NCBI RefSeq assembly: GCF_963921235.1
Contig: NC_086097.1
Coordinates: 42,844,001 to 42,904,000 of the forward strand
Length of the DNA: 60,000 nt
Origin: Mobula hypostoma
Lineage: Eukaryota
Direction of reading: 5' to 3'
Part shown: positions 1 to 60,000 of the stretch, piece after piece
How the letters are laid out: every line of letters starts with the position of its first letter
Position numbering within the stretch: position 1 is the stretch's first letter
Translations under genes and position numbers: made by a program
The notes under the pieces: generated by a model
What the model was told of the DNA's origin: nothing
What the model saw: only the letters and a program-made list of their open reading frames with translations
The model's database searches: none

Positions 1-715
1 ATGTCCTTATTCTTTTGTAGCTTCATCTATCATTTCTGGAGAGGTATCTTAATACAGGTTAAAGTGTTTCCCGTGAGAATATAGTTAAATAAATGTTAAG
101 CCCAGGTAAAATAGTATCACGAGTTTTCATTTCCCTTGATATTAACCTGAAAATCTTTCAGTCCTTTATCGTCCTATTCTCCCTTCACTTATTCTTTTCA
201 CCTTGTCTTAGTGTGCACCAGTTATCTGTCAATCAAAAGAGTCTGCAATAACATCAAGTTATTCCGTGTTTTCCACCATGCGAGATTTCCCGCCACAATG
301 TACATCAGTGTTTAACTACAATTTCCATTCTTACCACTTTCACTTTGTGTTGAAATCAAGACTCAAATGCTCTCAGCCTTTCCCAGAACATGAAAACTTT
401 GGAATTAGGCACCCCTTCCCCAAACTTTATGAAGTAAAAATATCCAATTTCATTTTTAGTTGCAATACTAAAAATCAGAAAGCCTGGCAATAGATAAACT
501 ATCAAGAAACGCAGATAAATATATTATTTCACTTTGACATTAAACTGCTGGAAATGCTCAAAATCACCCTGCTATCTATTATGGGATAGTTATTAATGGC
601 ATACAATACATTGTCCACAAAATACTAAGCCCACAAGAAGACAGAGAATACCAAATCAGGAAACAAATATAGAAATTTCACAGTGTTGAATAGTACACAA
701 ATAAGCCCTTAGTAG

Positions 716-878
716 CACCACACAAAATGCTGGAGGAACTCAGCAGAACCCCTTGGGTCTCGGCCCGAAATGTCGACTGTACACTTTTCTATAGATGCTG
801 CCTGGTCTGCTGAGTTCCTCCAGCATTGTGTGTGTGTTGCTTGGATTTCCAGCATCTGCAGATTTTTTTGTCCTTGTG
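716..878. mobile_element. Short Penelope-like (PLE) pseudo-LTR insertion with inverted 5' piece
   Basis: 11-bp direct repeat GCCCTTAGTAG at 705-715 and 879-889. CACACAAAATGCTGGAGGAACTCAGCAG is inverted relative to CTGCTGAGTTCCTCCAGCATTGTGTG. Partial hammerhead motif GGGTCTCGGCCCGAAATGTCGACT lacks the CTGANGA box. Confidence 0.8.
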
Positions 879-1066
879 GCCCTTAGTAGGCCCTCTAAAT
901 CCATGCCGATCATCAGGCACCCATTTGATAGCAATCCAACATTAACTCCATTTCATTCTCTCATCTCATCCTGTGAGGGAAAAAATGTAGCTATGAGGAA
1001 CATACACATGATTTGAATAAGCTTAGGGACAAGTTTGAGGTGTCTGCAGACAACATTAATGACCAA

Positions 1067-2425
1067 TATCAAATCACGAATTGTTATTGTCACATATTCT
1101 GAGGTCATTGTCATGCATTCCGTTAATACAGATCATTACACAGCACCGAACACAATTCGCACAATTTGATTGAGGTGCTTCGGCACGGAACTAGATCTCC
1201 AGCCATCAGCAGATGCAGTACTGAACTGGCCACCGGCTCCTGGACCAGCTTCACTCACCTCGGAGGCTCATGGCTGTGGACTCGCGTCTGGGGACTCTGC
1301 CGTTTGACATTGTGTGTTATTTGCTCACTTTTTGTTATTTGTGCGATTTGTTCTTTTTTCACACATTTGATGGCCTTATTATGTGGGGTCTTTCCCTTAA
1401 ACAGGTCCTATGGTGTTTTTTTTTGTTTTGTGGCTGTCTGCAAGACAAATCTCAAGGTTGAATACTGTATGTAGTACATACTGTGCTTTGATAATAAAGG
1501 CACTTTGAAATGCAGTGCAGATGGACATCAAGGTAAGGTCATAAGATAGATTGTCAGGTCAAGAGTCCATCTTACCATACCAGGGAATAGTTCGGTAGTT
1601 TTACAACAGAGGGGTGGTCTTACAACATCTTGATCTGGTGGTAGGTGCCTTCATATCTTCTGCCCAACAGGAGGAGGGAGAAAGTTTCTGGGGTGCGTTG
1701 AGTCTTTGATTAGGCTGGCTGTTTTACTGAGGCAGCAAAAAGTGTTTTCCGTGTCCATGAAGAGGAGGCTGGTTTCCATGAGGTGCTGAGCTTTGTCCAC
1801 TAGTCTCTGCAGTTCCTTGCAGTCACGGGCAGAGCAGATGCCACACTAAGTTGTGATGCATCCCGGTGGAATGCTTTTTATGGTGCATCAGTAAAAATTG
1901 GTGTGAGTGAAAAGGAACATGCCAAATTTCTTTAGCCTCTGCGGGAAGTAGGGGTGTTGGAGAATTTTCATGATCGTGACAGGGTATTGGTTATGTTCAC
2001 TCCTAGGAACTTGAAACTCTCAACCTCTGCAGTACTGATTCCAGGAGGAGTTGTGCATGGCTCCCCACCCCTTTCCTGAAGTCAGTAGCAAACTCTTCTG
2101 TTGAAGAGGCTGTTGTCATGACACCATGTTACTAAACTCTCCATTTCCTTCCTGCACTGTGACACATTGTTATTTGAACCACAGCCCACTACAGTGATAT
2201 AGATGGAATTAGAGCATTATGTGGTCATACCATCCAAGTAGAGCGGGGCGCCTGAGGGCACAGGTTTGTGCGGAACCAGTACTGAAGGTATTTGTGGTGG
2301 AATTGTTGCTGCCTGTCCTTACTGATTGTAGTCCGTTGGTCAGGAAGTCAAGAATCCAGTTGCAAAGTATGGTGTTGAGTCCAAGGTCCAGGAATTTGGA
2401 GGCAAGTTTGCTTGGAATTACATAG
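1067..2425 (-). mobile_element. Degenerate Rex1/Babar LINE 3' fragment, interrupted at about 1165-1510 by a + strand non-coding repeat with a Rex1-like 3' UTR
   Basis: Similar to the clearer Rex1 copies at 39.6k and 46.3k (e.g. GTCAGGAAGTCAAGAATCCAGTTGCA). No intact ORF. Confidence 0.6.
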
Positions 2426-3634
2426 CATCAGATTCAGACAACACGGAAACAGTATTGCCAAATATAATGTTTGCGAACTACCAGTGATGTTTTGACTATG
2501 AAGCAATATTAATTTAGCATACAGACAAGAATGGTGGGGGGGGTGTTACCATCAGTGCAAAATATTCCCCTTCATCATGACAATGCCACAGCAGAGTAAC
2601 AAAGCACCTTACTGAAAAGGCTTGTATTTGCAGATGGTTGTGGAGAATTACATTGTTATGGCGGTAGAGGGGTTAACAGGATATCTGAACCAAGCAGCAC
2701 AAGCAGTTTAGAATTGAATGACCCCTTTACTGATGTATTTTATGATTATAGATTTAACAATCTGCAATGCCCAACAGAAATTGTATCTAGTTGAGAGAAC
2801 ATTGGGTGCACTTGGTGATCATTTACACAAAGCAGGCTTTTCAATGGGATGGTCATCGGACTAGAAAGCCAGGCGGATCTGGTTACAAATAGTGAAGCAT
2901 CTGTCCATAAATTAATAAAAATACATTTTGAATATGCCCAGTTTCTGCCATTCATTAGCCTAAAATTGGGACTACTCATCTATAAGACCAATTTTCCTCA
3001 AACAAAACATTGCCATCTAATCTTCTATTCATGAAACAACAAACCTAAAACCGAAAATCTAATTTGTAAAATTTGGAGAGATCAGAAGCGACTACTTCTC
3101 CTAAACGGCAGAGAAAAATCTGCGGATTCATCAACCAACAGTAGTGACCTGTATGATCTAACAGAGTTGTTTCTTACACAAGAAAGAATTAATGAGTGCG
3201 CTGAGCTTAGCTGTTCTCTTATTATGTACACAAGAACACAGCCCTAGGAAATGAGTGTACAGTAATTGGAATCAGGAAAGAATTGTAGAAGTCTGTGGCA
3301 AGGACTGTAAAGACATCAATAGAATACAAATAGGACAATTGTGCGGGTAAGTAAAGATCAAAGTAAGAGAACAGTAACGTTACATATTCTTTAAGAGGGA
3401 AGCAGGACATTTTAATTGATAAGATAGGAAATGAAATGCAATGTTGTTGGAGCTTTGATATTGAGATATTTGAATCATTAATGATATAGATTATGTATCT
3501 AAGGCCATAAAAATGCAAAATCCTCTGTTGCAACACACACAACGTGCTGGAGGAATTCAGCAGGCCAGGAAACATCTATGGAAATAAATTAACAGCTGTC
3601 CTTTTGGGCCAAGACCCTTCTTCAGGACTGAAGA

Positions 3635-4986
3635 AGGATTGGAGGGAGTACTAAGAGACAGAATCTACAAGCATTTGGATAGACAGGGACTTATTAGGGA
3701 GAGTCAACATGGCTTTGTGCGTGGTAGGTTATGTTTGACCAATCTATTGGAGTTTTTCAAGGAGGTTACCAGGAAAGTGGATGAAGGGAAGGCAGTGGAT
3801 ATTGTCTACATGGACTTCAGTAAGGCCTTTGACAAGGTCCTGCATGGGAGCTTAGTTAGGAAAATTCAGTCGCTAGGTATACATGGAGAGGTGGTAAATT
3901 GGATCAGACATTGGCTCAATGGAAGAAGCCAAAGAGTGGTAGTAGAGAATTGCTTCTCCAAGTGGAGGCCTGTGACTAGTGGTGTGCTACAGGGATCAGT
4001 GCTGGGTCCATTGTTATTTGTCATCTATATCAATGATCTGGATGATAATGTGGTAAATTGGATCAGCAAATTTGCTGATGATACAAAGTTTGGAGGTGTA
4101 GTAGACAGTGAGGAAGATTTTCAGAGCCATTTGGACCAGCTGGAAAAATGGGCTGAAAAATGGCAGATGGAGTTTAATACAGACAAGTGTGAGGTATTGA
4201 ACGTTGGAAGGACAAACCAAGGTAGAATATACAGGGTTAATGGTAAGGCACTGAGGAGTGCAGTGGAACAGAGGGATCTGGGAGTACAGATAGAAAATTC
4301 CCTAAAAGAGGCATCACAGATAGATAGGGTCGTAAAGAGAGCTTTTGGTACATTGGCCTTTATTAATCAAGGTATTGAGTATAAGAGCTGGAATGTTATG
4401 ATGAGGTTGTATAAGGCATTGGTGAGGCCGCATCTGGAGTATTGTGTTCAGTTTTGGTCACCAAATTACAGGAAGGATATAAATAATGTTGAAAGAGTGC
4501 AGAGAAGGTTTACAAGGTTATTGCCGGGACTTGAGAAACTCAGTTACAGAGAAAGGTTGAATAGGTTAGGACTTTATTCCCTGGAGCGTAGAAGAATGAG
4601 GGGAGATTTGATAGAGGTATATAAAATTATGATGGGTATAGATAGAGTGAATGCAAGCAGGCTTTTTCCACTGAGGCAAGAGGAGAAAAAAACCAGAGGA
4701 CATGGGTTAAGGGTGAGGGGGGAAAAGTTTAAAGGGAACATGGGGGGGGGGCTTCTTCACACAGAGAGTGGTGGGAGTATGGAATGAGCTGCCAGACGAG
4801 GTGGTAAATGCAGTTTCTTTTTTAACATTTAAGAATAAATTGGACAGATACATGGATGGGAGGTGTATGGAGGGATATGGTCCGTGTGCAGGTCAGTGGG
4901 ACTAGACAGAAAATGGTTTGGCACAGCCAAGAAGGGCCAGAAGGCCTGTTTCTGTGCTGTAGTTTCTATGGTTCTATGGTTTTCTA
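3635..4986 (+). mobile_element. CR1 LINE, 5'-truncated; ORF2 RT fragment 3639-4787
   Basis: [33 protein letters not shown] and RPHLEYCVQFWSP motifs; 3' tail TTTCTATGGTTCTATGGTTTTCTATG; possible TSD TGAAGA (3629-3634 / 4987-4992). Confidence 0.93.
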
Positions 4987-5158
4987 TGAAGAGAAAGGGG
5001 GAAGATGCCAGAATAAAAAAAAGTAGGGGCAGAGGAAGGAGGACTCTCTAGAAGATGGTGGGTGGGAAAGGTAAAGGGCTGAAGAGGAAGGAATCTGACA
5101 GGAGAGGGGAGTGGATCGGACCATAGGAGAAAGGAAACAGGGTGGTGGGACACCAGTG

Positions 5159-5669
5159 CAGATATCCCACCCTGCAAAAACTCATTTCAGGGAGGTAGCA
5201 CCATCAACTTGAGGGAGACTCGCGGAACTTCCGGGAGTGGTGGGATGTCTGCAATAGAGTAGCTCCTTAGCAGCTAGCCAGCTAGTTTAAATAACGTTAG
5301 CTATGCTAATGAATGAATGACACCTGTTAAACTCACCTCAACATGTCTTTTACAGTCTTAACCCACCATGGGCAATAGAAAAGTCACTGTTGGAAACAGT
5401 GCAGCGAGCAACACTGTCATTATTTTTGACCCCTATTAGGCAGGGGTACACTTCAGTGTAGTCTGGGGTGATGTACCTTTTATACTTTCTTTTTTTGGAA
5501 CACTCTGCCATGGCACGTGCTCTCTCTCCCTCTCTCACGCCCGCACTCCCACTCTAAAAATTTTTCTAAAAACCGATTTCCAGGATATTGTATATAATTT
5601 GCGGGCATCACGGAGCCACTATCAATATGCGGGAGACTCCCAGAACTTCAGGGAGCGGTGGGATGTCTG
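5159..5669 (-). mobile_element. Non-autonomous hAT-like DNA transposon with BED-type zinc-finger remnant
   Basis: Termini CAGATATCCCACC / GGTGGGATGTCTG (inverted, 1 mismatch), flanked by CCAGTG on both sides (5153-5158, 5670-5675). Minus-strand peptide YPCLIGVKNNDSVARCTVSNSDFSIAHGG resembles transposase N-terminal zinc fingers. Confidence 0.72.
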
Positions 5670-7131
5670 CCAGTGGGAGGTGACAGGCAGGTGATGAGAA
5701 GAGACCTGAGTGAGGAATAGCAGAGGGTAGGGGCGGAAAGGGAGGAGAAATCAATGGCTATGCCATCAGGTTGAAGGCTATCTATGTGTTGCTCTCCACT
5801 CTGAGAGTGGCCTCTTCATGGCCAAAGAGGAGACTGTGAAATGACATGTTGGAGCAGGAATGGGAATGCTGGGCTACCAGGAAATTCTACTTTTGGTGGA
5901 TGGAGTGGAGGGGCTCAACGAAATGGTCACCCAATTTATGCTGGGTCTCACCAAAGCCGAGGCGGCCACATTGGGAGCGCTAGATACAATAGAAGGCCCC
6001 AACAGATTCAGAGGTGAAGTGTTGCCTCTGTTGTCTACATATGGACATGAAGTGTACAAAAGATGTGACACATAGGAGCGAATAAGTAAGATTACTCATT
6101 TACGGCGAGTCTGAGAAGCCAGATGGCCACTCTACACCACAATATTCTATATTCCTATGACTTGTGCTTCGATCACCTTTCAATACTCTTAAATTGTGGT
6201 TGTAAAACAAGTATTTATTAAAACAAAAGTATGAAAATGTGAATGGCAAACAAATAAATTTACTACTTCTGGTTTTACATTTCTGCTCTTCAGATTCAGT
6301 AAACCTTGACTCCATAACAACAAAGCTTTTCCTGAGCCTTATTTTATTACTATCTTCAATATTTATAGAAGGCTGCTACTGAGCCCCAGCACCTTCACCC
6401 TGTTCAGAGCCATCGTCTTGCAGCAAGCTGTGTTTCACTCAGCTTGATATTGATTCAACCCCGTTTGCAGCTGATCAGAGTAACTCCTCGCAAATGCTCA
6501 AGACCAACATATTAAATTACAAACTGTTGCTCAAAATGGGTAATGCACTTTAATGAAGGTTATTTTCATGTAAATCATTTATTTTTCCTACACAGTATTT
6601 CTGTCCTGCATACATTTTATATTATACCAAGTAATATGCCAAAGACAATAAAAATTATTATTCCAGCTCCACCTAAATAGAAATTAATTTACATTTTTTG
6701 GGCCCATCACTGGTCATCTATTCATTGTAACAACATCAGTTTAGTCATGCTAAAAAGATTCAAATGCGTACTTATTTATTTTACCGTCAACTATGTGAAC
6801 ACAATTTTATTGCATGAAGGGCATTTCCCCTTCATTAGGTTCTGTGTTATGAAATCTCATTGCACTGTCAATCTTCATTCTAGCTGTTGCCAACAATTCT
6901 TGTATGAACAGCTTTGACATTTACCTCTGTTCTCAGCTGAAGGAAAATCTCTCTCTGATCCAGGAATCAATGTATAGTGAAGCAGAAAGGTGATGCTGAG
7001 CTCCACTGTTGCAAAACATCGTAATGAAGCACCATGATTCCTTGTCAATACACCTCATGTAGCATTTTCTTCAGGCATTCCAGTTATGGGAAAACTGCAC
7101 AAAATAACAATCTTCAAACAGAATCTCATAT

Positions 7132-7231
7132 CCCTTCCTGACGAAGGGTCTCAGCCCAAAACGTCGACTGTACCTCTTCCTGGAGATGCTGCCTGGCCTG
7201 CTGTGTTCACCAGCAACTTTGATGTGTGTTG
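7132..7231 (+). mobile_element. 100-bp PLE pLTR fragment with hammerhead motif (GAAA box mutated to AAAA)
   Basis: CTGACGAAGGGTCTCAGCCCAAAACGTCGACTG; flanked by CTCATAT (7125-7131 / 7232-7238). Confidence 0.75.
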
Positions 7232-7789
7232 CTCATATTGAATAACTGTGCATAAATAATAAATCAATTGCATGTTAAAGAAACAATGAAGAAAAAGTTC
7301 TCGAAAGCTTAACAATGAAATATTACAGTGATTATATTTTGTCTTTTTCTTGGCGATCAAAGATGACCTGTTTCTACCCCACTTCGATGGGTTCTGAGAT
7401 GGTTGGTGATGTGGGTCCGTGGTCACTGATGCAGTTAGGGCTGGATGTGCTTGGTGGGACAGACAGGTGAATTGTTTCAGTGGAGCAGCCCTCCCACCAT
7501 TCACATGGGGCTTCAGTGTACTCCTGATAAATGGGTTTGATGCTCCCAATGCCACCCCAAACTGTCCTTCTCCACTTCTAGTCCTCATGGTAAGGATTCA
7601 CACAAGTAAGCAGGGGTAGTACATTTTTTGCCAAGGCGGCCTTGAAATCATGCCTCTGGTCACCTGTTAATCTTCTGCTGTGATGAAACTCATTATAGTG
7701 TCCATTTTTGGGCATCTGTTATCATGCATGTGACCCATGTATCCACCCACTGGTGTTGTAGTGTAATTGCAGCGTTGCCAATAGCAAGG

Positions 7790-7920
7790 CTGTGATATAT
7801 TGCATTCTGCATTCAGTGTTCAAAAAGTACCTCTATCGTGGAGAGGTTCAAACACAGACTGGGCAATCACTTTGAGGAGCACCTGTGCTTGGTCTGTAGG
7901 AGAGACCTTAAGCTTCCATA
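7790..7920 (+). mobile_element. Highly degenerate Penelope GIY-YIG remnant
   Basis: GTGATATATTGC...AGACTGGGCAATCACTTTGAGGAGCACCTG matches the VIYC...RLGDRFAEHL segment of the other PLE copies. Confidence 0.55.
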
Positions 7921-8133
7921 CTTAACATCCGGGCAAACAGACTGTCTTCCTGGCTGTAACAGACCTGATCATCTCCGACTATCACCCATCTGTGATCTTT
8001 GCTCAGTCTGGCCTGCTAGATATGACACATCACTGCTAATTACCTAACATTACACAAAAAAAAACAATCTGATTCTTATCACCACATTAGCTCAATTGGT
8101 CTCAGTCTATCAGAGGCACTCCCTTTTCTTTAC

Positions 8134-8379
8134 TCAAACACGAGGAAATCTGCAGATGCTGGAAATTCATTCCAGCAACACACACAAAGTGCCAGTGAAT
8201 GCAGCAGGCCAGGCAGCATCTATAGGAAGAGGTACAGTTGAAGTTTCAGGCCGGGACCCTTCATCAGGACTAACTGTTTCAGCTCCTGATGAAGGGTCTC
8301 AGCCCGAAACGTCGACTGTACCTCTTCCTAGAGATGCTGCCTGGCCTGCTGCATCCACCAGCAATTTTTGTGCGTGTTG
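8134..8379. mobile_element. PLE insertion made of two inverted pLTR ends, each with a hammerhead motif
   Basis: TSD CCCTTTTCTTTAC at 8121-8133 and 8380-8392. Minus motif at 8235-8271; plus motif with CTGATGA at 8286-8292 and GAAACGTC at 8306-8313. Confidence 0.85.
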
Positions 8380-8544
8380 CCCTTTTCTTTACGCATCATT
8401 TCTACATCTCCGCGATGTGTTTTCTCTTTCCCAATCCTAGTGAAGGAATCTGAACCATTAACCTATTTTTCTTTCCAGAGATATTGCCAAGTCTTATTTT
8501 TTTTAAAGCACTTTGTTTATATTTCATCTGTAGATTTTTTTTCT

Positions 8545-8758
8545 AAACACGAGATTCTGCAGATGTTAGAAATCTTAAGCAACGCACACAAATTGATGGA
8601 GGAACTCAGCAAGTCAGGCAGCATCTATGGAGGGGAATGCAAGTTTGTACTCCTCCACTTTCTATCTGGCTCTGCCCCCACTCCTGATGAAGGACATCAG
8701 CCCAAAACATATTCTTCTCCATAGGTCCTGCCTGTCAGCATCCTGTGTGTGTTGCCAT
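8545..8758. mobile_element. Older inverted PLE pLTR pair
   Basis: AAACACGAGATTCTGCAGATG...GGAGGAACTCAGC followed by a + strand CTGATGAAGGACATCAGCCCAAAAC...TGTGTGTGTTGC. Confidence 0.65.
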
Positions 8759-9180
8759 ACTTTTTTCTGATTCTCAATGCTTAGGCCTGAGAGAGGAGGC
8801 TAATTCTGGTTTCATTATAGTCCCTGTGGTGGTATTTCTCCAGTGCTTTGAGGTTCCTGCTGTAGGTAATTTGCATCTCAAAGCACAGTTGAGGGCAGGG
8901 ATCACAGCAGCTTGGTAGAACACAAGCTTTGTGCTGGTTTTGATGTCCAGATTTCAGATGGGTTTTACTGTAAATAACCTAAGGAATTGCAAGAAAGTAG
9001 GTCAAATGGATTGTGATAACTTTAAAGGGGTCTGTCAACCTCAAGGAAATTCAACACCAGGATCTTACACCACCACCACCTCCCTGTGGCTAAAAAAAAA
9101 ACTGTTCCCCAAATTGTTCATGTAAGAACAGACATGACCTTCATCGTGAAATGGAAAGAGAACATTAAGTGCAAATAAGC

Positions 9181-10100
9181 ACAAAATACTCTGCAGATGC
9201 TGGGGTCAAGGCAACACTCACAACATGCTGGAGGAACTCAGCAGGTCTGGCAGCATCCGTGGAAACGATCAGTCAACGTTTCAGGCCAGAACCCTTCAGC
9301 AGGACTGAAGAGGGAGGGGACAAAGGCCCTATAAAGATGGTGGGAAGGAGAAGGCTGGTAGGTTCCAGGTGAAAACGAGTAAGGGGAAAGATAAAGGGAT
9401 GGGGGAGGGGAAGCAGGGAGGGGATAGGCAGGAAAGGTGAAGAAGGAATGGGGGAAAAGAATGGGTAGTAGAAGGAGGCGGAACCATGAGGGAGGTGCTG
9501 GGGGAGGGGGCAGAGTGAAATAGGGATAGGGGAAGGGAGGGGAAGGGAATTACCAGAAGTTGGAGAATTCTATGTTCATACCAAGGGGCTGGAGACTACC
9601 TAGACGGTATATGAGGTGTTGCTCCTCCAACCTGAGTTTAGCCTCATCATGGCAGATGAGGCCATGTATGGACATATCTGAATGGGAGTGGGAAGCAGAG
9701 TTGAAGTGGGTGGCTACTGGGAGATCCTGTCTGTTGTGGCGGACGGAACGGAGGTGCTCGACGAAGTAGTCCCCCAATCTGCGTCAGGTTTCACCGATGT
9801 AGAGGTGGCAACACCGGGAGCACCGGCTGCAATAGATGACCCCAACAGACTCACAAGTGAAGTGTTGCCTTATCTGGAAGGACTGCTTGGGGCCCTGAAT
9901 GGTGGAAAGAGAGGTGGTGTCGGGACAGGTGTAGCACTTACGCTTACAGGGATAAGTGCCGGGTGGGATATCCATGTGGATCAGGGAGTCGCGCAGGGAC
10001 CGATCCCTGCGGAAAGCAGAGAGGAGTGGAGAGGGAAAGATGTGCTTAGTGGTGGGGTCCTGTAGAAGGTGCCAGAAGCTGCGGAGGATAATGTGCTGGA
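9181..10100 (-). mobile_element. Penelope-like element, 5'-truncated: GIY-YIG endonuclease remnant, 3' UTR and pLTR
   Basis: PGTYPCKRKCYTCP...FTCESVGVIYC...LYIGET and EHLRSV...VATHFN peptides; 15-bp TSD TAAGTGCAAATAAGC (9166-9180 / 10101-10115); mutated hammerhead motif at about 9270-9306. Confidence 0.9.
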
Positions 10101-10645
10101 TAAGTGCAAATAAGCTTTTCCTACTGAGGTTGGATGAGACAAGAACTAGAGGTCAAGAGTGAAAGATTAAAAGGGGACATGAGAGGGAACTTCTACATTC
10201 AAAGGGTGGGTGAGAGTGTGGAACGAGCTGCCAGCAGAACTGTTCAAGAACAAGTTTAATTCTCATTCAGCCATACACATGTATACAGTGAAACGAAACA
10301 TCGTTCTTCCAGACTCAAGATGCAAACCACAATACATAGAGTCACATGCAGAACACACAGCAATGATCGCACAAACAGCAACAGAAATAATATTGGAACG
10401 AATGGTATGGCCCAAGGATTGATGATGCATGGGAACTTGCACTGGAGCCACATTTCTATAAGAGCAAGTACATGGTGGATGCTGGTTCAGTTTCAACCTT
10501 TCAGAGAAATTTGGACAGGTAGATGTTGCGACAGGTATGGAGTGCTATGGTCTGGGTGCATGTCAATGAGACCGGGCAGAAGAATAGTCTGGCACAGACA
10601 AATGGATGGACTGAAGGTCCTGTTTCTGTGCTGTAGTGTTCTATG
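10101..10645 (+). mobile_element. CR1 3' end fragment with a short internal insertion (about 10242-10450)
   Basis: GTGAGAGTGTGGAACGAGCTGCCAG and a 3' end CCTGTTTCTGTGCTGTAGTGTTCTATG like the CR1 at 3635-4986. Confidence 0.7.
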
Positions 10646-11359
10646 ACCCTGTGACTTTAATTCTGAAACCAAGAGCTCAGAGAAAGAGCAAGAAGAAAGT
10701 TAGAAATTTCTTCTCTTGTTGGGTAATAAATCTCTGGAATTTCCTGCTCCAGAGAAAAGACTCAGATGTGGAACTTGGGCCAGCGTAACTCTGCTCTGAT
10801 CATATTGCAGAGCCTGATGGCCCACTCCTGCTCTTGTTTTCCTGCATTTTTATGTTCTTGTGTTCCAAGTTCAAATATAGAATTTGAGAGTAGTTTTAAG
10901 ACTTGCACTTATTAACCTCAACTTAAAATGGAATTACTACTGATAGGTTTAAATTTCTTCCTGCTATTTAGTGGGTCAGAGTTCAGGGTATGAGTCTTCA
11001 AAAAAAAATGGAGAATGAAAGAAGATACTTACGACTAATCTAATTATCTTAGTTTAAATGCTAATAGTATAAAATAAAAAGCAAGCAAACCTTCTGCACA
11101 AATTATTTTAAAATGCATGCAGATACTCCTTCATATCCTTGACTTCCTGTGGATGTCTTTAGTCCCTCAAGCATGACCTGCCACTTCGTTAAACATCTCT
11201 AAACTTCAGATTTATAACAACTAATTGATCTAACAGTTACTATTTGATGATCCAAATTTCTGCCATAAGGAAGATTTTTCTAATTTCATTCCTGAAGGGC
11301 TTGTGCTATATATATTTTTTTTCCAGTATGCATCCCAGTGCTCAACTAACTAAATGTAC

Positions 11360-11650
11360 TGTCACAGAATTGAAACAGACCCTTCAGCCCAACTTGTCCA
11401 TGCCAGCCAAAGCTAGTCCCTTCTGAAACTAGACCCATTTGCTTACATTAGGCCTGTATCCCTGGACACTTCCCCTATTCATAGTAGTGTCCAACTATCT
11501 TTTAAGCATTTTAATTACATCTTCCTTTACCACTTCCTCTGACAGATTGTTCTATGCACCCACACCACACTGTGTGAAACACTTAACTCTTAGGCCTTCT
11601 TTAAATGTTTCTCCACTTACCGCAAACTTGTTCCTCCACTTTTTAAAAAT
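11360..11650 (-). mobile_element. Degenerate CR1 3' fragment
   Basis: Homologous to the reverse-complement CR1 ends at 40.7k and 56.7k. Confidence 0.5.
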
Positions 11651-12658
11651 CTGACTTAATGTTGCAAAAATTTATATTCACTGAAATTTAGAACATCAAA
11701 GGAGAACTGGAATTATATCATCTTTTGATATCTAAATACTTAGTAAATAAAACACTCATTTCCTTTATCCTCATTTAGTAAATAGCTTTCTTTATTTTGT
11801 CTTACCTCGCTTACTAATAACATCTGTTTACAAGAGGCAAGTCTCAACCAATGTTGAGATTCAGAAAAATAAGCTTAAATTTCCACTGGAAAAGTAATAG
11901 ACATTAAGTGAAAATCTTAAAAATGGAGTGAAATGAGGACATCGTGTTAGACTGTACACCATCCCTGCCTTGTATTCTGTGAGACAGATATCCGAATTTT
12001 AAAAAAACTTGATTCATCATGATTTATGATTTGATCAGCATCATTTCTTTCCAATTGTATTCTGTAAAGTATAATTGATGAGGAAGAGAAAATTGAAACA
12101 GACAATCACTCAGACAGTTCAACATGATTTACTGCTTCTTAATTGTATTTTTTTTATTGGAAGCGCCTTCCATGAATTCACCTTTAAGTTTACACAGTCT
12201 GTCATCGTTATGGTAGTTCAGATACCTTTTAATGTGGTTAAGATCCAAGAGGAGATCTTGCAATGATGTATTGTTCCAATGACTGATGCTCTTAAAGACA
12301 TGAGTTTTTTTTAAACATACCACTCAGCCCATTACCAAAGAAATTGCTTAAAATATTTGAGACTGGTTTCTGGATGATCCAAATTAATGTACAAGTAAAC
12401 ATACCAAAACTATGATTAAATGTATTCATTGTTCCATTTTTCACAATATTGAGTCTTGACAATTCAATGCATTCCTCATTCTACCCAGCATGACTGAGTC
12501 TACTGCTCACATCCTAGCTCATATAAAGATCCAAATTTGCTAACCTATGCCCAGGATAAACAATGGCTGTATTTTAAAATTTTCAATCTCATTTTCAAAT
12601 TTTTCCATGGCTTTAAGTGCTCTCCACTGTACCCTGCTCAATTCCTTTAACCCTCATA

Positions 12659-14248
12659 CAGTGCCTATAAAATGTATTCACCCCCTCCCCGCCTTGGAAG
12701 TTGTCATGTTTTATTGTTTTACAATATTCAATCACAGTAATTTGGCTTTTTTTTAAAACACTGATCAACAGAAAAGACTCTTTCATGTCAAAGTGAAAAC
12801 AAATTTCTACAAATTGGTCTAAATTTATTACAGTTATTAAACACAAAATAATTGATTGCATAATTACTCACCCCTTTCAAGTTAGTATTTAGTAGATGCA
12901 CCTTTGGCAGTAAATACACAATCTTGAGCCTGTGCGGATTGGTCTCATTCTTTGCACATCTGGACACTGTAATTTTTCCCCATTCTTCTTTACAAAACTG
13001 TTCAAACTCTGTCAGATTGCATGGGGATCGTGAAGGAACAGCTCTTTCACACATCCTTCCACAAATTCTCATTTGGCCGCTCCAGGACATTAACTTTGTT
13101 GTTTTTATGCCATTCCTGTGTAGCTTTGGCTTTATGCTTGGGATCATTGTCTTGCTGGAAAACAAATCTTCTCCCAAGTAGCAGTTTTCTTGCAGAATGC
13201 ATCCTGTTTTCCTCCAGGATTTCCCTGTATTTTGCTGCATTCATTTTACCCTCTACCTTCACAAGCCTTCCAGGGCCTGCTGCAGTGAAGCATCCTCACA
13301 GCATGATGCAGGCACCACCATGCTTCATGGCAGGGATGGTGTGTTTTTGATGACGTGTGGTGTTTGGCTTACACCATAGCGTTTAGTTTGATGGTCAAAA
13401 AGCTCAATTTTGGCTTCATCAGATCATAATACCTTCTTCCAGCTGACTTCAGAGTCTCCCACATGTCTTCTAACAAACTCTAGCCAAGATTTCATGTGAG
13501 TTTTTTTTTCCCCAACAGTAGCTTTCTCTTTGCCTCTCTCCCATAAAGCTGCAACTGGTGAAGCACCCAGACAACAGTTGTTGTATGTGCAGTCTCTCCC
13601 ATCTCAGCCACTGAAGCTTGTAACTCCTCCTGAGTTGTCATATGTGTCTTGGTGTCTTCACTCACTAGTCCCCTTCTTGCACAGTCACTCAGTTTTTGAG
13701 GATGGCCAGCCCTAGACACACTTACAGCTTTGCCACATTCTTTCCATTTCTTGATGATTAACTTAACTATACTCCAAAGGATATTCGGTGACTTGGAAAT
13801 TTTCTTGTATCCATCTCCTGACTTGTTCTTTTCAATAACCTTCTCACAGAATTGCTTGGAGTGTTTTTGTGTCTTTGCAGTGTAGTTTTTCCCAGGTTAC
13901 TGACTCAGCAGCAGATAGAGCTTCCAGATACAGGTGTGTTTTCACAACAGTCAATTGAATCACCCTGACTGCACACAGGTGATCTCCATTTAACTAATTA
14001 TCACTGCATCAGTGACGATTTAGTGTGTCATATTAAAGGGGGTGAATACTTGTGCAATTTATTATTTTGTGTTTTAGATTTGTAAGTAATTTAGATCACT
14101 TTGTAGAGATCTGTTTTCACTTTGACACAAAAAGAGACTTTTCTGTTGATCAGTGTCAAAAAAAGGCCAAGAAAAATTCAATATTATAAAACAATAAAAC
14201 ATGGAAACTTCCAAGGGGGGGGGAGGTGAGTACTTTTTATAGGCACTG
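12659..14248 (-). mobile_element. Full-length Tc1-family DNA transposon with decayed transposase
   Basis: TA|CAGTGCCTATAAAA ... TTTTATAGGCACTG|TA; long inverted repeats of roughly 230 bp with an inner repeat of the TACTCACCCC/TATTCACCCC motif; minus-strand fragments RAGHPQKLS, FVFQQDNDPKHKAK, ENLW and FEQFCKEEWGKI, broken by frameshifts and stops. Confidence 0.93.
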
Positions 14249-16901
14249 TATGTACATACTTCCAATTCTAATCTCTTGAGCATCTCAGTTTTAATCCCTT
14301 TACTGATGAAGGTCATATTTTTAGCTGCAAAGGTCCCAGATATGGATGTCTATCTGTGCATCATCTTTTCTCCTTTAAGATGCTCCTTAACTTTTACCTG
14401 TTTGAGCAAAATTTTGGTCATCTGCTATAATATCTTCTTATGAATATTGCTTTGAATGGACTTTAAAATCTTCACTGCATTAAAGGTGTGGCATACTGTA
14501 AATCAATGTATGACCAAATTTGTTTGAAGTTCAACTATAAAAGCTGAAAAAGAAATATTAAATTTAAGGGAAAATTCCCAATCAATTAACATGAAAGGTT
14601 CTTCTCTTTGTGAGGAAAAGCAAGTTTGAAGTGTCCACTTGTTGAGTGGTCTTCATTCAATTAAAGTTGATATCACAGTTCAAATAAAATCAGCATCAGA
14701 CAATAATTAACAATACTATGGTTTAAATTCATCTTCACAGTGGGAAGAAGGTTGAGTAATTGTTGGACTAATGGGGATTCTTCAGTTCATGAATAGTCTT
14801 TCCCAGTTCTTCTCCATTGTATGCTTGTAGTCTAAAATACCTCTGTCTTCATATGTTGTTTCATGGCTAGCTCGATGAATCATCGATTATAACCGCCCTC
14901 TCTGCTCTCCAGTTCCAGGAGGACTTGCGTGCAAGTACGTCTCTGTCTATTTCAGGCTTCACTGCTGGGAACTCACCACTTATCCAAACTCCTTCTTGCA
15001 CACAGACATTCTTTTCCCCTCTTACAACCGCAGTCACAGTCCATTGTGGATTCTGCACCTGTTTATGACAGCATGACCTCAGCTCAGCCTCCACTTTCAA
15101 TAATGTGGCATTGCTTGATGAGATGGTGCATAAGATAAAATAGCCAGGTCATTTTCCCTTTATAAATCAGGAGTTTACGCTACAGCTTAATCACACAATT
15201 TAACCTTTTACTTTGCACTCGGTAAGCCAGGATGTATTCGTTACTTGCATCTTGTGTCTCCACGTGGTCTCATTAAGTATTCGATCTACAAAATCAATCA
15301 ATGCAAAGAACAAGAATAAGGTGGAGATAAGTTGGTCAAATTTTTATTACTCTTAGCCTATTTCTTACAACATACGTCATTAAAAATCAATAAGGAACCT
15401 AGAGGTCAAATATTTCCAATTCCGGTCACTGGATGCTGTTTCTCATTCTATGATCATATTTGGCCTGAACATCAGATACAACAGTGTTTACTCTGAGACA
15501 GACGCATAACAAGGACTGTTAAACTAATGATGTATCTATTTTAGTTTTGTTTCTGGTTGATACAAGGTTGGCCATTCTCCAGGGAAATCTGTAAACCTCA
15601 CTGGTTTTCATTAGTAAGATTATTGAATGAAAACTGAATACCTGAATATGCTGGAGGTTTCATTGTTTCCTTTCCGTTATATTTTTAAAAGTCAATTTGC
15701 AAGAGTTGACTGAAATTCCTGGAGCATCTGACTGATGCGAATGGAATCTTTCCAACTTGTGTTGGAATGTATCGTGCTCCAGAAGAATTGATTAACTAAG
15801 ATATTCTTCTGGGAATAACTCTTCATTCCTTCTATATTTCTCCACGTCAACATTACCTGAACAACAGCACCAACATGTAATGTCATTCAAATTCAATATC
15901 ACAAATACAGATCACGCTTCACATCCTTCCTTATGATTCATAGGGTCCTCAGCAACTGACTATTACAAGATGTAGTCTCCATGTAGTGGCCAACTATTTG
16001 TAGTTTTTAGACTGACTTGTGAGAACAGTTTCTATGTGCTCTTTCTGTCCTCAGTTCTATTTCATAAAAGTGCATCCAGAGTGTAATCAAATGACGAACA
16101 CAAAAAGCCATTTCTTCATATGACAGTCCATAGGGAGTCCATGTGCTGACTTTATTTATAAGGTTACTCAGTAGCACTTAACTTCAAATTTCTCCTTCCT
16201 GCCTCAAAGTCAGCTTCCAAATCAAAATATAATTCTTTATTATTTCCACATCATTAATTAATTAATTCTCGACAAGAGAAGATTTACTTTCTTCTGTACA
16301 TCTCTCAAAAGGTCTGTTTCTGTTCTGCTCCACTTATTTGATCATGTGTATATTCCAACTTTCCAGAGAGTGTATAGACCTGCAAAAGTTTCTGCATTGG
16401 GTATTAGCAGCAATGCTTTTTCTTTTGAAGTAGGTTTTCTGTACAACTTATGGTAAAGCATAAACTGTAATTTATAAGAAAGGAAGTGTGTTACTAATAT
16501 GCAATTAATTTCTCTTTTTTTTCAAGAATTTTTAAACATTTAGACCTGGGAATCATCACAGCATTTTGTATTACCCAAAAGACTAACCCTGAGTTCTCCC
16601 TATTTGTGAAGAGGCTATAATTCATCGAAGTTCTGTAACATTCATGCATCAGTTCATTTGCAGAAGAAACTGCCCAACATGACCTCTCATCAATTATCCT
16701 ACTGAGCTGATTACTAGCCTTGAAAGAAAAGTTTAAAAAGTTAACTATGCCATCCATTTACCGCTGCTTGCTAATCTTGAAAGCTTCTTTAGATTTATCG
16801 CATTAGCTGAATTACTCATTATTTCAATACAGAAGAAATGTAGCTTTACTGATGCCATTAGAGCTGACCACATTGCTCCACTTTGGATACAAAATCAATT
16901 A

Positions 16902-17204
16902 CAAAGGCATCTGTTGGTCTTGCGAGACCATAGATCTGCGCCTGGAAAGTCTTCACTCTCCAGGGCGCAGGCCTGGGCAAGGTTGTATGCATTTGCCCAA
17001 GCTGCAAGTCTCCCCTCTCCACGACACCAATGTTGTCCAAGGGAGGGGCATTAGGACCCATACAGCTTGGCACCAGTGTCGTCGCAGAGCACTGTGTGTT
17101 TAAGTGCCTTGCTCAAGGACACAACACGTTCCCTCGGCTGGGGTTCGAACTCACGACCTTCAGGTTGCTAGTCCAATGCCTTAACCACTTGGCCACGTGC
17201 CCAC
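16902..17204 (-). mobile_element. tRNA-derived SINE, probably RTE-mobilised
   Basis: Minus head GGGCACGTGGCCAAGTGGTTAAGGC (A box) ... GAGTTCGAACCC (B box); 13-bp TSD ACAAAATCAATTA (16889-16901 / 17205-17217). Confidence 0.88.
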
Positions 17205-18729
17205 ACAAAATCAATTATACCAAACAAATATACATCATTGTCACTGATCAGCATTCATTAATGGAAACCTGAACATTACAAAAATCACTCTGCAGTTTTA
17301 ATATTGAGTGATGATATGTGATAGTCACAAAATTATTGCACAGAATTCAAACCCGTATATTCATTACCAACCTCATCCCTTTGACATGTTTTTGTTTGTC
17401 ACATACTCAACTGACAGCAGAAAGATGCATAACGCAAGTTTTTAAAAAGTCTCGCAGACTTATTTCTTAGTTCTACTTCTAAGAGCCAAAGATTGATATA
17501 CAGTCAGTATTGAACAGGTGTCCATCATCCTCCCCTATTCAATGCCTTCATCTTCAGCCCTTTGCACTTCCACCTATCACCTCTCACTTTTGACATCAGC
17601 ACAGCCCCCTCGCCTTGTGATACAGGTGTCTCCCCCTTTCTTTCCAGTCTGAAACCTCAGCTGTTCATTTCCCCCCATGATGGGCTGAGTTCCTCCAGCA
17701 CCTTTTGCCATGCCATATGTACTGATCACGTTTGGTGTCACTGACCTTCACCGAGCTGCCGCAATGGAAACATTCCCCTTCCATTAGGAAATCCACTCCC
17801 ATCATTGGAAGAGGACAATATTCCAACAGTGTTAAAGAAAACCTGAAAATAGCTAATGCATTTGAAATTATTAAGAGTAAAAATAATGGAACCTAGGACC
17901 TGGGAAACTCCAGTGGTTTTTGATCCAGGATTATACAAGAAATATAATTAAATTGCAAAGGCTTGAATCTTGATTTTACAAACTTCTACATTCATGAATT
18001 ATAGCTTTGGATTGAAAAGATAGAAATGTTACTTCACTCTTTGAGGAGTTAGGGAGAAATCAACTAACTACAGCTCTGGCATTTTAACCTCAATTTACAG
18101 GAGTTTATTGTAAGACCACTTTAATTGATCTCTTGTGAGAAAATCATTAGTGTGGTTGGCAGGAGTTTGTCAAGTGGACTTCCAGAGGAATTATCCCTCG
18201 AGATTAAGGAAAATGAGAGCAAACAGAATAGAGATAAACTTGTGATCTGAGTTGGTGATGGGCTGAGAAGTAGTTGGCAGAGTGGAGTGATGGGCGAGGG
18301 GGTCATTCTCTCTGATTCACAGATTAGGACGTATACAGGAGCCTATGCTTCACTATAGGGGATGAAATAGATGCCCAGAAATTGAAATTCACTGTTTTTG
18401 AACCAATGTTGTTGTGATTGTTAACTAGCAATTAGATCCCACCCACCCCATCCAAAAAATGCGTCTAATTAACCCAAAAATACTTTAAAATCAGTGCTTT
18501 GGTTTACTCTCAGAATCATATGTCAGAACAGGACATAAATCATTCTTAAAAAGACCTCACAGGTGTGCAGCCAGTGGAAGGGGTACAGTCATGGTCCAAG
18601 TGTAGAGGGACAGACACAGAAATAGAATGAACTGTTCACTGAGTTTTAATAAGAACTGTACAAAACAGAGAAAAATAATAAACGCTAGGCCAACAGGGCC
18701 ACTAACTGAAAACTCTCAAACTAAAAACT

Positions 18730-19655
18730 CCCTGCATCGGCACTGATCTGGGCCAACAATTACGTGCTAGGCGGCACCTAATTAATTAGCATATTTATTT
18801 CAGCTTTTTTCTTAAAGACGTGGTGTGTGCCTCCCGGCTACCACTGCATTCTCCGCGAATCGGTACAGTATCTGTCCGGGGCCTGAGGGTTGGGGTGGTG
18901 GGACACGGGGGTGTCATCTCATCGTCGATCAGGGCAGGCAGCTCATCTTCTCCTATGACTGCCCACCTCGATGTCGAAGGTCAAGGTTCGTCGTCTGCTG
19001 TGGCTGATGTGGAAGGCTTGCTTGACTGCTGAGCCTCGAGCATTTTTCTATCACACAGTTTTTTGTAAGGACTCAAAACATCCTGCAAATATCTCCTAAA
19101 CCTACATACCCTTTCAAAATTAAAGTCGTACTTTATCATTGCAGCGAAAATCTCACGCAGTTGCTTCACATTCAGTTCTTGGACGACTTCACTTTCGCTA
19201 CTGCATTGGGTTTCGATTGTTATCCTTTCCTCTTCCAATTACATCAGCTCTTCATCTATCAGTTCTTGGTCATGGGATTCCAAAACCTCTTCAACATCAC
19301 CTTCGTCAGCTTCCACAAGCCAAACTCACTTTGTCCTTGCTTCGTTCATCACGATCGAAACACTTAATTATGTCTAGTTTTATGCTAAGTGTAACACCCT
19401 TACGAGCTCTTTTAGGCTTTTCCGATACCTTAGAACTCATCTTGCAAACAGCTGCTCAATGCAACGTGTTTAAACAATGCCGTTCCGAATCCGGGGGGAG
19501 AGCGGCTGCTTGGGGTGCGCGCTGCCTTTTATCGCGCGCTGCCTTTCTTCATAGCAGTGAAAACACCTTCTGAAAGCGAAAACAGGGTACTAATGTAGGT
19601 TTTTCGTAACAGTGAGGTTTCGTAAAGCAAACGTTCAAAAAGCGGGGGACACCTA
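18730..19655 (-). mobile_element. Tigger/pogo-like non-autonomous DNA transposon fragment
   Basis: Right end AAAAAGCGGGGGACACCTATA resembles a Tigger TIR plus TA; acidic C-terminal transposase-like peptide EEERITIE...LNVKQLREIF; no matching second TIR found. Confidence 0.6.
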
Positions 19656-19656
19656 T

Positions 19657-20330
19657 AATTCCAATCCCTATTCCTATTCCAACATGTCAGTCCATGGCTT
19701 CCTCTACTGCCATGATGAGGCCACTGTCAGTTTGGAGGAGCAACACCTCATATTCCGTCTGAGTCATCTCCAAACTGATGGTATTAGCATCGATTTCCCT
19801 AATTTCTGGTAATTTTCCCCTCCCCATTCACTCTTCTTTCATTCTGCACTCTGGCTCTTCTCTTACCTGTTCTCTTCTCTTCACCTGCCTATCACCTCCT
19901 CCTTCCCTTTCTCCCATGGCCCAGTCTCCTCTCCTATCAGATTCCTTCTTCTTCAGCCCAGTACCTTTTCCACCTATCACCTCCCAGCTTCTCACTTTAT
20001 CCCCCTCCCCCACCCACCTAGCTTCCCCCTCACCCAACCTCATCCATCACCTTCTAGCTAATGCTTCCTCCCCTCCCCCATGTACTTCCCCCTTCCTTTC
20101 TTCCCCTCCCCCATGTACTTCCCCCTTCCTTTCTTCCCCTCCCCCATGTACTTCCCCCTTCCTTTCTTCCCCTCCCCCATGTACTTCCCCCTTCCTTTCC
20201 TTCCCCCTTCCCATGTACTTCCCCCTTCCTTTCCAGTCCAGATGAAGGGTCTCGGCTTGAAACACCAACTGTTTATTCCTTTCCACAGATGCTGCCTGAC
20301 CTGCTAAGTTCCTCCAGTATGTTCATCTGT
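19657..20330 (+). mobile_element. Penelope-like element 3' end
   Basis: SNMSVHGFLYCHDEATVSLEEQHLIFRL...IDFPNFW* C-terminus, pyrimidine-rich UTR and a degenerate hammerhead at about 20235-20270. Confidence 0.85.
20067..20232 (+). repeat. 33-bp minisatellite, about 5 units, inside the PLE 3' UTR
   Basis: CATGTACTTCCCCCTTCCTTTC recurs at spacings of 33, 33, 33 and 34 bp. Confidence 0.92.
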
Positions 20331-20919
20331 ATCTTAGGAGCATAGGAATTTAAAGTAGAGGAGATGATGTGTCAGCTCTACAGATTCTCCTACATCAACA
20401 ACTATCTAGCGGGCTGATTTCAGTTTTGGAAATAAGCATCAGGAACAGGATGTTGGTGGAGGTGTCAACATGTTAAACTAAACCGATGTATGGATCAGTC
20501 ACAACTTACTGAATTCCATATTGTTCATCTAACTTTGATTCAATGCTACATTCATATTGAGAGAGAATTTATTAGCGTAGACTCCTGAAAAGATACTTTA
20601 AAAGCCAAATTAAGGGCAGCATCCATTAATGAACAGCACTTAGGCTTGTCTATAATGCTGAATCACTTTACAAACCATAATGTCAGACACATGTGTAAGA
20701 CATCTAAAGTGAATTCGCCTGAGTTTCATGTTTGTTTGCTTTAATCTGTTTACATAAACAACTCATCCAGCTGTCCAATTTAAATACAATATAAATAAAC
20801 AAATGACAAACACATAGACTTTTTTTTAACATGGAGTCCTAATGTACAAACTTTGTCCTTTAAAATTAGATTCATCAACTATAGGCACGAAATGATTTCC
20901 TCTTGTCATTGCTACACTC

Positions 20920-21175
20920 AGAGAGGATGTGCAGGAGCCTGAAGGCACACACTCAACAATTCAGGAACAGCTTCTTCCCCTCTGCCGTCTGATTTCTGAA
21001 TGGACGTTGAACCCACGAATACTACCCCACTATCTTTTTTTGTACGACTTATTTAATGTTCTGTATGCTTCTTAATGCAATTTACCGTTTTTATTATTAT
21101 GTATTGCAATGCTCTGCTCTGCTGCCGCATAACATCTTTCACAACATATGCCAGTGATATTAAACCTCATTCTGA
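20920..21175 (+). mobile_element. Rex1-like LINE 3' end
   Basis: CAGGAACAGCTTCTTCCCCTCTGCCGTCTGATTTCTGAA (NSFFPSAV-like) followed by an AT-rich UTR ending TAAACCTCATTCTGA. Confidence 0.65.
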
Positions 21176-21869
21176 AGGTTAGTAGGCTCTACAGAACTTT
21201 CCATCCATTGAAATCAATTCGTATTTTCTGTTCAATAAAATGATACAATATAAATTGGTAAAATTTAATCTCTTATTAATTGGTAAAGACAAGATTTAAA
21301 AGAAGGCATACCACAGTAAGGTAAAAGGTTCATTTATTATCAAAGCATGTATCCATATACAACACTGAGATTCGTCTTCTCCAGATAGCCATGAAACAAA
21401 GAAGGAACATGAAAGTCATTCAGAGAGAAACATCAAACCCACCCACCCCATACAAAAAAGAACAGAATCCTGATCATGAACTACCAAATCCCCTCCCATA
21501 CACAAAGCACAACTAGAATATGGACCCTCCCCTTAAACAACCCACACACACACAGTTTGATGAGTTTAGTGATGTGATTTAATTTAACATTGGTGAAATG
21601 TTCTCTATTTACTCCAAGAAGTCCCTTTGCCCAAGTTAATGGAAATATGAAATAAAAACAGAAAAAGAAACCTAGAAATACATAGCAGATTAGTCAGCAT
21701 CTGTGGAGAGAGAAACAGTACTAAGATTTCATATCAATTACCTTTCAAGAATGGTCAGAATGCAGATTCATTTACCTGAAGCCTTTAAATTTATATATCT
21801 TGCCAAAGATACTGCTGTTTTTTTCCGGCATTTTCACAACTTTATTTCATATTTCCCGCATCTATAGGA

Positions 21870-22510
21870 GGGAGGAGAAGATGGCGGCGTGGCCGTTCCA
21901 AATGATATCAATTATATGTAACTAGGGGGCCGTGCACAATCCGGATTTGATGGAGGCAGCCGTGAGAAGCACGGAGGAACACCTGGAGTAACTTCTGAAA
22001 TGCCCGCTTTGCTGCCGCTGCTACTGTGCGATCGAGAATCTCCAGAGACGAAGGCCCCAAGTCCTTGGCTTTGCCTATTGCCTGTTGCCAGGGCTGGGGT
22101 CGAAACGCTCAGCAGAGATGGTGCTCGGTGCTCGGTGTCGGAGAGGTGGTCGGAGGCTCGGAGTTTTTCGGACAGACTCGGAGTCGGACTGTGGTCGGAT
22201 GCTTCCAGGATGCTGCATCAGCAAATTGGCGGCGCTGGAGGTTCACCGTCTGCGTGAGATGATGGGACTTCCGAGAGACTTTGAGACTTTTACCGTGCCA
22301 TGGTCTGTTCTTATCAAATTACAGTATTGCTTTGCACTGTTGTAACTACATGTTATAATTATGTGGTTTTTGTTAGTTTTTAAGTCCATTTGTCATGTGT
22401 TTCCGTGATATTCTGGAAAAACATTGTATCATTTCTTAATGCATGTGTTACTAAATAACAATAAAAAGGGACTGCATGTCCTCATAATCTAATCTAATCT
22501 AATCTAATCT
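21870..22510 (+). mobile_element. Non-coding non-autonomous retroelement with (AATCT)n tail
   Basis: Starts GGAGGAGAAGATGGCGGCG; ends AATAAA...(AATCT)5; ATCTATAGGA repeated at 21860-21869 and 22507-22516; CpG-rich body; inserted in an old PLE pLTR. Confidence 0.75.
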
Positions 22511-23224
22511 ATAGGATTTTGCTTTTCATTTATTACACTTCTGCTTATTATATCCTGAAACCTTTAACTGACCAACCATTAACTACTAAATAACTCCAAA
22601 CACTCCTGGGCAAATACATTTTCCAATGGTGAGAAGTTAATTATATCAGCTCTGATTGCTATTCCTTCCACCATACTCTAAATATGAATTTGAATCTAAG
22701 AATAGTTTTTTCTCCCCTCAGAGCTGATCTGTTTGTAGATTTTACACAGTAATAATGCAAGTTAATAACCCCAATCTATGTTTGCAGTTGTTTGAAAATA
22801 ATTTTGCCCGCGTTAAAAATTCTGTACTCTACAGACAGAATGATTGATTTTGCAGCAAGCGGTATGATCTCCTATCAAAACTCTCGAAGTCTCCAGGCTG
22901 CATTTTCAACAGCAGCAGCAGACTTTGAAAGAGGTAAAATGATGCTCATGTTGTCCCTCAGTAACAAAGCAGGCTTGGGCAGCTAGTGATTTATTAGGCT
23001 CATTTCGCTTGTGTAAAACAACGGAATTGCTTGACAAGAGTAAAGTGGTTAATGTGTAGTACTGTAATTGAGTTAAAAACAGCTACAGAAAGCATAGAAC
23101 TGCCCAGTTTTCCCTCCAGAGATGAAAATGAAACACCCAAGTCTTAGCCAAACACAGTGTAAGTCATGTACAGGCAAATAGCTAATCCAAGGGGGTGATT
23201 GGAGTAAAGTATAACGGGGATGTC

Positions 23225-23668
23225 AGCGGTAAGACCCCCCACCATCCAGGCCATACTCTCTTCTCACTGCTGCCATCAGGCAGGAGGTACAGGAGCCTCA
23301 GGTTCCACATCACCGGGTTCAGGAACAATGATTGCCTCTCAACCATCAGGTTCCTGAACAGACATGGATAGTTTTGCTCAACCCAACACTGAATTAATTC
23401 CACCACCTATGGACTCACTTCCATGGACTCTACAACTCATTCTCAATGTTATTTATTGCGTATTTATTTATTATTATTATTATTTTGTTTTTTTGCATTT
23501 GCACAATTTGTTATCTTTTGCACATCGGTTGTTTGTCAGTCTTTGTGTGTAGTTTTCATTGATTCTATTGTGTTTCTTTATACTGTAAATGCCCACAAGA
23601 AAATGAATCTTGGGGTAGTATATGGTGACATGTATGTACTTTGATAACAAATTGACTTTGAACATTGA
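23225..23668 (+). mobile_element. Rex1-like LINE 3' end
   Basis: CCCCACCATCCAGGCCATACTCTCTTCTCACTGCTGCCATCAGGCAGGAGGTACAGGAGCCT (HPGHTLFSLLPSGRRYRSL); TTTGAACATTGAAC tail. Confidence 0.75.
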
Positions 23669-25445
23669 ACCTACGACCTCCATCTAATTTCGTATATTAA
23701 GGGAATAAAGGGACATGGGATTAGTATAGATAGATAGATAGATAGATTTTTATTTGGGCAAAATTACAACAAAAGAATATAGATATTCTTTAAAACAGAC
23801 CGAAAGGGTGTAGGCTGAAGCTACAGCTTATTACGCCTACCCCTCTTACTTAGACAACAACATATTTGGCATCAATCATCACATCAAAACAAAAAATTTC
23901 GTAATCTTTTAACACAAAATCCAATTCCAAGTATTATTTATTTACATTACTCCCGTTCATTTTAAATCATGTATTTTATATTTGTTCATTAGATTATTTT
24001 TAAATAATTTTTTAAACTTGTTAAGTGTGGTGCATGTTTTTAAATTCTCACTACAACTGTTCCATAGATTCACCCCTCTGACTGAAACACAATCATTTCT
24101 TACATTTGTTCTTATCCTTTGTTTTTGAAATATACATGTTCCTCTCAAATCATGTTGACTTTCTCTCATTTTAAACAACCTTTGGATACTTTGTGGTAGC
24201 TGTCCATTTTTTACTTTATACATAATTTTATTATTTTAAAATCTACGAAATCTCTGAATTTTAAAGTGTTTAGTTGAATAAATAGTGTATTGGTTGGCTC
24301 ATAATAACTTGTCTTATTTACAATTCATATGACTTTCTTTTGGAGTAGAAAAATTGAGTTTGTATTTGTTTTGTATGTATTTCCCCATACCTCTACACAG
24401 TAAGTCATGCATGGGACTATAAGTGAACAGTATAATGTATACAAAGATTCCTGATTTAAGAAATCTTGTGCTTTGTACAGTATTGCAACAGATTTTGACA
24501 TTTTTGCTTTGACATGATTTATATGTGGTTTCCAGCTTAATTTATTATCTATTACCACTCCTAAAAGTTTTGTTTCAGATACCTTATCAATTTCAACATC
24601 ATTTATTCTAAATTTACTATATGAGTTTGGTACACGGTTCCCAAATATTATGTATTGAGGTTTACTTAGATTCAGTGATAATTTGTTAGTATCAAACCAT
24701 TTCTTTATAACTTTTAGTTCTTTCTCCACTGTATCCAAAAGTTGTTTCAGATGTTCTCCACTACAAAATATAGTTGTATCATCAGCAAATAATATACATT
24801 TTAATGTCTGAGAGACCATACATATATCGTTTATATACAAAATGAACAGCAATGGACCAAGCACTGAACCTTGTGGAACCCCACAAGTTACCCTCAAAAG
24901 TTTTGAATTCGAGTTGTTTATATGTACATACTGATACCTGTCTTCCAAACAACTACTTAACTAGTCATGTGAACCCCTCTAATACCATATCTTTCTAATT
25001 TTGTTAATAATAATTTATGGTCAGACAGCAGAAAAAGGAAGATTCAAGAAAAGGTTAATGGAAATAGATAATCAGTTGGCAAATCTGGAAGCTTCTTACA
25101 AAATAAACCAGGAAGCAGAATTACTTAATAAGATTACTGCCTTACGGTATCAGTATGATTCTATACTATCCAAGAGTGTTTCAAAACTACTGACACAAGT
25201 CAGACAGAGGTACTTTGATCTTGGTGAAAAGCCCCATAAGTTATTAGCCCGTCAGTTAAGAAAGATGTAGGCCTCCAGGGCCATACATCGTATAATGGCG
25301 AAAGATGGCTTGTTATGGACGAAATTAATAAGTGTTTTGCGGAGTTCTATGCTAATGTTTACCAATCACAAGGCGGTCCAGACGTTGAAGCTATGGATAT
25401 ATTTTTTGATAATCTGAATCTGCCCACGCTGCCAACAGATTCAGT

Positions 25446-26285
25446 TGTGACGAGAATACACATAAAATTAAGATGTTTGCTGGCCTGGGCTAGCATCAGT
25501 GGCATCAGCAGTTGGTCTGCCACCTGCCCTCAGGGGAAGGAGAGATAAGGAACAATGGAGCAGCGTCTGGAGATGTGTAATGAAGGGACGTGAGAGAGAG
25601 AGCTGTCTGGAGCGGCTCCCCCTTTGAACCTTGAACTGTTTGAAGTGATGGACAGGCGATGCCCCAGCAGGGGGATAAAAAGGGACAGGTTCGCTAAGGC
25701 AGGACACACGCCACCCGAGGTAACGAGACCCTGGAAGCAGTGCGCCTCTCACGAGTGGGTGAGAAGTACCAGACAAAGACCAGGGTGGAAAGGTACGATC
25801 AGCGGGAACCCGGTGTGTGTCCGCCCTTGCCTGGGTGCCGGGTTCACTGCAGAGGATCGACTGCATCTGGAGGAGGGGTCACAGTCGGTGACCTCAGGTG
25901 ACATCACCAAGGACCCACCCTAAAATCGCCGGTCTGTGAGTGAAGCTGTGCTGAATGATCAGTTGTTCCTGTTCTCTCTCTCTCTTCCCCCACGTTGTCC
26001 ATCGCCATGGCAACGATTACTGAACTGAACTACTAACTGGACTGAACTTTGAGTCATTTTGAAATTTGGTCATTTACCCCTAGACAACGATAGAGCTTGA
26101 TTGATGCTGTTATCTTAATTCTGTGCACATGTGTGGTTATCATTGTTGAACTGTTGCATTTATTAACCTTTCGATTACTGTTTTGCTTGTTTCTTTAATA
26201 AAACTTTCTTAGTTCTAGTACTCCAGACTCCAACTGAGTGATCCATTTCTGCTGGTTTGGCAACCCAGTTACGGGGTACGTAACA
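25446..26285 (+). repeat. 5' LTR (840 bp)
   Basis: Direct repeat of 30951-31810; TG...CA ends; AATAAA at 26197-26202. Confidence 0.96.
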
Positions 26286-26289
26286 TAAG

Positions 26290-26315
26290 TGGGGTTCTCG
26301 TCCGCGATTTTGAAC
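26290..26315 (+). promoter_or_regulatory. Primer-binding site, tRNA-Pro-like
   Basis: TGGGGTTCTCGTCCGCGATTTTGAAC compared with the tRNA-Pro complement TGGGGGCTCGTCCGGGATTTGAAC; begins 5 nt after the LTR end. Confidence 0.8.
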
Positions 26316-26384
26316 GCTAAATTTGGGACGGAGTAAATTGATTGGGTTAAAATTCCCGAAAGAAAGAAAAGACAAACAGCAGAA

Positions 26385-28373
26385 ATGGAGGTTGAGGAGT
26401 TTATAAAGGCGCCGACCTTGGAGGCATTAGAGGATGCCAGGAAATCGGAATTGATAGCTGTGGCCAAACGGTTGAATCTTGCTAAGGTGAAGTCGACAAT
26501 GAGGAGAGAGGAGATACACAGAGCTATCGTAGAGCACTATGTATCTAAAGGTGTGTTTCCCCAAGGTGAGCTGGGGGTGGTGTCTATGGAAAAACCTGCT
26601 GGAGACGCGGTACAGGTACAGCTTGAAAAACTGAGACTCGAGCACGAGTTCCGGGTACGGCAGTTAGAACACGAAGAGAAGCAGTTAGAAAGGCAAGAGA
26701 GAGAGAAAGAGGTAGAAAGGCGGGAGAAAGAGAAAGAGGTAGAAAGGCAAGAGAGAGAAAGACAGTTGGAGAGAGAAGAGAAAGAGAGGGACAGACAGTT
26801 GGAGAGAGAGGAGAAACAGAGGGAAAGGGAATTTGAGCTGGAGAAGTTAAAGATAAGGGCCGAGCAGGGGCTCGTGCCGAACCAAGGTGGAGGGTTCCGG
26901 GCGACCCAGGAGGTTAGGCTGGTTCCCCCATTTGGCGATACCGACGTGGATCGGTACTTCCTCCACTTCGAAAAAGTGGCTATAAGTCAGGACTGGCCGA
27001 GGGAGAAGTGGGTTGTTTTACTTCAGAGTGTACTGAAAGGGAAGGCCCAAGAAGCTTACTCAGCTTTGTCCGCGGAAGATGCCCAGAGGTATGAGGTGGT
27101 GAAAGAGGCCATCCTCAGGATTTATGAGTTGGTCCCGGAGGCATACCGGCAGAGGTTCCGGAATGCGAGGAAGCGGTGGGACCGCACGTATTTGGAGTTT
27201 GCTCGTGAGATGCAAACATATTGTGAGCGTTGGTGCGCCTCGAAAGGGGTAGAGGGGGATTATGACAGACTGCTACAACTGATCCTGATTGAGCAGTTTA
27301 AAGGTTGTGTCCCTGAGGGTATGAGACCCTACCTCGATGAGAAAGAGGCAGCCACGTTAGCCGCAACTGCTAAGTTAGCGGATGAGTATGCGTTGACACA
27401 TAAAATGAAGTTTGCCCCGAGTAAAGGCTACCAGAAGGGTAGTCAGGACGGAGGGGAGAGTCCGCCGGAAAAGTCAGAAAGTAAGCCGGGGACTAGTGAA
27501 AAGGGTAAGGTAGACCGGGAGCAGTCTGGTAGGAAGTCTCCTGGGGTCGTCTGTTATAATTGTGGGAAAGCCGGACACTTTGCGTCCAGGTGCTTTGCCC
27601 CAAGGAAGGAGACGGGGAAAGGAAAAGCGGAAATTTGGAATGGCTGTATCAAGCTGTTAAGCGAACCGCTAGGGAAGGACAGGTCTGAAAAAGTCCAGGA
27701 AGGGCGCGAGAGGTTTATCTCGGACGGACTGGTGTCAGTGAAGGAGAGGTTAAAACCAGTTCCAGTGCGGATCTGGAGAGACACGGGAGCGTGTCAGCCA
27801 CTAATACTGAAGAGTGTATTAGAGTTTAGCTCAGAGACCCAGACTGGGGAGGTAGAGGTCAAAGGTGTTGGGGAAGGGACAGAGTCAGTCCCTTTGCACC
27901 AGATACACTTACAGAGCAACCTGGTCTCTGGACTAGTCACGATCGGGGTGAGGTCCGAATTACCGATGAAAGACGTGGAAGTCTTGCTCGGTAATGACAT
28001 CGCCGGAGGAATCGTGTTCCCAGTCGTGAGATTGATAGGTCAGCCTGCCAACAGTGAGGCCCCGCCCATGGACTCACAGGTTCATCGCGGGCCCGCGATG
28101 GTGAATTTGGCTGAAATATTTCTGCCAACCTTGTATGAGACAGGGTGTAGTGAGATAAGAGGTAGTGAGGGAGCTGGGACGGACGTAGCAGTAGCCAGGA
28201 AAGAATTTGTGCAGACGCAGGAGCGAGACGAGGGGCTGATGGTTTTGGCAGAGACCGCTCTCTCTGACACAGCTTTAACAAGGGAACTAGTAGGCTATTG
28301 TGCGGGTGAGGAAGACAGTCGACAGAATTATGAAAGACTTTTACTGGCCAAACATGAGGAAAGATATTGTTGA
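26385..28373 (+). CDS. gag: Gag-protease ORF: coiled coil, capsid with SCAN-like domain, CCHC knuckle, aspartic protease; the last ~25 aa are out of frame
   Basis: 662-aa ORF; FLHFEKVA..WPREKW..LKGKAQEAY; PEAYRQRFR..LILIEQF; CYNCGKAGHFASRC; IWRDTGA. Confidence 0.9.
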   Translation: MEVEEFIKAPTLEALEDARKSELIAVAKRLNLAKVKSTMRREEIHRAIVEHYVSKGVFPQGELGVVSMEKPAGDAVQVQLEKLRLEHEFRVRQLEHEEKQLERQEREKEVERREKEKEVERQERERQLEREEKERDRQLEREEKQREREFELEKLKIRAEQGLVPNQGGGFRATQEVRLVPPFGDTDVDRYFLHFEKVAISQDWPREKWVVLLQSVLKGKAQEAYSALSAEDAQRYEVVKEAILRIYELVPEAYRQRFRNARKRWDRTYLEFAREMQTYCERWCASKGVEGDYDRLLQLILIEQFKGCVPEGMRPYLDEKEAATLAATAKLADEYALTHKMKFAPSKGYQKGSQDGGESPPEKSESKPGTSEKGKVDREQSGRKSPGVVCYNCGKAGHFASRCFAPRKETGKGKAEIWNGCIKLLSEPLGKDRSEKVQEGRERFISDGLVSVKERLKPVPVRIWRDTGACQPLILKSVLEFSSETQTGEVEVKGVGEGTESVPLHQIHLQSNLVSGLVTIGVRSELPMKDVEVLLGNDIAGGIVFPVVRLIGQPANSEAPPMDSQVHRGPAMVNLAEIFLPTLYETGCSEIRGSEGAGTDVAVARKEFVQTQERDEGLMVLAETALSDTALTRELVGYCAGEEDSRQNYERLLLAKHEERYC

Positions 28374-30826
28374 ATACTGTAGGCGATGTCATTTGTGTCA
28401 GGTAGTAGGGAAGCCAAATCCGGTCCTGACTAAAGCGCCCCTTCGACCGATACCCGCTTTCGGGGAACCTTTTTCCCGAGTCATCGTGGATTTTGTCGGT
28501 CCCCTGCCCAGAACCGCGAGTGGGCGGGAGTATGTGATGACCATGATGTGCGCCGCCACCAGGTTTCCGGAGGCTGTGCCCCTGACAAGCGTGAAGGCGC
28601 CCGCCGTGGTAAAGGCGCTTGTGAAATTTTTCACTACGGTAGGGCTGCCCAGGGAAATCCAGTCGGATCAGGGGAGCGTCTTCACATCTCACACCTTCCG
28701 ACGGATGTTGGATGAGATGGGAGCAAAACAGATTTTAGCCTCTGCGTACCACCCTGAGTCACAAGGGGCGTTGGAATGATTCCACGCCACCTTAAAGACA
28801 ATGATTAAAATTTATTGTCAAGAAAACGCTAGGAGCTGGGATGATGCTTTGCCCCTCCTCTTATTTGCCGTGAGGGACACGGTCCAAGAGTCATTGGGGT
28901 TCAGCCCATTCGAGCTCGTCTTCGGTCATCGGCCCAGAGGACCCTTGACCTTACTAAAAGGGCAATGGTCCAGTCCGGCAGTTCAAGTTAATGTGATTGA
29001 TTATGTTTTAAAATTTCGTGAGAGGCTGGAAAGGATCTGTGACCTTGCCAAAGAAAATCTGCGTCACTCCCAGACTAAAATGAAAAAATGGTATGATAGG
29101 CGTGCCCGCGAAAAAGAGTTCCAAGTGGGCGATCGGGTCTTAGTTCTGTTCCCAGTGGTAGCCAACCCCCTTCAGGCGAGATTCCACGGTCCGTACAAGG
29201 TAACTAAGAAGATAGACCCTTTGAACTATGTTATCGAAACACCGGACAGGCGTAAACCCACACAGTTGGTACACATTAACATGTTAAAAGCCTACCACGA
29301 TCAGACAGAAAACCCGGTTGGTGTTATCACGGAAATTACTGAGACTGGAGAGTCGAATGAGACGGGAAAAACCCATCTTGAAAAGGTGAATATGGTGCCG
29401 ACCCGATTGGAGAACTCTATTGTTCTGGCTAATCTTGCTGACAAAGTCTCTCACCTAACCCCCGAACAAAGCGGGCCATTGATAAAGTTAATTAAACGGC
29501 ACACAGATGTATGTCCCGATGTCCCGAGGCGATGAAAAGGGACGGTGCATGATGTTGTGGTCACCTCAGATCAGCCTATTAAACAGCACCCCTATAGGAT
29601 GAACTTGGAGAAGGGCAAACTAGTGGAGAAAGAGATTGAGTACATGCTAGCCACAGATATTATTAGGCCATCCCAGTCGGAATGGGCGTCTCCCTGCGTG
29701 GTTGTCCCGAAAGCCGATGGGGGCATCCGATTCTGTACAGATTACAGAAAAGTGAACGCCATCACAAAAACTGATGCTTACCCCATCCCAAGGGTAGACG
29801 ATTGCATCGATAAAGTGGGGAGAGCTACGTACATCACCAAGGTCGACTCGCTGAAAGGATACTGGTGTGTCCCTTTAACCGACCGGGCGAGAGAAATCTC
29901 GGCATTTGTCACCCCCTCCGGTTTGTACGAGTATAATGTTCTACCTTTTGGCATGAAAAACGCCCCAGGGACCTTCCAGAGAATGATTAATTCAGTAATA
30001 AAGGGACTCAGGAACACAGAAGCATATATTGATGATTTAGTGGTCTGGAGTGACACGTGGGAGGAGCACATTGTGGCGGTGGGGGAGCTATTTAAACAGC
30101 TGTCTGAAGCCAGACTGACAGTGAACCTCGCAAAAAGTGAGTTCGGCCACGCGAAGGTCACTTATCTGGGATTTGTGGTGGGACAGGGGCAGCTGGCTCC
30201 GATGCAGGCTAAGGTGCGGGCTATCTCGGAGGTCCCCACCCCGACAGACAAGAGAGCCCTGAGAAGGTTCTTGGGGATGGTGGGGTACTACAGGAAGTTT
30301 TGCAAAAACTTTGCGGATATTACTCTCCCTCACTAAGCTTTTGCCAAATAATGCGAAGTTCGTGTGGGACGACCTTTGTCAACAAGCCTTCGAGAGTCTG
30401 AAGGCGATTCTATGTCACCATCCTGTGCTGAATGCGCCTGACTTTTCAAAACCCTTCTCTCTAGCAACAGATGCTAGCGACGAAGCTGCCGGGGCGGTGC
30501 TGTTGCAGACAGACAAAGAGGGGGTTGAGCACCCAGTCGCTTACTTTTCTAAGAAATTTAATACCCATCAGAGGAACTATTCCACTGTGGAAAAGGAGCT
30601 ACTGGCCATCATATTAGCATTGCAACATTTTGAAGTTTATATTTGCCCGGCACGAAAACCACTGGTAATTTACACTGACCACAACCCATTAGTGTTTTTG
30701 GCCACTATGAAAGATAAAAACAGAAGATTGCTAAGTTGGAGTCTGATGCTACAGGAATTTGATATAAAAATTAGACATATAAAAGGCACGGAAAATGTGA
30801 TCGCTGACTGTCTGTCAAGGTGTTGA
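28300..30826 (+). pseudogene. pol: Disrupted pol: integrase (28300-29300), reverse transcriptase (29545-30330), RNase H (30330-30826)
   Basis: FYWPNM..CRRCHLCQ, VDFVGPLP, SDQGSVF, YHPESQGALE, GPY; RFCTDYRKVN, LPFGMKNAPGTFQR, YIDD; TDAS, YTDHNPL, NVIADCLSR. In-frame TGA at 28777-28779 and 29533-29535; frameshift near 30330. Confidence 0.93.
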
Positions 30827-30936
30827 CAATTTCAAAATTCTTTGTATTAGCCAAATACCTGATAAAGATGTATATTTGTGTATGTATCAAATAATGTATT
30901 CATGTTTGTAATTTTTACCTCCCGGTAAAAATCCTT

Positions 30937-30950
30937 AAAAAGGGGGGAAG
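30937..30950 (+). promoter_or_regulatory. Polypurine tract
   Basis: AAAAAGGGGGGAAG directly abutting the 3' LTR. Confidence 0.9.
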
Positions 30951-31810
30951 TGTGACGAGAATACACATAAAATTAAGATGTTTGCTGGCCTGGGTTAGCA
31001 TCAGTGGCATCAGCAGTTGGTCTGCCACCTGCCCTCAGGGGAAGGAGAGATAAGGAACAATGGAGCAGCGTCTGGAGATGTGTAATGAAGGGACGTGAGA
31101 GAGAGAGCTGTCTGGAGCGGCTCCCCCCTTTGAATCCTGAACTGTTTGAAGTGATGGACAGGCGATGCCCCAGCAGGGGGATAAAAAGGGACAGGTTCGC
31201 TAAGGCAGGACACACGCCACCCGAGGTAACGAGACCCTGGAAGCGGTGCGCCTCTCACGAGTGGGTGAGAAGTACCAGACAACGACCAGGGTGGAAAGGT
31301 ACGATCAGCGGGAACCCGGTGTGTGTCCGCCCTTGCCTGGGTGCCGGGTTCACTGCAGAGGATCGACCGCATCTGGAGGAGGGGTCACAGTCGGTGACCT
31401 CAGGTGACATCACCAAGGACCCGCCCAAAAGCTGCTTGTGAGCCATCTTGCCGGTCTGTGAGTGAAGCAGTGTTCTGAATGATCAGTTGTTCCTGTTCTC
31501 TCTCTCTCTTCCCCCACGTTGTCCATCGCCATGGCAACGATTACTGAACTGAACTACTAAACTGGACTGAACTTTGAGTCATTTTGAAATTTGGTCATTT
31601 ACCCCTAGACAACGATAGAGCTTGATTGATGCTGTTATCTTAATTCTGTGCACATGTGTGGTTATCATTGTTGAACTGTTGCATTTATTAACCTTTCGAT
31701 TACTGTTTTGCTTGTTTCTTTAATAAAACTTTCTTAGTTCTAGTACTCCAGACTCCAACTGAGTGATCCATTTCTGCTGGTTTGGCAACCCAGTTACGGG
31801 GTACGTAACA
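30951..31810 (+). repeat. 3' LTR (860 bp)
   Basis: Direct repeat of the 5' LTR, with a segment near 31425-31450 that is shortened in the 5' copy. Confidence 0.96.
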
Positions 31811-34800
31811 CAGTAAATACACTTGATGCTGATATAAGCCTAGATGAGATCAAGAAGGTCATCTCTTCCCTCCCCAATAATAAGGCAGCGGGTCCTGATG
31901 GTTTTTGCATGGAATTGTTCAAAGTATTTGGTTCAAAATTGTTACCTCTGCTCTTACGAATGTTTAATCACGCTAGGACAGCTTCCAGATTGCCACCCAC
32001 TTTACGTAATGCCAATGTTTCTCTGATTCCAAAACCAGGCCACGATCCCGAGGTGGTTTCATCATATCACCCCATTTCGCTGCTGCCCATTGAAACCAAA
32101 ATTCTTGGGAAAGTCCTGGCCAATAGGTTAAAAAAATGCATTTGTTCTTTTATTCATCCAGATCAAACTGGCTTTATGCCAGGTTGACATATATATTTTA
32201 AATTGCATCGTCTTTTCAATATTTTATATACAAAACATGCAGAAGAGGCTGTAGTCATTTCATTAGATGGGCAATGTGTGTTTGACCAAGTGGAATGGCC
32301 ATATATGATGTTTTCACTTAAGAAATTTGGATTTGGACCATCTTTCATTAAGTGGATTGAGATAATTTATTCACACCCATCTGCTTCTATATCACTAATC
32401 AGAATATTTCCTCCCCTTTTGCAATTCATCGTGGGACTCGTCAAGGCTGCCCCCTTCTCCATTTTTGTTTGCAATTATCATTGAGCCACTGGCTGTCAGC
32501 ATCAGACAGGACCCTTTGATATCTCCCATTGATATGCATGGGCATAAACATCACCTTTTGTTATACGCTGACGATGTCCTTTTATATATTTCCAGCCCAC
32601 AAACATCAATACCTGCCCTTCTGACTCTAATTAATAATTTTGGTAGTTTCTCAGGTCTCTCTGTTAATTGGGATAAAAGTGAACCAATGCCACTCACTGC
32701 ACTGGTTAATACAGCATATTTACAGTCCATTCCCTTTAAAATAACTTATGATAATTTTTCCTATCTTGGTGTGACTATTACAAAAAACCCAGATGACCTT
32801 TTGCAAGTGAGTTGGTGAAACAAAGTTGAGCGGGTTAAACGCAATATTGACTTTTGGAAAACCCTTCCAATTTCTTTGGTGGGAGGGTTAACGCAATCAA
32901 GATGATTGTACTGCCACGATTTCTTCATCTTTTCCAGTCAATTCCATGCTTTATTCCTCCGTCATATTTTAAGCAATTGGATTCAATTATTATACCTTTC
33001 ATTTGGAATTATAAAGCCATTAGAATTACTAAAAAAACACTTGTCAAAGCCCAAGGAAGCAGGTGGTTTTGCCCTACCGGACGTTAAAATGTATTACTGG
33101 GCTGTCCACCTACCCATTATTGCATGGTGGAAAAAAGGCCCAACCTCTACCTCAGACTCGAGCCCAGCATGGTTACTCATAGAGCGAGTGCTTTGTAAGA
33201 AGACTTCCTTACCAGCTCTCCTTAATAGCCCCACTGCAGTTAATAAGTCACATTTTAGTAACAGCTTCGTGGTTGGCAGCACTATAAGAATTTGGAAGCA
33301 GATTCAACTACACATTAAGGCCCCAAAAACTTATATTGACATTCCGATTTGTGACAATCATTCCTTTTTGCCTGGCCTGAATGATACTGTTTTTCCTACC
33401 TGGAAACTGAGAGGCATCTGCAGTGTAGGTGACCTATATATTAAAGGAAACTTTGCCTCATTTGCGCAGTGACAAGCAGTTTACAACATCCCTGCATCTA
33501 GTTTTTTAGATATTTACAAATTCGAGATTATGTTAGGAAATATATACCTAACTTCGAAATTTTAGACAAACATGAGTCCCTGGAGGCAATAAATAAATTT
33601 GATCCTGTTACTCGTAGTGCGGTATCCTATTTTTATCAGATCCTACGTAATGGAGCTCTGGTGAATACTGCAGGTTTTAAACAGGCATGGGTGGATGAAT
33701 TGGGTTTAGAACTGCTAGAGGAGGTCTGGGATGAGTGTTTAAAGAGTATACATGATTGTTCGGTCAATGTCAGACACAGACTTATGCAGTTTAAAACAAT
33801 ACATAGACATAAATATTCCAAAGAAAAGTTGCACAGTTTCTACCCTGATGTTTCATCAGTTCGTAATAGATATAAATCTGTGAACAGTAATTTGTTACAT
33901 TCATTCTGGTCATATTGTAAGCTTTATGCATACTGGAAAAGTATTTTTCACTGTTTCTCTGAGACTTTTGGGAAGCGGTGGGAACCAGACCCGCTCATAG
34001 CCATCCTTGGAGCATCAAGCTTCCTATCTTCAGCCAATATGTATGAAAAAATGGCTGTATTGTTTGGAATGGTGATTGCTAAGAAGTTAATCCTGCAAAT
34101 GTGGAAAATGGACTCTGTGCCTACGTACGATCTGTGGCTGAGAGAACTGGCAAATACTTTACATTTGGAGAGACTATGTGATGAGGACAGAGGGGACATC
34201 TTTGAAAAGATATGGGGCCCTGTATTGGACTTTCTCACGGGGTGAGGACTGAGGTTTTTTGGTGCGGTGCATTTCTGCTGTGTGTGTTTACTTTTGCCTT
34301 TATATTTTTCTCACTTTTGCTGCTCAATATTTAATTAGATTTTGTTAAGGTCGTAGTTTTTGTAGATGTGCTGCTCTTTTTGGGTTTTTTTGTTTGTAAT
34401 TAAAAATAAAAAGTATTTTAAAAAAAGGAATAATAATTTATGGTCAATGGTGTCAAATGCTTTTTTTAGATCAAGGAATATTCCCACTGTGTATTTATTT
34501 ATTTCTATAGCGTTTGATATTTCTTCTACAAAATCTACTAATGCTATCGTTGTGGTTCTGTTTTTTCTGAAACAATATTGCTGTTCACAGAGTATATTAT
34601 GTTTTGTTATGAAATCATTTAGCCTTCTTACAAGTATTTTTTCCAATATTTTGGAAAACTGTGGGAGCAAAGAAACTGGTCTATAATTTGAAAATACATG
34701 TTTATCTCCAGCTTTGTATATTGGAATGACCTTGGCTATTTTCATTTTATTGGGAAATCTTCCAGCAATGAAAGACTATTACAAACATGAGTCAGTGGTT

Positions 34801-34940
34801 TCACAACACAGTCAATGATGTTTTTAATTAAATACATATCATATCCATTCCAATCTGTTGATTTCTCACTCTTTGATTTATATACTATATCAATTATTTC
34901 TTTTCCCTAATAAACTCTAATAAACATAGTGTAAGTGTTT

Positions 34941-36774
34941 TGTCGTTGTCATGGCTATCCCTCGAGGTCGAGGATGATGGTCTTCGTTCTGTTGATCTAC
35001 TCAAGTGGCTTATGAGTCCAATCTTGGCTTTGAAAGTTCTTCCGCATTCAGGACAGGTAGTTCCAGATGGCAGATCGCGCTTTGGTTGTTGCTGCCTCTC
35101 TTTCCATTTTCTTCTCTTTTCTTCTAATTCTTCGAAAGTTGCTGTTCCTTCTCGGATGACGGCTTGCCAGAGTTTCCTGTCCTTGGCATTGGTTTCCCAA
35201 TTGTTGATGTCGATGTTACATTTCTTCATGTTGGCTCTTAAGATGTCTTTGAATTCTTCTGTTGTCCGTCTCTCTTACGTTTGCTTTCTTTAAGCTGGGA
35301 GTAGAAGATTTGTTTTGGCAGATGTTTGTTTTTCATCCGAACAAGTTGACTGCTCCATCTTAGTTGGTTCTTGATGACGTAGGCTTCAATGTTTGTTGTT
35401 TTTGCTTCAATTAGTACGCTGACGTTGGTTCTTCTATCTTCCCAGCTGATATTTAAGATGTTTCGAAGACAGCGTTGGTGGAACTTTTCAAGTGCCTTCA
35501 GATGTCGTCGGTATGTTGTCCAGGTTTCTGATGCATACAGGAGCGTTGGGATTACCACCACTTTGTACACTAACATTTTGGTGTCTGTTCGGATGTCACG
35601 ATCATGAAAGATTCTTGTTCGGAGACGTCCAAAAGCTGTTCCAGCTCATTTAAGACGACGTTGGATCTCGTCATTAAGGTCGACATTGAAGGAGAGGTGA
35701 CTTCCAAGATATGGAAAGTGGTCCACGTTTTTCAGGGTTGTTTCGCCAAGTTGAATTGATGGTTCTATCCGATTTGTCTCAGTTGGTGATGGTTGATAGA
35801 TGATCTAAGTCTTCTTGGAATTGATGGTATGCACGGTTGAAGGCAGTCAGAATCTGTTGTAGGTGATTTTATGAAAGAGCTGCAACACTGTTGTCATCTG
35901 TGTATTGGAACTCGATGAGGGAACTCATGGATGTCTTCGTTTTGGACTTGAGACGGGCAAGATTGAAAAGACTGCCATCTGTTCTGTAGACAATTTCGAT
36001 TCCTAGGGGTAGGTCGTCCTTGATAATGTGGATGATTGTCACAATGAAAATGGTGAACAAAGTTGGGGCAATCACGCATCCCTGTTTTACTCCTGATCTA
36101 ACTTGAAAAGGCTCACAGTTACTGTTGCTGACCATGACTGTGGCAAGCATGCCATCGTAGAGGAGACTCAGGATTTGAATGTACTTTTCAGGACATCTAT
36201 AGGTGGATAGGACATCCCATAGGAGTTCCCTAGATACTGAGTCAAAGGCTTTGGTGAGGTCAATGAATGCCATGTACAAAGGTTGAAGTTGTTCACGACA
36301 CTTTTCTTGTAGTTGTCACATTTTGAAGATCATGTCAATTGCTCCATATGATGGTCTAAAACCGGCTTGAGTCTCCGGAAGGATCTTCTCAGCTAAAGGC
36401 TTGAGCTGGTTGTTTATGATGTGGGTGAGGATCTTTCCTGCTGTTGCTAACAGGGAAATTCCACGATAGTTTCTGCATTCAGATTGATCCCTTTTCTTTT
36501 TGTAGATGGTAATGATTGCTGAGTCTCTCAAGTCTGCTGGTACGTCTTCATTTATCCAGATCTTGATAAGAAGTTGATGCAGTTGATAATGAAGCGAGTT
36601 ACCTCCAATTTTGTAGACCTCAACTGGTATTCCATCAAGTCCAGCAGCCTTGTTGTTTTTCAAGGTTTTGATGGCTTCCTTGACTTCTTCAAGTATTGGT
36701 ATTTTGCTTAGGGAGTCGTCAACGGGCTGTTTTGGAATGTTGTTAATCACATTCCTGTCAAATGAGACAGAATT
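34941..36774 (-). mobile_element. RTE-clade (BovB-like) LINE, 5'-truncated and decayed
   Basis: KAAGLDGIP, NYRGISLLATAGKIL, AFIDLTKAFDSV, GVKQGCVIAPTLF, QYTDD, LLYASETWTTY..FHQRCLR and CPECGRTFKAKIGLISHL peptides; 11-bp TSD TGTAAGTGTTT (34930-34940 / 36775-36785). Confidence 0.93.
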
Positions 36775-37189
36775 TGTAAGTGTTTATATTGATAATATTA
36801 CTATTTACTCCATCTTTATTGCTGGGTTCAGTAATTGATTTAGCTAATTTAGTTCCCACATTAACAAAGAAATTGTTAAACCTATCTGCAGCCAAATTAG
36901 TATCCTTTATTACTATATCATTGTTTGAATTCAGGTAATATGGGTAAATTGTTTTTCTTTTATCCTTTTTAATAATTTCATTTGAAACTCTCCAAGTATT
37001 TTAATATTATTTCTATTATTCTCCAATAATTTACTATAACTCCTTTTATTAGGTCTGATAATACCTGTTAACTTATTTTTATATATCTTGTATTTAATTT
37101 CAGCTTCCTTTGTTCCATGTTTTAAAAATTTCTTATATAATACATTTTTCTTTTTACAAGTATTTTGTATTCCCTTTGATAACCAAGGT

Positions 37190-37254
37190 GCATTCACCAG
37201 CAACTTTGATGTGTGTTGCTTGAATTTCCAGCATCTGCAGAATTCCTCATGTTT
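37190..37254 (+). mobile_element. About 65-bp PLE pLTR terminus inserted in the Crack-type LINE
   Basis: TTCACCAGCAACTTTGATGTGTGTTGCTTGAATTTCCAGCATCTGCAGAATTCC matches 51112-51165. Confidence 0.8.
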
Positions 37255-37607
37255 GCACTTATCAATATACTTCCCTTTGTCAATTTTTTTAACTAGTGGG
37301 CAACGCTTTTCATACAAATTAGTTATTACAGAAACAAATGATTCATAGGCTTCATCTACATCATCTACATAGACTGTATTCCAATCTTGTTTAATTAACT
37401 CCTCCTTAAGAGATCTAATGGTACCTTCCATTATATGTCAAATTAACCTACTAGTATAGGCAGGTGGTACTAAATAAAACATTAAATGTTATCTTCCTGA
37501 ATAGCAGGGCAACAAGGGACAGAATGGCCTTATGTTCTTGTGCATCACTATTAGTCCTACATTCAGTTCCACTCATCAGGAAACATAAACACTCATCACT
37601 CATCGGG

Positions 37608-38606
37608 GACCAGTGGTGTGCCTCAGGGATCTGTTCTGGGACCCCTACTCTTTGTGACTTTTATAAATGACCTGGATGAGGAAGTGGAGGAATGGGTTAG
37701 CAAGTTTGCTGATGACACAAGGTTGGGGGTGTTGTGGATAGTGTGGAGGGCTGTCAGAGGTTACAGTGGGACATTGATAGGATGCAAAACTGGACTGAGA
37801 AGTGGCAGATGGCGTTCAACCCAGATAAGTGTGAAGCGGTTCATTTTGGTAGGTCAAATTTGATGGCAGAATATAGTATTAATGGTAAGACTCTTGGCAG
37901 TGTAGAGGATCAGAGGGATCTTGGGGTCTGAGTCCATAGGACGCTCAAAGCAGCTGCGCAGGTTGACTCTGTGGTTAAGAAGGCGTACGGTGCATTGGCC
38001 TTCATCAATTGTGGAATTGAATTTAGGAGCCGAGAGGTAATGTTGCAGCTGTATAGGACCCTGGTCAGACCCCACTTGGAGTACTGTGCTCAGTTCTGGT
38101 CGCCTCACTACAGGAAGGATGTGGAAACCATAGAAAGGGTGCAGAGGAGATTTACAACGATGTTGCCTGGATTGGGGAGCATGCCTTATGAGAATAGGTT
38201 GAGTGAACTCGGCCTTTTCTCCTTGGAGCGACGGAGGATGAGAAGTGACCTGATGGAGGTGTATAAGATGATGAGAGGCATTGATCATGTGGATAGTCAG
38301 AGGCTTTTTCCCAGGGCTGAAATGACTGCCACAAGAGGGCACAGGTTTAAGGTGCTTGGGAGTAGGTATAGAGGAGATGTCAGGAGATTTTTACTCAGAG
38401 AGTGGTGAGTGCGTGGAATGGGCTGCCAGCAACGGTGGTGGAGGCAGATACGATAGGGTCTTTTAAGCGACTTATGGATAGGTACATGGAGCTTAGAAAA
38501 ATAGAGGGCTATGGGTAACCCTAGTAATTTCTAAGGTAGGGACATGTTCGGCACAACTTTGTGGGTCAAAGGGCCTGTATTGTGCTGTAGGCTTTCTATG
38601 TTTCTA
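37608..38606 (+). mobile_element. CR1 LINE 3' fragment
   Basis: [17 protein letters not shown] and RPHLEYCAQFWSP with frameshifts; tail TTTCTATGTTTCTA. Confidence 0.92.
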
Positions 38607-38922
38607 TAAAAGTTATTCCAAGTTCTGGTGTCAGTGTAGCAAATGCTTAAGGTTTGTTCCCAGCATTTAGGACCTGAATTACGAAGGAATGGTGGGAAAA
38701 GACTCACCATAGTTTTTAATCATCCGGCATTTGATGAACAGAATGACAGGCGTGCAATTTGTATTGAAAAGGTTTACGCAAGATATTTACTTCAGTTCAA
38801 TGTTATACTGTATTAAGCAAAGGATATAAGATTCAAATTTGTACCAGATTTTTAGAACCAATATTAGGGAGTTTTCCATACACAGAATCAGGATCAGAAT
38901 CAAGCATAATATCACTGACATA

Positions 38923-39454
38923 CACCGGGTGACCACATTATTTGGCACAGGAGCAGAACCTGGTGTGGTCTTCTGTTGCTTTGGCCCATCCACTTCAAAA
39001 TTTGACATGTTGTGCATTCAGAAATGCTTCTCTTCACACCACGGCTGTAACACATAGTTATTTGAGCTTCTGTCGCCTTCCTGTCAGTTTGAACTCGTCT
39101 GGCCATTCTCCTCTGACCTCTCTCATTAACAAGGCATTGTCACCCACAGAATTGCCGTTTACTGAATGTTCCTTTGTTTTTAACACCATTCTCTGTAAAC
39201 TCTAGAGACGGTTGTGTGTGAAAATCCCAGGAGATCAGCAGTTTCTGGGATACTCAATCCACCCCATCTGACACCAACAATCGTTCCACTGTCAAAGTCA
39301 CGTAGACAACATTTCTTCTCCATTATGAACAAGTCAACCTCTTGACCATGTCTGCACGATTTTATACATTGTGTTGCTGCCACACGATTGTCTGATTAGA
39401 TATTTGCACTAACAACAGGTGTACAGGTGTACTTAATAACGTGGCCACCAAGTG
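38923..39454 (-). mobile_element. Internally deleted Tc1-family element
   Basis: TA|CACCGGGTGACCACATTATTTGG ... AATAACGTGGCCACCAAGTG|TA imperfect TIRs; paired-type HTH peptide LRDFDSGTIVG..GLSIPETADLLGFSHTTVSRVYREW. Confidence 0.82.
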
Positions 39455-39607
39455 TATTTTGACTGATTTTATCTTGTGTATATAATAGGAGTATCAGTAC
39501 ACTGTAATAAATAAAATGCACTATAAATTACAATAACAAATACACATATATACATTTTATATATATAAAAAATACACAGTGAAAAAATAGTGAGGTGGTG
39601 CTCATGG

Positions 39608-40575
39608 GTTCAAGTCAAGAGTCAAGTTCAAGTTTATTGTCATTCATACAATATACAGGTACACCGCCAAACAGAGTAACAACATTCCTCCGGACCAATG
39701 TGCACAACACAATACATATAACTCATACACAACACATAAAGTAATATTAACACAAATAAATTAACAAATAAGGTGCACTTGCAACAGAAGTTAAAAAGTA
39801 AACAGTATAATGCTACTGGCACTTCATCCGTGATGAGATCTGGGTGGTGGCAGGAGTCCAGTTGTCTCATGGCCTGGGGGAGAAAGCTGATTCCCATATT
39901 AACAGCCCGCGCCCTAATGCTATGGTACCTCCCGCCTGATGGTGGTGGGGCGATCAAAGAGATTGTTGGATGGATGGGAAGGATCACTGACAATGCTAAA
40001 GGTCCCGTGTACGCAGTGCTCTAGATAGGTATCTCTTCTGGGTGGAAGAGAGACCCTGCTGATCATCTCAGGAGCCCTCGCAATCCTTCGTAGGGTCTTG
40101 CAGGCAGATGCCTTGCAATTCCCGTACCAGACAATGATGCAACTGGTCAAGAAACTCTCAGTGGTTAGAATAGAGGGGTGGGGGGGAGCATCACTCTCCT
40201 CAGGAAGTGGAGATGTTTCTGTGTGTTGCTAGACCAAAGAGGTGGAATTGAGGGACCAGGTGAGATCTTCTGTTACGTGCACTACCAGAAACTTGGTTCT
40301 CCTAACTCTCGCCACGGAGGAGTTGTTTATGTACATAGAGGAGTGGTCAGCCAGCACCTTCCTAAAGTCCACAATCTTCTCTATAGTCTTGTCCATGTTG
40401 AGACTCAAGTTGCTGTGCTCGCACCATTCTACCAGCTGCTGTCCCTCTTCTCTGTCCGCCACCTTGTCGTTGTCGGTGAGGCCAGCAACTGTTGTGTCAT
40501 AGGCAAACTTGATGATTTGGTTTGAACCGGATCTGGCAGTGCAGTCACGAATCAGCAGTGGGCTGAGCACAAAGA
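39608..40575 (-). mobile_element. Rex1/Babar LINE 3' fragment
   Basis: DCTARSGSNQIIKFAYDTTVAGL, SCIIVWYGNC and PSGGRYHSIRAR peptides; tail GTTCAAGTTTATT on the + strand. Confidence 0.85.
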
Positions 40576-40677
40576 GAAGCAACAAAGTTAATTTCTTTTA
40601 TTATCTAAAGGTATTCACCACTAGTGATAACAAATTGTTTGGAAAGAACAAGTAATAATTATAGAGCCGCAAACTAA

Positions 40678-41095
40678 CACAGCATAGAAACCGGTCTTTT
40701 GCCAACCTGTCCATGCTAACCAAGGTGGCTAGCTGAGCTGGTCCATTTACCTGAGTTCAGACTATTGGCCTCTAACCCTTTCCTATCCACGAATGCGTCC
40801 AAATATCTTTCAAATGTCCCCACCTCTACCAATTCCTCTGGCAGCTCATTCTGTACGCACCACCCTCTGTTTAAAAGTACCTTTAAACATATCCCCTTTA
40901 AATCTTCCTCTCTTGCCTTAAACATAGGGCCTCTTGCTTTAGTCTCCCTTACGCCAGGAAAATTACTGTGACCTTAATTATACGCCTTGTGATTCTATAA
41001 ACCACTACAATGTCACCCGTCAGCCTACTGCACTCGAGAAAATAGTCCCAGCCTGCCTAACCTCTCCTTTCACTCAAGCCTGTCAGTCCCAGTTA
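40678..41095 (-). mobile_element. Degenerate CR1 3' fragment
   Basis: QNELPEELVEVGTFERYLD peptide and a CATAGAAAC tail. Confidence 0.7.
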
Positions 41096-41549
41096 AGAAA
41101 TGTTGATTCATTATGAATTAAGTAATATAGAGAGGGATCATTCCAACCCACCTCTAAGTACAAATCATTGAACGAGATCTTGTGAGACTCAGTTTTTGAT
41201 CCTTAAAAGCGTCTTTGCCGTTTTCATCGAGTGGCCTGATCCATTTTGCCTTAGCTTTCTGATCACCCACTAAGATTGAGGTTGTCCAGACTAATTATTT
41301 AAAAATGAAAATTATGCCTGATTCCAGCAAATATCCTTCAGTCCGAGACAAATGTTCAATCATTCCATAACCTCACAGTGAATTGTACTCCATTGATTTA
41401 TTAGGATTATCCCAGCTGATTATGGACAATCACAAATTTAAAGGTAAATAGTCGCAAAAGTACTCTACACTGGTTTCTCGAGAAATTTATATAGTGTGTA
41501 AAATATTCTACATTTTACATAGCTGCGCAACGCCTTTGGCACCACCACA

Positions 41550-42884
41550 GGTGTGCAGAAAGAACTGGCAGGAGCAGACTGCCAAGGTGAAACAGAAACT
41601 GGGACTGTGGGGAGGGCGCTCCCTGTCGATAACGGGCAAGAACCTGGTCATCAGGTGTGAGGTGCTCTCAGGGCTGCTGTACTTGGCACAGGTGTGGCCC
41701 GTCTCCTGCTCCTACAGCTCAGAAATCACCCGAGCTGTCTTCAGATTCGTCTGGAGATCCAAGATGGAGCGGGTGAGATGGACCGTCATGCACAAATCCC
41801 TGGACAATGGGGACAAAAACGTTCCTAATGTCGCCCTCACCCTGATGGCCAGCTTCGTGTGTGGCTGCATCAGGTTGTGTGTAGAACCCAGATATGTAGG
41901 CACCAAGTACCACTATGTGCCCACGTTCTACCTGTCGCCCTGGCTATGAATGATGGGTCTGGCCCCACTCCCGCGCAACGCCCCAGTCAGCTGGACGTTG
42001 CTGCCATACCTGTCCTTTGTGAAGAAGTTCTTCCAGGACAATGCTTTCGACCACAGGGCCATCAGGCAGTGGTCGGCACATACTGTCCTGCAGGCACTGC
42101 AGGAGAAGGACGTGATAAATACAGTGGGGTGGTTCCCTGAGCAGACCATCCAGTTCATCTGGCAAAATGCCTCATCGCCAGACCTCACCAACGGGCACCA
42201 GGACCTCGCATGGCTGGCGGTGAGAGGGGCCCTCCCAGTCAGATCCCTCCTGTACACCCGGAACGTCGCCTCCACACCCTGCTGCCTGCGGGAGGACTGC
42301 AGTGAGGAGGAGTCTGTGACCCACCTCTTTGCACACTGCCAGTTCGCAAAGAGGGTGTGGAGGAGGACGGACGGGCTAGTGTCACGTTTCATCCCCAGCA
42401 GCTGCGTAACAGAGGACTCTCTGATCTACGGGCTGTTCCCAGGGACGCACACGGAGACCAACATCCGGTGCTGCTGGCAGATCATCAACTCGGTGAAAGA
42501 CGCTCTTTGGTTGGCCCGAAACTTGATGATCTACCAGCACATGGAGATGTCCGTGGGAGAATGCTGCCGACTGGCACATTCTCGGCTGCAGGAGTACGTG
42601 CTGAGGGACGCACTGAAACTTGGTGCAGCCTCTGCAAGGGCCCGGTGGGGAAGGACCACGGTATAGGTTTCTTCTCCCGCGGGAGTGGGAGGGGTCGGGT
42701 GCGGGGAGTATACCCCTCAGCAATGGGGGGTAAAGATGAACCAACAGAGTGCCACGTGAGTGTCTGAAAGTGTGGAAATGTACAGAATGTAGTGGAAATG
42801 TCTGTAAAGGATTGAGAGCCATTGAATGGTTTATTGTGAATGATTTTATTTTGAATAAAGTATATTTTGTTTAAATAAAAAAAA
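41550..42884 (+). mobile_element. Tx1-like (L1 group) LINE 3' fragment
   Basis: WGGRSLSITGKNLVIRCEVLSGLLYLAQVWP; zinc finger CLREDCSEEESVTHLFAHC; one in-frame TGA at 41947-41949; AATAAA and an A-rich end. Confidence 0.85.
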
Positions 42885-43474
42885 TCAAACTTAACTATAA
42901 ATGGCAAGGAAGAATTTCAGTACCACCAAACAAGTTGGACAAGATGACAGCACTGCTTTCCAATTACTTCATTCCAGCCACCAATTTAACGCTCCAGGTG
43001 CTTGAAGCTGTGCCCTTACTAAAGAGCACCACATTGCAGGTCATGGATAATGTTACCACCAACAAGACTGTGGACGTCATGGAAAACGTAAAACATTGTC
43101 TTTGAAGTCTATGGTTCTACTATGAATGCCTGCAAGAAATGAATTTCAGAGTAGTATACGGTGATGTATGCATACTTTGATAATTATTTATTATTATTAT
43201 TTAAAGATACAGCACGGAATAGGCTCTTCCAGGCCTTTGAGCTGTGGCAAGCAGTTTGCCATTAACATTTACCAGCATAATCCAATGGGCTCTCGATGGA
43301 ATTACCCAGATGGGATCTTGTGACCTGGGAGCTAATTATTTCTTTTTAAATGCAGTATTGCAATAGCTGAAATTGAGTTGCAGAATTCTTTCCATTCTTT
43401 AAAAATAATACAAAATATTTTTCTTGCATAATGAATGAAATATTAAAATATTAAACCAATATCCTGCTTATCCT

Positions 43475-43846
43475 GGTGAAGCCTTATCATTCCTGATGAA
43501 GGGTCTCAGCCCAAAACGACAACGCATTTACTCTTTTCCATAGATGCTGGATGGCCTTCTGAGTTCCTCCATCATTTTGTGTGTGTTCACAACAGGAATT
43601 CTGCAGATGCTGGAAATTCAAGCAACACACATCAAAGTTGCTGGTGAACGCAGCAGGCCAGGCAGCATCTCTAGGGAGAGGTACAGTCCACGTTTCAGCC
43701 TCCCCCTCCCACTTTCAAATCTCTTACTAACTCTTCCTTCAGTTAGTCCTGACGAAGGGTCTCGGCCTGAAACATCGACTGTACCTCTTCCTAGAGATGC
43801 TGCCTGGCCTGCTGCGTTCACCAGCTACTCTGATTTTGTGTGTGTT
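43475..43846. mobile_element. PLE pLTR fragment with a second, inverted-pair PLE insertion nested in it (43588-43832)
   Basis: Outer TSD TCCTGCTTATCCT (43462-43474 / 43847-43859); inner TSD ATTTTGTGTGTGTT (43574-43587 / 43833-43846); hammerhead motif at 43745-43780. Confidence 0.85.
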
Positions 43847-45192
43847 TCCTGCTTATCCTCCCAGGGTAACAGAAGAAAACCCACGCATCCTTTGACACTT
43901 CTTGATGAAGAGGATGAGTGATATCCTAATGTCCATTCACCAACATCATAACAAAGTTTTAAATTTAAAACTGATTTCAGTTCCCTCTACTGCCATCACA
44001 CACCAACGCTCGTGCACAAAGTGCCAGTTTTTAGCCTTCACAGCAATAATTCAGTCACATGTCAGGCCACAAGGTAAATTTGTGGAGAGCCACATGTCTT
44101 GACAGGGAGTTGTATTGCGTTACGCGTGAGCGCTTGTCCGTTGTCTTTGCAGATAGGGATTTGAATAAAGCTAAATACGTACGTACACTTTTCATCTGTG
44201 TGTCTCTAGTATATGAGTGAATTCGGCATAAGTTGGATACCGAACGATTAATCAAATGAGTTGTGTGATAGGCACTGCCGACGTTAAAGGTGCAGGTGGC
44301 CGTTCAGTCATTAGTCTGAACGGTCCGGGGAAAACTGCACTGTGGTGCAGGTTCATTGCTTCATTGTAGGTGGCCTCAGGGCAAGCCTGACCATCTTCAA
44401 TGATCCTGGAAAGTTCGGTGAACTCGGTGGTGCTGGAGTCCATCGCCTTGAGAAACTACAGCCTTACATCGAAGTACATGCAAGCTTTTGGGGAAGTCCT
44501 TTACAGTGAGCCCTTCTTGTGAGTCAATCATCCACTTTGGTCTCTTCAGCAACCTTTGGAATCTCCAACAGCATTAAAGCCTCCTTCTTTGTCTCTAGAG
44601 ACTGTATTCCAGCAATATGACTCTCACATAAGTCCCTTCTATAATACTGTTCGAACTATCCACTTCCATGAACACTGCTGACAAGCATGTGGGTTTCACT
44701 TAATCGATTATTTGTCCTTCACTCAGGCATTCACGGTGGAACCCATTGCAAGCGATATTAAAGCTACTGTCTGTTCAGATTAAGATTGATCATGATATCA
44801 AGTTTCTCTAAAATGAACACAAAAAATTAAAACAACTTCAAAAAATTATGCAAATCGTACTTCTATTTTTAAAATTCAATTTGCGCAAGTCAATAATTAT
44901 GTAACCTGAATAACACCTGTACTTCAAATCCATTATTTGAACTGTGCCAAAGGAATTTAAACCGAGTAGAAAGCCCAAAGAATTAGCAAACACTGGGAAA
45001 TGGAGCCGCTGACTGTGGCCAGTTCATTGCAGAGTAAGAGCTCTAAAAGCGTTAGAATAAATGCCATAGTTAAAACAGGAATGACAAAGGCAAAGTCAAA
45101 CCATGCAGTTGTTTGGCTAACATCAACTAATTACCCCAGATGTATTGTAAAAGAAGATGAAAGAGTTGAAAAGCACACAACCCATGCTAACG

Positions 45193-45211
45193 CTACGCCA
45201 TCTAGCGGTAG
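45193..45211 (-). promoter_or_regulatory. Candidate CTCF-binding site
   Basis: Minus strand CTACCGCTAGATGGCGTAG fits the CCNNNAGRKGGCR core; CpGs are retained in AT-rich unique DNA. Motif match only. Confidence 0.4.
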
Positions 45212-45416
45212 GTGATGATATAACACCCACCAAAAAATGTGAGGATAACTATTAACAATTGAAAAGCAGTTCTATAATAACCTCCAGTATTGTCCTTTTT
45301 AACTAGTTCCAATAGCACATATTTCTCAGAAAAGTTGTATGGAAATTCACATTATAGGAACAACAATTCTGTACATTTTGAAGAGTAAGAATTTGTTCAA
45401 TGTGTACTCTTCAAAG

Positions 45417-46100
45417 CAGTCAGAATCAGGTTTAATATCACTGAAGTGAAATATCTTGTTTTGTGGCAGCATGACAAGGTGTAAAAAAAATAAATCAAAT
45501 ATTTTGTTGTTTGTGTTGGAATTGTCACCCCTGTGCATTGGGGACTTCATACCAGGTGGTGATGCAGCCAGTCAGAACACTCCCCATGGGAGATCTGTAA
45601 AAATTTGCTACAGTCTTTGATGATATACCAAATCTCCTCCGAAAGCTCCTAATGAAATATATCACAAACAAAAGGAATTCTGCAGGTGCTGGAAATCCAA
45701 GCAACACACACGAAGTGTTTCAGCCTGAAAGGCCGACAGTACTCTTTGCTGCCTGGCCTGCTGAGTTCCTCCAACATCTTGTGTGTGTTAATGTAATATT
45801 TAGTCGCTGGCATTCACTCTTTGTGATTGCGTCAATATGTCCTCTGAGATGCTGATTCCCAGAAATGTGAAACTGCCCACCCTTTCCACAACTGACCCCC
45901 TCATCGAGGACTGGTGTGTGATCTTCTGACTTCCCCTTTCTGAAGTCTACAATCCTTGATCTTGTTGACATTGGTACAAATTTGTTGCTGTGGCATCAGT
46001 CTACCAGCCAATCTGTCTCACCCCTCTACACTACCTCAATACCACCTCAATACCATCAGAGATTCTGCCAACAACAGCAGTTTCATCGGCGAAGTTACAA
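45417..46100 (-). mobile_element. Degenerate Rex1 fragment with a small inverted PLE insertion (about 45663-45788)
   Basis: RIVDFRKGK and NFYRSPMGSVLTGCITTWY peptides; CAGAATCAGGTTTAAT tail. Confidence 0.75.
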
Positions 46101-46253
46101 AATCTTCCAGGTGTACATTTTCAAGCTGCCTTGTAGCTTCAAATTGTAAGATAAGGACAAGTATTTAAAGTGTTTCATAAAGCTGGTGTGAAGTGATTCT
46201 CCATTGTTAATGCCTCACAAACTGCTTTAATCAAGAGAATGTTACCACATGCA

Positions 46254-47550
46254 GAACTGAATTGACTTTATTACTTACATCGTTCACATACATGAGGAGT
46301 AAAAATCTTTATGTTACATCTCTGTCTAAATGTGCAACTGATAGTAATTTGTAATAAATAGTATGTACAACAGGACAGTCAATATAACATAGAAATACAA
46401 TCGTATCAGCGTGAATTAATCAGTCTGATGGCCTGGTGGAAGAAGCTGTCCTGGAGCCTGTTGGTCCTGGCTTTTATGCTGCGGTACCATTCCCAGGATG
46501 GTAGCAGCTGGAACAGTTTGTTGTTGGGGTGAATTTGGTCCCCAGTGATCCTTCGGGCCCTTTTCACAGACCTGTCTATGTAAATGTCCTGAATAGTGGG
46601 AAGTTCACATCTACAGATGCGCTGGGCTGTCCGCACCACTCTCTGCAGAGTCCTGCGATTGAGGGAAGTACAGTTCCCATACCAGGCAGTGATGCAGCCA
46701 GTTAGGATGCTCTCAATTGTGCCCCTGTAGAAAGTTCTTTGGATTTGGGCCCATGTGAAAGAGGTGCTATTGTGCCTTTTTCACCACACAGCTAGTATGT
46801 ACAGTCCATGTGAGATACTCGGTGATATGTATGCCAAGGATGTTAAAGCTGTTCACCCTCTCAACCCCTGATCTATTGATACCAATAGGGGTGAGCCTGT
46901 TTCCATTCCTCCTGTAGTCCACAACCAGCTCCTTTGTTTTTGTGACATTAAGGGAGAGGTTGTTTTCTTGACACCACTGTGTCCGGGTGGTGACTTCTTC
47001 TCTGTAAGCTGCCTTAATATTATTTGAGATTAGGCCAATCAATGTAGTGTCATCAGCAAATTTAAATAGCAGATTGGAGCTGTGGCTGGCGACACAGTCA
47101 TGGGTATACAGAGAGTAAAGGAAGGGGCTTAGGACACAGCCCTGAGGGCTCCTGTGTTGAGAGTCAGAGGGGTGGAGGTGAGGGAGCCCACTCTCACCAC
47201 CTGCCAGCGATCTGACAGAAAGTCCAGGATCCAGCTGCACAAGGCAGGGTGAAGGCCGAGGTCTCTGAGTACCTGCCCTGAGATGCCGTCCGGTCCCACA
47301 GCCTTGCGACTGTCCACTCATTGGAAACACCCGCGTACTTCAGCCTCGGAGGTGACCAAGGTGCAGGTTGCTTCGACGTCTCTCTTCAGGGGCTCAGTGT
47401 CGGTGACATCGAACCGAGCGTAAAAACGGTTTAGCGCATCTGGGAGAGAGGCAGCGATGTTGGAAACACCACTGTGTTTAGCTTTGAAATCTGTGATGGT
47501 GTGCAGACCTTGCTGTAAGCTGTGTGTGTTGTTAGTGGAGGGTTGTGTCT
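46254..47550 (-). mobile_element. Rex1/Babar LINE fragment, internally deleted
   Basis: PQGCVLSPFLYSLYTHDC..FKFADDTTLIGLI and LQDSFFHQAIRLIN; RKAVGPDGISGQVLR is joined directly to DLGLHPALCSWILDFL, so part of RT is missing. Confidence 0.9.
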
Positions 47551-48413
47551 GGAGTTGTGTCTACATCAGAGGTATCAACCACATCTGAATACAGTGACAT
47601 CTATATTCTTAGCCAAAATGAAGATGATTAGTTAACTCTCCAACAATCACATCTAGAAATAACATTTGGACTAATTTTAAAAATATGAATTACAGAATCA
47701 CTAACCTGTATTCTGAGTATTTGCTGGAGAATTTGAAGCTTCTTTGAGTGCTGTTGTTTAAATTATTGTACTGCTACAGTATATGAGGCTGGAAATATGA
47801 TGCTATTAGGCAGGAACTTGGGAGCAGATGTTCTCAAGGAAATGCATGGCAGAAATGTGGGAAATGTTCAAGGAACATTTGCGTGGAGTTCTTCATAGGT
47901 ACTGTATGTTCCATTGAGCCGGGGAAGGATGGTAGGGTAAAAGAACCATGGTGTACAAAGCATGTAGAAAATCTAGTTAAAAAGAAAAGAAAAGCTTACA
48001 GAAGTTTCAAGAAACTAGAAACTAGTTTAGAGCTCTATAAAATTACAAAGGTGCCAGGAAGGAGCTCAAGAATGAAATTAGAAGAGCTAAAAGGGGCCAT
48101 GAGAAGGCCTTGGGGAGCAGGATTAAGGAAAACCCCAAGGTATTCTACAAGTATGTGAAGAGCAAGAGGATGAGCCGTGTGAGAATAGGACCAATCAGGA
48201 GTGAGAGTAGAAACGTGTGCATGGAGTCGGTGGAGGTAGCAGAGGTACTTAATGAATACTTTGCTTCAGTATTCACCAGTGAAAAGTACCTTGGCAATTA
48301 TGGGGATGACTTACAGCGGACTGAAATGCTTGACTTTATAGACTAAGAAAGAGGATGTGCTGGAGATTTTGAAAGGTATTAAGTTAGTTAAGTCTCTGGG
48401 ACCAGACGAGATA

Positions 48414-48757
48414 GTCATAGTCATAGTCATACTTTATTGATCCCGGGGGAAATTGGTTTTCGTTACAGTTGCACCATAAATAATTAAATAGTAATAAAAC
48501 CATAAATAATTAAATAGTAATATGTAAATTATGCCAGGAAATAAGTCCAGGACCAGCCTATTGGCTCAGGGTGTCTCACCCTCCAAGGGAGGAGTTGTAA
48601 AGTTTGATGGCCACAGGCAGGTATGACTTCCTATGACGCTCTGTGTTGCATCTCGGTGGAATGAGTCTCTGGTTGAATGTACTCCAATGCCCAACCAGTA
48701 CATTATATAGTGGATTGGAGACATTGTCCAAGATGGCATGCAACTTGGACAGCCTGG
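48414..48757 (-). mobile_element. Rex1-type 3' end with (ATGACT)n tail inserted in the CR1
   Basis: Minus-strand RLIPPRCNTERHRKSYLPVAIKLYNS; ATAGTCATAGTCATAGTC tail; GAGATA on both flanks. Confidence 0.78.
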
Positions 48758-49831
48758 AGATATACCCCAGGCTACTGTGGGAAGTGAGGAAGGAGATTGC
48801 TGAGCCTCTGGTGATGATCTTTGCATCATCAATGGGGATGGGAGAAGTACCAGAAGATTGGAAGTTTGCAAACGTTTTCCCTTGTTCAAGAAAGGGAGCA
48901 GAGATAACCTAGAAAATTATAGACCAGTGAATCTTACTTCAGTGATGGGCAAGTTGTCAGAGAAAATCCTGAGAGGCAGGATTTATGGGCATTTGGGGAG
49001 ACATAGTCTGATTAGGGATAGTCAGTATGACTTTGTCAAGAGCAGGTCATCCCTTACAAGCCTGACTGAATTCTTTGAGGATGTAACAAAACACATTGAT
49101 GAAGGTGAGCAGTGGATGTAGTGTATATGGATTTCAGTAAGCCATTTGATAAGGTTCCCCAGGCGAGGCTCATTCAGAAATTAATGAGGCATGGGATCCA
49201 AGGGGACTTTGCTTTGTGGATCCAGAATTGCTTTGACGACAGAAGGCAAAATGTGGTTGTAGGTGGTTCGTATTCTGCATGGAGGACAGTGAGCAGTGGT
49301 GTTCTGCAGGGATCTGTTCTGGGGCCCCTCCTCTTTGTGATTTTAATAAATGACCTAGATGAGGAAGTAGAAAGGTGGGTTAGTAAGTTTGCTGACACAA
49401 AGGTTGGGGTGTTGTGGATAGTCTGAAGGGTTGTCAAAGGTTACAGTAGGACATCAATAGGATGCAGAACTGGGCTGAGAAGTTGCAGATGGACTTCAAC
49501 CCAGTTAAGTATGAAGTGGTTCATTTTGGTAGGTCAAATTTGAAGACAGAATATAATACTAATGGTAAGACTCTTAGCAGCGTGGAAGATCAGCGAGATC
49601 TTGGGGTCCGTGTCCATAGGACACTCAAAGCAGCTGCACAGATTGACAATGTTGTTAAGAAGGCTTGTGGTGTGTTGGCCTTCATCAACCATGGGGTTGA
49701 GTTCAAGAGCCATGAGGTAATGTTACAGCTATATAAGACCTTGGTCAGACCCCACTTGGAGCATTGTGGTAACCTCATTACAGGAAAGGTGTGGATACTA
49801 TAGAGAGAGTGCAGAGGAGATTTACAAGGAT

Positions 49832-51173
49832 CACACATCAAAGTTGCTGGTGAACGCAGCAGGCCAGGCAGCATCTCTAGGAAGAGGTGCAGTCGACGTT
49901 TCAGGCCGAGACCCTTCGCCAGAACTAACTGAAGGAAGAGTGAGTAAGAGATTTGAAGGTTGGAAGAGGAGGGGGAGATCCAAAATGACAGGAGGGGGAG
50001 GGATGGAGCCAAGAGCTGGACAGGTGATTGGCAAAAGGGATACGAGAGGATCATGGGACAGGAGGTCCGGGAAGAAAGACGGCGGGGGGGGTGAACCCAG
50101 AGGATGGGCAAGGGGTATATTCAGAGGGACAGAGGGAGAAAAAGGAGAGTGAGAGAAAGAATGTGTGTATAAAAGTAAGTAACAGATGGGGTACGAGGGG
50201 GAGGTGGGGCATTAGCGGAAGTTAGAGAAGTCGATGTTCATGCCATCAGGTTCATGCCCAGACGGAATATAAGGTGTTGTTCCTCCAACCTGAGTGTAGC
50301 TTCATCTTTACAGTAGAGGAGGCCGTGGATAGACATATCAGAATGGGAATGGGATGTGGAATTAAAATGTGTAGCTACTGGGAGATCCTGCTTTCTCTGG
50401 CGGACAGAGCGTAGGTGTTCAGCAAACCGGTCTCCCAGTCTGCATCGGGTCTCACCAATATATAAAAGGCCACATCGGGAGCACTGGACACAGTATATCA
50501 CCCCAGCCAACTCACAGGTGAAGTGTTGCCTCACCTGGAAGGACTGTTTGGGGCCCTGAATGATGTTAAAGGAAGAAGTGTAAGGGCATGTGTAGCACTT
50601 GTTCCGCTTACACGGATAAGTGCCAGGAGGGAGATCAGTGGGGAGGGATGGGGGGGACGAATGGACAAGGAAGTCGCGTAGGGAGCGATCCCTGCGGAAA
50701 GCGGGGGGGGGGAGGAGGGAAAGATGTGCTTAGTGTTGGGATCTCTAACTTCTGCTAATGCCCCACCTCCCCCTCGTACCCCATCTGTTACTTACTTTTA
50801 TACACACATTCTTTCTCTCACTCTCCTTTTTCTCCCTTTGTCCCTCTGAATATACCCCTTGCCCATCCTCTGGGTTCCCCCCCCCGTCTTTCTTTCCGTA
50901 CCTCCTGTCCCATGATCCTCCCGTATCCCTTTTGCCAATCACCTGTCCAGCTCTTGGCTCCATCCCTTCCCCTCCTGTCATTTTGGATCTCCCCCTCCCC
51001 CTCCAACTTTCAAATCTTTTACTCACTCTTCCTTCAGTTAGTCCTGACGAAGGGTCTCAGCCTGAAACGTCGACTGTACCTCTTCCTAAAGATGCTGCCT
51101 GGCCTGCTGCGTTCACCAGCAACTTTGATGTGCGTTGCTTGAATTTCCAGCATCTGCAGAGTTCCTGTTGTTT
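49832..51173. mobile_element. Penelope-like element (-) with an inverted pLTR/3' UTR copy (+)
   Basis: GIY-YIG peptide GVIYCVQCSRCGLLYIGETRCRLGDRFAEHL (50238-50534, minus); about 390-bp inverted repeat 49832-50228 vs 50743-51131; TSD GAGATTTACAAGG (49817-49829 / 51174-51186). Confidence 0.92.
51040..51075 (+). ncRNA. Minimal type I hammerhead ribozyme motif (PLE type)
   Basis: AGTC-CTGACGA-AGG(GTCTCAG)CCT-GAAA-CGTC-GACT: stem I AGTC/GACT, intact core, stem II AGG/CCT, palindromic ACGT in place of stem III, GUC triplet with predicted cut after 51071. Confidence 0.8.
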
Positions 51174-51366
51174 GAGATTTACAAGGTTGTTGCCTGGATT
51201 GGAGAATAGGCCTTATGAGTATAGGTTGAGTGAACTTGGCCTTTTCTGCTTGGAGCAACAGAGCATGAGAGGTGACCTGCTAGATGTGTATAAGATGATG
51301 AGAGACATTGCTGATGTGGATAGTCAGAGGCTTTTTCCCAGGGCTGAAATGGCTAACACAAGGGGG

Positions 51367-51387
51367 AGGGTTAGGGTTAGGGTTAGG
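51367..51387 (+). repeat. Short interstitial telomeric tract AGGG(TTAGGG)2TTAGG
   Basis: Read directly; absent from the homologous CR1 position near 38335-38350. Confidence 0.7.
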
Positions 51388-52032
51388 CTTTTAAGGTGCT
51401 TGGAAGTGGGTACAAGTGGGATGTCAGAGGTAAATTTTTCGCACAGAGTGGTCAGTGCATGGAATGCACTGCCGGCAAAGGTGATAGGGTCTTTATAGAG
51501 ACTGTTAGATAGGTACATGGAGCTTAGAAAAATGGAGGGCTATGTAGTCGGGAAATTCTAGGCAGCTTCTAGAGTAGGTTACATGGTCGGCACAACATTG
51601 TGCGCCGAAGGGCCTGTAACGTGCTGTAAATTTCTACGTTTCTAAAATGAGTTGACTACAAGTTCTGCCTTGACACCATTTTATTAACTCATACCGTGTT
51701 ATCAATAGGCACACTACACAACTGCAACGCCAGGCGTTCTTCCCACTGTAGTTGTTACTTCCAGCCACTAGATGTCACTGTAGAGGAGGCAATACAGAGA
51801 GCTGGCTGCAGTGTTCATGTCCATCTCCATCTAGTGTTAAGAGTTGGAATTGCAGCATCGAAATGTTTAGAGGGCAGATCACTTTCAAAAAGTTGGAAAT
51901 CAGATCTCAAAAACACAAAACAATTTTTTTTTATTTAGCTCAATTTTTAATCAATATAAAAGTGATGAAACTTCAGAGCAAAATAAAGACACAAGACGAT
52001 TTAATTAAGATGGAAATATTAAGAACATATCC

Positions 52033-52322
52033 ATGCACAGTAGTATTGTGGTTAGCACAACACTTTACAGTACAGGTGACCCAGCATCAATTTCCGGCAC
52101 CGCCTGTAGGGAGCTTGTATGTTCTGCCCATGACCACGTGGGTTTCCTCTGGGCTCTAGTTGCCACCCACGGTCCAAAGATGTTCCAGTCGGTAAATTGT
52201 AAATTGTCCCATGATTAAGCTAGGATTACATCAGGGGAATTGATTGCTGGGTGCGTGGTTCGAGGACCCAATTCTGTGCTATATGTACATATATGTATAT
52301 ATATACATAATAAATAAATAAA
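52033..52322 (+). mobile_element. Degenerate V-SINE (HE1-like)
   Basis: tRNA-like head GCACAGTAGTATTGTGGTTAGCAC; V-domain-like GGAGCTTGTATGTTCTGCCCATGACCACGTGGGTTTCCTCTGGG..CCCACGGTCCAAAGA; (TAAA)n tail. Confidence 0.75.
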
Positions 52323-53907
52323 TTGTTTTAAGTAGGTTAGGTGAAAAATATTTGTTGAGCATCAGACTTCAATAATTTAAACCAGAAAGTGTAAGGAAAT
52401 TGCACAACAGACTAATGTCAGATGAGCAAAATGCGTAAACTAGATTGCAGAGAATGGTTTAATTTGAAGAGTGTACATCAATAAATACTGAATTAATTGT
52501 AAACCAACATTAAATTAACTCCAACTAAAAACTGACCAAAATTTCTGTATCAACATGTAACTAGGAACCCTGGGATTTCTAAAGAAACTTTTAAAACAGA
52601 AATTGGCTGAAAAATTTGTGAATTGTGTCCATAGATGATTGACCCACAGATGCAATTAATCCATCTGCTTGCTCCACACAAGGAATTATGATACAGAAGT
52701 ACAGAACTATGACTTCAGAAGCAGGGGTAGACCACTTGGCTCCTCACCCCTGCTTGCCTGCCATTTAAGAAAAAGGTTGGCCGCAGTATTTTCATGCTCA
52801 CAGATGATTGCTCATTATGATCATTTATTTTCAACGTGCTGAAAACTGATGACAGTTACTAGTTAAGTCACCAGAATCATGGCCATGTGTGGTGTTATTT
52901 GGAAAAATATGGTACTGTAAAGAGATGGGCATTTGTACCAATAACTTGTGATTTTTTGCATCATTAAAAGATGGTAGAAAAATCTCTGACAGTTTTTCAG
53001 GAGCAGGTGAGGGAAATAATGGAAGATTTCTCATACAGACCTGTTATGGCATGGACTCAGCAGGCCTAATACCCTTCTTCCATAACGTGAAGAAATATAC
53101 TAGGAACAGCTAATGTCTGTGACAGATAAGAACTGAGTTAATCTTGTGTCAACTAGATTATATATAAGTATGTGTACTAAATGAAGAAAAATGTTACCAG
53201 TTTCCACACAAAAGGGCTTGAAATACGGCTGATGTTAACAATATCTTACTGTTCTCTAATGTGTGAGCTGACATTAGGCTAGGAGTTCTGATATCATATG
53301 AGAATCTGTTTATTGTGGAACAAGTTGAACTCCAGCAGTACTGGGTGGGTGGAAGACAATGATGAACTGAAGGGAGTTCTGGGTGAAATCAGTCACCATC
53401 AGCTGCTACAGTGCATTAGTTGGGGTGCTGAAAGTGTATAAACCACTGGGGTGAGAAACCTACGTCTAGGTACAAAAGAACAGTGAATTTGGATTTCTAT
53501 AGTAAGGCAAACACAAGTCCAAAACGGTGAAAAATAATAGCAAGAAAGAATGCAACAAAGCACAAAAATATTAATAAACATGCAGACTGGTAAATTAATT
53601 TCAATGGAGTGTGAGGGGATGCATTTTAAGAGAAGAAATAAGAAAGCCACAAACTTTACAGGAAACATATTTAGCATCATGATTACTAGAGCATGGAAGC
53701 TTGTTCTTCCAAATGTATTGAAATTCAGACCTTAATTTGCAAAATTATCCCTCTCTGCAAGTATATTATTCTTCTTTTGTGTACAATGAATTAAATCATA
53801 CTTTATCTTTGAAACACTGCATGGTTCAGTAAGCATTTTTCAGTTGGAATGGTGACATGGCTTGCTGTTCTATCTTTTGTTCAGCACTGCTGATCCTTTA
53901 TAAACTG

Positions 53908-54602
53908 TGTACATACATCTATTGATGCTTCTGGACACATCTTCAGTGATGTTCCTGGAATCATCGGGTGTTTTGGGTCTTTCAACATCACACAACCTCC
54001 TCCAGGTGACCCAGCCGGGGCTGATCAGACCCCAGCTTGTGTCCAGATGGCTAGCTACTTATGACTCCATGGCTCCCCTCTTTTGAGCCACAGCCATCTT
54101 GAGGCCCTCTCTGCCGCATCGGTGGTACTGCGGATGGCTCTCCTCTTCCTCTCTCCCTCGATGCCCAAAATGCTGAAGGCCCTAACTAAAGAACGGGCTA
54201 TGAATCCCCTACAACCAACTTCCACTGGGAGACACCTCGCTCTCCATCCAGCCTGCTGACAGTTGCTGACCAGTCCTGCGTACTTGGAGAGCTTCCTTTC
54301 AAAGGCCTCCTCCAAGCGATCTTCCCATGGGACTGTCAGCTCCAGCAGCACCACTTGCTTAGTAGACTCAGACACTAGGACAGTGTCTGGTCACAGGGTG
54401 GTGGCTGCGATATGGTTGGGGAACTTCAGCTGCCCTTCGAGGTCCACCAACAGCTGCCAGTCCCTTGCAGAGGTCAGAATGCCTGCAGATGTTCTTTTGG
54501 CAGGTATTGGCTGCTCCCCAGCTCTGACAAAGGCAATGGTCTGCTTGGAGGGTCGGGACCGCTTCGCCCACTCAACTCCTGCGCTGACGGCTTCAGCGAT
54601 TT
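53908..54602 (-). mobile_element. Hero-like (R2 group) non-LTR element 3' end with restriction-like endonuclease
   Basis: TL*PDTVLVSESTKQVVLLELTVPWEDRLEEAFERKLSKY..VEVGCRGF..AAERASRWLWLKR, a PD-(D/E)xK-type RLE domain. Confidence 0.85.
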
Positions 54603-54843
54603 CTGTGATACTTATCAAGAACTCTGACTGTCAGCTGCCATTTAAAATTGTGAATAGTCTGTCTGCATTGGGTGCTGCTGGCATTTCATGTCTATCCCTG
54701 ATCACCCTTGAGAAAATAGTGATGCCTTCCTCCTGAACCACTCAGATCTTTTTGGCAGCGGTTTCCACAGTTTAGAACCAGCAATAATGAAGGACCAGCA
54801 ATGTACTGTACTTCCAAATCAGGTCTGTGCGTAACTAGGAAGG

Positions 54844-56543
54844 AAACATAGAAACATAGAAACATAGAAAATAGGTGCAGGAGTAGGCCATTCAGCCCTT
54901 CGAGCCTGCACCGCCATTTATTATGATCATGGCTGATCATCCAACTCAGAACCCCGCCCCAGCCTTCCCTCCATACCCCCTGACCCCCATAGCCACAAGG
55001 GCCATATCTAACTCCCTCTTAAACATAACCAATGAACTGGCCTCAACAGTTTGCTGTGGCAGAGAATTCCACAGATTCACCACTCTCTGTGTGAAGAAGT
55101 TTTTCCTAATCTCGGTCCTAAAAGGCTTCCCCTCTATCCTCAAACTGTGACCCCTCGTTCTGGACTTCCCCAACATCGGGAACAATCTTCCTGCATCTAG
55201 CCTGTCCAATCCCTTTAGGATCTTATACGTTTCAATCAGATCCCCCCACAATCTTCTAAATTCCAACGAGTACAAGCCCAGTTCATCCAGTCTTTCTTCA
55301 TATGAAAGTCCTGCCATCCCAGGAATCAATCTGGTGAACCTTCTTTGTACTCCCTCTATGGCAAAGATGTCTTTCCTCAGATTAGGGGACCAAAACTGCA
55401 CACAATACTCCAGGTGTGGTCTCACCAAGGCCTTGTATAACTGCAGTAGTACCTCCCTGCTCCTGTACTCGAATCCTCTCGCTATAAATGCCAGCATACC
55501 ATTCGCCTTTTTCACCGCCTGCTGTATCTGCATGCCCACTTTCAATGACTGGTGTATAATGACACCCAGGTCTCGTTGCACCTCCCCTTTTCCTAATCGG
55601 CCACCATTCAGATAATAATCTGTTTTCCTATTTTTGCCACCAAAGTGGATAACTTCACATTTATCCACATTAAATTGCATCTGCCATGAGTTTGCCCACT
55701 CACCCAACCTATCCAAGTCACCCTGCATCCTCTTAGCATCCTCCTCACTGCTAACACTGCCACCCAGCTTCGTGTCATCTGCAAACTTGGAGATGCTGCA
55801 TTTAATTCCCTCATCCAAGTCATTAATATATATTGTAAACAACTGGGGTCCCAGCACTGAGCCTTGCGGTACCCCACTAGTCACCGCCTGCCATTCTGAA
55901 AAGGTCCCGTTTATTCCCACTCTTTGCTTCCTGTCTGCTAACCAATTCTCCACCCACACCAATACCTTACCCCCAATACCGTGTGCTTTAAGTTTGCACA
56001 CTAATCTCCTATGTGGGACCTTGTCAAAAGCCTTTTGAAAATCCAAATATACCACATCCACTGGTTCTCCCCTATCCACTCTACTAGTTACATCCTCAAA
56101 AAATTCTATGAGATTCGTCAGACATGATTTTCCTTTCACAAATCCATGCTGACTTTGTCCGATCATTTCACCGCTTTCCAAATGTGCTGTTATCACATCC
56201 TTGATAACTGACTCCAGCAGTTTCCCCACCACCGATGTTAGGCTAACCGGTCTATAATTCCCCGGTTTCTCTCTCCCTCCTTTTTTAAAAAGTGGGGTTA
56301 CATTAGCCACCCTCCAATCCTCAGGAACTAGTCCAGAATCTAACGAGTTTTGAAAAATTATCACTAATGCATCCACTATTTCTTGGGCTACTTCCTTAAG
56401 CACTCTAGGATGCAGACCATCTGGCCCTGGGGATTTATCTGCCTTCAATCCCTTCAAATTACCCAACACCACTTCCCTACTAACATGTATTTCACTCAGT
56501 TCCTCCATCTCACTGGACCCTCTGTCCCTTACTATTTCTGGAA
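54844..56543 (-). mobile_element. Young 5'-truncated CR1 LINE; uninterrupted RT and C-terminal ORF ending at 54946
   Basis: [44 protein letters not shown] and FADD with no stops over about 1.6 kb; tail (TTTCTATG)3. Confidence 0.96.
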
Positions 56544-56721
56544 GTAGTGCTCCTTCAGTCAAGCATCTTACTTTGAAATAACCACATTTTGTACGCACAA
56601 GACAAAAAGTAATATGTAATGGTGATAGCATTTATCATTTGTGGAAAGCATCAACAACCACCTGTTGTAATTCGTGTCTAAAATCACTCAAAGTCGGAGG
56701 TTTTCTGTTTGGTCTTATCTA

Positions 56722-57220
56722 TAACCATATAACAATTACAGCATGGAAACAGGCCATCTCAGCCCTTCTAGTCCGTGCCAAACTCTTACTCCCACCTAGT
56801 CCCACTGACCTGCACTCAACCCATAACCCTCCATTCCTTTCCTGTCCATATATCTATCCAATTTAACTTTAAACGACAACATCGAACCTGCCTCAACCAC
56901 TTCTGCTGGAAGCTCGTTCCACACTGCTACCACTCTGAGTAAAGAAGTTCCCCCTCCTGTTACCCCTAAACTTTTGCCCTTTAACTCTCAACTCATGTCC
57001 GCTTGTTTGAATCTCCCCCACTCTCAATGGAAAAAGCCTATCCATGTCCACTCTATTTATCCCCTTCATAAGTTTAAATACCTCTATCAAGTCCCCCCTC
57101 AACCTTCCATGCTCCAAAGAATAAAGGCCTAACTTGTTCAACCTTTCTCTGTAACTTAGGAGATGAAACCCAGGCAACATATCAGTGAATCTTCTCTGTA
57201 CTCTCTCAATTTTACTGACA
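56722..57220 (-). mobile_element. CR1 3' fragment of a different subfamily
   Basis: IERVQRRFTDMLPG..LRGDLIEVFK..GNFFTQ peptide. Confidence 0.88.
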
Positions 57221-57474
57221 TCTGTTGCTTCAAGGATGAGGACATTTGCCTGGATGACCATAACATGCTGGTTCAGTGTCAGATTAATCTGAAGGTTCAT
57301 TTCTATATGGCACACCATTTATTCTAGATGGTGCAACCTTCAGATTCACAGTTGTGATTTAATTTCCTGTACACAATTGCGACAGAGAACAAAATAATCA
57401 TTACTCCAGATCTGATGCAGCACAAAAAAATACAAAGATAAAGAATACAACAATAATTTTTAAAAATCAAAATA

Positions 57475-58227
57475 ACACAAACAGGTCTACAGATGCTGAA
57501 AATCCAAAACACACGGAAAATGCTGGAGGGACTCAGCAGGTCAGGAAGCATCTATGGAAATGAATAAACAGTCCACGTTTTGGCCCACGACCTTTCTTCA
57601 GGACTGAAAATGAAGGGGGAAGACAACAGAATAAAAAGGTGGGGGCGCAATGTTCCCTCTAAGGTGCATGCGCACATCTTTAGCTACTAGCGCACATAGG
57701 AACTTAAACTGCGCACAAAAGATTGTCACCCTCTACCTCATTGGCATGTTCAATATATTTCACGATCATACACAATCACGTTTCTTTCCCCATTTTCTGA
57801 TGCGGAGATTCTTGACAATGTGGAGTTTGCGATTTCTCTGCAGATTTCACAACTGGCTTATACTGTTTTTATTGAAGTTATTCTGTGCATACATGTCATT
57901 GTCACTGGGCACAAATTTGCACCGCACAAAATTTTTGCACACACTGGTCATTACAAATTAGAGGGAACATTGGTTGTGGGGTGGGGGAAGGAGGATATCT
58001 AGAAGGTGGTAGGTGAAGCCAGGTGGGTTGGAAAGATAAAAGGCTGGAGAAGGTGATACAAGAGGAGAGTGGACCATAGGAAGGAGGAGGGCACCCAGGG
58101 CAAGATGATAGGCAGGTGAGAAGATATAAGAGGCCTAAATGGGGAATAGAAGAAAAGGGGAGGGGAAGTAACATTTTATTTTACCGGAAGGAGAAATTGG
58201 TATTCATGCTAGCAGGTTGGAGGTTAC
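57475..58227 (-). mobile_element. PLE pLTR and 3' UTR, interrupted by a MITE
   Basis: Homologous to 9181-9600; degenerate hammerhead at about 57570-57606. Confidence 0.8.
57648..57972. mobile_element. hAT-like MITE (325 bp)
   Basis: Perfect 15-bp TIR CAATGTTCCCTCTAA / TTAGAGGGAACATTG; subterminal GCGCACA/GCACA repeats; no clean TSD. Confidence 0.85.
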
Positions 58228-59860
58228 TCAGACAGAGTGTAAGACAGACAATAAATACATAGCTGATATACATAGTTTGACTGCATGTCCATAAAGTGAT
58301 CTAGGCTGTTCATAAGGTGACTGACAGGAAATAATAAAGTAGTGGTGGAGTTGGTGGGTGGAGGTGTTATCAACCTTACTGCTCGTGGATGCTACGAGGC
58401 CTCCTCCCTGATGCCAGTGGGTGGAATTTTTCATGATGTTACCGGGTGTTTTCAGCACTTTTCTGTATATACACCACGTCCTTGATGGTGGGTACGCTGG
58501 CACCAGTGTGAACTGGGCAGTCTCAGCTACCCGTTGTAGAGCCTTCCTGTCCATCACACTGCAGTTTCCATACCGAGCAGTGACGCAGCTGGTCAGGATC
58601 CTCTCCACTGCGCATCTGCAGCATGATGAGTATGAATATGCTCTCTTCAGGAAGTTGATAAGCACAAGCATTGACTGTGAAGGATGTGTTCTGAAACCAT
58701 GAGAGGCAATGTGTGATGTGCACTCCCAGGAGTATGAAACGGCTTGCACTTTCCACTATTGTGCCACCAGTATTGGGGGGGTGGGGGCAGTGAATTCTTC
58801 TGAAGTCAACAACCATCTCCTTTGTGGTGTTGACATTAGCCTGGCACCAGGCTCCATCTCTTCCACCTCTTCCCTGTAGGCCACTTCATTGTCGATGAGC
58901 CCCACCACTGTTGTGTCCCTGGTGGACCTGACAATGTGATTACTCAGGTGTTTGTGCAGTCATGGGTGAGCAATGTGTACAGCAACTGGCTCAGAACACA
59001 AGCCTTAGGGGGTGGGGGAAACCCACATTGATGATGATGGGGACAGAGGAGCAGTTGTGCATCCTACCTGAGGTCTGTTGGTTAGGAAGTCCCAACATTC
59101 AGTTGCAGTGGTGTATTTAGACTAGGGAATAGAAGCTTGCTCACCAAAGTCCATGGGACAATAGTGTTCAAAGCCAAACTGAAATCCAGAAGTAGCATTC
59201 TTAAAGATGTGTCCTTGTTTTCTAGGTGTCAGTATCTGTTAAGTGATTCTGTCAGAATCTGATTAAGGATCTTGGTCCGAAACATCCACCGTTTCCTCTT
59301 TTCCATAGATGCTGCCTGACCCTCCGTAATTTTGTGTGTTGCTATGGCAGTAATGGAAGTTTTTGATTATGTGCCATTATCAGCCATTCAAAGCACTTTA
59401 TGACGACTGATGTCAGATGTTAGTACCACAAGGCGGTAGTCCATTTAGTTCTGAAGGTGTGTTTTTTGGTACAGGGATGATGGTGGCTGATTTGATGCAA
59501 GTGGGACAGTAGCCTGCATGAGTGAGGAGTTGGATATGTCCATGAAGACATCAGTGAGCGAGTGTGCATTCTCTGAGTACCTAGCCCAGGATGTTGTCCA
59601 GCCAAGCTGCCTTACAAAGGTTGACTCTTTACAGAGTCCTTCTCGAGTGTGCTGCTACTGCTTCTGACAGTGGCTACTCACCCGGGAAGGGAGGATTTTC
59701 ATGGCTAGTGTTGTGTTGCATAAAAGGAAGAGGGAGCAAGGCACAGGAGTGTCCTGGTACAGTCAACACTGCTTTTCCTTGCGTAATGTCATTGATGCCC
59801 AGCAACATACACCAGGGACTGTGAACGGGAAGGTATTCCTGAAATTTTCTGTGCGTAAAC
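58228..59860 (-). mobile_element. Degenerate Rex1 LINE fragment(s), with a small PLE piece at about 59255-59345
   Basis: EMVVDFRR and CAVERILTSCVTARYGNC..DRKALQRV peptides. Confidence 0.75.
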
Positions 59861-60000
59861 AGCCTTTGTCCTCTTAATGCCTAAGATGAGGTTTCTCCCG
59901 ACTGCTCTAAGAACTGTTCTGTTACCACAAGCACAAGAACAGGCCTTTTGGTCCACTTTCTGCTCTGCAGAATTAAACTAAATCACTTCTAACTGCACAT

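Follow-up and report, generated by a model that had tools for sequence, protein, structure and literature searches.

Architecture of the insertion

The window, that is, the whole 60,000-nucleotide stretch of Mobula hypostoma DNA that was analyzed, contains at 49830-51173 a Penelope insertion of 1,344 bp that is 5' truncated and bounded by a 13-bp target duplication (Table 1). It interrupts a decayed LINE, which we take to be CR1-like from its C-terminal motifs. The LINE frame resumes across the duplication, and the separately translated flanks overlap in RFTR. About four telomere-like TTAGGG-type units lie within the LINE remnant to the right of the insertion (51366-51388).

Table 1. Features of the insertion and of its hammerhead motif (window coordinates)
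Feature	Position	Strand	Basis or detail
Decayed LINE reverse-transcriptase region hosting the insertion	49109..51420	+	RVT_1, E=3.4e-11 at 49109-49423
Left 13-bp target-site duplication	49817..49829	+	Repeat comparison
Element-sense pseudo-LTR, 3' end of truncated copy, without tail	49830..50228	-	Arm alignment
Second, element-sense hammerhead, damaged	49890..49927	-	A6->G in core, C2.1->U in stem I
Linker and GIY-YIG endonuclease remnant	50238..50729	-	PF01541, E=5.3e-4; protein relatives
Inversion junction, truncated sense copy/inverted arm	50741..50743	.	Putative 2-nt microhomology (50742-50743)
Inverted arm: last Penelope ORF codons, pseudo-LTR, motif, tail	50742..51173	+	Inverted-repeat comparison
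Minimal type I hammerhead motif	51039..51076	+	Sequence, core pattern, folding, structural descriptor
Stem I, 5' arm/3' arm	51039-51043/51072-51076	+	4 Watson-Crick pairs plus U51039·G51076
Core C3-A9	51044-51050	+	CUGANGA
Extra unpaired A, between positions 9 and 10.1	51051	+	Folding
Stem II	51052-51055/51060-51063	+	GGGU/GCCU, 4-nt loop
G12-A15.1	51064-51067	+	GAAA
ACGU palindrome, positions 15.1-16.1, without loop 3	51067-51070	+	
C15.2, G16.2, U16.1, C17	51068, 51069, 51070, 51071	+	
Predicted cut	51071/51072	+	After GUC triplet
Tail of 37 nt, inverted arm only	51137..51173	+	Matches published tails of 30-40 bp (PMC8557442, PMC11167929)
Right 13-bp target-site duplication	51174..51186	+	Repeat comparison

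The inverted arm is 95 to 96% like the pseudo-LTR (pLTR) that follows the GIY-YIG remnant; the two arms differ at 17 of 395 aligned sites, or about 2.2% per arm, and both came from one event. The family stop codon falls within the inverted arm at 50756-50758, the loose-end consensus at 50742 in sequencing contigs coincides with the end of the ORF, and the hammerhead lies 286 nt past the stop codon. The motif at 51040-51075 thus sits in the inverted arm and not in the element-sense arm. Microhomology at the junction is suggested by the Asp-Pro that the family carries at that place.

The match of the minus-strand remnant to PF01541 scored 20.7 bits, below the curated cut-off of 22.6. The GIY-YIG remnant nevertheless shows CCHH, with two cysteines between GIY and YIG, and is preceded by a CX4CX2C linker that fits the CX2-5CxxC of Neptune and Nematis, the two groups being defined by this linker and by the inter-GIY/YIG cysteines (PMC8557442). 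Among its 14 longer relatives, the best were ray proteins, with 89% identity for Mobula hypostoma and 73 to 77% for Hypanus sabinus. The longer relatives carry reverse transcriptase (RT) motifs ahead of the linker, and RT is absent from the copy at 49830-51173. Several ray and shark proteins (P0004, P0005, P0009, and P0010) contain the Penelope endonuclease region despite host-gene names (kinase domain 1C, mucin-2, and chitinase-domain protein), through either annotation read-through or exonisation. Since a pLTR, an inverted 5'-truncated arm, a tail, and a target duplication are all present as well, the element, judged by its sequence, would fit Neptune or Nematis and is called here a Neptune-type EN+ Penelope.

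For such elements, both an inverted 5'-truncated copy and a one-end tail of 30-40 bp have been described (PMC8557442, PMC3846280). As presented there, Neptune-type EN+ Penelope-like elements (PLEs) share with the ray copy the C-terminal GIY-YIG domain, the two cysteines, the CX2-5CxxC linker, the 5' truncation, the inverted arm, the one-end tail, and the target duplication, but the ray copy differs in being without RT and without a direct partial tandem. In PAc, the Poseidon element of Anolis carolinensis, two RT start sites bound the tail, and both strands are cut and extended (PMC11167929). In both PAc and the ray element, the hammerhead precedes a tail-bounded 3' end by about 100 nt, and the ray tail fits the two RT starts of PAc; PAc, however, is a Poseidon element without the cysteine linker that is active and has been tested, whereas the ray copy is truncated. 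The architecture may be accounted for by twin priming, in which element protein supplied in trans would have introduced nicks on the two strands at a spacing of 13 bases, with reverse transcription primed twice, once at each of two start sites 37 nt apart. The products would be a long sense arm that lacks the tail and a short inverted arm that has it, joined by microhomology.

The motif is a minimal hammerhead of the Penelope type

The initial annotation had reported an intact minimal type I hammerhead in a Penelope pseudo-LTR, and the 36 bases that it quoted were found exactly at 51040-51075 on the plus strand, in the pLTR arm of the Neptune-type insertion. Stem I, the CUGANGA/GAAA core with its NUH (here GUC) triplet, and the loopless ACGU palindrome in place of stem III were all recovered as annotated, the core and triplet in sequence, pattern, and descriptor searches alike, and the proposed cleavage after C51071 agrees with the predicted cut. 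The core pattern matched twice in 60 kb, a count reached by none of 100 shuffles. A structural descriptor also matched twice, at 43749 and 51044; shuffled windows gave one match in 5 of 200 cases and two matches in none of 200. Because both counts exceeded those of the shuffles, the motif is not a chance occurrence. Within the window, no copy other than that at 51040-51075 has the ACGU palindrome in combination with both stems and an intact core. The hammerhead search that had been suggested thus succeeded with the descriptor, but Rfam returned no hammerhead match in the whole window at the gathering threshold and none in 50900-51200 up to E=10, where two unrelated chance matches appeared.

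The part of the annotation that had to be revised was stem II, which had been read as AGG/CCU with a 7-nt loop. Folding favored G51052·U51063, G-C, G-C, and U·G, with pair probabilities of 0.88 to 0.98; the A-U register had a probability of 0.02 and was rejected. The favored register is that of the published consensus CUGANGAH-G..., in which helix II opens with G10.1 paired to a pyrimidine; this pair is G-C in the consensus and G51052·U51063 here.

Minimal hammerheads (min-HHRs) in metazoan PLE pLTRs were described by Cervera and De la Pena in 2014 (PMC4209133). The ray motif has in common with these CUGANGA followed by one extra base, G10.1, a short helix I (4 Watson-Crick pairs plus U·G, against 4-5 bp), the loopless palindrome, the GUC triplet, and the pLTR location. 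An Acropora Neptune row of that alignment also shares its C7 core, 4-bp helix II, and CGUC. The ray motif has a short, 4-bp helix II with a closing G·U pair; by eye, G·U occurs in 8 of the 56 rows, one of these eight being a Schistosoma motif tested in vitro. Cartilaginous fish are absent from these 56 rows, although other supplements of that study could list one. The legend of Fig. S4A in the same work describes a truncated element whose 5' end bears a second min-HHR, carried on the other strand. The motif at 51040-51075 is therefore a genuine min-HHR-type motif of Penelope-like elements, and its kind, its pLTR location, and the inverted arrangement are already published. As for related reports, the word Penelope does not occur in the consulted passages of a ray-genome preprint, and a literature search for shark Penelope hammerhead ribozymes listed one review.

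The family is very large, and its core appears conserved

With nhmmer, 18 family pieces were found in 60 kb, several of them in head-to-head pairs. In two of the four sequencing runs sampled (out of 24), 218,951 of 28,298,499 contigs (run X1) and 222,401 of 34.2 million fell on 50230-51400; the other two gave 17,207 of 1.74 million and 12,007 of 1.26 million. All 24 runs consist of contigs, and two of the four sampled are putatively RNA. These counts show a very large family and not a copy number, and contigs show neither RNA ends, strand, nor level. In the best 40 of 211 difference rows, loop base 51059 alone fell within the motif, with G in 69 to 90% of contig depth at that position, and the copy matched the family at all core and stem positions. 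The bases A51059 and A51089 are private to this copy. Among the best-supported rows, loose ends accumulated before 51040 in three of the four runs and behind 51077 in two. Because these loose ends carry the flanks of an older subfamily, the block common to the subfamilies is delimited by stem I on either side. In run X5, contig joints run from 51150 and 51113 back to 51040; such joints might stem from short, retrozyme-like tandem units at other places in that genome, the kind of joint not being given.

Six older copies in the window were identical to the copy at 51040-51075 at 33 of 36 core bases and 21 of 24 GAAA bases. Identity was 30 of 60 just downstream of the motif, 134 of 198 further downstream, and 15 of 84 upstream, where the flank is partly non-homologous. 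This conservation suggests that the core was under selection in the source lineage. The stem register given in Table 1 paired 84.3% of cells in 12 copies, compared with 12 to 51% when it was slid. The covariation score of these 12 copies, which are few and neutrally decayed, was reached by 295 of 500 shuffles; the remaining 6 of the 18 window copies were excluded as being without the 5' part of the motif. At position 11.1 (51063), U was present in 6 of the 12 copies (G·U) and C in 5 (G-C). Because the C form lies in a CpG, decay of the CpG may account for some of the U copies. Since both arms of two young insertions share the U, the source element likely carried G·U.

Outside the window, 29 metagenome loci with 40 to 63% identity were found, most of which stop before the pLTR; one (L013) matched the descriptor, on the opposite strand. 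At L013:1583-1615 (minus strand), a minimal hammerhead whose helix II has 7 bp and whose palindrome is AUAU lies on the strand opposite a Penelope RT match about 1.2 kb distant.

Intactness of the copy and surrounding sequence

That the motif is the sole fully intact copy among the 18 window pieces might point to a regulatory ribozyme kept by the host. The motif, however, carries 3 of the 17 arm differences, compared with 1.6 expected, one of which is in the loop of the 51040-51075 copy itself (51059), and the probability that 32 to 38 sites remain unchanged at this arm divergence is 0.44 to 0.50. Neutral decay would thus leave the motif unhit about half of the time, so intactness needs no selection and is no sign of function. 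The motif also belongs to a transposon nested within a transposon, and a nearby host gene was not found by Pfam searches of 25 long frames and of 150 of 349 further candidates: 13 of the former and 5 of the latter matched Pfam, all of them to transposon-type domains, in a search by which short exons would be missed. Retention by the host is accordingly very improbable.

Other mobile elements of the window include an LTR-retrotransposon remnant (26337-30826, plus strand) with SCAN and zinc-knuckle domains, in which the integrase C terminus lies ahead of RT and RNase H, a Gmr1-like order (the name as used in PMC8557442). A Tc1/Sleeping Beauty-type transposase helix-turn-helix remnant lies at 13495-13896 (minus strand), and a second, weak helix-turn-helix match lies at 39183-39395 (minus strand). 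Older-subfamily copies with an endonuclease remnant and a pseudo-LTR were seen at 9150-10110 (minus strand) and 19640-20330 (plus strand), with core changes in both motifs.

The copy lacks a tandem partner, and a closed fold is predicted for it

It had been proposed that the copy, unable to fold as a monomer, could cleave when paired with a second copy in tandem or in trans. Monomers of such motifs are reported as inactive and dimer activity as low (PMC4209133), and a review describes cleavage as dimers (PMC6765202). In the active form, two motifs would form stem I between strands and stem III from ACGU/ACGU, with the cut after C17. In the source element, the motifs of tandem units would pair through ACGU and cut after GUC, weakly and probably with help from the element's protein.

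No tandem partner is present at the locus. No direct repeat of the motif was found in 48000-53000, and the sole neighboring copy, carried inverted on the other strand, is mutated in its core; it would therefore act as an antisense arm and not as a dimer partner. On the same strand, the closest whole core belongs to a copy 7.3 kb upstream that reads ACAU in place of the palindrome. A retrozyme-like tandem at the locus was accordingly rejected. Non-LTR retrozymes, which occur in the sole chondrichthyan sampled in a recent preprint (bioRxiv 10.64898/2026.07.22.740005), resemble the ray motif in that their type I hammerhead derives from Penelope pLTRs, but they consist of tandem motif-bearing units, whereas the locus holds an inverted pair and an endonuclease remnant.

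The view that the monomer cannot form stem III was borne out, and folding further predicted a stable inactive rod that the annotation had not included. In the lone motif, G5-A6-C7-G8 is predicted to pair with C15.2-G16.2-U16.1-C17 with a probability of 0.98, the rod having -11.0 kcal/mol compared with -7.0 for the open form. The active dimer was predicted at -11.5 kcal/mol compared with -22.0 for two rods; this gap of about 10 kcal/mol is overstated, since nearest-neighbor energies omit tertiary core contacts, Mg2+, and proteins. In longer plus-strand contexts, the probability of stems I and II was 0.02 to 0.41. The whole insertion is predicted to fold at -965 kcal/mol on the plus strand and -944 on the minus strand, with the motif paired to 49891-49927, and a transcript across both arms would bury the motif in a hairpin of about 400 bp. 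A plus-strand transcript would make the antisense arm first and capture the motif in this long duplex, and one initiated between the two arms would leave a rod-folded monomer.

With a tandem partner lacking and a closed fold predicted, cutting by the motif at this locus is unlikely. We consider it a passenger copy of an abundant Penelope hammerhead, likely uncut here, with a probability of roughly 0.85. Several points stand against this reading. The core and stems match the family, so the copy has the sequence needed for cutting; the family has many copies, so a cell may contain trans partners; the energies are overstated as described above; and the review already cited has such motifs cleaving as dimers (PMC6765202). 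Dimer cleavage in trans may be possible in vitro. In vivo, slow cutting of the copy might occur if it pairs in trans with the transcript of another family member, aided by the element protein or a host chaperone, given its whole core, stems, and palindrome, the very numerous family copies, and the protein-assisted cleavage shown for the Anolis element (PMC11167929). Such cutting would, however, require a plus-strand transcript that starts past 50228 or escapes the antisense arm, the rod and the flanking folds are predicted to compete with it, and no host gene domain was found in the candidate frames searched; we regard it as quite unlikely.

Insertion breakpoints and a possible folded signal

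The 5' ends of family pieces cluster at the 5' half of the ribozyme. Ten of 20 window pieces start within -23 to +16 of C3 and 1 of 20 starts near the cut site. Of the 9 young ones, 4 start within -8 to +16 of C3. The cluster fits the copying of uncut RNA, in a small sample in which the apparent 5' ends of old copies may reflect mere alignment loss. Short head-to-head pseudo-LTR pairs were also noted at 8136-8381, 43589-43834, 45651-45789, and 719-871. In the first three, the minus arm reaches the tail end and the plus arm falls about 35 to 45 nt short of it, an asymmetry shared with the 49830-51173 insertion.

These breakpoints, together with the rod predicted in 4 of 6 folded window copies and partially in a fifth, might mean that the family motif is mainly a folded signal and not a nuclease, the rod keeping the RNA uncut and setting an RT stop or switch. 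Uncut RNA is indeed the main template for in vitro insertion by the Anolis element, whose motif cuts solely with protein and is dispensable for in vitro insertion, and for which RNA-seq ends at the cut site were not found in the data presented (PMC11167929). A mere hairpin, however, would not need the core that is kept between subfamilies, and the pieces are few. Moreover, inspection by eye of the published alignment (PMC4209133) found CGU at stem III in 29 of 56 motifs, including all 6 C7 motifs, but 15 of the 29 have A7; since A7 breaks the full rod, these motifs speak against a general rod design. The idea that the motif is mainly a signal is thus doubtful.

A related and equally tentative model would give the ray hammerhead a built-in off switch, in which G5-A6-Y7-G8 would pair with the bases of the dimer stem and cut site until the element protein opens the RNA. 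The same rod would mark the end of reverse transcription, which would explain why short insertions begin at the 5' edge of the ribozyme and not at the cut site. Among titles and abstracts, we found no clear treatment of a rod-type inactive conformation, and we do not claim that it is unpublished.

Returning to the passenger reading, the single locus matters little, since it is one of very many copies and both its motif and its arrangement have been described before. The predicted off-rod would offer a simple reason for the poor protein-free cutting of Penelope hammerheads. The family may be of some use, because the role of these hammerheads is still treated as open in print (PMC8557442) and because a genome rich in young copies allows breakpoint statistics.
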